Position numbers and translations under genes: made by a program. A stretch of DNA of 64,000 nt from Raillietiella orientalis (lineage: Eukaryota): assembly GCA_036172245.1 (NCBI GenBank), contig JAYWIR010000044.1:1116001-1180000 (forward strand), given 5' to 3'. Of the stretch, positions 1 to 64,000 are shown piece by piece. Below the pieces are notes generated by a model. That model ran no database searches. It was not told the DNA's origin and saw nothing but the letters and a program-made list of their open reading frames with translations. Numbering within the stretch: the stretch's first letter is position 1; each line of letters opens with the position of its first letter.

Positions 1-3000
1 CAAGTGCTTTCTGTCGGCAGCTCAGAAGCTTGAACGCCTTGGGCCTGCGACCACTTTGAAGTTTTTCCCCTGCGACAGAATAGCGAGTCCCATCGAGAAT
101 TATATTGAAAAAAAATGTGAAATAAAAAATAGGTACGTTGAAGTGCATGCTGTCGATGAGCACTTACTGACGGGGAATTGCTCTCTTTATCTCGCGTTCT
201 TGGACAGTGCCAAGAGTCTGCCAAGTAGTGCCAAGAGAGAGTCTTGAAGTGTCTCTAATATTTTCAGCACAGTCTTAAGAACGGTGAATTCCTCTTTATG
301 CATGTTTTCCTTCAAAAAAAAAAGGAAAAAAAAAAAAAGGGAGGTGTGTGTTGCTCTCCTTCACAACAGATTGTGAACAACACCATTGCAAATGTTAATT
401 TTTCCATTAGAAGACTGCTCATCGCAGCTGACACAGCACAGCACCCTGCTACGAAAGCATGGATTCAGCATAATCATCATGATTTTCAATTACGCTCTCT
501 GGAGAGTTTTATTAATTAAAACATCGTCACGTGCAGTAGTGGCTGAGATCAAAATATCGCGAAGGTAAAGTCTGTTACCGGATGAACACTACCGTGCTAT
601 GGCGTCCTGGATTTATATTGCACGAACTCGGAGGCATCAATTCAGAATCTCGAGCAAGTGAAAAAGCCTTGCACCTGCAGTCCCTACATAAAATAAACTC
701 ATCTATCCCTTCGCTGCCTCCGATGCCGTCCAAATGCGCTCCCGTTCGAGGAACGAATGTTCGGCAGGAAGCTCTCCGGAGGAAATCGATGTCTCCTCCT
801 CATTTGTGTACTCAAACGCGGCTTGCGGTTCAGCAATGCCTTTCTTCTTCTTCTACAAGGGAGCGCCAAGCACGCTGCAATCCATTTGAACAAAAGTCGC
901 CTTGTAAGATTGGGGGCTGCGCATGAAGTGCAGATTTACGAAAATATCCCGGGTTCCCATGAAGATACTGGTGCCATGACATTGCTTGTGCGGGGAAGAC
1001 TTACTGCGGCGCTCTGTTCGCGATAAGCCGGACTTCTAAAAGATAATAGAAGATATGGTCATCGTCGATACATGTGTACGTATCACGAAGATAGTGTATT
1101 CTCAGTGATCCCAACGGGGCACCACTCTGGAAACACGGGGTGTTTTCCCAACATTCACTTCATGCGCAGAAGAAATTTATAAGGCAAAACTTGCGCTTCT
1201 GATCCTCAGGCCGCTGATTAAACGAGAATTCCTTTCCATAGTTCGTACAGAGATACACTAGGTCGGAACATCCGAGTCTCATCAGGGTATAGTTCGCTGA
1301 TGGAAAGAGCGTCCCTTTACCTGGAGGGCAACTAAATCTTGCTGGTCCACGGGGAGCGTCTCCAGACCAGTGAGTTTGAGATCGGCCGGCCGAATCTTGT
1401 GAATTTGCATGCCGTCACTCAAGATCTTCCTGTTCCATTCTTTTCTTGCGTGTGATCGCCTCACCCTCTCACTTGGGTTGCTTTCGCGACGGTCGATGGA
1501 TGCTCAGCGTTCATCATTCAGGTGGTTTGCGTTGTGGGCTGCCTGTTTGTCGTGTTTTTCCTCTCTAGGTGGCCCGCTTCGCCTTTTGGACGCAGCATCG
1601 GCACGGTCGATTTCTTCATCGCGTCCTGTTCTGAAGACCATGCTTCCTGAAAACACAAGAGTTGGTTTCCTAACGTCGACGACTAGCAGTTCTTGTTCTT
1701 TCTCTGGAGGAGAGTTAGGCAGACACCTTTCTTGTCCAGCTCTTTTCCAGTTCGGGAAAGATGGACTTTACAGCTTGACCTCTGCTGCTGAGTGGCGATT
1801 CGGCGGTCTGTTCGGTTCTCCTGATCCCTTAAGCTCGTTTGTTCCTTCGGTTGAAAGACCCCTTCTTGTTTCCGTTCACAAAGTCCCCTAATCCCATCCC
1901 TCAGATGTCTCTCCTGTCATGCGTTTTTTAAACTCCCTAATTATTCCCGTTCCATTGGATTCCCTCCCTGCTCATTAGGGGTTCTAGAAGCGGATGTGCA
2001 TTTCCTCTCTCTGGCTTGCATGCTCTGAGTCGAGGCCTGCTCTACACAGATGACTCACTCCAGATGCGCAGGAGAACACGAGGCGACGTTAAAGGCACTA
2101 TGGGACGCGTCCCCAGAATGGGTTTCGGCGTATCCATACATGCAAATGAGCATGAACTTGTGGTTTCCGGGTGCACAACGTGGCAACTCATTATCATTTC
2201 GAGACGGTGCCTGGATACAATAAGTCTCTTCTCGATGAACATCGCGCTACTGCCAACCAGCCATTCTAGCGACTTTTTTCTAAAAGTTCGACTCCTGGTT
2301 CCGGGCGCCCACGGAGAGGAGGACAGCGCATTCCAAAAATAAATGGTCAGGGAAATCTCTCCTTCGACAACAGGGATAGCCCTCTGACTGGCTGCCTGCA
2401 GGACGTTGCTATCCCGAAGTTTGAAGCTTTCCTCTGATGAAAGTTTTCACGAGATCTGCTCGACGCTGATAGGCCTCGTCATGGAGCGGGACCACTTGCG
2501 ATGAAGTCGCCTCTCCCACTTTGAGTGCCTGCTTTCCCGCAGCCTCCAGTTTTTGATTCTCTGCTGAAGGACATCTCCAGGGAAGGTAGAACATCCAAGA
2601 GTGGCGAGCTGTTCCTCTTGTGGTGCAGGAACACCGCCCGCAAGATCACTCGGAAACGCTGGGAGGTAAGCAGCGCCATCGGTGGCAGCACGAACATCAC
2701 GCTTTTCGACTCATGGAACAAACCGCGGCCATAGACGAATCAGTGGCTTGACCTGAAAGTAAACAAAGCCACCTTCGACAGAATGAGAATGATGTCAGGA
2801 GACCATGAGGAATCGTCGGGTGCTCATGTCTGGCACGGGATTTCCTCCATCTCACTCTTCGCCTTCCCGCGCCACGTTTACTAGGAACCGGGCATCGGGG
2901 ATTTAGGCTTGCGAAGCACCGTCTAGGAAAGGCCTCAGTCCAGCTTTTTCAATGTCATCCAGCATTCAGAGACAGGGAGGAAAAGTTGGTTGTGGCTTTC

Positions 3001-3820
3001 AGCAAGGAGCTCGGAAGCCTGAAAATGTTGCACGATCTCCGCGAGACCATTTCTTCTTCCGGGACCTGAGACCGCGATGCATCGCCAACACGCAAGGTGA
3101 CAGCGAATCCATCCGAAAGCTCATCGCTAGCCTTGAGGCGCTTAAAGAATCAGGCGCTGACCAGCTGACTATTCAGATGGGATGAGTTTCGACGGACAGC
3201 TCCAGTCGGATGGGAACCAGAAAGCTCCCATCCGACTGGGCGCAAAGAACTCCAGGCTCGTTCGAATCTTTCAAAGAAAGACACGAGGTTACACGGACAC
3301 CTGCATCCGAACGTGTTCTGACCCGGGATTAGGCGAATCTCTGCATGAACCGCCTAGGTATCGCTTTGAAGGTTCTGTAGGGCTTCTTTTCCTTTGGACT
3401 GTTGGAGCAGTGAAACACGATGGATCCGGAACGAGAAGAAGTGTTCCCCAACATTGATCCGACTGGATTCCTTTCGTAGCTTCCCTACAAAGTTTTCTCG
3501 GAAGGACGGCTAAATGCTTTTCTTAGAGGAACTTCTTACCCACTTCATCGGGGTTGGTGACATCGGGGACGGCGATGGTGAAAGTCCTTGTTTCTGGCAA
3601 GGAAACTGTCTGTCAGAAATAAGGACCCATTTTGGATGATGATTTGAGTTTGATGGTTGTCACAGCATCCCTATGAGGTGTTGACTGCGTATCTTGGTGC
3701 ATTCGTCAAAGAGCAGTGGGCATCGCGCCAGTCACCAGATGTTGCCAACGAAGATGATCGTTGGCGAGACTTTGAGACGAGGATGCACCTCCTCCAAGTG
3801 TGCACTCCAAGCAAAGACCC

Positions 3821-4680
3821 CGCGTTGGAGACCGTGAAGCTGTGGTCTCCGTGCTCTGTAACAATCGTTGTGGGTTCGAATCTCCACGCGGAGGATCGAC
3901 CCAGGGAAATGGGCGTGAGCCGTGGGTTTCGAGTTCACCCCGCAAGATGACGCTGACTGGCTTTGGGTGCGGCACTGGTGGAAGCAGGAAACCAAATGCC
4001 CCGTTAAGTGGCTGGGATTCGGTGGTTGACCCTCCGGGGTCCTTTCAGGATTCAAAGAGTCCTTCGGGATTCCCCTCCGGCTGTAGAGTGGAGCCGTCCA
4101 TCGCGTGACAGGGAGCTGGTTCGTACCCCCATAGGAGGTTGCCTCTCCAGAGTTCAAGAAGGGAGCGCCCTTTCAGGAGCCACCCTTCAGGGAGATTCGA
4201 AAGCATCCCTTCGGGGTTCTCTTTAGGAAAGGAAACAAGGAGAGCTTCCATTGATGGCTCCATCTAGAGTGAAGATTCCGGGAGCAAATCCTTACCTAAT
4301 TCCCTTCTGAGGAGAAATAATGGAGCCGCTCCCTCCAGGGGTCCCTCGGAGAGCACAAGAAAGGGTTCCCTTCGCGGTTCCCTACAGAGACAACAAGGGT
4401 GAAGGTTCCCTTTAAGGTTCCTCCCAAGAGTAAGAGGAACGGACTTATTTCTCCGTAGCCTTCCTGGATCCATAGGGTAGTTCCTGAGGGTTGCTCCCGG
4501 AATTGAAGAGTCAATGCTCACCATCGGGTGGCATGGATGAGTGTCAAGATCTTCGCGAGGAGACAGACGGTCTTCCAGCCCTCCTTGAGAACCAAGAAAA
4601 AAAAAAAAGAAAAAGCCCCGAAAGAGGAAAGTTGGAAGGAAAACAGCAAAACAGGAGAACCCCAAAGGATTCCCATTTTC
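3821..4680 (+). mobile_element. tRNA-headed SINE-like family, near full-length copy
   Basis: B-box GGGTTCGAATC (~3871), second T-loop-like motif, internal ~40 nt unit array, shared 3' block (CCTGGAT.CATAGGG...TTGAAGAG...CACC..CGGGTGGCATGGA) and A-tract ~4596-4615. Homologous to about 12 other loci in the window. Confidence 0.85.
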
Positions 4681-5509
4681 TTCAAGTTCACATGATTCAA
4701 GAGGATCCGGAAATGCACATCTGGCCTTGTCGATGGCAGTGCTTTGTACACTCCTTGCCGTGCTGCAAGACCAAGGAATTCACCGTCTTTGGGGGAGCAC
4801 AAAGTAGTCGAGTCGCATCGGCAGGAGGATGAGAGATGCCATCTGCAGGATGCGAAAAATTCCCAGGTGCATTGGTGGTGGCCTCTGCAACGCTCATGCG
4901 GTGCCGGTTTCGTCTGGGGATCTCCCAAGCCACGGCAGGTAGAACGAGCGGAAAAATCGGGAAGCCGAAAGCACATAGCAGAAAAGGGGGAAGGATGGGA
5001 GTCGGGGAGAAAGTGGGGTGTGCTGAACTTATGAAAAGAAAGCAAACGCGGCTGCGCCCCGAGGTCACGAGCTTGTTCGGTTTGGCCGGGCGATGCGATG
5101 CAAGCTCCCCTTTGTACCCGCTGCCGCTTTCGTGTTTTCCACTCACGTCTGGTTCCCAGAGCAGGAGCCGCTGTCCCACCTCTCGGCTAGCAGAGAGGCA
5201 GCGCGTGCTCTTGCTGCGGCGCAGAGGACTTCGGTTGTGTGGCGAGGGTGTGGTCCACGATTGGCGCTTCCTCGCTCGACGTGCCCGCGTGCGGCCACTG
5301 AGAGTCTCGGAAAGCCGTTCGTTCCCGGAGAGGGATCGGAAGGGAGCTTCTCCTACAGCTGATGCAAATCTGACTGCGAAGGAGCGACGGTGAGACCCAA
5401 ATTCTTGCACTCCTTGCACCTCGACTGCTGTTGGCTCAGCCCTCGTCAAAACTGGTCAAAAGAGTAGGTTACAGGAGGAGCTTCTCTGAGAACGTCTTAA
5501 GCGCCTGAT

Positions 5510-6332
5510 AAGGAATCATTTTGGGTTCTTCTTTTTCTGTCTTCGCTGCTTTCCTTTCAGCTGTTTTTTGTTTTTCTTTCGGGTTTTCTCTTTTTTGGCT
5601 CTCCAGGTACCTCAAGAACCCTTGAGAGCCTGGCGGCTCACGCATCTCTTCAACTCTGTTCCACTCCACCCTGGGGTGCGTGTAATTCTTCAAGAGTGTA
5701 GGGTATCCTGGGAAGGGGACCATCCTTTGAATTCAGGAAGGATTCCGGAGAAGGGGAGTCTGTTCCTCACTACTGGGGGAGATCTACGAAGGGAACCTCC
5801 ATCCTGGTTGTTCTCGAAGGGGACTTATCCATTTTTCTTCTCCGAAGGAAAACCCGGAAAGGATCCGCTAGTAGGAATTTCTTATCCGGAGGAAACCCGC
5901 AAGGGAAGCGCTCCTGTTTACTCTGAAGAGAATCTCAAAGGGACGCTTTCCCAATTTTCTCTGAAGAGTCGCTCCTCGAAGGGAATGACACGCTTCTTTA
6001 CGCATTCTGGAGAAGTTCAACACCTATACTCCATGGTACGAGACGGAACGCCCTCTCTTTTGCACAACCAGAGGGGAACTACCTACTTGATTCTGTTTTC
6101 AGGAAGGACTCGGTGGTGACTCCCAATCCCGGTCACTCATCGGGGGCATCCACATTTAACAGTGCCGCATCCGAATAGAGGACAACCAGCGTCATCTCGC
6201 AGGAGGAACTCGAACCCACGACGCACCCTCCATCTCCCCTTATCTCTCGGCGTCGAATCCTTCCGAGTATTCGAACCCACGGTGCTCAGTGGTGGCACGC
6301 CCGGAGACTGCAACTACGTGGTCTCCGACGCG
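5510..6332 (-). mobile_element. tRNA-headed SINE-like family, near full-length copy
   Basis: Reverse complement has the head CGCGTCGGAGACC...GGGTTCGAATAC, the GAGATGACGCTGGTTG block, the unit array and the TTGAAGAATTACACGCACCC tail. Confidence 0.85.
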
Positions 6333-7449
6333 AATTTGGAATCGACAGCGATTTTCCTGGGGCTCCTGAGATCCCTCGCAATAAGCCAGGGAAGGAATCC
6401 CGCTGTTTCCAATGACAACCTCACTGTTTGATGGAAACCTCACTCAATTTCCGAAAGACGCAAGCGAACGGCAAGAGCTCTCAGGCCGGAGAGGAGGGGA
6501 AACGTTGCTCCGGAAACAAGTTTTCCCGCTCCCAGCGTTTACTATGAGGGCTGCAAAGAACCGCCGGTCCGGCATTGCGGAAACCAGCGGAAGCGACATC
6601 CTCCCAAGGTGAACGGACTCTTTGGTTCAGGTGCGAAATCGAGTCGCCTTTAATCTCCTTGTTCCTTGAAGCTCCCAAGATAGCAGAGAGCCCCCTCTGC
6701 GTGGAATTGTTTTAGAGGTCACGTCATTATCAAAACCACCATCTCCTCTCAAAAGCAAGCAGCTCTGCTGAGAAGCGCCAGGGGCAGGTGGAATCTTCCA
6801 CGGCCTCCTCCATTGCCTCTGGTCGTCCGGCCTCTTCGCTGCTTAAGGTCTTCCTGAGTCATTCGGGTACTCGACGCTCCCTCTGCTGCATCGATGAGAT
6901 GACAAAGCATTGGAGACCTCTGCAGAGAGCGTTTCCTGCCGTACCTCGGGGGTTACGGAGGCTCAACGGAACGGTACGCGGCTTGCGAACGAGGTCACGC
7001 CCAAAGATCTCTCGGCACTTGCTGGCGGATGCATTTCTCCTTCCTCATCGTTTCCAGCTCCTACTATCTTTCCAGTTCATTGGACACGCCTTCGAAGTGC
7101 AAATCGCCGCCGCGCTTCCGTAAAAAGGTCGCCAAGGGGTGCACCCGCTGCGGGATGGTGGAAACCTCGCTTCATGTGCTCCTGGAATGCAGAAGGCCTC
7201 GTCATGGAGGATCACGACCTTCGATCTGACCTTGAACCGTGGGAACGAAGACAAAGTACTCCTGCGCGCGGTCTTTCGCTGATCCGCAAGGGATGTTCAA
7301 GATAAGAGAGTGAGCCTTGCTGAGGGCAAGGAAATCTGCTAGACAGGACACTCACCTCCAGGAAGCGAGCGCGCGACTTTCTTCTCAGGCAGTGAGGAAT
7401 TTCCCTGGTAGGCCAAGTCTGCTGGGTCGGGTTCCCGGGTTGAGAAGGT

Positions 7450-9300
7450 GCAAAGTTTAGTGGTCTCCTTGTTGGTCTTCTGGAGAGTCGGTCATGCAGC
7501 TCTGATGTCGGTCTTTGTTGAGACCCACGACTGCCTGGACCCAGCCTCAGCCAGGCAGAACGCTTCCTGATCCCCTTTCGCAACAACGAACTGCTGCTCT
7601 CTGGGGGGGCAGTAGCATGGGATGCCAAGCTCCTTTTCCATCCCCCCTTTCCTTTTTTCTTGGTGCATCCCGGAAAATGCTGGGTGCGTCTGATGTGCGT
7701 CTCTAGGGACTCCACCAGATCTGAGGTGCTACCGTAAGACTTGGCTTCCCCTCGCCAAGACAGGGACGCGAACTCTTCCTTCGAACGAATGCAGATGCGA
7801 GCATTCCTTCAGTAGGTTTGCCCCCATGGAGAAACTTCGGAACAATCACATGGAAACATGAAGTTCTCCGCAGGGTCCAAACATTCGATCTGGAGGCATC
7901 TAGTTTCCTACCGCATCATCCACAGAATGACGAAAGCTCTTTCCCCAAACCAAGACATATCGCTTCTTTGGCGAGGCGCCATTTTCCTCCATCTTTCTCC
8001 TCGTTTCTCCTCATGAAGGCTGTGAACCCTGCACTTGCGCCTCAGGAGAGGAAGAAGGCACTTCTCTGAAATGAAAGGCAGGTTCGCTCATTTGCACCCA
8101 ATGCGGCTGTGCGGTGAGCAACCCGATCAAAGAAGAGCAGCTCGATGCCATCCGAATCCGCCTGATGTTGAATCAGAGAATTGCTCTTCGGTCTTCTCAA
8201 CGTGCTCAGCGGTGACCATGCAGGAAAGCATGGCAGAGTTCCACGGATGGAGTCGGAGGACACAGGCTTGTCGGTTCTCAAGAGGGGCAGTTGAGAATCT
8301 TTGTGCCGGAGATCTCAGAAACGATGAGGCCAGCTTGGAGGAGAAAAATAGGAAGAAGAAAGTGGTGTGCTGTGTACTGGGAACAATTTCAAGCCGCGGA
8401 TCGAAGCACTAAGAGATCGTTCTGGGAAACGAAAATCTCCATAGCAACCTCATCCGAAGTACTTCCTCAAAAGGATCTGCCTTCTCTGGACAACACTTTC
8501 GGAGTAGCAGACGAGGACCCAAGGGTCCTGCTTCTTGGGACGTTCAGATGCAAAAGCGGCACCGGGCCAAGGTTCCAAGAGTAGGATGTTTAAGAGGACA
8601 CTATACTCTACCTCAGTCTGTGCTAGAAAGAGATCCATGGAGCAAAGGTCGCAAGGGTCTCTAACATGGGCCACTGCGAGCGGGACCCCGGCGGTGCAAC
8701 AAGATGGTGGAAGTCGTAGGAGTTGTGGTTTGCGGACAGCTTTTCTATTTGGACAGCAATTAAGAAGCTGCTTGCAAGGTGCCCGGGAGGAAGAGGTCGC
8801 TGCCAGAGTGGCTTCTAAGCAAGCATGCATTCCGGTTAAACGTCCGTCCAGCCGCGACAGGTCCGGTATCTTTGGGACTGCTTTCCTGGAGGCTGTGGTC
8901 CGATATCAAGTAAGACGCAACCGACGGTCGCCAAGGCAAACTGACGGCTGGGAAATCGGCAAGCTACGTTTCTGCGACACGCGATCCAGTCAGAAAGGGT
9001 GGGCGTCTTTGGTGCCGCTGCTCGCTCGTGAAGATGGCCCCTTTCTTCGAAGGGCTTTCCTTCGAAGTCCTGCCTCGCGTCCCATCTTTCATCGCCTTCT
9101 GTACCTCTCGCAACATCCTCCGTCCCATCGGACGTTTTTCGTTCTTTCCTTTTCCTCCTGTACGCCTGGATTCTCCGTCTCGCTGCCAGAAAGGGAACTC
9201 CCTCATTCCTTCGCAGGAAGAAAAGAGGGAGGAGGGAATTGTGTCCCATCCATCATGCTGGTGTTTACCAGATGGCTTTCCAGCTAATCCGCCAGACCAT
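7450..9300 (-). mobile_element. Decayed L1/Tx1-like LINE reverse transcriptase
   Basis: REVQKAMK..GR, PWRPSV and LCSMDLFLAQTEVEYSVLLNIL (LSLD.EKAFD.V-like) occur in order on the minus strand. Confidence 0.45.
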
Positions 9301-9799
9301 TAGTAGCCTCATTTCTTATTTCTCTGGATATTCATCTTGGACCGGGACTCTAAGGGCGCATTCGTGAAGCGGGATCTTCGGAGGATGCTCAATGAACTCG
9401 CTTTCGTGAGCTCCCGACGAGGCAGTGGGTAACGGGACCATGGGGGTTGTCGAGTTTTCGTGACCGGTTACAGGACAGAGGACATGCGCGTAGCGGTTCC
9501 TCGCTGGCAGTAAAAACCTCTGGGCGAAACGTCGAGAGGGCCATTCGCAGAGTCGTTCAAAACGGCTCGGAGTGCCGTGACGTCAGCGTGAGCGATCGGC
9601 ATGACGTTTAGCTATGCACTCGCTCGAGTGTGGCCATGAGGCGAGACGTAGGAGCTCGCCCTATTTGTACTCCCATGCACGGAGAAGCAACCAATTAAGA
9701 AGAAGGTCTTTCTACTGGGACTAGGAAGATTTGCTGCTCGCAAATGAGTATAATGTCACCTATCCCAGAGGGCTAGGCAGACAGAAAAAGAAACGGGAC

Positions 9800-11750
9800 A
9801 TCCGATAAACCAATAAATAAGTGGTTTATTTGGTGAGCGTGGGGTCACAGGGTTCCCGATGACTCCCTTCAGAGTTCTTTTCTGGCTTCTTGCGGGGCTG
9901 ATGGGATCATTTCCTCTCTCCTCGCAGCGAGGCGGCTTCCGGAGCAGCGGTCTTGCTGACCAGCTGCCCCGTTGCTTAGCTTCCAGAAAGATCAGACCAA
10001 GATCGTTGAATGCTGCCATCTACATCTCGAATCAACCTTCACCAAGTGCCTGCCAAGACGTTTTTTTCTTCAAGGAAAAAACGTCTTGCTTCAAGCAAAG
10101 CTCGCTCGAAAAACCGAACAAAAAAGAAGAGGCCATCAGAGAAGGGGACGAAATGGTCCAGACTTGGCACAGGATGCTCCAAGTACAGAGTCCGAACGCA
10201 TTCGCGGTTTTTCTTCAACTATAACTAATCGTTGAAGAAAAAGGACTTACATTTCAAGACGCTTCACCGCTTCAAGTTTTGACGCTCTCATAGGTCTTTG
10301 CTTCCTCTTCGCCGCATCTCATCAGTACCTCCCGACGACCACGTGGTAATCGGTCCCTGCCAGGTCGCGTCAAGCACGATGACTCGACCTCCTCCTCTTT
10401 GGAGTACCAAATCGCGTCCTGGGGACGGCCTCTAGGCGAGGTTTGCGTCCACCGCGAGACTGAGGAGCACTCACTGGCGTCTCATCTTCATAGCAACGTG
10501 AAGTTTCCCACAGAGTCCAGCAATTCATTCCGGAGGCGCTTTCCTCGTTGCTCTGAACGGAGGCTGCGAACCCCGCGCTTGCATCCCAGAAGTCGGGACC
10601 ATGGCGGCTGGCGCGCTGTCATCCCGGCGACACCTGGAGGGCGGATTCAACGCGGAAATTCGGGACTGAGTCCTGTCCATCTTCTGCCTCGCCTACGCCA
10701 GGGCGCGCCTCGAAGCTCCCTCGAAACGGGAGCTTCTGGACCTTTTTTTTCTGCTTGCGTTTTTCAGCCGTTTGGCCCTCCATCTCGCGGCGAAGAGGTT
10801 CGCGTTCCCTTCGCCGCGGGAGAAGGGAGAAATGTCACGTGCAAAGGGTGGCAACACAGCGGTCCAGACCCCAAGAGGCTTTCAGTAAATTCTTCTTGAG
10901 CGCTGGATTCACGTTGAGGTCGGTTTCATACCGCTTTCCAGTACAACCTTGAGTATCCGTTGATTCCCAGTGCTAGCGCTCCCTTGCGAAGAAGCGACTC
11001 TGGACGCGTCCGCAAGGGCATTTAATTTGAGTCTTCCCGAAAAACTTCTTAGTCCGCCTTGACCCGACATCCGACCCAGCAACCATGAAGAGACTTGAAT
11101 TTCTGTTGAAAACCGAAGCACTGAACTTCTACAAGTCGAGAAAGCCACATCAGGAACACCCAGCAGTTGAAACCTTCGCGTCTGTCTCCCGGATATCTCA
11201 TGGGCTGGACGTCCAGCTCAACAGACGCGCTGGCAGCCTTGTGGCTGGGGTCCTCGGGCATGGCACAGAGCGTTACGGGTTCGAATCCTCACTTGGAGGA
11301 TCGATGTCGAGAACACGGACTGCGTCGGGGATTTCGAGTCCTCCCCGCAAGATGACGCTGGTTGACCTCGGTTGGTTTCAAGTGAGGCGGCATTGGTGGA
11401 AGCCGGAAACGGGATGCGTCGTTGGCTATCCGAGATAGGAAGTCGGCCCTCCAGGGTCTTTCCAGAAATCAGGGAGCTTTTCGGGATTCCAATCCGGTTG
11501 TGCAAATGGAGCCGTCCATTGCGTGCCATGCAGCTGGTTGGTACTTTCCTCGGAGGGTGGTTGCCTTTCCAGAGTGTAAGAAGCGCGCTGCTCTTTTCAA
11601 GGAGAGCGTCTGCCAACGCAACCCTTCTCTTCAGCTGGACGTCCAGCTCGATTCCCATAGAAGGACGATCGACTATCTCATGCCCGGAAGAGTCGTCTAC
11701 AACGTGCCGTTCTTGGAAGGTTCTCAGCACTGCACATTTTCTCCATCCCT
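9800..11750. mobile_element. Two further LINE ORF2 3' fragments (minus ~9800-10750; plus ~10800-11750)
   Basis: Minus: NAFGLC..VW..FLFG..FWK post-knuckle pattern. Plus: frame restored across the SINE insertion at 11220-11633. Motifs are very degenerate. Confidence 0.3.
11220..11633 (+). mobile_element. SINE-like copy, 3'-truncated, flanked by a 16 bp direct repeat
   Basis: Head with GGGTTCGAATCC at ~11277. GCTGGACGTCCAGCTC occurs at both 11204-11219 and 11634-11649. Confidence 0.85.
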
Positions 11751-11769
11751 AGGCGGTTGCCATCAGGGT

Positions 11770-13450
11770 CTCAGGCGTCCCTTTCGAAGCGAGACTCTTC
11801 GTCCTCTCCACTTCGTCCCTCTCCCTTCTTTCTTGCCTCTCCGGGTACCGCTGACGAAGGCTCACCAGGGAAAGACTCGTCCTCTTTCCGTAACCCTGAA
11901 GCACCGGCGTCTTCCTTGAACTTTGATTCCGTTCCCGGAACCGGCGCGACTGACGGCTGTCGACCCCCAGAGACCACCCGATGTTCGTCACCGGTCCGTC
12001 GCGACCGTGGATTCGTTTCCCCACTCGCCGGCTGAGGATGCGGCCTAGAGACTGTGCTTATGCTCCGCAGCTCCCTCAATGCCAGCCGGAGTCATCGCTG
12101 GTGCGCGCTCCAGGGCACAGAGGGCAGGGTCACGCATCATGAGCGACTTCACAATCTGCGAATCGAAGAAGGAAGAAGCCCTAAGGCAGACAGTCTTCTC
12201 CCCTTGGGACTTTGCACCCAGGATCTTTGAAAGTGGTCCGCCAAAGGTTGGTCAAGGGATTCTCCGCCATGTTCGCTCCCTGGACGCCTTCTCCTTCTGA
12301 TCGTCGGTGCTGCTGACTCGAGAGCGTGGCGTTTCTTCATCCACTCTGGATGGCCCGCACCAGCCACTAGCGGTCAACATCTCTGAAAAGAGCAGGACCA
12401 CTGTTGTGCAAGAAGAGCGGTCGGTTTCCACAACGAACCGCCAATGAAGAGCGCATTCCGCACCAACGCAAGCGCTGCTTGCCGCGGTCGCGCAAGGACG
12501 ACTTGCACGCGCAGACGCACGCGGCGGCAGGCGTCGTTCAGCCATCTGGCGCTTCTCACCACTTGCTATCCGGCACTCTGCATGTCCACCACCATCCCTA
12601 CCCATGCCTTGTTCATGGCCTGTTGGGAAAGCAGCCGAGAGCAAGTAGGTGCTGGGCGCATGTGAGTCCGGATTCGAGCTGTGGGGAGATGAGTGTCTCC
12701 GTTGGAAACAGCGTTTCCGAGGTCGGCGACGTCCTCGCGCAGGTGGCCGGACAGCAAGAGGCATGGTACTGCCGTTGTGTGCTCCTTCGATCGTGGGTGG
12801 CTCGTTGAGGAAAATGTACAACGATCTTCGTTTCGCGGATGCCTTCTGGTGATGCTCGATGCTGCCGCCTCGAGCGGACGTTTCCTTATCCCGACCGACG
12901 TCACAGTCTGCATCTGCAGTGGCTTTTCCTTGGAGCGGTGTGTGTTGGAGCGCATGGCTTCTTCCCTCATGGGCCCCACCCGCCGCTTGGGAACCTTCAG
13001 TTATCCTATGACTCCGCCGTTCGCTACGTGCTACGAAGGGTTGCCCTGAAGCGGGTTGGCTCTCCTGAGTCGGCAAAGTCCCCATCCTCAGTTGGTCCTT
13101 CTCTTTCTTCGCCTTGCCCACTCTGGTGTTTCAGCAGCGGATCTGTAGAAGCAGGCGATGCTCTCTATTATTGTTTCTCCGTCACCCAGTGGCAGCTATT
13201 CCGTTCTTACGTTTCACTCCGTTGCTGGAGTGGATGCCACAGCAGTCCATCAAGCCCTATTTTTCTCACTTGGTGTTCTTGGTGCAAGTTGCGAGTCAGC
13301 AGTTTCTCTCGATGAGCACGTTTTCTTGCCCCAGATGGGAACGGTGGAGCGTGAGGCTGGATGCAGATGATGTCGGAGCCCCCCTTGTCCATGAAGTTGG
13401 AGCTGCCCGCGTCCGTGGGCGAAAATGCTGGACCCATGCCTTTTTGCTTG
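11770..13450 (-). mobile_element. Possible decayed Myb/SANT- and MADF-like coding remnants (Harbinger-associated type)
   Basis: ENVLIE..KNTK.EK..QIRC.N..KAKKEK (~13330-13090) and MKKRHAL/STDDQKEKASRERTWRRI..LRELRS (~12340-12060), each needing frameshifts. Confidence 0.25.
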
Positions 13451-13799
13451 CACTCCCAGAAGTCGAAAGTGCATCCATCCTAGGGATCATCGTGGGGTCG
13501 TCATGGAGTCGTTTGGATCCCGAGAATGATGGTGTTTTGGAGGAGCTGGGAATTTCAGGACCCACAAGCAGCAAGCTGTCATCGTCGCCATTTCCACCTG
13601 GTTACGAGGGCGTTTAATGACGCGATGAACTTAAATGCACCTGAAGCAATAGGAACTGGGTGGCTACTAAGGGAAAGAAATTTGTTCGGGGAAAGGTGAC
13701 GACCCTTTGGTCGACCTTGTACGGAGATCGGGGGAGGAGGAGAAACAGTGGATAAATAAAAGAAATGAGGGCAAAGAAGCTTCTAGCCGAGTGGCCTGC

Positions 13800-14480
13800 C
13801 CTGGATGCTGGCGAGACTGCAGATGGATTCAGTGCCGCGGACGCAACATGTCATAGAGATCGCGGTGGCATTCGACAAAGAAGAGACTCAGCATGTCCTA
13901 GCCACTCATCATTGCCATGACAATGTCGTCCGACATGCAACGCAGTCAGTACTCATCGGCAAGAATATTCTCGGAAGGACCGGAAGCAGATTTACGCGAT
14001 CGTGTTGCCAGGGGACGGACAAGTGGCTCGTCCCAACGGTGGCAATCGAGGGCAAGAATGCTTGGCACAGTTGCAAGAACAACAGCAGCAACAACAAAAA
14101 AAGACAGAAAGATGGTCAGACTGAGAGGAAGGTCTCGGAGGTGCACTAACTAGGAAAGCCGCGACGCTTGATCGTCGGGCGCAGCGGCGAGACCCGTGAA
14201 AAACCGGCCTGGCTGGGCGGCGAAGCACCTTCCTCTCCTATCCCAGACATCGGACGAAGCCCTCGTCCTCGACTGCATCTCGGTGGTGACTCCGGAATGT
14301 AAAAGAGTCGCTTTCGAGATCGACGGCGGCTCCACCGTGTCGCTCATACGTTACGGCCGCGGCTGCCACCTTGGTGGGAATGCTGGTTCCAGACGCCTCG
14401 GATGCTTTGGATGGTGAAGGAATGCCCGAATCTTCGGGTGCATTGACTCTCCTGAGCCGGCAAAGTCCACATCCTCTCCG
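13800..14480 (+). mobile_element. LTR retrotransposon (Gypsy-like) gag-protease remnant
   Basis: Frameshifted knuckle RCTN-GKPRRL (~14140-14170) followed by FEIDGGSTVSLI, resembling the aspartic protease motif IDSGS.VSLI. Confidence 0.5.
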
Positions 14481-15410
14481 TTGGTCCTGAGGATAGGTTT
14501 TCCAAATGGTATGGACGGAACCGTGCAAAGGTGTCGGAGGATGGAAATGCATGGCAGAAAGCCAACGCAATGCAAGCAGGGAAGAGAATCGGCCCGTCGG
14601 CGAGATTTCTTGGAGAGACGCGAAGAGGGAGTAGGACAGGAAAATCATCCTCGGGGTGTTGAGCTACACCGCTTGAAGCTGGTCCGTCGGAAGAGTAGAA
14701 GCCTCCGCAAGAAAAAAAAAAAAATTTCTTGAAATCACCGGATGTTTTGCACTACGCGATTTACGATGTGGCAGGCCAACGCCTAGGGACAAGTTAAAGA
14801 GATGTTCCGAATTTATGGTTCCTCCGCATCGATTGGCCGCTTTAATTAACAAAGTTAGCGACCAAGCAGCTCTCAAAAAAATGTCGGCAAACATGAAATA
14901 AAGCCACTCCTCTTCTTTCCTGAAAGCGAGCGTGGTGGTGAAAATACTCCGTTGAATTTCTGCAGAAACAACTCTTCCTTCCCTTTATCTGAATCCGGAG
15001 AGACACCCCGATAACTTGTTTGGAGACGCTGCTGACGACCTCGGAGACCGATCATGGTGCATCGCTCCAAGGAAAAAAAAAAAGGAATCCGATCATAAAG
15101 ATGAATTGGCTTTCCTCTGCTGCTGTCAAAAGGGGTACTCGCGTATTGATCTGGGGCAAAGACGGTCCTCTGCGGATCTCGGAAAGATCACCATCTACGT
15201 GGGTCGCACGTGCTGAACGGGTACCGAAGCGAGGATCACCAGCCGCCTCACGCCCGGAGGAAGGGGAGAAGGACGCAACAACGAGTTCTTCGGACCTTCG
15301 TGAGAAATGAGATCCCAGACGAACGTGGTACGGATTCCCACAACTTCCTGTCTGGGGCGTCGACGTCTCTCGGGTAGCTAAACCCCGCCCTCACTGCAGA
15401 CTTCCCTTAG

Positions 15411-16817
15411 CTTCCGAATGTTGGGGATGTGAACCACGACTCCGGAAGCTGCAGCCTGGAGCCCCGATCAAGAACTCCTTGTCTTGTTTAATTCATATCG
15501 CTATTCCTTGCTGATGACACCAGATTTTAATATGCTTCTCCAACAGGATCTTTTGGATCCAGAAATCAAACCAGGTAGACCTGCTGTATGAAAAGGGGTT
15601 CAGAATGGGCTCTTTTGTACGCGGCAGCTCCGATTGCATACTTGGGTCAGTCTCTGTCCTGGAAGGAGCAAAGCACTCTGCTGACAACAAGCCAGCATGG
15701 TCCTTCCGGAGTGAAAATCGTGACCGTGGAGCAAAATGGCCTTCCTTATTCCAATTTCCATCTTGGGGTGCGAGACTGCAGCAGCATGGTCAGTGCATTA
15801 GCATTTGTGGTCCGTCGAAAGAGATGGATGATCAGGTGCGGGAGTTGAGGTGGAATTTGAGTGGCAGCTTGATGCTGGTGTGGTTGGAATGCTGGAAAAC
15901 TGGCCTCAGCCAGCCACAAGTGTGGTCGCACAGCAACGGGCATTGGTATTGCAAATGGGAAGGTGCTGACGATATCCTGTGTTGCGACTGGGACCCTCTG
16001 AAAGAAAACTGCGTTTGCGTTGTAAGGAAGACAGGGTGTTGGCAAAGGTACGAATTCCACTGGTCCTTCTGCCACAGCAAACAAGGCCATGTTGCTGTTG
16101 TGGATGGTGGTAAGCAGGGGAGACACTTTGCAGAGCATGCTTTATGATCTGGTGATTCCTAAGAACAGATCCTGATTTCTCCTCTGTTGGGAGCGCTGCT
16201 TCCTCCTCCCTTAGCTATGTACAGTTTGAAGAAAGCTCCCAGCATGAATAGTATGGTTTTCGGTCCTCAGGGAGAACTGCTGGTGGTTGATGATCTTGGA
16301 ACCATACGTATTTACGAATTAAGTGAGGAAGGGGGAACGGAGTGATATTCCAATGTGCATTGCATGATAGCTGAGGAGCAGAATGCAGTGGGAGCAGGCA
16401 CTCAAGTGTTGTGTGAAATGCCATCATTTCTTCAGCTGCACCACTTGTCCTGCTGTCTGCAACTGGCTGAAGTGCCTCCTTCTTTGTTGTACGGCTTGGT
16501 TTGGCCTGGGAAAGATGTGTTGCTTGCCCTCTGCGAAGGGCATCGCGTGCAAGTCATTCTGGAGAGAGACAAGGGGAAAGCGTTGCTCAGGTTGTGATGT
16601 GATTCGAGTTGGTGTCATTTTCGTGCCCTCCTGCTTTAGACAGGAAGAAGAGGACACCTGTGTAGTGCTCCTGTGTGCTTCATACGACGGGGATGTCTTG
16701 CATCAGGCTTTCCAAGCACATGATGGGCGTGTTTTCTGGGATGGTGTCCTGTGGTTCACATTGCCTGTTGCCTGTGTCCATGGCCATCTTACCTTTGTAC
16801 CTTTAAGAAAATGTTGA
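15411..16817 (+). pseudogene. Elp1: Truncated, intron-containing Elongator complex protein 1 (Elp1/IKBKAP) duplicate, N-terminal beta-propeller region
   Basis: Collinear Elp1-like motifs: AAAWSPDQELLVL...LLMTPDF, LGQSLSWK...VEQNGL, VRELRWN..SLMLVWLE, QVWSHSNGHWY, WDP, VAVVDG|EQILISPLLGALLPPP, LVWPGKDVLLA. GT-AG introns 15789-15835, 16110-16163, 16323-16370 and 16591-16639 keep the frame. There is a stop plus frameshift near 15590 and a frameshift near 15445, and the C-terminal half is absent. Confidence 0.88.
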
Positions 16818-17399
16818 GGAACGAAAGCAGACGAAATGCAAAAAGGTCCTCGACTTGCATGTCGACGGCGGATTTCCAATTTACCGTGTGAGCATTAATA
16901 TTTGGCTGTCTATAATCCTGGGATCCCCAGAGTGACTCCAAGTGTTGGTAGTGTTGCAGATCTGACGGCACAACTTGTCAAAAATAGGATGCCTCATGGT
17001 TACTCCTGACTCCAAATGTGGTTGCTGTGTATATCAACACATCGATTTGGACATCCATCTTAATGGAGAATGTGTCCGGGACTTGTATCGATCGATGAAG
17101 GGGCAAGGATTTTGCAAATGGTGCCATAACCTCATGCCGACTGAACTGGCCGGACATGATGGTGACGATCGTAAAAACTCCCAGTAGCCTTTGTTCTGTG
17201 TAATCCCTATATTCACTCAATAATCAGAGATGGCTCTCGTGCGATCTAGAAATTTCCGGGACTTCGTCATGTCGCCGTTTTCGGGAGGCAGAGATCCCAA
17301 CGACCAGATGACAGTCTCGCGAAATGACACTTGGGTTCTTGAGAACGGAATTTAGAGAGCCTTTTCTCTCTCTCAAGGAAGAACGTTAGCAAAGACGCC

Positions 17400-18450
17400 A
17401 ACGAAATGTGTCCGTCTGTCCTGTCCAGAGTCTTTCCTGTCAGGACATTGAGCGCTCAAGAAGAAGTCTTCCTCGAAGACTCGGCAGGACTCTTCGCTGT
17501 CCAAACACATACCGTCGTTCCCTGATTTCCTCCTTCGAGAGGATGCAACGCACTCACTCTCCGCGATGTCGAGCATCATGTCCCCGAAGGTCTGTCTTTA
17601 CGAGAACGTCCGGCCGTTCGGGGAGCCACCGCCCTCCACGTCTCCGAAGACGGCACGTTTCCACGACGACACCCGGCTGCAGGGTCGGTAAATGTCTTCC
17701 ACTCCGATTCCTCTCCCCGCGAAGGCGCTAGCCAGCTGACATCGTCTCGTGGCCCTCCCACCAGGTAACCTCCTGTAACAAAGTCTTAAAGGCGTTCAGG
17801 GTCTCGACTCTTTCTCCCCTTGCTCTTTCGATGCCCCTTCTCACAGCGAGGGCTCCATGCTGCTGTCCATGCCACCTCACTCCCTCGTCGCCTCCGAAGG
17901 CTTCCGGTCGAAATGACTTCCGTTCTTCCCTGTCGACGTCCCTGCTCAAAGAGCTGTCGACTCCCAGATCCAGAGTGACAATGGACCCATGTCCACCACC
18001 ACCTTGGATCCGGGGTCTAGGTACCGATGCTCAAGGAGGTCGACTGATAAGAGGACGAGCTGCTGTCTGCTCTCTGGTAGACACTATCGACGTGAGCTGG
18101 GCTCTAATTGACAGGAACCCTCTGGTGCGGCTTGACTGGAAGATCCTCACGGGACTTCGCGTGAGGAAGTACCGGAGCGTGTGAGGGCTGCGATTCACCT
18201 TCCGGAAAGATCGTAGAGCTCTACGGGCGCACCAGGAAGGACATCGTCGCCTTGCCGTGCGCCCGCAAGCGCCGCCTGAGCAGAGAGTTAGACGGACGTG
18301 CTCTGGTAGTGCACAAGCAGCAGAAAGCGCATCATTCCACGTCAAAGGAAACGTCTGCATCTTCAAGGAACTCTGTGAGAGCATGGGAGGCTGCTGGAGC
18401 ACTGACGTCTACTACCCGAGAGAGAGGCTGGAGTTCTGATCGCCACCTAC
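17400..18450 (+). mobile_element. Decayed L1/Tx1-like ORF2 3' fragment
   Basis: LDWKILTGLRVR followed by PCRA..AES*TDVLW*CT (degenerate C..C..ES..H.LW.C). Confidence 0.4.
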
Positions 18451-18899
18451 GCCGCTGCGGGGACAATAAAAAGCAATACCAAACAACAGCAACAACAATA
18501 AAAAGTGGCTCTGAAGCCTGTCGTTTCAACCTCGTCTAAAGACTCATTTAGACGTCCCCATTCACCCTCGTCTGCCCTCTTGCAATCACAGCTGTTTGCT
18601 GACCGAAGGGTTTGGACTTGCAGCAGATGGAGGCGGCAGCATCTGATGAGTGATGTCTGTCGAAATCTTCTTGGGAGCTAAGCAGACGAGGATGATGAAC
18701 AACAAAACCATTGCCTCAGCAGCCTCTGAACAGTTGTGGGGGAGCTGTGGAAGATTAGAAGGGTCTCTGGACCACATTTTCATCCGGTGGCCTTCCTTCA
18801 AGAGGTTGCACGTGTCCATGCAGGACGATTTCCCGTCATTCTTCTGCGGCTCCTCTTCTACCTGAGGCCTTCCGTGGAATCCCTTCCGCTCCGCACAAG

Positions 18900-19950
18900 C
18901 CTCTGTCACGCCGACGAGGTTGAAGGAAAAGAATGCCACCTTGGGAAGGCAGGCGGAAGAGTGCAGGAGCATCTCCCGCTTTCCGATGTTGATAAGTTTG
19001 GGATTCCCGCTTGACTGCTCTCCCGAGGAGGTTGATCCCAATGAGTGGTTCTCAGGGAAGAGCTGCTCTTGCAAGGCGAGGGTGTAGAGGGGACGACAGG
19101 GAAGGAAGTCTCTTCGGATGGAAGCGCCTGAGGAGAGAGAGAGATTGCTGAAGCAGCGACAACAGCTGTTCCGCTGAAAGCGGATCGGACTGCTCACGTG
19201 CACTACAAGTGGGTGACTGCTTGGCTCCCATCGACCCCAGGGAGCCTCGAGGATTCCGGAAATCTCCAATCTCCTAAAGTACCACTCCGGACTACAGTCT
19301 GGAGTCGGTTTTACGGGATCGCGAAGTCTTCTGTTCTTCGAGGCCGGTCGAAGCTCACCGAGGCAAGACCCGGCAATCAAAGGGCTGACCGGCGAAGGAC
19401 GCGACCAAAAGAAGATGGCCCGAAACGCGATCTGGAGGCCAGACTCGTGCTCGTGCTTTACGATCGACGTGTCCGAGGCATGGCCAGTGACAAAAAGATT
19501 GCCTACCATCTTCCCTGTTCTGTTTCTGCCTTTCTCACTACACCTCCCGCTCGGGGCTGCAGTTCCTGTGGTCTGGTGAACCGACACGAACCTCCCTGGA
19601 GTGTGTATGGAATCGTCGTCGCCCCGTGGCGTCATTCTGCCGTTTCCGTGCGATGATCCCATCTCGGGGGCATGTCGCAGTCCGTGTCTCGTCTTGGGGA
19701 AGGAAAAGCAGCAAAGGGAGGCGGTCACCTGTCGTAAGGGCCTCACACCTAGAAGAGGAAGTCAAGGGCGTGGATCGACAGCTCCGTCTCTTGGAGGAAG
19801 GAACGGCCAAAGCCAGTGACCCCTGCCCTTTCATTTATTCATTTACTGTTCATTTACCTTTCCGAATGGCGAGCTGCGTGTCGCCGCACCCTCTCTCTGA
19901 ACCTCTTTTCGTTTTCTTTCGGGAACTTCAACACGCCTGATAAACTCCCC
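18900..19950 (+). mobile_element. Decayed L1/Tx1-like ORF2 3' fragment with 3' UTR
   Basis: KIAYHLP..GCSSCG knuckle remnant; downstream TTCATTTATTCATTT also follows the fragment ending near 30020. Confidence 0.4.
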
Positions 19951-20502
19951 GGTGTGACCAGATCACGCATCTCAGCAACGACCGACGATGCTGGACGACA
20001 TTTTGGGAAGATGCGAAAGCTGAGGTGGGGATGTAATCATTTGAGCACACTATTCCCAAATCGCTTTCTGTTTACGACTGTCCACACCTGAACGTTATCT
20101 GGGATTCATCAGGGTGCACATCAGGGACCGATATTCTCCGAGAGGAAAAAAAGGAAGAATGAAAAGAAGGCGAGGAATTCCTATGCGCATGTATCCCTGG
20201 ACGTTCTGTGGATTTATGAAGCACTCCGTTCGGGAGTATGCCGCGCGCTTGCATGCATCATGGGCCAAAGACAATCAGCGGAAGTTCCGCTGCGAGCGAG
20301 ATGCAAACCAGGATGAGGGAGGAGCAGGGGACTGTGGCGCACGTCTCTGAAGAGGCGGCTCCAGATTCAAGGAAACTGTCGACTGAAGTTTCGAAAACTT
20401 TGGCAAGCTTTGTTTATTATTATTAATGATCAGAACATTCACGGTGTTCACAGGTCGAGGCTTGTGCACCAGACTTCGCTGAAGAAATTTTCGCCCTGGC
20501 CC

Positions 20503-20845
20503 GCCTCACCACGGTGCCGGTTGACTAGATGCCTCTCCAGGGACGTGAAGAAGCAGGCTGCTCCCTTCGGGGAGCGACCCTTCAGAGAAATCGGCAAACG
20601 CCCATTTGGGGTTTTCTTCAGAGGTGCAGTGAGGAGCGGTTCCCTTGCTGGCTCCCTCCGGAGAAGGAATTTCAGGAGCGGATCCTATCCGGGTTCCCTT
20701 CGGAGAAGAAACAAGCAGTGTCTCCCTCCATGAAAGCCCCACAGAGATAATGGGAAAGAGGTTTCCTTCGTGGTTCCCTCCAAGGAGTAAGAGGAACAGA
20801 CTCATTCTCCAGAGGCTTCCTGGATTCATATTATGGTCCTCAAGG
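20503..20845 (+). mobile_element. SINE-like copy, headless (array and start of tail)
   Basis: GCTCCCTTCGGGGAGC hairpin, unit array and CTTCCTGGATTCAT block. Confidence 0.85.
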
Positions 20846-20857
20846 GCTGCCTTCTAA

Positions 20858-21320
20858 GTGGAATTTCTTCCCCGGAGGGAGCCAGCAAGCGGACCATTCC
20901 TTCGATGAGCACCCCGAAGTGATACTTCCAAATTTCTCTGCAGGGTCTCTGCCCGAAGGGAGCAACGCGCTTCCTCACACTCTAGAGAGGCATCAATCCG
21001 TCGGTTCCATGGTGATGAGGGGACGATCCCACTCGCACAACCGGAGGGAAAATCCCAAAGAGAACTGGCGTTTCTCGATTCCTGGTAGGACCCCGGAGGG
21101 TCGAATTTCAAATCCCGGTCACTCAAAGGGGGCATCCAGTTTCCGACGTCCTCCAGCCTGTAGGCCAACCAGCGTCATCCTGCAAGGGGGGGGGGGATCG
21201 AATCCCAGGACGCAGTTCTCGTTCTCGCCGCTGATCCTTGCTAGGGCGGGATTCGAACCCGCAACGGAGGGACCATGCGTATGCGGAGAGACCGCATACG
21301 CATGGCCGCTGCCAACGCTG
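20858..21320 (-). mobile_element. SINE-like copy, head to mid-array
   Basis: GGGATTCGAACCC (reverse B-box) at ~21249, CAGCGTCATC block, array units 0-2; abuts the opposite-strand copy. Confidence 0.85.
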
Positions 21321-21599
21321 GCCAAGGCATGGCGCCAGGGAGTTCAAGCGAAAATATTCCCTAAGAGACAAAAAAGCACCTTCGATTTCCCGAAACCAGG
21401 AGCGCAGGTTTCCTCTCCTCCGACGAAGGAGCTGTTTGTTTTCCACTCTCGTTCGACGGATTCCTCGAATTCAAGAAATCGAGACGAAATTTGTAATTTG
21501 ATTTCCCGAGAGGGAACGAACAAAGAGGACCCCGCATCATCCCTGTGAATTAATGAGCGTAAGACTAAGATGATGCAATATCTTTCGGGATCGGAGCTG

Positions 21600-23700
21600 C
21601 TATCACCCTAATCCGATGAACAGCAGCAAATCGAGTGCCGTTATCGAATTAGCTCGGATTGGAACCGTACGCTCTCTCCCTCCGATGGAGGAATCTTCGG
21701 TCGGCATCTCCATAGCAGCAGCTGCCGGTTTCGTCCCTGCACTGCCTGACCCCGCGCTGAAGAAAATCTCTTCTCTTACTCCTTCGCCCGTCCACCGAGA
21801 CAACTCTGCCCGGTGGTGTTCTACCGGAAGACGAAGGAGCACGTCGCTGTTGCATATCTTGAGGTCCAGACGAATGGCGGCTGCATTTGTCAAAAGACGC
21901 TCCCTGAGCAGACCGGATGCGTCAATTAGCGCAAGTTTACAGCAGCAGTTCTGAAATTCATGATCTTCCGAGAGCCAGCGCGCAACGAACTTACGTGCGC
22001 GGGTGCCGGGCTTTTCCTTTGCACGCGAAACGACGCACCTGACTGCCGTCCGGGCTGCTGGGCGACGTGGTGCACGAAAATTCCTTTTTTTTTCCAGTTC
22101 CCTGAGGGCTGATCAACCCTTCAACTCCTTGGGGAGAGCTCACAAAGCTCTTTGACACCGTTCACGCCATATGAGGGTGCGTGTGACTCTTTCAATTGAA
22201 GGGTAATTCGAGACGGACCACTCTATGAACCCTATGAATCCAGGAAGAACCAGGAAGAAGGAGTCTATTTCTCTCATGCTTGGTAAAGAACCCCGAAGAG
22301 AACCCGAAGAAAACCTCTTACTCATCCTCTTTGGATGGGTTCTCCGGAGTGGACTACTCCTTGTTTCATCTCCGAAGGGAACCCGGATAGGATCCGCTTC
22401 TGAAATTCCTTCTCCGGAGGGAGCCAGCAAGGGAACCGCTCCTCACTGCACCTCTGAAGAAAACCCCAAATGGGCGTTTGCCGATTTCTCTGAAGGGTCG
22501 CTCCCCGAAGGGCGCAGCCTGCTTCTTCACGTCCCTGGAGAGGCATCAGTCAACCGGCACCGTGGTGAGGCTCCAATTCCTGGAAGGACTCCGAAAAGCC
22601 AACTTGCCGTCGAGTCCAGTCAAAGGAGGCATCCGGTTCGCGGCTTCCATCAGTGCCACGCCTGAGACCAGCCAGAGTCATTCTGCGAAACCGGCGACTC
22701 ATCCGTTTCCCTGGCGACGGTCGTTTACGTGGGGATTCGAACCCGCGTAAACGCCTGATGCCACCCACTGAAGCCGCAGCCACACGGATGCCGCCAACGT
22801 GGATCAAAGTTTGTGCAGAGGAACAGCTCGTGGTTACACAGTCTGCTGGTCCGGATCTTCGTGACTCGCAATATTATGGAATTGGCTGTATTTGCCTCAA
22901 GCCGTGAACTCTGCTGTGGGTCGGCTGCCAGCGTCGGCAGCCCAGCACCTCGCCGCGGGCATTCTTCTCGCCTGTGAAGGCACTGGAAGCTTGGGAAGGT
23001 TCCGTCTGGCGTAAATTTTGGCTCCGCAAAGACGTGTGAAGGCTTGCGGGCCATGGGCCAAACCCGACCACGACGCTCTGACGACGGAGAACGGACAACC
23101 ACCTCCAGAGATCTCAGCTTCGGGGAAGAACGGACTGCAGTCCGGGGAGGCGTGCCTCCTGCCTCGTCCTGGTAGCTTTGGGACGTGCCTCCTGCTTTTC
23201 GCGTCGCGTCCCGGTCGCCTTCCTGTGGGGCGCGCGCCTCCCTCGATCGTTCGAGGCCGCAACCTCTGGAAGGGAGCGAGTGTAAGGAGATGTAATCGAT
23301 GCAGAGCGATGCACGGTGGTCGGGAGCACCCGAGATCTCGACCGGCGCTGGCGCCGCCTAACCCATGCGTTCGGTAGTAGGCACCGACCTCGGCTTCGCT
23401 CTTCGCCACCAGCGGGGAGAGAGGGCACGCTCTCTGGGGGAAGGGGCAAAGGACAACAGCGCTCTCGTGAAGGGGACATTTCGCCTCGCGCGTTCCGACG
23501 GACGCTCTTCGCGGCGTCTCTGGGCCCTGAGCGCATGCGCGTGATTTGAGGCCACTGGCCACGTGCTTCTCCTCCTCCATCTACGTTTCCCTTGAATGCT
23601 CCTTGGTAAACACTCATAATGCCGTCCCTAACAATTAAGAGACCCATAACCGGAAGCAGCTCCTAGGGAGCTACAAAAGATGTTTAAACATGGTCCGGGA
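21600..23700 (-). mobile_element. Decayed L1/Tx1-like 5' part (ORF1 remnant and APE endonuclease start), interrupted by a SINE-like copy
   Basis: MNFRTAAVNLR*L...LKICNSDVLL...RWTG..EIFFSAGSGSAG matches an APE N-terminus (N.RGL, D...LQETH, W.G..FFS.G..GV). Upstream FQCLHRREECP is knuckle-like. Confidence 0.5.
22084..22800 (-). mobile_element. SINE-like copy, near full-length
   Basis: Reverse B-box at ~22732-22744, array, tail GGGTGCGTGTGACTCT and T-tract at 22085-22093. Confidence 0.85.
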
Positions 23701-24479
23701 TAAAATTTGCCGGGGCCCCTTTTATTGGTTTCCCTGAAGACAGATAACAGCAGCTGAAAATGCAACTGTGCAGCTCTGAATTTCGGGGATGCCTACAATT
23801 CGGGAGTTCCAATTTCTGCGGTTTCTGACTGAGGGCCTCGGACCACTAAATGAAAATGATCCCTTGGGATTACGATGCTCTCGGGAAGACGCGCGGCTGC
23901 TGCGTTGTCCTGGGCGGGACGAGCACGAGGTCGATTTCAGAAACAGGAAGGACTGCGGGCTCACGGATGGCCAGATGACCGATCGGAAGGGAACACGGTA
24001 CCCATCCCTCCCCCCTCTTCACGGATGACGGTCTTCGGGGCCGCGTTCCCGGCGGGCTGGGATGAGCGACGTCCAAAGGCGAGAGGACGAGTCGCTCTCC
24101 ACCGTGACCGTGGAACGCTTTCCCGAAAGTTCTCCTTCCGCCAACGAGCCTTCGAAGTCCCGAAAGGGTGCAGTGGCCGCCCTGGCTCGGTTCATCTCTT
24201 GCTTCGCCGCGGCACCTTCCGGCGCCGGAGGTTTCTCACGCGCTGCTGCCACGAAGAGAAGAACAGTGCGCAAGGTCTCCAAAAAATTAATAATCCAGGA
24301 TTTCCAAGGAGGAAATCAGAAGCCAAGTTTTGAATGGCGGTCGTTTCCTTAATTGAAAACTGGTTGGCATGGGGACGGAGACTCCTTCATTGATTGTGAT
24401 GTCAGTTGCAATTTCTTCGTTGACTGTAAGATGATTGATCACGACACGGGAAAGTGCCTAAAGTCTACTTATCCATTGC

Positions 24480-24850
24480 ACTATGCGCTCCGTTTCGCAT
24501 GCCAAGGTTCAGACCGAGATGGGGAGATCAAGGAGGGACCCAGCGAAGAATGGATTAGGCGCCCTGGATCAGGCAGACGGCAAGTTCGTCTCCATGACAA
24601 TCTAACCCAGCACTGGTTCACAGGGAGAAGAAGACAAGGGATCGTTTCTTGGGGTGCGACGTGATGTCTGCTGCATCCTTGTTCCTCGTACGAGCGCCCT
24701 GATGCAACGCCGTCATCTTGCCGGAGGAACGCGCAGGACACGGATGCGAAGAATCGCCCTCGGTGCGCCTTCGCAGCCCGCTCTTCCGTTCCATTTGCGC
24801 AAGGAAGGACATGTCATTCGCCACGTAGCCTTTTCTCCTCATTGGATTTC
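24480..24850 (+). mobile_element. LINE ORF1 (zinc knuckle) remnant
   Basis: WFTGRRR followed by SQPALPFHLRKEGHVIRH, resembling GQP..C..C.KEGH...C. Confidence 0.4.
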
Positions 24851-25114
24851 ACTTGATAGGATGCGATGCCTCGCGATTTTCTCACCAGGAGCAGGACCCA
24901 AAATGCTTATTCGATAGGCCGGCGTTCCAAGAGCTGAGGACCAAGGAAGTTGTCAAAAAGTCGGCTATTTTACCGATAGCCGACTTTTGAATGGGGGTTT
25001 ATGTGTTTTCGACAAGTGGATTATGAAGTGATTATGATTATTCTTCAGTTTGTCATTTTCAGGGATTTCGCTGCTTCAAAGTGGACGCTGGCCTTCTCGT
25101 CGAAGAGTTGGATG

Positions 25115-25834
25115 ATGGGCACCCTTCCTCTGTTTTCTCTGTGTCCTTTCAGCTTTTCTTTTTTTCCTTTTGGGTTTTCTTTTTTTTTGGTTCGCCAAGC
25201 GCTCAAGAACCGTTTGCCTGGATGGTGATGAAGCTCTTTAACACTGTCCATGCCACACGAGGGTGCATGCTGACTCTTCAACTTATGGGCAATCCTTAGG
25301 GACCATTCAATAAAACCAGGAAAACTCAGGAGGAAGGAGTTTTCAAGGAGGAAGGAGTACTCAAGGGAACCTCTTCCTTGCGCTCTTCTGAGGAACCGCC
25401 GGAGGGAAGGCTCCATTATTTCTTTTCCGAAGGGAATGCGGAAAGGATCCGCTCCTCGTTTTCTCCTCTGAAGACAACCCCGAAGGGACGCCTCCAGATT
25501 CATCCCCGAAGGGATGAGCGTGCTTCTTACACTCGGTAGAGGCAACCTCCGACGGGGGTATGAACCAGCCCTCTGTCACGCGATGGACGGCTTTATTCTA
25601 CAACCGGAAGGAAATCCCGAAAGACTCCCTGATTCCTGGAAGGATCCCAGAGGGTCCGCTTCCAATCTCGGCCAGTAAGCAGGGGCATCAGGCTTACAGT
25701 GGAAGCTTCTCACCTCAGGGGGACTCAAAACTGACAACTTCTCCATTCTCTACGTCGACCCTTCCCCGGGTGGGGATTGAACCCGCAGCGTTCGATGCCA
25801 CGCGCAAAGACCGCAGCCACACGACCGCCAACGC
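25115..25834 (-). mobile_element. SINE-like copy, near full-length with one array unit missing
   Basis: Degenerate reverse B-box at ~25773-25784, array, tail and T-tract ~25180-25188. Confidence 0.85.
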
Positions 25835-26364
25835 TTCTCATCACGCGCACGCGTGTAGTCTGTGGAGTGTCTGTCCCCGCGTTCAAGGTGTCCTACATGC
25901 CTGCCACGCAGTTGCGGATGTCCAGGAAAATCCCTGCTTTTCCGTGCACCAGTTGCGAAACAGATGCTCTTCAATCATCGCGGGTTGCACCTTCATCTCT
26001 GAAGGAAGAGGCCCGGCTTGGCCCCAACGAAGGAGGCGATCCACGCACGTGTGCGGCAGCCGCAGGGGGAGAAGAAGAAAAGAGGAGTGATGTCAGCCAC
26101 TGGATGTTCTTGAAAAACTGCGTCCTGGGAGAAGTTCGGGGCAGCGGCAGGAGTGCAGGTGCATCCACGAGGGGAAGCATCCGAAAAACTAGGTCGAAGA
26201 CCGTCACAAGAACATCGTTCCATCCTACTACGCCAGGGGACCAGCCGATCAGCCGACCTAGGGCTATGGTTGAGATCTGATCCCTCCGCACTTGCTGACT
26301 CTTTGAAGGCCACACTAGGCGCGCTTCTGAGGAGGCGCAAGACAAAAAGAAAAGGCAGCCACCT

Positions 26365-26677
26365 ATCGCGTGCTGGTTGATACCTCCTCGGGTGTCGGCT
26401 CTCAGAGTGCTAAAAAGCGGTCTGCTCCCTTCGGGGAGCGCCCCTTCGAAACTCTCTCTTCGGAAGAGGAAACAAGAAGAGGATCCTTTGCAGGTTCCCT
26501 CCAGAGAAGAAATTTCAGGAGTGACTCCCTCCGTGGAGTGTCTCCGGAGAGAATAAGGAAGAGCTGGTTCCCTTCGGAGTTCTTCAACCAAGCGTAAGAG
26601 GAACAGACTTCTTTCTCCATGGTTTTTCTGAATTCATAGAGTGGTCCCTAACTTGAAGAGTAACACTCTCGGGTGGC
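26365..26677 (+). mobile_element. SINE-like copy, headless
   Basis: GCTCCCTTCGGGGAGC at 26424-26439, array and TTGAAGAGTAACACTCTCGGGTGG tail. Confidence 0.85.
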
Positions 26678-27149
26678 TGTTTGTCAGAAAGGATTCTTTC
26701 CTGCCGTTTCTCACCTTCCCCCACAAAGGAATGCTGTGCCGCGAGTTCCACTGGAGAGACAGAAGGAAGCCCCAGTAGCAGATCTGGACCAACACGGGCA
26801 GCATCCTTGCAGCTCGAGTTTGCCGAATCGTCATCTTTAGTAGAACCGCAGTATGCACGTTTCCGTGTCCCGAAAAGAAAGCCGCGTCAAACACGCGTTC
26901 TGTAGGTTTTGAGTGGCAAATGTGGAAGATCTTCTATCGCCCTGACTGCAAGGTAAAGCTTTCTAGGAAAAGATGGATGACTGTAAGGGTTTCTTACTGG
27001 GCAAGTGAGATATCAAAGAACTCCAGCCTAAAGCTTCTCTTCGAGAAAGAGATCGTTCCATATCCTCCTTCAACCTAAGCACGAGAGCTTCTTAGTCTTT
27101 TCCTGAAGACAGAGTCCTCAGTTGTCCCGGTGCCAAATCTGCTGAACAT

Positions 27150-29300
27150 TCGATGGAGTGAGCCGTTGCCGCTTGTTTGGACTCCTTGGACGGTGTGGAC
27201 TGGTTTCCGCATTTGCTGCTGCCCGTGTTGGTCTCGATCTGCTGTCTCGGCTTCCCTCTATCGTTCCACGGACTGGCCGCATGGTCTTGCATCCTTTTCT
27301 CACGAGATGTCACTCTATCCGTTCCCTCCCACTCGCTGCGCTGGGTGATCCCTCGCAGGAGTGGGAACGCATGAGTCCGGCTCTGGTTAATGGGGAGCAT
27401 GTCCTAGGACTGTTCCAGGCGCGCGGGAAACGGGAAACCTTCCCGCACCTGTTGCGACTCGATGTCTCCTGCAGCTTCCCTTGCAGCCCTGTGCTGCCCT
27501 CGCGGGATTGCGGCGGCCGGAATCCGCTCCAAAAGAGACCAGTCGAAGGGAGGGGTCAAGGCAGTCGTCTGCTACTTGATGAGGAAGGCGACAAAATGGC
27601 CACATCCCTACTAAGCCACATCCTCCGGAGGGTGCTGAGGACTCCAAGAACAAGTCTGCAATCCCTCCCCCTCCCTCTCCAGCACATTTCAAGGGTTTGG
27701 GTGTTTTCTTGTTTTCGTTTACTCTTTCACCCACTTCCCTTGTGCGTACCTCATCAAGCAAGCTGCCCACGAGAAGCAGCGCCTCCGAGACACTTAACTT
27801 CGTGGTGTTGTGAATTTCCTGATACCTTAATGCACAGAGGGGAAATTTAATGCTTACCCCGCGGCTTATTGTTTGGGTCGCTTACTGAGAGAAGAAGTAA
27901 GGTGGTTTATGCAAAGCACCACCGCTCTTACTGAGTCCTCATTATTGCTGAAACTTCCTAGACCTACACAGAATCTTCATTTCCTTTTTTGTTCCGGTTA
28001 CGAAAGTAGCCTATTTCTGCTGGAATGGGCACATCAAATCAACGCTAGAGAGAAACCTAAAAATCGGGCATAAGATGACAGCAAAGATGGGAGGATGGCT
28101 GATGTTTTGCAAACTGGGAAGACTAACTGCATGGGTCATTGTGTTTTCTTAGCGTTGGTTAATAGTTTGGCATATGATTTCTCTGGAGATCGTCCTGAAC
28201 TGACTTCAGGGTATGTGTGTGTGTGGGGGGGGGGCATTGGTGTAGGGTGCTTGCCCTTTTGGTTTTGTCGGAATGTGGGTTTGTTGCTTGTCAGAGGTTC
28301 TCAACGATTGTGGGATGGAAGAGTTTCCTAGTGGCGTACATAATTATGCAACGACGAAGGCGGTGCCTCGATACCGGCATGATAATTCGATGCAGATGTG
28401 CCTTGGGATTCTGTCTCGTAGATTTCGTTTGCTGTTGTGGGGTGGAAGACTTCTAATGACAGGGAAGGATACGCTTGTGTGAGATTCAAAATCATACAGC
28501 AGTGGTTTCAAAGCAAACGCTCTTCTGTGCATTTGCAGAAAAAAACTTGCTCAAAGTTGCGTAGCAACTGACTGGATCCAATGGCCGGGATAGGCAAATG
28601 CTGGCTAGAAGTAGTACAACCTAGTAGTAGACTTCCGGCGTGGCAGCATACTCTAAGTTCGAGGTATTTGAACCTGTAATGAGCACTCTGGGTTCCGAGA
28701 GATGATGAAGCATACCTGGCCAGAGAGAAGCCAGAGAAAACTTGGGCAGAGGTCCACAGCAAGTCTTAGGTGCGAAGGATCTGCAGGACATTGGGTGTGG
28801 GGGAGAAAGACGAAACCAGTAGCTCATTCCCTCTAAGATTCCCTTGGAATAGTACGCGCCCTTCGAAGAGAGAAAAGAATGGAATCTCATTCGGTGAAGC
28901 GAAGGACCAAGGGTCATCAGACAATGACCTGGATTTACTCTCGGACCTCAGATGAATAGAGAGTCCGACTCACTTGAACTCTGGAGATGGACTGATCGTC
29001 CTCCCAGTTTCGGTGACCAGCACCGGTCTGAAACCTAACGTTTCGGTGACTTCCACGATCACCGAGACGTTGGGTTGTAACTCTCAACACGATGCTCATC
29101 GAGAAGCCCATAAAGGGTGTTGTTGGTTGCCCTGGGCACGAAGACGGTGACCGTGGAAGTCGGAATCCGCTAAGGAATGCCGGCAATGACTCACTTGTCG
29201 TAGCAACATAAGATCCCCAAGGATCTCAGCATGAGCTCGTAGGCGGAGCGGATCCCCTCTCTACAGTGATGCCTTTCCAGAGGTCACTTGGCAGCAGCCA
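27150..29300 (+). mobile_element. Decayed Ty3/Gypsy pol (RT-RNase H-integrase order)
   Basis: ETFPHL, LLLDEEGDKMAT, RLLREEVRW..KLPRP..HFLF, LALVNSLAYDFSGDRPELTS, YLAREK and FPW occur in Gypsy order, with many stops. Confidence 0.55.
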
Positions 29301-29399
29301 GACGTCGAGCTGCAAGTCTGCTGCGAGATAGAGGGAAAACACAAGTTGATGAGCGGAGGCACCACGGGGCAGCTGGCGAATGCTGCCAACTCAAGTGCC

Positions 29400-30100
29400 G
29401 CCTTCCCACGAGGACTTGAACGCTGGGGCGAGCTGCTCGGTATTCTTAGCGAGAACCTAGAGTGACTCCCAGTGCTCAAGAACAGCAGCGTCCTCTCCTT
29501 GAAGTAAAAACACTTCTGCTGTTGCACTGGGGTCTTCCCCGCCACGCACGCCGACACCACTGGACGCTGGGGAGGATGAGCCCAAATTGCCTCAGATACA
29601 GGGAATGGAAGTCCTTGCCCGTACCTGCTCGTGGACTGTGTTGCCCTCCGGCCCCTATGGGGAATGTTTCAGAACGACCCTCCGTATCCTGGATGGCCCC
29701 TCACCCGAGGGACGCTTTGCCACTCCCCTTTGTGTGGGACGCCTTGCAGACCGCCGCAGCCGCAGCAGAGTTTTGCTGCATCTGCGGCATTGCGGCGTCC
29801 TGCAGCGAAGTCGACAGAAGAAGAAACGAGAGGGACGCCGCCATCCAACTTGCAGCCCTTCTCCGAAATTTTTTCAGGCTGCCTTTCTGCAAATAGCGGC
29901 CAGACGGCCCCACCTGGAACCCATGCGAACGGACCTAGCCGGCAGCCTGGAAAGGATGCAGACTTCCTCCAGTGAACAGTGATTCCTTCCCGACCCTTCC
30001 GAAGATTTTTATGAGCTTTCATTTATTCATTTTATTTCTACTTTTCTTTTTGTATTCTCTCATCCCCCTCCGCTGCCGAGGTTTGCGCACCGGCGACCCG
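29400..30100 (+). mobile_element. Decayed L1/Tx1-like ORF2 3' fragment with 3' UTR
   Basis: WMAPHPRDALPL...FCCICG; followed by the TTCATTTATTCATTT tail. Confidence 0.45.
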
Positions 30101-30249
30101 ACAAGTCCATGGACAAACGGAGTGTGGTAGGAGCACGTGTTCTACCACAACATATGAGTTTATTTTAAATTTCAAGGTGCGCTCAGAAGGGCGCGGTCTC
30201 GCCTGGAGCCGCCGTGGGAACCTGGATCTTGGTGATGCTAACGAACACT

Positions 30250-32300
30250 CCAATGAGACCCTGGAGGTCTGGTGCGGGAAGGATTCGGCGCGAATGGCCT
30301 TTGGGCATCGTCCGGTCCATCTCAAGTTTCCGGACGATGGATGCTGGGTGTTGTGAATGAGTAAATCGTGTTTCCGGGAGAGAAAACCCGAAGTGGCGCT
30401 TCAGCAGATCCCGAGAGCATGACCTTCTTGAAAAAGCCGCGACGAACACGTCGATCTGAAGGCGACATGCATTTTTGCGCGGAGGATAAAGGCGAACCAG
30501 CATGGTCCTCTAGCGCGATTTCAGAGCACGGGCCTGGATACGGAAATCGCGGGAAACTCATGTATAAAAGGGTCTTTTGATATTCAGCACGCAGAGCCGC
30601 CGATGGACGCAGGACGCCCTCTTGGAAGCCGGAATGCTCATCACATTTGGGGAGTTTTCGGGATCCGTGCCTGCATGTAGTGGCCACTTATCATCGCCGA
30701 AGAGTTGTTGGCGAAGTTCTGCACGTAGTGTCAGAAGGTTTCCAGGAGGATCGGCAGTGGGAAAATATTAAGCTGCAGCTTTTGAAATCCTGAGGATTAC
30801 GCTCCATGATTTATACTTGGAAGTGTTGTCAGAGACTTCATGGTGCGATGGTTTCAATCACCTCGCTGCCGTTGGCAACGTTCTTCCGTCTAGAAAGAAG
30901 TTCCTACGGTACCGAGAATAATGTGTCATGATTATTGAGTTTTAAATTGAAACTTTGAATTCTTCTCAGCAGATTGGGATTTGAACCACAGCAGAAGCAT
31001 AAATCTGAGATCACACACTGAGCATCACTTCCGGAAAACTTCCCGAAGTCGCGGTGATGCCTTCCATTGTAAGAAAATGGAACCAAGAGGTTCTTGCGTG
31101 GGAAAAAATACGGCGAAAGGAAGCCAAGGTTCCTCAAATTTCCAGGAACAAAAACCTTTCGCTCCGAATTTGCTCAACATGGAGTGGGTGCTTTTCCGTA
31201 ATGAGTATCGACCTTCTTCCTCATCGGTTTGGTTACTGTAGAGGATGCTGCAAAGCGCTATCCACACCCACACTAGGAAGAACAAAGTTGCCTCCCTGCA
31301 TTTCCGAAGAAAGGAGACGTTGCTTGGCTGCCGTTACCGAGCAGGCTTCCCGGACGCCTTTCCGATCCCGTCTTTGCGGTTCTAACATGCCTCCCATTCC
31401 ACACATCACCAGTAGGTAGCTGAGCAGCCGAACAGTCACAGAGAACGGAACACAGAGACGCTCTATGGTGTGCCGTCGCACGAGGGATTCCTTTTCCTCC
31501 TGACTGGCCAAAGCAAGGAAAACGTGAAGATGTACTCCTTGAAAAGGGATTCGGGTTCCTTGGCAGCAGGGACCCTATTCGTGCCTGGGGCGAGGGGCAT
31601 TTTCTCGGCCGTCGTCGACGACCACTCCCTGCTGCTGATCGCATCCGGAAGAACCAGAGCGGAAGGCAGGGGACCACACCAGCTACTTTGTGAATATTTT
31701 TAAATCAAAGCTCCGTGGTAAATCTATTAAATGATGAGGCCCTCGATCGATACGTGGATGTCATCGATGATCTCTTTTCTTCCCGATCCACCGGTTTGCG
31801 TAGGAGTCAGCAGCTGTCCGACGATCGGTTCCTTTCCTTGGTGCTGAGATCCCTCTGGGACTGGACAAAGAGACAACGCAATGGAAAAAATTTAGGCCTG
31901 GCTTGTGTAACAAGAGGAAGGTGAACCACAATCTCGGAGCGTATGTAATTAGAGGTCACGTTTGCAATACGCGACCTTTCCAACAAGAGTGCATCGTGCG
32001 GTTTCCAGACAAGAGCCCATCCGCATTCCAAGAAAAGAGAGAACGCTCCATCTTTTCTCAGTTTTTATTTCTTCGTCGAAGTGAATGGAACTTCAGGATC
32101 GATATCCGTGCAACTTCGCTCACGGGATGCAAATGCAGAGATACCGCACATCCAGAGGCAACCACCGTAGCTGCAGAAGCATCGATCGAAACCATCTCTT
32201 CCGTTCCCGTTCCCCAGCTCACGATCTCGTGGCTCCTGCCTGCCACTCAGGGAACTTAGCTGACTAGAAGTGCACTACATCTCTTTCCAGATGGCTCTAT
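30250..32300 (+). mobile_element. Decayed hAT transposase (TTF-zinc finger/ZMYM1-like)
   Basis: RSEGDMHFC, FSTQSRRWTQDALL..GML, QISRNKNLSLRI (DIS.KEQLS..IR-like) and ALDRYVDVIDDL..GL...F occur in order. Confidence 0.45.
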
Positions 32301-32329
32301 CTACCTTCCGACCTTCCTTCTTCTGCAGT

Positions 32330-34350
32330 GCAATGATTACTGAATCTGCCAGAATAACTTATGACCCGCCAGCAGCAGAATCATCCATCCGCGATTTTAT
32401 CGATCTCTCATTTGCCTTAGATACCAATAAATGCTGCTAGCAGCTCCCCCTCCAGCCAGCCACCACGAACGATAAATTCCTTAGTGCCGGCTTTCATCTT
32501 CATCAGCCACATTATAAATTCCTAAACGATGCGTGCGGAACGCTTGCCCCTCATCTAGATGACTCCAGGAGGATCCTCACAATGTAAAGATCCAATGGAG
32601 TGGCTGATGATGATTCAAACGCGCGGGGGCGGTGGGAGTGGCATCTCGTTTAGGGCTGAAGCGATGATGCCAATAGAGTCATCGGAATTTGGACACTTTC
32701 CCGCCGAACGCGAACTAAAGACTCCCAGTGGTTTGCATGCGCTCTTGAAGGAGAGCGGAAAGGCCGAGAGAGACCGCCTCTCCCAGCATACACGTAACCA
32801 CAGCTTCCGTCGATGCGAGTCTCTCCTTGGCTGGACACGGGGGTCCTACAAAGAGAGTTCTGTGCTTGGTCTCATACCCCAGTTTCGCGCCGCACAGCCA
32901 CTGTTCCTGAGTGGCGACATGATAAGGAATGACCGACACCTCTCTCTGAAAGTCCAAGATAGCGGTCTCTTGAATCCAGATGTGACGATTGAAGTCCGGC
33001 ATGGAAGAGTCGGTGAGAGCAGCTTTTCAGAATTCGGCAGCATGCTGGAGGGGACGGGAGACGTGCCGCCCAAGCAACTCTTACGACAACCACTTAACAC
33101 AGCTGCTGCCGATATCATTGCGTTTGTGAACCATGCTAATCAGTGTTACCAGGTGTGATGTCGTGTCTGTGACGTTGTCCCAACAGCATTACATTTTCAA
33201 GTCTGGCAGTGGAAAGCTCTTTAAGGATCCAGGTGAAGATCAGGAAAACATCACGAAAGGAGACAAGAATGAGAAGAGGAAGAGCAAAGTCTCGAGTTAT
33301 GCAATCTACATCGCTGTGGAAGGTGCGTCTGGACATCTTCGCAAGAGACATCTTCGAGGGCATCGCAAGACACGCGTGACCACCAATCAGTCTCCGAATG
33401 GTACGCACAGCAGCGCGTCCGCTGCTTTCTGAGGGACTGACTGAGCACGCCGTTCCGCAAAACGCGAAAGAGCTGACGAGGAAATGCACCGGCAGCAGTG
33501 CATCTGACTCCGCCTCATCTTTCTTGTCCGTGCGAATGGCAACATTTGCCACGAGTTGCTGATGTTGCGATACCTGTGGTGTACCCATGACGACTCAAGG
33601 CCAACAATTTGGCTGCCTCTGTGGTGTCTGTGCTCTTGAGGATGGCTTGCGAAAATCGTAGACTTGAGCTGAGGAGCACCACGATGCCCACAAATGATTT
33701 TGCAGCAACTAGACTGCTGCAGAACACCATCCGAATTTGCTCTGCAATTTCAAGGTCATTTTCTTCCTGAACAGTGGATTTGAGGAACTGTTGGATTCTG
33801 CCATTGGTGGATCTGACTCTTCTAAAACTTGAAATCGAATTCATATCAAGTGAAAAGAGCGTCGAAAGGTCAAGTGAGAAAGACCTAGGCGGTCATGGGT
33901 TTCTCTGCCTTCCTGAACCCGCCCAAATGGAAACAACCATCGCACCTCGAAGATTCCGGCCTAGACGACGGCAGTCCGATTCTTGGAGATGGACCGACAT
34001 CCCGAGTTTGCTGTGACCTTCGCGCGTGGTTTTCATCCTTCCGGGTTATCAGAAGAACTAGTGCAAGTGCTGGGAAAGAAAAAAGAGGCTGCCACGCGTG
34101 GTGCCTCGTGCTCGAGGAGTGACGCCAAGCTTTTGAACACTCGAGAAGCCGCTCTTTCACCACTTCGAGCGGTGTTTTTCTTCATGGCCGTCCACGACGC
34201 GAAGGATCTTTCCCACTTGCGGAGGAAGCGGAGAGCTCTTGGTTCACATCCGCCGTCCACAGCCTCCAAGTCCCAGCAAACGCTCTCGCGCGCGTCCTGT
34301 CCCCAAAGGGCAAACATCCACAAATTCGTGTTGAGGATGAAAAGAGAACG
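32330..34350 (-). mobile_element. Decayed hAT transposase
   Basis: RFLRKWERSFASW, VAIRTDKKDEAESDALL (I.LDE.TD-like), HACLA, VKWLS (RWLS motif, ~33095) and K...KSRMDD dimerisation-like end. Confidence 0.55.
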
Positions 34351-36900
34351 AAAAGAGCCGAGGGTGTGATAAAATTTACTTTGGTTACTCATCAGGACTT
34401 TCTAGGTCGGGATTTGGACTGGTCACGTGCTGGTCCCATCCTGCAGCGCGAGGCATTCGGCTTTGGGCATGGGCACACGCTGCCTGCGCAGGGTGTTGGT
34501 GCACTGACAGCTTCCATGGGAACACCTGTCGTGAATGGGCGGCACCTAGACGGCGTCTCGAGCCCAGAATGGACCTGCCAGATCCAGACACTTGAAGGCC
34601 GGCTGAACACACATTTCATCTGCTCCTTTTGCTTAGCAAACAGTTAATTAAGGGGGCAAAGAAACACAGCAGAACGGTCGATTTGCTGACGAACTTGTCG
34701 GGAGCTGAGTCGGTGTACTTCATGGCTGCTTGGTTTTCGCCTGGAAAGAACAGGAAAAATCTCAGCGAGGATGCAACCTCCTGGCAAGCACTTTACGCCT
34801 GAAGATTCCCCAACTCAAAAACATTGCGAGAATAAGTGCTCTGCGTTCATCAGTGGCTTGAGGGTTTCTTTCCCGCCTGCGAGGAGTAAAAAGACACTCG
34901 AGCGGTTTTTAATCTGTGCGAGGATGCCACGTGCTCGCGGAGAACGATGGACCTTTCGCACCAGGCAAGAGAACAGCACGGCTTCTCCACGCCCACCCAT
35001 GCTCTTTGCGGCTGCCATCAACTGGCGCTCACGATCCCCGAAGGCATGGGCTGCCGCTCTGCTCTTTGTTTTCCTTCACTAGGTGAAAATTTCACAAAGG
35101 ACTCTCTTCTAAAGCTGCAGATTTTCTTGTGGGCACGCAAAGGGTTTCTGAGGCATCTGCAACTCTTCAAAAGAGAAAGGAAGATGGCTCATCCCTCGTT
35201 GCCTAAGTTGAGAGCAAGACAAATCTCCTGGGAGTTCCTGTTGCTGTTTCCTGAAGCCTGCTGTCTTCGGCGCAGAGAATCAACGTTCCAGCTGCCGGGA
35301 TGAACCGCGACGTTACAATTACATAATCTTTCTCATCCGTAAACTAAGAGAGAATGCCGTTTTCTCACGCATCGCAACGGTTAACCGGAAAAAGGTTTCT
35401 CATCAGCGTTCGAGCTGCGTGATGGTTTTGGACTCAAGGAGACGCTCGATTCGATATCTTCTGAAGACACCGCAGGTCAGAAGAATCGCTGGCAGTGAAT
35501 CCTAAATAGTCTTTATCGAGAACTATCTGTCTACTGCATCGAATTCATTGATCTCGTCATTGTCTGCTTCCATCGTGAGTCCTGCCTTGCCTGCCTGGCG
35601 ACGCGCTCTGCTGCTCTTCTCAGCAACCGGTTCTACACCCAGGCAGCTTGCTTTATGTTTCGAGGCGAGCACAAGCAATCGTTCCGTGTCCCAGGTAACG
35701 CTTCCGGGAAGGCTCCATTTAAAACACGCTGCATCCTCCAGCAGTTCATCGTTTCTTGACAGCGCCCTTCTGCAGATTCCTCGGAGAGCATCTAGGTGTA
35801 CACAGAGCTCCTGTTTTTGGGCTTATTCTTTTGACTATGGTGGCTCCCATACGTTTCATCTCAGTGGTCTGGAACCAAGCATTCATCTCCAAGGCGAAAA
35901 ATTCCGTTTTCTGACTCATGTTTTCCCGAATCCTCATTCTTGAGGACCCCAAAGGACAGTTCATGGAAGAAGGTTTTGGAAAGTGGGAACATGGAAGGCA
36001 TTCTTCCATCCTCGTCCGCAACGCATAATGACTCACAGCTTCCTAATGAGTGATGCTTTCCCTGCTGTTCTCTCCATCTGCTGGCCTTCCCCGCAAGTGG
36101 GAACGCGGATGTCCACTGCTAGCACCAGAAACCAACTACTGAGCATCTCGCGCCGTCAGGGGAAACGGGCTGCTGGATTCTCGCCAGCACCGCCTACCAG
36201 CAGATGATCGGCCAACGGTCCCAAAACAGTAGTTCTTGCTCCAGCGGCCGTTAATTTGAGATAGGCAAATCGCTCGGCAAAGATTTTCGGTGGTCATGCA
36301 ATGAGGGAATTTCCTTGAAGGGAGAAGCTATTCATTGGAAAAAATCTTGCGTTCATGATCGGTCCTAGGAGGTGGCTGCCTGGAAGGTATGCAAGCTCCG
36401 CGACAGCATAACACACAAGGAAAATGTTCTCGATGGAAAATTGCCGAATACTTCGAAAGTGCATGCACTCCTGTCTCTCTTACTTCCCAGTGGATTTCAA
36501 CATGATTTCACAAACGCGTCAGAGGATAAACAAAAAGAACCCAAAGTCCACAGATTTTCACGTGCACGATCGTGTTGATAAACCAAGAGTGAGAATCACT
36601 GTGCGAAACGCAAAAAAGGAATAGGGGCTGCTAGCGGCCATTTTGGCTATCACGAGAACTATGACTGGCTCGCCGAGAAGCTTTGGAGAGGTTTCAGACC
36701 TTCTTGTAGACTCTTGAGTCAACAAAGAGCGATCCACAAGAAAAACAGCAAAAGGTGCCAGAGATAAATAGGAGCAAATCTCTTAACGCGCTCACTTAAT
36801 CTTCGTCTACGAACTTCAGGTGCTAACCGAGTCTTCATGGAAGCTTCTCGGGTCATCTCTGCGATAACTCAACGAAACTGGCTTGGAATCTCTCCTTGTT

Positions 36901-37037
36901 TTACTCATTCTGAAGTGAATGAAATAGGAGAATCACTGCTGCAACAGTGAATAGAATGTCGGCCCAGCGGCACGCCTGAAGGATCATTCGACAGGCGGAT
37001 CCATCGGTAGATGTGTGTCGCTGCGGTGCAGCGATTC
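36901..37037 (-). CDS. dpr: Probable last coding exon of the Dpr-family gene (linker plus hydrophobic GPI/TM-like tail)
   Basis: Frame GIAAPQRHTSTDGSACRMILQACRWADILFTVAAVILLFHSLQNE* resembles Dpr C-termini (AAMQ-like linker, then hydrophobic end). A phase-1 join needs a GAG acceptor at 37040-37038. Confidence 0.6.
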
Positions 37038-37599
37038 CTCGAGCGGACCGAAGAGTAAGCATGGAGCACTGCAAGGATTGCCACACTGCCCCACTCTCCT
37101 CGTGACATTCGCGTGCAGAAGTCATACAGATGACTAACCCACCGAATCCCAGTCACATCATGAGCGCCCCAACCTTTTCAAACAGGCGGCAGCTGACTTT
37201 CAAGTCTCACTGAGATGATGGAGTCGTATCGCGCATCTTTCATCTCGGACAATGAAAGACAGCGGTAATATTTTCATTCGCAATGAATGTCAGCTTCCTT
37301 CACACCGGATGTCATCTCGAGTGTCACGCTTCCTCATCAGGCATCCATAAGTATTCTTCGCATCAGGTGAAAACAAGGGAAATATTACTCATGGGAAATT
37401 AAAGGATTGCTCTGCATTCTGATACTTGAGAGTCCTCCCAATCCTTTTGTCATTCCGGCAACGTTCTTATCGACGGCTATCCCGGAACAGTCATTCACGC
37501 ACGCTCTCTCGTCTCTGCCTGGAGCTGTGTGTGCGTGCGCGTATTCTTTTTCGGCCCCGTGTCTTCGGTCGACCGCCATTCAAGTCGGCGCAAGGTCCG

Positions 37600-38300
37600 T
37601 ATATCCGCAGTAGATGGCGTGGTTGTATCCCCACACCGTGAGCCACTGTCCGGTAGGCTACCAAGTGTTAGGAAAAATGGCAGCAGAAAACTTTCCGGAT
37701 CAAGGGAAGACAGCGTATGGAGAACCATCAAGCGCTGGGAGGATTGGTTTAGCGGGACCGTTCGAGGTTTTTACCATTCTCTTGTGAGGAACCATTCGGC
37801 AATCCACCAACCGAAAATGGAAAATGGACAGAGAATCGGCATGAGGTTCCATGGTCATCGGTTATTCGAAGAAGTGACCTATCCACCTTCCCATTAATCA
37901 CATTCACGCTCCATGTTCTAATAGCTGCACTCGGATTCACACGAACGACCACCTATCAACAACATCGGCAAGGAGCACCCTATGATAACTCCTCGGAAGT
38001 AGAACTTCATCCACAATGTGGAGTTTCGTGTACAACACTTGCAGAGTCACTGTTGGAAGCAGGAAAAATGGCGTTCTCTAAACAGAATGTGTCCTTTGGC
38101 CGGCAATTCTTGAGCAAACCATCCGGATGGCTGCATTGGAACGCGCGCTCATTGAAGGAGTTCCGAAGTGAACAGCCAATGGACAGAACAGAACTTCCTC
38201 GCCTGCAGATAGGCGAGCTAGCACGCTGGGAAGCCTGCTTCCGGGGGCATTGGAAGATTTTTCGAAGAGATTCCTCTCAGTTCATGACCTTCAACCAAAC
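37600..38300 (+). mobile_element. Tc1/mariner-like transposase remnant
   Basis: DSVWRTIKRW (HTH-like) and PMDRTELPRLQIGELARW (weakly WPP.SPDLNP..W-like). Confidence 0.3.
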
Positions 38301-38394
38301 CTAACCTACTCTCCGACTTGACCAACTCTAATCTAGCCTTTCTGAGCCCAGTCTTCCTGCCCGACCTAAATCTGCCTGATATTTCCTGCAGATC

Positions 38395-38700
38395 TTCAGA
38401 GGAGTGAACAGCAGCGGTTCCTTGCGGGTTTCTCCGGAGAAGAAACTCCTACTAGAGGATCCTTTCCAGGTTCCCTTCGAGAAGATGAAATGGAGAGGAC
38501 CACCCACCTTCCAGGGGGTATCAATCCGGAGAGAATGAAGGAGATTCCCTTCGATGAAACCAGGGTGAGAGGTGAGATCCTTCCCCTCCCGGATGGATCC
38601 CTCCCCAAGCGTGAGAGGAATGGACTCCGAGATCTTCCTGGATTCATAGGGCGGACCCCTCCTGGAGTGCCGCCTATCTTAAAGAATTACACGCACCCTC
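38395..38700 (+). mobile_element. SINE-like copy, headless, intronic
   Basis: Array units followed by CTTCCTGGATTCATAGGG and AATTACACGCACCC. Confidence 0.85.
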
Positions 38701-38749
38701 TTTGCGAGCATTGGGGTCACGCCGATCTCAAACTGGTGGAGGGTTTCGT

Positions 38750-40750
38750 TTTTCTCGACTCTCCATGCTGGAATGTGAGGGGAAGAACCAAGATCCCTCT
38801 ACTTCTTTCATTCACCAAGCTAGCCCTGTCTTCAACTGTGGAAATTTCTCTAAGCAGCAGTCCAAGATGCAGTCTCGACTTGTCTGCAGCACGGATTCGT
38901 TTCAAGGACAGGATGCCCTCCAAAATCATCAAGAATGGGAAGCCAGCATTTCACGTCACATTTTATTCGACCTGCATCACATACGCGCTCGCATCTTATC
39001 CCATTTGAAAACGGCAAAAGCACCCTGGAGAACGTTAAAATCCTCAGTGGTTAACAGTAAGGGAACTGCCTGTCTACCCAGGCCTTCATAAAGAGACTCC
39101 AGTAGTAGGTGTGTTGGCCACTCTGCTGGCAAAGCCAATAGAAGAATGCGTGCTTGGAGCCGCCATAGCTTGGAGCTCGCCTAACAGCTCTGTTTTTAAC
39201 AGCTCAGCATCATGCACGACTGCTGATCAGGTTTTGCCTGCTCTTCAGGACAATAAGGGATTTTCGAAAAGGAGATCCCGGTCTTCTACCTTCAGTCTGG
39301 AATCAGACGACTCTCCCTCAGTCACATTATTCCAGATTCAGCCAGCTCTCTTTTTCCTATCTCAACGTTTGAGGGGCTGGGACTTTTGATTCCATCCTGT
39401 GTTCATGACTTCACCCGACTGTGTCAAGAGTGTGCGAGTTTGTGGAGTGCAAGATCGGAGCAGCCGTTGAGGAGCAGCGTATTCTGTGAGAGACCGTGTG
39501 GCATCCTCCTGCGACTTCGAAGATGCGAAACTTTGGTGAGGGGAACGATCTGCATGCAGGAAACTCCAGACTCGAATGTTTTCAGTCATCCCAGCGACAT
39601 TCCTTCCCGAAGGGTGTGCAAAAGTGGAATGAATCTCATGAAGAGAGTTTCTTCCTTATCGCCATGGTTCCTCCACCAATGCCGAGGTGCTTCTGACGCG
39701 GCGTTTGCGGTACGCTCGAAAGAAGATGTCGAGCCACGACGCTTCTCCTTTGCCCTCAGCATCCCGGGCACCAGCTCGAGCGGTTACTGTCGGGTCATCG
39801 GGGCTGACTTTGGGCTTTCGAGAACGACGATGTTCTGCAAGAGCAGGGAGTTCCTATATAGGAAAAGGATCCAGCTAGCAAGTTGATAGCGCCTTCCAAG
39901 ATCTGCATTTACTGGGCGTGCCGAAGGGCTAAATGCAGAGCTGTGCTGTCGAGTCGCTTCCAGAAAGAGACCGACAAGCTTTATCCACACGTAATACCAG
40001 TAACGAATGCAGCCTTAAATCACATAAAAGGAATGAGCAAGAGGAACCAGGAGGCATTCGGACTGAGAAGTACAAGGTAGTGAACCGCTTATCCTAGTGA
40101 AGCAGATCAGGTTTGGTCAGGGCCAGAGGCCGGCTGGCTCGGGTTTGGCTCTAAGACAATCACCCACAATTGAGGGGATGCATCCATGTGCTTTGCCAGA
40201 AGGCGGTTATCCCGCAGAGCTCTCAAGAACGTGATGGTAAGGTATTGGAGGTTGTTGATGTCTTGTACTGACTCATCAGGACGTACCAGTTCGGGGCAGA
40301 TTTCCGGCTTCGCAAACCTCATGGCTTCTTGGATGAAAAGGTGAAAGGCTAACGAAGATGTCATCGGGAGAGACGAAGGAACTTCCGTTCCGCTTTTTTT
40401 TGAAAGTCCACCGATGGAAGCTACGTGCTCCCGGAAAGCGATGGATCAGGTGGAAGAGACCGGCATTGCTGCTTCATGCCCACCCATGCTTTTCGCGATT
40501 GCCCATCGACTGGCGCTCACGATCCCCGGATTTTAGTGCTAGATCTTGGCAGTGCGGCACGGAGCTGCCGCGTTCTCTGACAAGTAACTCTTGCTCCAAC
40601 TTTGTTTTCCTTCTCCAAGTGGAACTTTTAAGAGGAAGGCACTTGAAGACAGAGGATGGCGTCCCCAAACCACAGTGTGTGGTAGGATGGGGGTCTACGC
40701 CAGCCCGAGTGGTTCTAGAGCCATAATGGCCCAAACGTTTTAGATCTCAT
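38750..40750 (-). mobile_element. Decayed hAT transposase (ZMYM1-like), intronic
   Basis: AMRFAK..RPDES..NN..FLRALRDNRLLAKHM, GCIRY..GLFL and HWW..FIPLLHTLRE occur in order. Confidence 0.5.
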
Positions 40751-41060
40751 GATAGACAGGAACCCACAAGTTGAGGTGAGACCTGAAGAAGGTACGCGGG
40801 CCTATAATACAACAGGATACTCCGCACGGTTTCTCAGATTCAGGGAATTTTCAGTCATTTTGCTGAGCGAATCCCTACAAACCGGCCTGCCTTAAGTCAC
40901 GCCTTAGAGTCAGTCTCCAATCCGTCCGGTTTAAGGTGGCCCACCCTGCAGATGAGGACTAAAATTTCTTTCCTTCCCCTCCAAAATACGACGCGGAATC
41001 CCCTTCCTGTGACGTCAGCGTGGACTGCACGGAGGTCTCTGGAAGAATGAAACGGATTAC

Positions 41061-41363
41061 CATTGATGACGAATAAATCTATGGTGGCCACCGATCCTAT
41101 GCTTTCCGAAGTGCAAGTGTAGTTTCCAGAATCGGTTTTGGTGACTCCTTTGATGGTTAGGTTGGACTGCAGATGTCCTGAGGATTCCAGTCTGTTGCTG
41201 ATTCTCAGAGACGGTGGTTTCCTCGTTATGGGGAGTCCGTTCTTGTACCAGGTGACTTCTCTCACGGTTTCGAACAGGCCTGTCACCACGCAGATCAGAT
41301 TTAGCACGCTGCCGTTCTTGACGAATCTCTCCTGAGAGTCACCGTTGATGGTGATGTAAGACG
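41061..41363 (-). CDS. dpr: Dpr/ZIG-8-family protein, exon encoding Ig2
   Basis: ASYITINGDSQERFVKNGSVLNLICVV...VTWYKNG...SNLTIKGVTKTDSGNYTC...IDLFVING is a typical Dpr Ig2 (GS.INL.C, W..NG, DSGNYTC). Acceptor tttcccAG and donor G|GTAATC are both phase 1. Confidence 0.95.
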
Positions 41364-41649
41364 CTGGGAAAGAAAGCAAACAACGATGCAGTTGCTGAAA
41401 ACGATACAGATGAGCATCATCATCAAATACATTAGACAGGTACTGCAATCAGGCGTACCAAAAATCCTTCACATCTTTTTTTTAGCTTTTCAAGTTCCCT
41501 GAAACTTTTCAGAGTTTCTTCAAAGTACGAACAAGAAGGAGCACAGAAGGAGAGGGGGGAAACATTCTAGCCATGCCAGGTTTTCCTTTTCCCACAGGAA
41601 TCCAAGCACCAACGCGCGCGATTACCGTCGGGTCGTCCGGGGGTCATTG

Positions 41650-42800
41650 GAATTTCAAGTGCAGCAATGTTCCGCAAGAGTTGGAAATTCCTAGGAGAGG
41701 CTGAAGCACCTCAGCAAGTTTGTTGATGTCGTTCAAAGTAGTCAGCACAGCTGGGACACCTATTGATCCGGCCCGCTTGGGACCCTCCGATGGACTGAGA
41801 ACAGGCCGATGGAGTCCACTCTCGTCCCAGAAGGAAACGACCAACTTTCAGTCTCAGACAACGGTGAAAAGGGACGGGACGTAGGCTTAGGTGCACACGC
41901 ACGATGGAAAGGTCCTCCCTTCAACCAGGGAGCGCACCAGCGTCTCTCGGATATCCGCCGCGGATCCGCCCTTTTCTGATGTCGGGGGAGACTGGAGGAA
42001 ACAGACCGAAAAATGCTTTCCGGAAACCGAAATCGGCTTCCCCTCCATTTGGGGTAACAGGATGCACTTCGACAGATTCTGTCCAGTGCTTTCCACCGCA
42101 GCTTCGGTCAGTAATGCTGAGGATTCAGGAGGCTGCGAGCATCGCGTGAAGATATCGCGTCATGAGCCGTTCCGAGGAGCTCTTCGTGGACGCGAGAAAC
42201 ATACAGAGGGACTAAAATTAGTGCCGCGCAGGAGTGATGGCGGTGGTCGCGAAGATCTCCGGGATACCGGCTCGGGAAGAGGACAGCGGCACGTCTGTGA
42301 CCAGCAAATCAAAAGATTCGCTCGATTCGCAGGAGGTGGACACTGGAGCGTGGCTTCCCGCCAGCTGTGACACTCGTGCGTCCATGAAGAGACGATGATG
42401 CGGAAAAATCATCAGTCTTCGTTCTGAAGAAACACTGGGAAAAGTGGTACAACTCTTTGAAAGGAACCTAGGAAGACGAAATGGTTGGGCAGAGCTCCCT
42501 CGAGTTCAGGAGTCCAGTGAACCAAGGGATGGAAGTTGCAACGCTCACGTCTCGGGCGAACCCGCGTGAAACGTGCAAAAATCCGTATGCAGCGGACCGC
42601 GCCTGGAGTCAGCTCCTTCGGGAACGGTTGGTGTGCCCGAGATGTCCGCTCCGACAGCTGGAAGCTGTGTCGAAGACTCTGAATTGAATCCAGATTCCTG
42701 GATACCGCTCTCTCCATCATCTATATTCAGAGTAGACTGAGGTGCGTACGCTGACGTCGAGTCAGCTCTCCTTCGAGAGATAACTCTTCTAGCCTTAGAA
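41650..42800 (-). mobile_element. Decayed hAT transposase (ZBED1/Ac-like), intronic
   Basis: FPVF.NED.FR.., FATTAI, STGQNLSKCIL (HTG.NL-like), AADI..PSCVCT and LAEVLQP. Confidence 0.45.
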
Positions 42801-43156
42801 TTCGCGCCAACGGCCATAACCAATTTTCCTGCTTCCTGCGAGGATCATCTCGTGGGAGTGCAGACCACCGGAGGGAACTCGGTTCAGGGCTCCGGAGGAC
42901 CGTCTCAAAACGCAAGTGAGGAATGCACGAGTGGTTTGCGCATGGCTCTCCGTTCGGATGGACTGCAGGTGGAGCTCGCATTTAAGAAGTGCCGGGCGAT
43001 TCACCCTCTTCCTGAGTGTGGGTCTTCTCAGCAATAACGCCGGAGGCGGGATAGTTTCAAAGTGACCCACCCCGCACAGGGATAAGCCGCTAGGGAAATG
43101 CTCCAAACTGAACTCTCGAGGCTGCGAAATTCGGTTTGCGAGAAAAATCGCGGCCT

Positions 43157-43747
43157 GTGTTGGCGGCTCCCTGTGGCTACAGACCCCGCGGTGGTGCAAA
43201 GCGTCACGGGTTCGAATCCCATCCAGGGAAGGATCGACTCCAGAGAAATGGGCGCATCGTGGGTTTCGATCCCCCCCTCCTTCCACGATGATGCTGGTTG
43301 GTCTCAGGTGTAATACTGGTGGAAGACGGAAACCGGATGCCCCTGTTGACTGACCGAGATTAGAAGTTGACTCTTCGGGGCTCTTTCAGGAATGAAGGAG
43401 TCGGTTCCCTCCGGTTGTTAAAATGGAATCGTACTACGGAGCTAGTTAACTCATAGAGTCGCCTACCCAGAGTGCCAAAAGTGCGCTGCTCTCTTCTGGG
43501 AGTGTTCTGCAGAGAAATTTGGAAGCGCCTCTTCAGGGCTCCCTACCAACTGTCAGAGGAATGGACTCCTTCTTCCGGAACCTTCTTGGATTCATGGGGT
43601 GGTCTTCTTCCGGAGTGCCTCCCCCATAACTTGAAGAGTTACACGCACCCACGGGTGGCGTGTTGAAGAAGAGTTTCATGGGTACATCCTAGCCTACCCT
43701 CCGCTCACCGACCGGTTCTTTAGTACTTAGCGAACCAAAAAGAAAAG
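43157..43747 (+). mobile_element. SINE-like copy with collapsed array, intronic
   Basis: B-box GGGTTCGAATCCC at ~43208, only about two array units, tail TTGAAGAGTTACACGCACCCACGGGTGG and GAACCAAAAAG. Confidence 0.85.
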
Positions 43748-44149
43748 ACACACACACACATCTTCACGTCGGACCATCCCTCGTACACGCTTAATTTGCC
43801 TTCTCATGACTGTTTTCCACGCCCTAGAATGAAATGACAGCTGAGAGAGCTCCGATTTGACGCCGTCAGAGACATCCGGATAGCTGTGTTTGAAAGAGAT
43901 CCCTGCAAATCACTACGTCATTGGCATGCGGAAGTCGGAATGTCGTGTCAAGCAGTGTACAGAGATGGAACCCATCAGAAGAAGGAAAAAAAAAAAATGG
44001 AAAATTACGAGAGAAGCAGCAGCTTCGTGTTTTTCACGGGAACGTTTCTGGGTACGCCAGGTCGGATTCCAGAACCTTTCTTCTCCGGACGCCTCGCTGC
44101 TTTCGAAGAGCGTTCGGAACGGTACGCTCCGTAAACCCCAGGGGAGTAT

Positions 44150-45400
44150 CGTGACTTTGCTCCGTGCCCTAACCGACACACTGTTCAACAGTGCAGTCTA
44201 AGAACACACAAGGGGCGACCTCGCTGATGTACCTTCGAGGAGGCACTGAAATGTTGGCACTGTTTATCGTGCTCAGATTGGGTGCCTTACCTGGGTAAGG
44301 CACCCAATGCGGACACGGAAGTAAATTCTCGCGCAACCGGGAAACTCAGGTGGCAGATAAATGAGCTTTGGAAAATGTCGCTGAATCCTAAGATGGCAAT
44401 TCTGAAAGCGAAACCAGCCTCAGTGTGCCTTACACGGCATTCGACGTGGCTGAAGAGAAATCCAAGATAGACATCCAGCAGTCCCTCGCTGCGATGATTC
44501 CTATACAAGAATCAGATCGGAAGCGATCCAGGGGGAAAGCAACACCCTTCTTATTTGTGTGCCTCCCAACTGTTCTTGATCAGATCACTTAGGCAGAGTT
44601 CTAATTTGCTGCCCTCTGCACTGCTTCTGAGGAATCTGTTGATCGTGTGATGGCGACGTGTCTCTTTCCGCCTCGATGACCTGTCCGAGTACCCTCGAGT
44701 TTTAGGTTATCCACTTGCTTGAGAACCATCGATCCTTTACCACCTTGCAGTCTCACAGATGCCTCGCGTCTTAATCTGCTGCCCATCATAGCGACAGCTT
44801 GGAAGCAGATCGGTTGATCTGTCTTGACCATGGGGCGCTGCACTCGTCTTTCATCATTTTTTTGTGCTATCATCGACGCTTTGACACAATGCTGGGAACA
44901 CGAGAGATGCTGCCTGGCAACCGAGGAACACCCAGTGAGGAAACTTTCTCCCGCAACCCTCATGTTCTGAGTAAAAATTCGCCTGATTCGTAAGTTTGAA
45001 TGCTCCTTGTTTGGTCAGGGCATTCGAAGGCTAATCTTCATGTTTCAAAACATCTCTGCTCTTGGTTCCTTCTGCATTTACCATGCCTATCAGCATCCGT
45101 ACCCAATGCTTTCTTTCCCACCCAAGTGACTTGTTGCGACGTCGCAAGCAACAAGAGACGTGATCTCTGGTGAACAAGACAAAAATGGAATCCAAGAGCT
45201 CGTTTTCATTTTTCAGGAAGGCACACTTGTAAGAGTTTTTCCTAACAACAGCAAGGAATTTCTAGAGTCCGTACGAACAGCGGACGCCCTGGAAACAACC
45301 TTGCCGCGTGATCCCGCTATCCGGGAGGAAAGCGTGCTGCTTTCTCGAAAGCAGGGTCGTAACTTTAGGAACAATCGATAGAGTTTAGGCATCCATTTTG
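44150..45400 (-). mobile_element. hAT transposase C-terminal remnant, intronic
   Basis: ASVRLQG..VDNLK and FSDIF...LSFPV..FTSVSAL (dimerisation-domain-like). Confidence 0.4.
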
Positions 45401-45939
45401 TCCTTGGTCTGTGTCAGTCAGCCGCAGTGCCCGCACTTTCGTGAACAGCAGGCCTCTTGGGATGCTGCGGTTCCGTCGGCAAAAGTTACCTCGGCAACAG
45501 CTCTCTCCGTTTTTTTTTTGACCTGACTTATTCGTCCTCACTTCCGAGTGTGACCGGAAGTCGGTGAATCCGCCGCAAATCGCGCAACCAGAGACCCGCT
45601 GCGAGTACGGCTCCCGCTTGCGGAGGGTCCGCAAGGCGTTGCAGACCTTGCGGACCCTTTGGATGCGGAGGCTATGACCTCATGCAAGCAAAGCCCCCCC
45701 CCGCCTTTGTGTGGCACAGACTTAGTAGTTAGGGAAATCCGCGGTGCAAGGGCGTTAGCAAGGTCGAGAGCAGCGAAAACCAACGCAGGAGCAGGTGAAG
45801 TCCGAAGAGGTCGGACCTCACCTGCTACGTGGAGTGCGAGTTACTTCTTGCGCTGCGTGCTTGCGGCTCGAGCGCCAAAACGTTCCGTGGGTTGGCGCCC
45901 GCCTCAATTCTCGCCGCGTTCGGGGGAAGGCGACCTCAC

Positions 45940-46150
45940 CTATGATGTTCAGCTGGAAGATTTGGCTGCGCTTCCGCTCGCTGGGTATCTGGCACTCGTA
46001 GATGCCCGAATCTTCCTGTGAGACGTTGGTGATGCTCAGCGACCACCTGCCCGTGCTGTCGCGGTGCTTGCTGTGGAAGCGCTCGTCGGATATGAACAGC
46101 ATGTCGTTCACCGCTATGATGTAGTTGTCCTTCTTCCTCAGCCAGACGAT
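45940..46150 (-). CDS. dpr: Dpr/ZIG-8-family protein, exon encoding the second half of Ig1
   Basis: IVWLRKKDNYIIAVNDMLFISDERFHSKHRDSTGRWSLSITNVSQEDSGIYECQIPSERKRSQIFQLNII matches Dpr VSWIR..D.HILTVG...Y.SDQRF...W.L.I....D.G.YECQ. Acceptor tgtttcAG phase 0, donor G|GTGAGG phase 1; both phases fit the neighbouring exons. Confidence 0.95.
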
Positions 46151-46809
46151 CTGAAACAGACAGTGGGATGGAATGTTCGGGATGATCCGGAGCTCATTTC
46201 CACCCGTGCGTGCAGCAGTCGAAAAGGTTTATATTTTATTTTATTTTTGCGCTGTGGAGACGCATCCTCGCTCCTGAGGAACTCGACGGAAACGCTCCCC
46301 CACGCCGCTCTACCAGCCACGGCCTATCTGGAAGCAAAGACGCAGTGGGAAAAGCGCCATTTTTCACTTTTATTTCTTCTGAAAGAGAAAAGTGGCTGCA
46401 GAAATAAAACGTGAAAAACGACTCTCTCCAAACATGTCTTTTTCCCGCTTGTCTTTTAAATCGCTTTCCATCACTCTGTACAGGAAATTCAAAGGCTCCC
46501 ATCCTACTTGGGGACGGGGTCGGCCAGGCGCCTACTTCCTCTGATGAGAGGAACGTCCTTGTCTCCATGACGTCAGAGCTTGCGTACTTTCCCACTTGGC
46601 GTACGCTCCCACTGATGTTCTGCGGATCCAAGAAGCGAGGATCCGGTGCGAAGAAAATTTTCACGCTTTCCGAAACCATCTGGACTGAGAACTGAGATTC
46701 TCAAGGATGACCCTCCTTCGAGGATTCGGACTGCCTCCGGAGCTTCCATTAACATTGTAGCAACTTTCTTTCCTTCTATCGAGCGTCTCTAAAACCATCT
46801 AAATTGCCA

Positions 46810-47592
46810 GCGTCGGAGGCCTTGTAGTTAAGGATTCCGCGTGTGGTACCATGGGTCGCGGGTTCGAATACTGCAGCAAAAACTGACGCTACTGCGTCAG
46901 TTTCTGGGTTGGGTGCCGAGTTTCTCCTGCAACGGCGCTGGTTGGCCGAGACATTCGGGCGTGGCCCCGGTGGTCGTTTAAGCCGGAGGCCCCCAATGGA
47001 TGGGAGTCGAGCTTCGGGTCCTTCCAGGAATCAAGGAGTGGGGAATTCCCCCGCCGGTCGTACAACGGAGAGAGGACCCCTCACCGTGGGGACCTCCCGG
47101 TTTCAAGATGGAGAAGGGGTCCTCACGGGCACCTCTCCAGTTGTTCAAAGGAGCGGACCCCCCTGTTGGGGGGTCCCTCCGAGTCGTCGCCTCTTCACAG
47201 AGTGCAAGGAAGCAAGCGAGAGCGATTCCTCTGTGGGAAGCTGCAGCACCCCTTCTGAGTTTCGGAAGCGTCCCTTCGGGGTTCTCTTCAGAGGAGTGAA
47301 CAGGAGCAGTTCCCTTGCGGGTTCCCTCCGGAGAAGAAATTCCTATGAGCAGATCCTTTCCGGGTTCCCTTCGGAGAAGTTGAAATGGAGGGAACCACCC
47401 CCCATTACGGGGGGTGTCCCTCCGGAGAGAATGAGGAAGGAGATTCCCTTCGGGGTTACCCTTCGGAGACAACCAAGGTGGGAGGTACGAGCGTGAGAGG
47501 TCCGGACTCCGAGCCCTTCCTGGATTCATAGGGCGGACCCCCATCCCGGGGTACCTCCTATCCTGAAGAATTACACGCCCCCCTGCGGGTTG
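46810..47592 (+). mobile_element. SINE-like copy, near full-length, intronic
   Basis: B-box at ~46860; clearest unit array in the window at 47271-47470; tail block to ~47590. Confidence 0.85.
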
Positions 47593-47985
47593 CCGCCAGC
47601 GGAGAGGCGTGGAAACAAAACAGTGTTTTCAATCAGCTTTCTTTCGATTCGAAACTGAGGCAACCACTCGTGATGGGTGCTTCCAACTAGCTGCGTTTGA
47701 CCTCTGGAGGGGGTGTCTCGATGCTGCAAGCCGACGTCCATTTTCCAATGGCTTCTCATCCGGTACCGGAGAGAGGACGTATCTGTTCTTCCTCCCGGAT
47801 GCGCGTAATCTCTCGGCGACACGCGTGTGGCCAAGGAAACAGCTGCGGTTGAAGGCCACGCATTCCTTTTTTGGAATGACAAGGAAAACGAATTCCAGGA
47901 AGAGGAGGAGGAGCCGAGGCGCGTTTTGCAATCAATGTGCAGTTTCGTCTGTCGGAGTCGACCTGCATAAGGTCTGCCTGCGCTG

Positions 47986-48014
<29 letters not shown>
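47986..48014. repeat. (AC)14 microsatellite
   Basis: Uninterrupted ACAC run, seen directly. Confidence 0.95.
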
Positions 48015-48017
<3 letters not shown>

Positions 48018-49949
48018 CAACGTGCACCTATTTTAAAGTGTAGTCCGTCGCGGTGGCTGCGAGCCCACTCTGCACGTGGAAAAGTTTCGAGCGAAAACCC
48101 GACCTGAATGGCAATTTCGCTTCGAGGTCCTCCGTCGATTCCGGAAGGATGCGACTGTCCCACGGACGGCGGGAAGGCGATCGTGGAGGCCGCCGCGCTC
48201 GGCCGCCCGGAGTGCAAAAGACAGAATTTTCAGGTGCCAGTCGCAGAGCGATCTTCTTCTTGCGCCGGTCGGTAAACAGGAAGGATGAAGGCTCGGGCGG
48301 GCAATCACGTGCCCAACCCGCGCTGGATGAGAATCATGGAAAGTAATTTGCGGCACAAAGACACTCGAAGAAACAAACAAACGGACGAGCAAACAAAAAA
48401 ACGGCAAACCACTCTTCGTCTGTTGTCTAAGAGGCACAAAAAAAAACAAAAAACAAATTGGCAACTTTCTTGACCAATAATAGGAGCGTGGTCTCTTGAA
48501 TTACTGTGATGATAGAAGCATTCTTAGAATTAAATGAAATAGAAGATTGAAAACCCGGGAAAACTCGGAAGCGTTTGCGACACGGCAGTCCTTTTCCGAA
48601 TATTGGGACTGACCATTTTCATTACCCCGTCCCTCTTTCGGCGCTTCTCACGATGCGGGTGTTTGGCCATACAGGTGGGAAAAAACCTGCGCGGCCAAAC
48701 CCACGTGTGCACGAAGCACTGCAAAAGCCTGCAAAAAACCCTGCATGCTCAAGAAACACCTCTGCAAGGCACTTCCTGAAACGGTTTTTTTTGACCGAAG
48801 GTGGCTGGTCGGATGGAGCAAAGGCTAACTGCAGAGGTTCTTCGGGCGCAATTGGAAACCCACGACCTCTGCAGCAGAAGCCACACTGAATTTCCGATGG
48901 CTCACCATCGGTTCGGCCGCTCCTATCTCGCGAAGAATAAAACGGCAACTCGGTAGGTTTTTGCTGATGTGGTTCTGCACGATGCATTCGCTCGTCCACA
49001 TCCTCGGCCCTCTGGTGGTCGCACGAAGCGAGCGAGCGAAACAAAGTGAGGCGCACGCATTGGGGTGCAATCGCATGATCCGACGGCTCCATTCCTTCAC
49101 TACGATTGGGCGACACGAAGATTCGCATGTGCGCAGGAGATTTAGCTCGAATCCTCCTGTTGGGAGCTGCCGTTATGAGGGCATTGAAGAAGATTCCGTT
49201 GCAACAGCTCCGCAGCAGCACGACTCAGAAAATACATTTAAGGACCGTCTTCGTTCTGAATACTCAAACTGCTGCAGGACGCTGCAAGATTATTGCGAAG
49301 GATCACGGCAGAGGTCTCGACGGAAAATGCGCTGTTTCTTTGTGACCCCGATGATCTCCGGTTTGGCACTCTGAGCACGCGGAACACGTCCAGCAAGATG
49401 TCCAGCAGCAAGGTTTCCCTCAAAGTCTCGTACGCGCTGAAGACCCCCCCCCCCATTCGTCGCAGAGCTGACGGTGACCACATTCCAGTTTCCAAAGAAC
49501 GCGAGGTCAAAGGTGACCCATGCAAGCGTCAGTGCGTCGCTGACGTATCTTTCATGGACCCGTGTTGCTCTCGGAGGTTCTCCCCACGGCGGGGTGTGGG
49601 GCTTTCCCGCTTCCGGATTTCGTGTCTTTCGCTCTGTTTTCTTTGTCTACAGCAAATGCGATCCGCTGCATTGAAGCATAAATTAGGACTTTGATGGCAT
49701 CACCGTACAAATCAAAGGACACGTGTGCGTGAGTGTCACGGAACATTTAGCTAAAGTTACCAAACGATAAAATATCATTAAACTTATCTCTGGCAAGAAA
49801 GTAATAGGATGCAGGAGGAATCAGTGAGCACAAAGGCTTGGCCAACGTACAGCGCCGCGTGGAGTCACGCGAAAAGTTCATCGAAGCATGCGGGGTTAAT
49901 GTGCTTGGTTTATTGCACAGCGGCTGGCAAGAGGGATTCAAGTAGCTCG

Positions 49950-51300
49950 TGGCGACTAAGAGAGTGGATGGGGAAGAAAACGCAGAGCATGGCAGAAGTG
50001 GGAAACAAACAAAGGAAGCTGCTTGAGATGAGTCTGTTTTTCCCTGAAAGTTGTGTGCTTCTTTCTTCCTTATTATTTTTATTTTTTCAAGAATGTCTGC
50101 TCCCACGAAGCAGTAGCCACTTTTCCCATGAGGTCAAGGGTGCTGAGCCAGCCAGCAAGCATTCGCTGGAGATCTAGACAAAATCCTCTTGCGAACACCT
50201 TTTCGTCTACGCTGTACCGAGAAGCGGTCTTACGGCGATCGCCCCAGGCATCTAGGCAGCTCCACGGAAGGAAAACCGTCTCGTGGATGAAGAAGGAATT
50301 TCCACCCCTGGAGCACTGGAAGAACAGTTCCGGAAGAGCGCGAACCCCTAAGATTCAAAAATATCCCTCTGCGTCTTTTCCTGCTCGTGGCTGCAGAAGG
50401 TCGACGATTTTAGATATTCTTGCAGGCTACCAAAACTCCATTTCATACAAAGGCGGGTTGGATTTGCCCACCCTTCATGGGACGCTTATCGAGAGCCAGC
50501 GCAGAACGGTTCGAAGAAGGGACACCGGAAAACACCCATCTGGCTGCCCATGTCAGGGGCAAAGGTCGATTTGCATTTATATGGCCGGCTTTATGCTCGA
50601 TCTTTGATTCGCGGCGCTGCCCGTGAAAATCTGAGATGTGTACAAATCACCGGTAGATGAGGAGATACTTCTAAGATGAAGGAACGAGGACCTACAAGGC
50701 GGAAGTGTTTGCGAGAACGCGAAAACCTGAGAAGCGAAGATTCCAGCACCGTTTGTGCGGAAAGTAGAGGAAGTCCCTTTTGATGGCGAAGTCACCTCAT
50801 CGCTAGGTGACTACGAGCAGGCCGGTGGGATTTATGGAGATTCGTGTTTGCGGTTAGCAAGGAACCGGCATCTAGGCAACGGCAGATATTGTACGGCCAC
50901 CTCCGTGCGGGAGGTTTGATTCACAGCTACCCGTCTGGGGAGATGCTTGGAAAAGCTCTCGGGCGAGGGGGCTAATAGGAAGGATAGAGCAATCTTCGAA
51001 AAACATGTACAGAGATGCATGAAGCACTGAGCCATGATAAGCAGTGGCCATCGAGAAGTGCTTGCTGCAAGCGGCGCAATTGCCGGCACCAGGAAACGAC
51101 TTCTCCTTACTTCTCCTTGGAGAATTCCTTCCTGTGAGGCAAGCGGGGACTCTGAGAAGGCAGGCAGTGCCCTCCCCTCGTCGTCAGCAAGCGAAACGGA
51201 ACCCGGACACCGGAAGCTAAAGCTAAAGGCTCCCTTCGGGCGTCGAGAACTCTGAAAAGCGGTTGCCGTGCCTGGCAGCTCCCGGGTGCAAATGAACATC
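49950..51300 (+). mobile_element. Decayed L1/Tx1-like ORF2 3' fragment, intronic
   Basis: KGGLDLPTL and REVLAASGAIA..PSCEASGDSEKAGSAL (knuckle remnant). Confidence 0.45.
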
Positions 51301-51399
51301 TTTTAGAGGATGCAAAGAAGGAAACTGAGATTGAAACGGGGTGGTCTGACGGCCGACTGTTGTTGCATCGCTCTTCACTGTGAGGAAAGGAGGAGCACT

Positions 51400-53950
51400 T
51401 GGGGTGACTTTCGCTGCACGATCTGACCGGCAGTATTGAGCATCTCGCAGGAATAGAGAGACCAGTGTCCATCGGAAGCGCTTGCCGGTAGCCGAGGCAG
51501 CACCTGAAAATTTTGGATCGGACTTCATGCACGGCTTCCGACCAGAAGCAAGTGGGTCAGCCTCACACTGGGGGCTGGCGGGAGCCACTGCTGCTGTCGA
51601 AAGTGAAGCATCCGATCCCTTGTACTTGTGTTCACGCTTGAAGTGTTGATTGACAAATCAATGTGCCCGTCAGGCACACCGATTTGCCATTCGATGGACG
51701 CCTCGAGCTGACCAAGGCAAGCAGCTTCCGATCGGACGTTCTCGAAAGAGAGGGCACGCTCCCATCTCGGAAAGAAGATCAGCGAGTTCTCGACGGATCC
51801 GCCACTATGCATCACCTTGATTCATTCTTAGCATCTTTGGATCCGCCGTCGCAACGACTAAATCCTGTTCATGGATTATTAATGTGCTTCATAAGAATTA
51901 CTTGGCTCTTCCAGTCCAACTTCTCTTCGTGAAGTCCTGAAGATCTGTGCGGTTTATCTTCTTCAGCTTTGATCGAAGCCGAAGCTGGTTAGGGTAAAAT
52001 CTCTTCCGTTGGATTTCAAGCAGTCCGATATCACATGGGACCTTGTACAGAAGCTGCTAGGGCAGTCAGGCGTCCCTACTGGGTAATATCCATCATTACT
52101 GGAAGAGTCCAGCACGGCAACATTTTCGAATCACGCTTGTCGTTCGATATCGAACGACCCGCGTCCCCAGCGGAGTGATCCGAAGCACCAGCTTCCTGTC
52201 AACGAATCACGCAAATCAATAAGCCCCACAATCATTGCAGCTATGTGCGAGCATATTGATTTGGCCTGCAAATAGGAACGCTCCGGTATATTTGCTCTAC
52301 GACGACGATCATAATTCATTGCTAGGAGCACTCGACGGGATTTTATGGATAAAATGGGAATGCATCATTTTGCATGTGATTGTTATGCCTCAGGCACGAG
52401 TTGGAGGATCAGTGCGCAGATTGAGCGGAAAATACAAACACTACGGTACACTTCCGGATAAGTCTGCGCATTTCTTTACGTCGCTCTGGAACCGCTCGGC
52501 AAATCAGCATTAATGAAATCACAATGCCTTTGCTGAAACGCAGATAATTATTCCATTTGTTATCTAGAGGGGCACTGGCGTCGACATCCTCCGTGAGACG
52601 AGGAACGAAGGGTTCCGCGGTGGGATGGGAACTTCGCCTTTCCGCCACCCAATCTTCCCCTCTCAGTGATGTGTGGACCACCTTGGGCAACTCCCGCGGA
52701 CGTCGTAGGAGCCCTCGCGGTCAAGTTTGCAATGACGCGGAAGGGATCAGCGTGTAGGGCTCCTTGCGCCACGCCCCGGAAGCATCGGCCGGACCTTTCT
52801 TTGAGGACCGGGCGGAAAGGATGGTCACACGGCGGAGATGGTGGAAAGTTTTGCCGATCTCTCGTTTGTACCTGCCGCGAACAGGCATCGGGAAGACCGG
52901 ACATGAATAAAAGATGAGGAATCGATCAAATCAAGCAGCTGACGCGTGACTGCGGTTCCTCTAGGTGAAGGCTCAGTGCCCTCTAAGCCCAGAGGACGAC
53001 CGAAAGACGAGTTCTGCTCTGAGCAATTGGTGATTCGATTCATGATTAAAGCTTATCTCTGTGGAAGACCTGCTGAAGAAATAATCTTTCTTAATAGCCA
53101 GCGCAAGAGTGACACGTTGGACCAGAGTTAAGCCCCTGCTCATTTCCCACAGATGCAGACCTCACGAGTGTAATTGGCAGCGTGTCCGCATGCTGATTCC
53201 TGCTCCTCCAATTATTAGACAAACCACAGCTCGATCGATCCAGGCTGTTCTTTGACATCGCCGAAGCAGCTCGTTTTCTCGATCCTGAGGCTGTTTTGGA
53301 ATCATCGGATTGCCGATTGGGAGCGGGAGGATCGAAAGGGAATGAATTTTCAAGTGGGCGCTTTACTCCCACATGTAAAAGACAGCGGCATCGTCATCTT
53401 TCAGCACAAGAACTTGATGGCTGATGGAAAAGAAAAACACGAGGACGTCGCCTCTTCAGAAGCGTCAAGCTTCTGGCAAATATTTTGCTTCCTCTGCAGA
53501 GTGTTCTTTCTCGTGCCTGGCCAGTGCACTCTACAGGAAGGCGCTTTGTCGTTGCCCCCGAAATTGCAAATGCCGTTGAAGTCTGGCTTGGTTTGATCCA
53601 CATCTTCATGCACGGCGACGATATTTCCTTCCCGAGCATCCGCCTGAACGTTCCAGAGCGATTTGACTCCCAAAACGTTTTAAACGGTACGAGTCACTAC
53701 CTCGTGTTCATACGAGGTCCGACGTCTTCTTTGGTAGGAGGATTTCCGCCCATAGTTCTCGTTCCATCTTCGAAGATTTGCTCGAGATGCAATTCATCTT
53801 TTCCCACATCCCATGTATGGAGTGGAGAGCGTTCATGCTCTGCGACTTCAAGACATCATTTTGATTCCTTGCAATGGGAGAGTTGGGTTCAAACGGAGGT
53901 AATGCCCGCTGCCACCAGTGTTTAATTCTCGTTGGTATGCGTGCCCAATT
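51400..53950. mobile_element. Probable decayed ISL2EU element (PIF/Harbinger-related): THAP+DDE transposase (+, ~52650-53950) divergent from SWIM+YqaJ gene (-, ~52450-51400)
   Basis: Plus: SLVCTC..SGRP (THAP-like), WERE..HVKDSGIVIFQHKNL, SGKYF, HGDDISFPSIRLNVP. Minus: ICSHIAAMIVGL (SWIM) and GGSVENSLIFFPRWERALS (Q..W..R..RLTAS-like). Confidence 0.5.
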
Positions 53951-55805
53951 ATCCTTTGGTAGTGTTCTCTTTGGACTTGAGTTTACTTTGGAACATCTTG
54001 AGACGTTCTCTGAAAAATAACAAGTCGGAGGTCCGTCCTTTCTTAACAAGAGAGCTGAGGATGATATCAAAAACGTGACGCTTTTTCTTTGCGATGCGTA
54101 CCAGCTGGGGAACTAAGTACGAGCACTGTGGAGAGCAACCCGATGCACTTTTGTGCCTCTCCCTGAAATCGTAAGAATGCATCGGAGGTGTCCATATGAG
54201 CTTTGGATGTCGACTGGACTTTGCTCCAAGAGTGCCAGTTTTTTCCCCACGCCATCAAAGGAGGCACTCGCTTCTCCCTGGTCGTGGGGAATCTGGCTGT
54301 CTTTTCTGCCTCGACAAAAGCTTTAGTGTTCCCTGAGTTCTGGTTTTGCGCATCATCTGGAAACCCTTTCACATCCCGAATTTTTTTTTCCCGTTATTCA
54401 ACGAGCAACTTGTCATGTGAACTTCACAGCCGTATGTCAAGCCTTGGACCACGGAATGGGCTCGTCACACAGCCTGAAGAAGAATTGGTGGAGCATGCAA
54501 ACTCGGCTAAAAGAGTACTTAGTGTTGCCAGAAAAGAGCCTAAGGATGCATAATTCATGAGATCGAGTTCCTCCAGGTATGAAATCGAGTTTTACTTCCC
54601 TGAAAGCAAGCAAACGTGGAATCGAACAAAAAAAAAAGGGGGGGGGAGGGGGATCGAAATGGTCCGAATTTTAAGCATTTGGGCAGAAGGACATTGCTTT
54701 GCGGTTTTTCTTCTCGATGGGCAGAACGTTACGGAGGCAGAGGTCTTGAAAATTGAAGGCAAGCGGAAGTCACACGAGAGCCAACAACGAGCCGCGCCTA
54801 GTGCGAAACGAGGCTTCTTTGGATGAGGTGGAGTCAAGCAATATCGTACATAGAAAATGCTCCAGGGCATTTCGAGGTGCGAAGGCCGCTGTGCTTGTTC
54901 CAGTCTTTGCCACAGCCGAAATGCGCAGCTGACATCTCAGAATAGTAGCAGCCGTGATGAACACATAGAAAGGGTAGCACCAGGTTGGGATTAAAGGCAG
55001 CATTGGTCTGATGTAGCCTGAATTAATCTTTTGATACAACTGCGGATGCTGTTGCACCGCAAAACCGCTCTTTCTGTCGTTTGCGAGCATTTTTGAGAAA
55101 AGGTAATACGAAGATAATGAGGTTACGGAGTCATGTAGTGGCCGCGGCTCAGATGACAGCTAGAACGCGGGATAGAGATTTCGGAAACTCATCCAAGACC
55201 CTCCACGGGGATGAGCCTCTTCTGATTGATTTTTCCTGACAGCGTAACTCGCTATGGGAGGTGAAGTCATGGATCACAGCATGCCCTGTGGGTAGTGTGC
55301 CATGCCTGGTCCTGGCGACGCATCCCACTCCAGCTGGTCTTCACATAAACTCAGGTAATCGCAGCAGGAGGAACCAGTTGGAGGCTTCGATGCTTTCGAG
55401 AGCATCTTCGAGGGGCAACGGAATTCAAGAGAAACCAATAAGGAATGGTCCATTCCCTCACGGTCATGCTTCCGCCGCCGTCAAGCGGCGAAAGGATTCG
55501 CGCATAGTTCCTCAAATCCCCCGAAAACCTGGAGTGACCCTATCTCCCAGCCACAGCACTCTTATTCTGAAGGAAAGGTCAACCGTATGGTTGCTAGCTG
55601 TCGCTCGAGTGAGCAGAGCACAAGGGCGTTGCAGGCGCATCGCTTAAGAATAGATTGGGGCCTTTCAAGAAGAGGCAGGCCACGCGGATAGCTCATGCTC
55701 AGCAGAAAGAGGATGCCACGAGGGGTTCCCCATGGAGCAGAGGGAAAGGCTCTGCTCCACGGCGAACGGCGCCGCCTCCAAAACGGAGCACTTTCGCGCG
55801 CCCAC

Positions 55806-55996
55806 CTTGTGTCCTCCTCTCTGCCGCACCAGGCACGCGAGGGTCGCGGTTTTTCCGGACTCCACGGTGAGGTTGGTCTCCGCAGATGGGATAAACTGAG
55901 GTTCCATCTCTGCTTCCAAGTATTTCGTCTTTCTCAGGAACTCTTCGGCATTGGGGTCGATGTTCCCGTTCACGACGAAGTTGACCAAGAGCAGAT
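55806..55996 (-). CDS. dpr: Dpr/ZIG-8-family two-Ig cell-surface protein, exon encoding the end of the leader and the first half of Ig1
   Basis: Reads xLLLVNFVVNGNIDPNAEEFLRKTKYLEAEMEPQFIPSAETNLTVESGKTATLACLVRQRGGHK, matching the Dpr pattern P.F...NVT..G..A.L.C.V. Acceptor tcttcttccAG (phase 1), donor AAG|GTGGGC (phase 0). The symbol is family-level only; the paralogue cannot be named. Confidence 0.9.
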
Positions 55997-56129
55997 CTGG
56001 AAGAAGAGGAGACCTCGAAGCGGGCAGAACGCTTTCAGCTGCGGTCCGAGCTGGGGACGACGATCGCAGCCATCTCCCCAATTTCGCTCCCCTTTTTTCA
56101 CCGCGCACCCGCGCTCGTCGGCTGCAGGG

Positions 56130-56443
56130 CATCTCGACAGGCAGCAACGGATCCCACCCGGGAAAGGATGAACGCCGAGACTGTGGGGAAGGGAATGACT
56201 CTGGCTGGCCTATTTGGATGTGGCACTGGTGGAAGCCAGAAACCCCCGGATGCTCCCGTTGACTGAGGGGGAATTGGAAGTCAACCATATTTTCCTCCAG
56301 AACTTTCCTGGATTCATAAAGTGGTCCCTCCGGGATTACCCCCTATAACTTGAAGAGTTATACACGCACCTTCGGGTGGCATGGACAGCGTTAAAGAGCT
56401 TTGTAAGGCTCCCCTAAGGAGGCGAACCGTTCTTCAGCACTTG
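56130..56443 (+). mobile_element. SINE-like copy lacking the whole array
   Basis: GGCACTGGTGGAAGCC..AAAC..GGATGC block joined directly to TTCCTGGATTCAT and the tail with CACCTTCGGGTG. Confidence 0.8.
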
Positions 56444-56539
56444 GAATCCTCTCGTGCGAGCAAATTCGCGCAAATTTAAGACCGGCGTCTCTGAAGCAGA
56501 CCACGGTCATTACACGCTCCGTCTCCCGCCCTGCCGAGT

Positions 56540-57500
56540 GATTAGACGGAGCCGCCTAGAATTCCTTGGCAAAGCCAAGCCATCAGGGACCGAAGGGAAG
56601 GAATCGGAACTTTGAAACCGGTTCCTCCAACGGCATCATTGTTTGGTGGCAGTATCCGAGCAACCGCTTCACCGTTTGCTGCAAGGCAGCATGGGAGGGG
56701 GGGAATGCCTTCTTCGGGAACAACTGGTCTTCTGCGAACTTTGGAGTGTCTTTTCCACCTACACCTCATGGAGGGAAGGATAGCGGCTCGAAGCGATGGG
56801 AGATCTCAAGGCCAAACGTTTGCCGTCCTCTGACGAGTTCACAGAGCAAGCATCACGAAGAAGGCGAGGCAGGCGCATCCCGCAAGGATCCCTGGTCACC
56901 TCCTCATCGCCGCTACGCCCCGGAAAGCGCGAGGAGACGACGGCTTTCTCGGGACGGACGTCCTGATTTCCCACGGATAAGGGGAGTCAAGGCAACGCAA
57001 GCTCGCACCGCACTGCGGCGAAACTTCCGAGGTGTGTCATCCGAGACGGGACTCGGAAACTTCCAGATTCTCTCTCCCTCCAGGCCTCATGAAAACGGCC
57101 TGGCACGCCAGGCTGAGGGTGGTAAACTGGCTGGAACACTGCCGATTCGTGTCCATTCGTTCCTATCGTCGCGTGCACGTGCGCAGCTCGTCCTGTCGTG
57201 CAACCTCAGTGGCGACGCCATTTGTTGCGAAGGAAATCACAAGGACTTTGGGGCCCAGTGAGTGCTTAAGAAGCTCGATTCCGTCCAGTGAGTGAAGCAC
57301 AGAAGAGAGTGGGGGAATGGACATTGTAGCCGATAGGCACCCTGCGTGGATCTGACCTCTCTCCGAAAGAAGGGAACTCAAAAGGTGTCCATTCTAAAGC
57401 GCAGCGTTCAAGAAGACGCATAGTCTCGGGACATGCGCCACTCGCTTCTGAAAACCCAAGCACCAGCTTGCCCGACTGCCTCCCGGGTCATCGGAAGGTC
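56540..57500 (+). mobile_element. L1/Tx1-like APE endonuclease remnant
   Basis: GIIVWWQ, AWEGGNAFFGN..SANFGV, RYAPES, LRRNFRGV (GGDFN.V-like) and IRVHSFLSS, in APE order within ORF 56566-57261. Confidence 0.6.
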
Positions 57501-58742
57501 ATCGGGGTCCCACGAACGACCACGCGCTCCAAGAGCCACAGTTTCCAAGAATATGGTTCGCAAACCAGCTCAGCAAGATGACTGACGTCGCTGAACATCC
57601 AGTACAGCCCGAGAACACCTTACTGGGTGCACTGTCAGGCTTGAGCGGCCTTCGGGCGACGGAGCAAAGACCTACACGGGCAAGTCTTGGGCCAGAAAAA
57701 AAAAAGAAATCTCACACCGAGAAGAAGGCTGCGGGTTCGAATCCCGGAGGTGAATCCTCGAAAAAGAGAAACAAAAGAAAAATTGGAAAACTACAGTTCA
57801 TTGCACCCAATTCATGCTTATTGTAAATGAAAGCATTGAAAATCGCTGTCGTCTCATTGAATTTTATTTGCGTGCTTTTGATTATTCGAAATTTCATTTA
57901 ATTCCATGAAATAGTCAATGATTTGCATCTGCTCGCTGACCAAATATTTTTATTTGATAGCGGACGTGGAATGTATAGTACTTATAATGATTTATTTAAG
58001 GAATTGAGAAAGGCTTTGATTTATGGATGTCTTGAATGCTTGTTCTGAGCCACGCACTTCCTACGGGTTGTGAACGGACACCACGAATTAACAAAAGCTG
58101 TCCATCTTCAACGTTATAGAGGCAGTCCATCATTTTTCCACTTTAAAGCAAAAATAGATGGGCTAAAAATTATCGTGCTCATTCATTATTCAACTTGAAT
58201 CGAAGAGGAAAATAACCCGTCCTCACTTCGGTGGGTGGAATTCAATCGGCGGAAACGACTCTGCACTTTCATCTCTGTCGCTCTGGATGCAGGAAAGTGC
58301 TCTTTCTCGCGCTGCTCCGTCCGAGGAAACTCGAGGGGAAGCGGGATTCGGGACGCTCAAGTCACGTGCTCCGGTCGCCGTCTAGGGAAGCAGCCGAACC
58401 GGAAACAGGGCCGCAAGATTCATCCGCGGCGTTGCCGAGTTACCGCCCCCACAGGAGGACGGTCGCGTTTTTTTCCGCCGCCGCGTTATGCAAATCCACT
58501 ATAGGCCTGCCGCCCTCCGTGCCCTATAAGAGGGCGAGAAACATCCGGGATAGCAGAGACAGGATTGGCTTGCAGCTTTTCGCGCTTCCCTTATAACTGA
58601 TGCATGGCGGGTTGTCATAGGAACATCATCAAAAGTTACATGGAGAAGGAGGGAGTGGCGAGGACCACACACTTCGACGAGGAACGCCATTCGCGAGACA
58701 AGCAGCAACGCAGCTGGACAGGCCGAGGAGAGTTTTCCTCAC

Positions 58743-58934
58743 GCTCCTCCATGCGGTCCGCGGTCCTGTTAGGCCGTGGGGAACCGGGAAGATCTCGGGG
58801 CGCAAGCAGGAAACTCCAGAGGTGAGAAGGAAGAGAATGAGCCACCTAAGGAGCGTTGGATTGGACCACGGAGACTTAGGACGCGCTCCATCATGAGCAG
58901 CTTCCCGTCTCAAGAACAGCCATCGCGTTGCCAT
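58743..58934 (-). CDS. Candidate first (signal-peptide) exon of the Dpr-family gene
   Basis: ATG at 58934 gives MATRW...PTLLRWLILFLLTSGVSC (signal-like), with a C|GTGAGG donor after 58743. That frame ends in phase 0 while the next exon needs phase 1. ATG 58752 (MEE-H) fits phase 1 but gives a weak signal peptide. Confidence 0.25.
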
Positions 58935-59229
58935 CCCCAGCCGAGGGGTTCGGACTGAGTTTTCATCTTGCGCGCAGCCCTGGGGCAGAATCTCCTGGGA
59001 TGCAGGGGTTGCCCTGACGATCCCGGGGACACGACGCGCTACAACCAGATCAAGAAGATTGACGGTGTCGCTCAACAGCCAACACAGAACCGGTTGAGTA
59101 ACCTTTCAAACGACCTAGCGCAGACCTGGTCCAGCAGACAGGACTTCTTTCAGAGGCGGCGCTTCTTCCACTTTCGTATCTTTTCCTCCGGTTAGCGTGG
59201 AGAATGATTCGAAAGAGAAAAAAAGGAAA

Positions 59230-60000
59230 CCGTCCCGATTTCAGCTTCCAACGGCTTCGGAGCAGTCTCCGAAAGTCACAAGTTCGTGCAGCAAAATTGC
59301 ATATCGCCCGGGGGCACATTCACGCGGCTGCTGGGATTCGCCCATCGGAAAGGATGCTGGGCTTTTGATTGGAGACTCTGTTCCAAGGGCAGCGATCGAA
59401 GGACGTCGTGATCGAGTGCGATAGTGACTCTTCGCGGGCAGAGGCAGCACGGCAGGGCGTCACCTCTGAAACTGCGACCACTCTGGGAACTTCAGCTTCT
59501 TGGATGGAACTTTCCATCTGGTCTCATGTCATGGACGCTTTGATAATTCAGAGCAGGAAACTTTCCTTGACCCCCATTTTCTCTTTATCTTACGGAGCAC
59601 AAAACTTCCAAGGTTCCACGTCTGCTCACAAGAGGAGAGAAACCGCAGAAAAAATTGGTCCAGAATGCCTTTTTCGTGTTCTCTGAAATATCTTTTCGCC
59701 GCTGCCGCAATCCCACCACGATCAGATGAACAAAGATGAGCGCCTCCCTTAGTGGAGAATTTAAGAAGCTTCAAGATAGTTCGGGAGTTGCTTGATGGAA
59801 ACTCACGGGGCTGCACCCCAGTTCAGCCTCCCGAAATTTTGGGCGAGCACTTGCTCCTGAGCTGTCCGGTCTTCACTCACATCCGTATGGGTGCGTGCGC
59901 AATCAAGAGCATACGAAGAAGCGGAGGTCGTTGCCGAAAGGACCAGCCAAATGCACGCTTGCGCAGTGGCGACCGACCACCCACCCCTCCCCGAGTTTTC
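59230..60000 (+). mobile_element. RNase H-containing LINE (I-group-like) 3' remnant
   Basis: VVIECDSDSS and LSIWSHV (RNase H D70 and W.PSH motifs) followed by EHLLLSCPVFTHIR knuckle. Confidence 0.55.
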
Positions 60001-60149
60001 ACGTGCTGCCGCGCCAAAGTGAATGCCGCCTCCGAGATTCGAACGCTCGGTCTGCTGCTCGGCATTCGGCGTTCTCCGCCAGTGAGCCGCAACTGCGAGC
60101 CCGAGCTGCCCCGTTGCTCAAGACTGGTCTTCCGTCGATGATGGCGATC

Positions 60150-62500
60150 CTTCTGGGTTCTTCTGTCTTAGCCAAATGCTGGGTCCGCTCCCCTCACGCT
60201 TGCGAGGGAACCTCGAAGATAGCAGACTCTTTGATCTCCTGGAGGGACCCTAGGGGGTCAGCTTCCAATCTTGCCGGTCAGCGCGCAGAAGGAGGTCGGG
60301 AGACGGAAGCGCAGCTCCTTTCCTTAGGATGCGGAAATAGGCAAGTCTTCGTCAGACTGCTTGCGGGCGGAGGGCACGGAAATGCACATAATGGGTTCTC
60401 GGATGGATGCCAACATATTACTGGGAACAGGAAGCTCAGCCGCGCAAAAAGGCAATAACCTGAAAGCACAAAGCCTGCGCAAACACCCCCGCGAGCGGAG
60501 TGGGAGCGGAAGGGAAAGCAGGTGTTTCCCCATCATGAAGGAGTAGGACGTGGATGCTGCCGCGGCGTTTCTCACGTGGTCAGTAGAGAAACTTTCAGGT
60601 TTTGGCACGAACCGAAATCCTTCCTGGAGCGCGGCTCCAGAGCGTCACGACTCCCGTTTTGCTTCGATCGTCTCCTCACAGGCATCACATCTTCAGCTTT
60701 TTGTGTTGCCTCTTTCGTCTTTAAGATCCTTCCTCGCGTCAGGTACCTCGGAGAGCGTCTGACCCGACTCGGGAGTGGATTCTCTAGTGCCCCGTTTGGA
60801 ATTCCGGCGAGAGGATGAGAGAGATGCCTTGATTCTCGTTCTCAAAGAAGGCGCGGGAGTAGGGGTCGAGGGGTGGAATTCGGTTGAAGACCTAAGAGCC
60901 GTCTCCAAGTTTCGGAGTTCTTCCAGGGTCCTGAACGACGGGCAAGGGGAATCTCCAAAGCGCTGTATCCAAGAAACGGTCTGCGTCCTTTTGGTCAGCG
61001 CGCGAAGGCGAGTGGAGGCGCGTGCCGCGCACTCTGTAGGAAGTGACGGAGGAAGTGGCTGAGGTGGGCTGTATGGAGGGAGCCTTCGTACAGATCCCGC
61101 AGGGTTGGCGCCGAAGAGTGTTGGTTGTGGCGTGCTGGGGTGGCGGATGCCGCGAACCGTTTCGGCTGATACGCCAGATCTGCCGGTGGGAAATCAAAAA
61201 AAAAAAGAAAGAAAGAAGAAGAAAGGGGGAGAGAAACATCCCTGAAGGAAAGCAGGGCGTTCAAGTTGCTCTTGCGAGGAGCTTTCCACGCGAACGCGGC
61301 AGAGCAGCGATCCCGCCACGGAGAGGGAGGGGGTTAGCGGGACAGGGACCGATAAAAAAACGAGATAAAATCACGAGCAGTCGGTCAGATCAGCCGTGCC
61401 CAAGTTTCCGCGTCGGCAGCTGTCGACTGATGATGAGGTTCAGCGGAGTGCAGAGGGAGGGAGACGAATGAAAACGGGCAGCCGAACACGAAGAGCATGC
61501 AAAAAAAAAAACGAAAAAAAAGTTTTCATCCCGATTGGAACCGGTCATTCTCCCCTTTCGAAGATTCAACGGCGTTTCCTCACTCTTTCATCTCGCACGG
61601 ACGTGCACGCACACACGTTCCGAGTAAAGAGCGGCGTTCATGAGGAACGGACGGGACGGCGGACTCGCAGGGTTTCGGGAGTGCGTTTCAGGTGTTCAGG
61701 AACTGCAAATCTCGGGAAGCACCCGTGGGAAACCACGCCGTCATTTCAAGACCGCCGAGCTGCCTTTTTTCCCCCCGGACTGTTGATTGATTCGCGGATC
61801 CACCAGGACGCTCAAATTTGGGACAGGTGAATTGACTTCCTGGAAGAACCGATTCGGAACACGGTCGGAGAACGACCCGCCGCGGTTGCTGGGAGGAAGC
61901 GGGAAGCATCGCGAGATTCGGGATTCGCGAGGAGTAGCTCCAGCTGGTCTCCTGCTCTCGACCTCTCGACCCACCAGTCCCTTCTTCCTCCGGCCTATCG
62001 CTCTGGAGCGACGGTTCTTCCCGAGGCTCCCTGGTGCAGCTCACATCCCGCTTCCTGCTCTTTTGGAGAGGCTCCTTTTTGAACGTGGCCGTCGGTCGCG
62101 CTTCCGAGGGAGGTCAAGTGCCCTCAGCGATCTTTGTGGAGACATCCCCCTCGGGCGAAGCGCCGACCACGAGTGCGTTGGGGGACCGACCTGTCCTCAA
62201 CATGTCCACAGGAGAGGGATCGCATCTGGCAGCGAGCTCGGACAGAGCTCTGAGTTCTCAGATTAGCGCCAGCGGACCGGGACTAACGAAGGGACGGGTT
62301 GAACGCGGCTCTTTCGCTTGTCCTCAGCTCCCTGCTGACCCACGACGCCCCGCGGTGCCACGCTGCGGGCGTCGGTGGCAGATTGAGGTCGGCGGGGGTC
62401 TCCAGTGGAAGAGGAATTCGTCTTGAGGAATCGGGCCGGAAAGGCAGAAGAACGAGCGCTCGCAGTGAGCCGAAACGAAGGCGGTGGAATAGGAAGCGCC
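60150..62500 (-). mobile_element. One or two L1/Tx1-like ORF2 3' fragments (about 60150-60950 and 61800-62500)
   Basis: AFRLL..AELPV..MC..EDL knuckle remnant and DRPEEEGTGG (P.EEGGLG-like). Confidence 0.3.
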
Positions 62501-62554
62501 GCCGCACCTGCCAAGTCCTTTAAAAAGGGGGTTCAGTTTCCGGTGCTCCCGGGG

Positions 62555-63045
62555 TGATGGAAATCTTTTCAAGTTCTGCTTTTGCTGCTCTCCTTCCAGT
62601 TTTTTTTTCTTTTTGGGTTCCCCGAGTGCTGGAGAACCGTTTGCCTCCTTAGGAGGGGCGCTTGCGAAGCTCTTTGACTCTGTCCACGTCACCCAAGGGC
62701 GCGGGGAGCTCTTCAAGCTGCAGGCGTAACCCCGTTGGGACTACCCTACGAAACTAGGGAGAAAATAGTCCGTTTCTCTTGCACTTGCTCCTTCTCTCCG
62801 GAGGGACCCCTGGATTCATACAATGATCGATCCGGGGTTGTGTTCTACAACTTGACGGATCACACGCACCTATGGATGGTGTGGGCGGAGTCGAAGAGCT
62901 GCGTGTAACTCTTCAAGTTTCAGCAGATAACTCCAGAGGGACCACCTATGAATCTAGGAAAGCTCCGGAGAAAAAAGTTTGTCCTTCTTGCTCTTGCTCC
63001 TTGTTCTCTCCGGAGGGCTTCCTGGAGGGAGCGGCAGCCTCCCGT
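62555..63045. mobile_element. Cluster of three SINE-like 3' fragments in alternating orientation (-,+,-)
   Basis: Tail block on minus (62555-62810), plus (62810-62900, GGATTCAT...CACACGCACC) and minus again (62901-63045, GCGTGTAACTCTTCAAG). Confidence 0.75.
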
Positions 63046-63099
63046 TTCCCCTACAGCATTAGGCAATCAAATTGGAAGTTGGCTTCCCGTACTTGCTAC

Positions 63100-63700
63100 T
63101 GAGCGAGATACAGGGACCAGATCCGACTGCCACAGGGCACCCGGCAAGCTGCCCAAGTCAAAGAGGATGGCAACGCGACCTCAGCAGAGTCCGTCAAGCG
63201 TCTCGAGCGCTTCCTTCCGAAAGTCATTTTCTGGAAGCATGGATAATAGGCGAGTAGAAGAAAGCGTCGGTGGTGGCCACCAGTAAATAGTGAGGTGTGT
63301 TTGCGCAGATGGAAGCTGTCAAGAGGGTAGCTTCGGACCGCTGCGTCAATGGATCACCAATCCTTCACTCGGCTTGCAGGGAGATGGCTCCCGTTTTTCG
63401 AGCATCCTGGAGAGCAGAGGCAGAAGGAGGCGAAGAAAGCAAGGAATAAAGACGATAGCCAAGTGGCAGTTTGTCCATACTCTGAGTCGTCTGCTGGTTC
63501 AAATAGGGAAGCGCTGCACAGATGCGAAGATCACGTTGAAATCTCCCCGGACTCTTCATAAAGGATGACCCCAGGTCCTCTCTCGAACTGGGACTAGAGA
63601 GTGATGAGGCGTTGACGATGAAGTACAGATAGATCCTGTGGATCTTTCATATGCTGCTTTTGTCAGGGAGTCCCTTTGAAGCTGAGAGACTGAGGTTCTG
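63100..63700 (+). mobile_element. Tc1/mariner-like transposase remnant
   Basis: KVIFW, VNSEV, LQGDGS (FQQDGA-like) and KWQ..LSRL in order. Confidence 0.3.
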
Positions 63701-64000
63701 GCATCTGAGCTCACCCCCTAGTTTCTGTGAATTCCGTTAAAGGAACAAAAGGAACTCGCAGCTTCCCACACGGAAAGAACCGCCTTTCCACTCATCTCAG
63801 TTCGAATCTTTCCTCGTCAGCCAGACCTTGTTCTGCGGATGTTCCTCTCCGGAAGAGAGGAAGAAAGATCTGCTGAAGGAGGAATGGTTTTCCTGCTCCG
63901 GGAATCCGTCATCCGAGAGAATCTTCTCGACGCCGCTTTTCTGCAGCGTTGTTCCTCCTTGCAGATGATTTCTGCGAGCAGAAGCAGTTCCTGGAGCGAT

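Follow-up and report, generated by a model that had tools for sequence, protein, structure and literature searches.

The closest described parallel to the element reported here is the rodent BC1/ID system. BC1 is a 152-nt RNA from a single Pol III locus, the master of the ID elements, and comprises a tRNA-derived 5' hairpin, a central A-rich region and a 3' unique region; the gene has no terminal poly(A), and its copies are silent (PMC1978531, PMC4233971, PMC13034634). A second point of reference is SINEBase, whose description covers 175 families spanning 75-662 nt, gives a limit of 1 kb (<700 bp in the general definition) and sets SINEs apart from pseudogenes of functional RNA (PMC3531059). 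Tailless retropseudogenes, the products of L1 internal priming, are described for therian mammals and for known RNAs (PMC5322556).

The element is a dispersed, retroposed family in the genome of Raillietiella orientalis. It shares with rodent BC1/ID (and also primate BC200) a single locus without the hallmarks of insertion, among the best 40 candidates per search, and its source, like BC1, has a tRNA-derived 5' hairpin, a central A-rich tract and a 3' unique stem-loop. It differs from BC1 in that the source is seven times longer (1,096 versus 152 nt) and has a long body of repeated hairpin units, in that the host is an invertebrate, in that the copies often include the 3' unique hairpin, and in being known here from sequence alone. 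By analogy, the element would work like BC1, but without homology to it. With the tRNA-derived SINEs of the SINEBase description, including the quasi-oligomeric CHRS, it has in common an interspersed distribution, high copy number, a tRNA-related head, a body of unknown origin, an A-rich tail and internal degenerate repeats, and its tails and target-site duplications are those of non-autonomous retroposition; unlike those SINEs, it exceeds the 1-kb limit, both in the source and in full copies (~1.0-1.1 kb). As in the tailless retropseudogenes described, the 5' end of the copies is fixed, their 3' ends fall at defined A-rich positions that are single-stranded, and duplications flank them, but here this is the majority form of an invertebrate family. 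Given one gene-like locus and an invariant core, the family may belong with the pseudogenes of functional RNAs rather than with the SINEs. A search of the literature found no paper on the element; Dfam, Repbase, the SINEBase sequences and supplements lay outside its scope, so a catalogue entry is possible.

The window, that is, the whole stretch of 64,000 nt analysed, was searched with profiles built from family copies elsewhere in the genome. They matched 7,232 bases (11.3%) in 15 segments at ~13 places (Table 1), in agreement with the initial annotation, which had put the element at ~11% of the window and about 13 loci. The ~850-nt layout given there proves to be the commonest truncated form; the full-length element is ~1.07-1.11 kb and runs, in order, from a tRNA-like Pol III head through related bulged hairpins, an internal A-rich tract, a terminal hairpin and a T-run to poly(A), within target-site duplications. 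Likewise, the ~40-nt units and the B box are present as reported, but what was taken for an array of up to ~7 units is part of a longer series, as related hairpins span the entire body. The flagged copy, intact at its 5' end, breaks off near source nt 890, where A-rich sequence is a recurrent point of 3' truncation; its ends show no clear target-site duplication. Its first segment (46806-46850) folds with a z of -3.3.

Table 1. Element copies and parts in the window
Feature	Position	Strand	Basis or remark
Flagged copy, subfamily Y0	46806..47631	+	92.6% identity to Y0 consensus
tRNA-related head, refolded as rod-like hairpin	46806..46880	+	tRNA identity and folding
Pol III B box, same in all subfamilies	46860..46869	+	sequence comparison
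Five ~40-nt units, part of the hairpin run	47271..47470	+	sequence, folding
Invariant core block A, 42 nt	47302..47343	+	identical in four consensus sequences and source
Invariant core block B, 32 nt	47348..47379	+	identical in four consensus sequences and source
Old-subfamily copy, head to A-rich tract	3819..4681	+	
Middle-subfamily copy	5512..6333	-	
Old copy, 5' part	11226..11607	+	
Old copy, internal part	20508..20863	+	inverted relative to copy 20771..21321
Old copy, 5' part	20771..21321	-	head is ARAGORN 'tRNA-Glu'
Old copy	22084..22803	-	
Old copy	25110..25834	-	
Old copy, internal part	26349..26677	+	
Younger copy, internal part	38393..38700	+	
Old copy with internal deletion	43152..43748	+	
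Old copy fragments	56148..56446	+	
Two old 3' fragments	62552..63040	-	

Several further observations concern the window and the flanks of copies elsewhere. Part of the element is duplicated locally with 86% identity (20503-20830 and 22233-22571), element halves lie in close or inverted pairs (20508-21321 and 62552-63040), and a lone B-box-like motif at 57734 falls outside the element profiles. A reading frame with an Ig-like stretch (55665-56342, minus strand) has no Pfam match; from the resemblance, which would point to an arthropod, we presume it to be a host-gene exon. The exon beside copy L028 is that of a ryanodine receptor, which marks the genome as an animal's, and a short inverted copy of the head adjoins the 5' end of L026, which suggests template switching at insertion.

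The initial annotation had placed C(UNCG)G tetraloops at the centre of the element. All five of the hairpins that it quoted are found (4028-4041, 4057-4072, 20559-20576, 26423-26440 and 56367-56378), and 17 of the 20 UNCG-loop stems of at least 4 bp in the window fall inside the 7.2 kb of element, against three in the remaining 56.8 kb. Nevertheless, the flagged units themselves contain no cUNCGg stem of at least 4 bp on the B-box strand (two lie on the opposite strand), and 47266-47385 folds more poorly than its shuffles (z +1.8). Nor do these loops define the family: cUNCGg loops account for 5/16 predicted hairpins in the old consensus (O), 2/15 in the middle (M), 1/26 and 1/24 in the young consensus sequences Y0 and Y1, 1/22 in the source and 0/21 in the flagged copy, so that they are common only in the oldest subfamily and rare later, and the loops of the core are UUGC and UUUCC. 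This fall in the predicted counts from O to the source marks UNCG loops as ancestral to the repeated unit and gradually lost. The multivalent scaffold function put forward with them is one that we infer rather than observe.

The genome amounts to 210 Mb, and each full-length query returned 2,904-4,181 first-look candidates, of which the best 40 of ~4,000 were scored per search. The DNA examined holds at least 139 distinct long copies, above the SINEBase threshold of at least 100, and the 5' end is fixed across family copies. When the 3' end was used as query, 30 loci were obtained; 23 extend to the 5' end, are mostly 1.0-1.1 kb long and end in the hairpin, a short T-run and poly(A), whereas the seven 5'-truncated copies were read at their junctions only. 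Target-site duplications of 10-20 nt, mostly beginning with A and following the poly(A), flank 18 of the 23 full-span copies, with one mismatch allowed and with two of the copies representing one duplicated insertion; in a second set, 14/20 copies have duplications of at least 10 nt. A-rich sequence follows the T-run in 29 of 37 distinct 3' ends. The 48 distinct young copies were taken as best matches, which favours long ones; in 46, the start is no more than 15 nt from the 5' end. Of the 48, 13 end at the terminator, 34 at three recurrent internal sites (nt 888-900, 955-993 and 1019-1051) and one at nt 826, giving early ends in 35/48. The copies arose by target-primed reverse transcription, with priming either at poly(A) beyond the terminator or internally, where A-rich sequence is single-stranded.

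As to the enzyme, the genome contains many APE-RT LINEs with a zinc-knuckle ORF1, which are L1/Tx1-like by the features of that clade, and U6 has also been retroposed (48 matches, two of the six read being gene-like). No tail matching the 3' end of the element was found in 50 RT loci, and a 17-nt motif common to the element and LINE 3' UTRs gave shuffle p values of 0.006-0.73, falling below 0.01 in two of seven related LINEs. Because no partner-LINE tail was found, we only infer that a LINE of the L1/Tx1 type supplied the reverse transcriptase.

A tree of the 139 long copies resolves the O, M and young (Y) groups, with mean identities to their own consensus of 81, 84 and 94%, respectively, thirteen near-duplicate or unclear copies having been excluded from the groups and Y being capped at 36 copies in this comparison; members of the youngest group, Y1, lie ~1% from their own consensus. 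Compared with the genome's own tRNAs (the best-scoring of 50) over 73-77 columns, the consensus heads are 65% (source), 61% (Y0), 64% (O) and 59% (M) identical, against the SINEBase tRNA threshold of at least 60% over at least 60 nt, which the element head reaches; 0-1 of 200 shuffled heads matched the tRNA score. The best tRNAs were those for Arg, Gly and Asp, with no clear parent among them. tRNA-His was considered as the parent of the head; it was among the 50 tRNAs compared, but not among the best. The B box is invariant and the A box weak; together with the T5 terminator and the TATA-like box of the source, these are indications only of Pol III transcription. All subfamilies retain the unique 3' hairpin and the terminator.

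The new result is a candidate single source gene for the family, on the minus strand of contig C6 (G000:C6:5519590-5520685; locus L254). The initial annotation had suggested either an unusual SINE or the amplification of a structured Pol III RNA not yet characterised; this gains support, and a candidate source gene can now be put beside it. L254 is full length (1,096 nt), and its T5 terminator is followed directly by unique DNA; it has no poly(A), and the best duplication at its ends is 5 nt. Its flanks are unique in that none of the other 45 of 46 matches, from the best 40 candidates per search, continues into them. Moreover, it alone of 47 intact heads carries a TATA/ATAT motif at -34 to -23, where 14/30 tRNA genes have one, and both gene-like U6 loci carry the motif at the same position. 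No shared element was evident upstream of L254 and the two U6 loci (L291 and L292). The stretch of ~25 nt that leads from the TATA-like box to the start is, judged by eye, similar in the source gene and one U6 gene. Two further copies, L255 and L288, also lack poly(A), and they lack the TATA-like box as well.

The place of L254 in the family can be read from its relatives. An offspring copy (L259) lies 100 kb from it between different flanks and is truncated at both ends; it differs from L254 by 3 substitutions, whereas the other 17 copies differ by 16-47; the pairing has a support of 100/100 in the tree, and the source-specific changes are common to nested sets of copies. L254 is gene-like, not insertion-like, at its ends and sits at the tip of the subfamily ladder. 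The distances of the source from the O, M, Y0 and Y1 consensus sequences are 0.173, 0.125, 0.033 and 0.008, and those of dead copies of the same age are 0.148, 0.128, 0.045 and 0.009, respectively. The two series match, and the four successive subfamilies fit clock-like change of one source lineage, at about the neutral rate. Two older copies, L300 (81% identical to Y0) and L290, have GG between the T-run and the poly(A), and GG are the first two flank bases of the source; as a sign of read-through, this concerns two bases in few copies, found by a pattern that required GG (12 matches). At four positions, the source has the older base and most Y1 copies differ; alleles or a second source therefore existed.

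The core, which consists of the two blocks of 42 and 32 nt, is identical in the four consensus sequences and the source: 73/75 columns are invariant, against 523/770 overall, a degree of invariance reached by 0/5,000 permutations. Dead copies mutate 20-30% more slowly within it. In the source it forms two weak predicted hairpins (z +0.3) with a bulged C, U-U internal loops and loops of UUGC and UUUCC. Because this invariant core folds weakly, it suggests a site of sequence-specific binding rather than an element of stability.

By contrast, the whole source RNA folds strongly (z -6.9 for the sense and -4.9 for the antisense strand; 30 shuffles), as do its 5' 131 nt (z -4.0) and its 3' hairpin (z -3.4), and sense is better folded than antisense in all five sequences. 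Over the 26 substitutions from Y0 to the source, the predicted energy changed by -3.7 kcal/mol, against an expected +17.3 (0/40 shuffles), whereas eight dead copies lost 23 to 43 kcal/mol. By step, energy retention was equalled in 0/60 shuffles for M to Y0 and for Y0 to Y1, in 8/60 for O to M and in 18/60 for Y1 to source; it was similar on the opposite strand in three of the four steps, and the older steps, read backwards, were not significant (z -1.1 and -0.8). Covariation, the initial annotation's proposed check on the stems, mostly fell short of significance. Pairs were retained at 15/31 over the four steps against a null of 0.41 (p 0.24), the ratio of stem to loop rates is 0.73, against 0.89 (p 0.13), and the four-step test showed no G-U excess (G-U versus A-C changes, 5:4). 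An earlier test had given 14/19 for M to Y (p 0.007, the one significant result among six sense comparisons) and 3/16 for O to M; strand-specific covariation was not upheld by the stricter four-step test. The stems appear, from these predictions, to be maintained in the recent source lineage, with selection specific to the RNA strand unproven.

We conclude, with a probability of roughly one half, that the copies in the window are dead retrocopies of one long-lived, persistent and selected Pol III gene built like BC1. In the mechanism that we propose, Pol III would transcribe the C6 gene from the TATA-like box and B box to the T5 terminator. The RNA, ~1.1 kb long, would begin with a tRNA-derived domain folded as a rod and end in the terminal hairpin, with the A-rich tract ahead of it; between them would lie the hairpin body, expanded by duplicating a hairpin unit of ~40 nt. 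LINE machinery, probably of the L1/Tx1 type, would copy this RNA from added poly(A) or internal A-rich sites, and the copies would then decay. A protein would bind the invariant core, folded as two imperfect hairpins, and the host gene would be the target of selection, since competition among dead copies cannot improve a single locus that is fixed. By analogy only, the most likely role would be in a cytoplasmic RNP, in which the A-rich tract could bind poly(A)-binding protein and the repeated hairpins several copies of one protein. A bolder version, which we regard as rather unlikely, is that a host-functional Pol III RNA gene of kilobase length arose independently in an invertebrate. Its tRNA head would drive a run of duplicated hairpins acting as repeated binding sites for protein, and this run might even decoy the ORF1 protein of the dominant LINE, in which a zinc knuckle is found, although such binding is speculative; the retrocopies would form both a dated history of the gene and the landing site of a second, site-specific retroelement.

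A tenable but tentative alternative to the selected gene is a selfish, over-long SINE whose masters have succeeded one another. C6 would be only the current master, and selection among copies, acting on transcription, stability or the capture of LINE proteins, would preserve the structure and core. The copy number and tRNA head are those of a SINE, the full-length poly(A) copies retain the promoter box and terminator and could found new masters, and both the near-neutral overall rate of the source lineage and the conflicting sites in Y1 would be expected; in rats, a few ID copies gave rise to additional subfamilies (PMC1978531). A master that had recently arisen as a retrocopy ought, however, to have poly(A) and a duplication, and the C6 locus has neither, but has a TATA-like box; the unique 3' hairpin and terminator retained by all subfamilies, and the flank-like GG of older copies, also speak against this alternative.

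Improbable, in our judgement, is that the source locus is single but that its hairpins and core persist by mutation processes (unit slippage, palindrome correction and conversion by copies) without selection. Such processes could account for an energy effect seen on both strands, the missing G-U excess, the frequency with which perfect new stems and homopolymer-rich loops arise, and the somewhat slower mutation of the core in dead copies. Yet dead copies, under the same processes, lose 23-43 kcal/mol; the core is an imperfect, weak hairpin pair that palindrome correction would not preserve, and sense folds better than antisense throughout. Still less probable is that the family consists of a known Pol III RNA of the 7SK type, much diverged, and its retropseudogenes. 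Genome searches with RF01052 and RF00100 were blank, and blanks of this kind do not show absence; a terminal hairpin with a U-run and the retroposition of U6 would also suit such an RNA. Against it stand the tRNA-related head with its internal B box, the fast turnover of sequence and the outcome of the Rfam searches, which returned no match at gathering score in the window and none near it in six copies and the source, where the hits, all sub-threshold, included NrsZ (E 4e-5; 32.6 of 76.9 bits) on the opposite strand. Internal repeats and hairpins might also recall a DNA element that carries a tandem array inside it, of the Helitron/Helentron type (Helitrons being named in the initial annotation itself) or another. 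This is refuted by the ends, as non-autonomous elements of that type have no poly(A), no long duplication and rolling-circle ends, whereas this family has poly(A) tails, 10-20-nt duplications, a Pol III head and a terminator. The ends are those of a retroposon, unlike a rolling-circle element, which leaves the proposed single-stranded DNA mini-hairpin without support.

The source genes of SINE families are rarely pinned down; the persistent Pol III gene that we favour is here placed at one locus with allele-specific bases and is directly testable. If it is functional, the BC1/BC200 pattern would hold for an invertebrate as well, and for a modular RNA of far greater length. The dated copies make it possible, inside a single genome, to set selection on an RNA gene against the neutral decay of that sequence. 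Should the locus be no more than a selfish master, it would still represent a SINE well past the catalogued size range, with copies made mostly by internal priming.

Family copies also carry a second repeat of ~0.9 kb, weakly similar to the end of LINE ORF2 (E 1e-6; Pfam blank), for which a search gave 270 candidates in the genome. In nine of the ten loci examined, all of them fetched for the element, one end of the repeat falls at a single site immediately ahead of the terminal hairpin, and the A-rich tract of the element lies directly upstream in eight; of ten strict 3'-end matches, only four are at that site. The loci include L298:205-1135, L281, L289, L163, L049, L041, L009, L125 and L040. 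Target bases are duplicated at several loci, the 5' junctions differ and one insertion is tandem. The repeat is a candidate for a site-specific Tx1-like element that targets family copies; Tx1-clade elements targeting RNA genes or transposons are known (PMC4494074).

Two observations on the LINEs of this genome may be added. The dominant APE-RT LINE occurs in arrays with a spacing of ~5.6-5.8 kb, often on small contigs or near contig ends (for example, G000:C71, C53, C33, C114, C189 and C150), and its 3' end is a small hairpin followed by a few A residues. A different non-LTR element, with RT and no APE match, is found at L232 (G000:C81:70000-76000) and L234 (G000:C83:275000-279700), in the former with a different second element directly upstream; its 3' end abuts, in antisense, putative 28S rDNA, apparently close to the R2 site.
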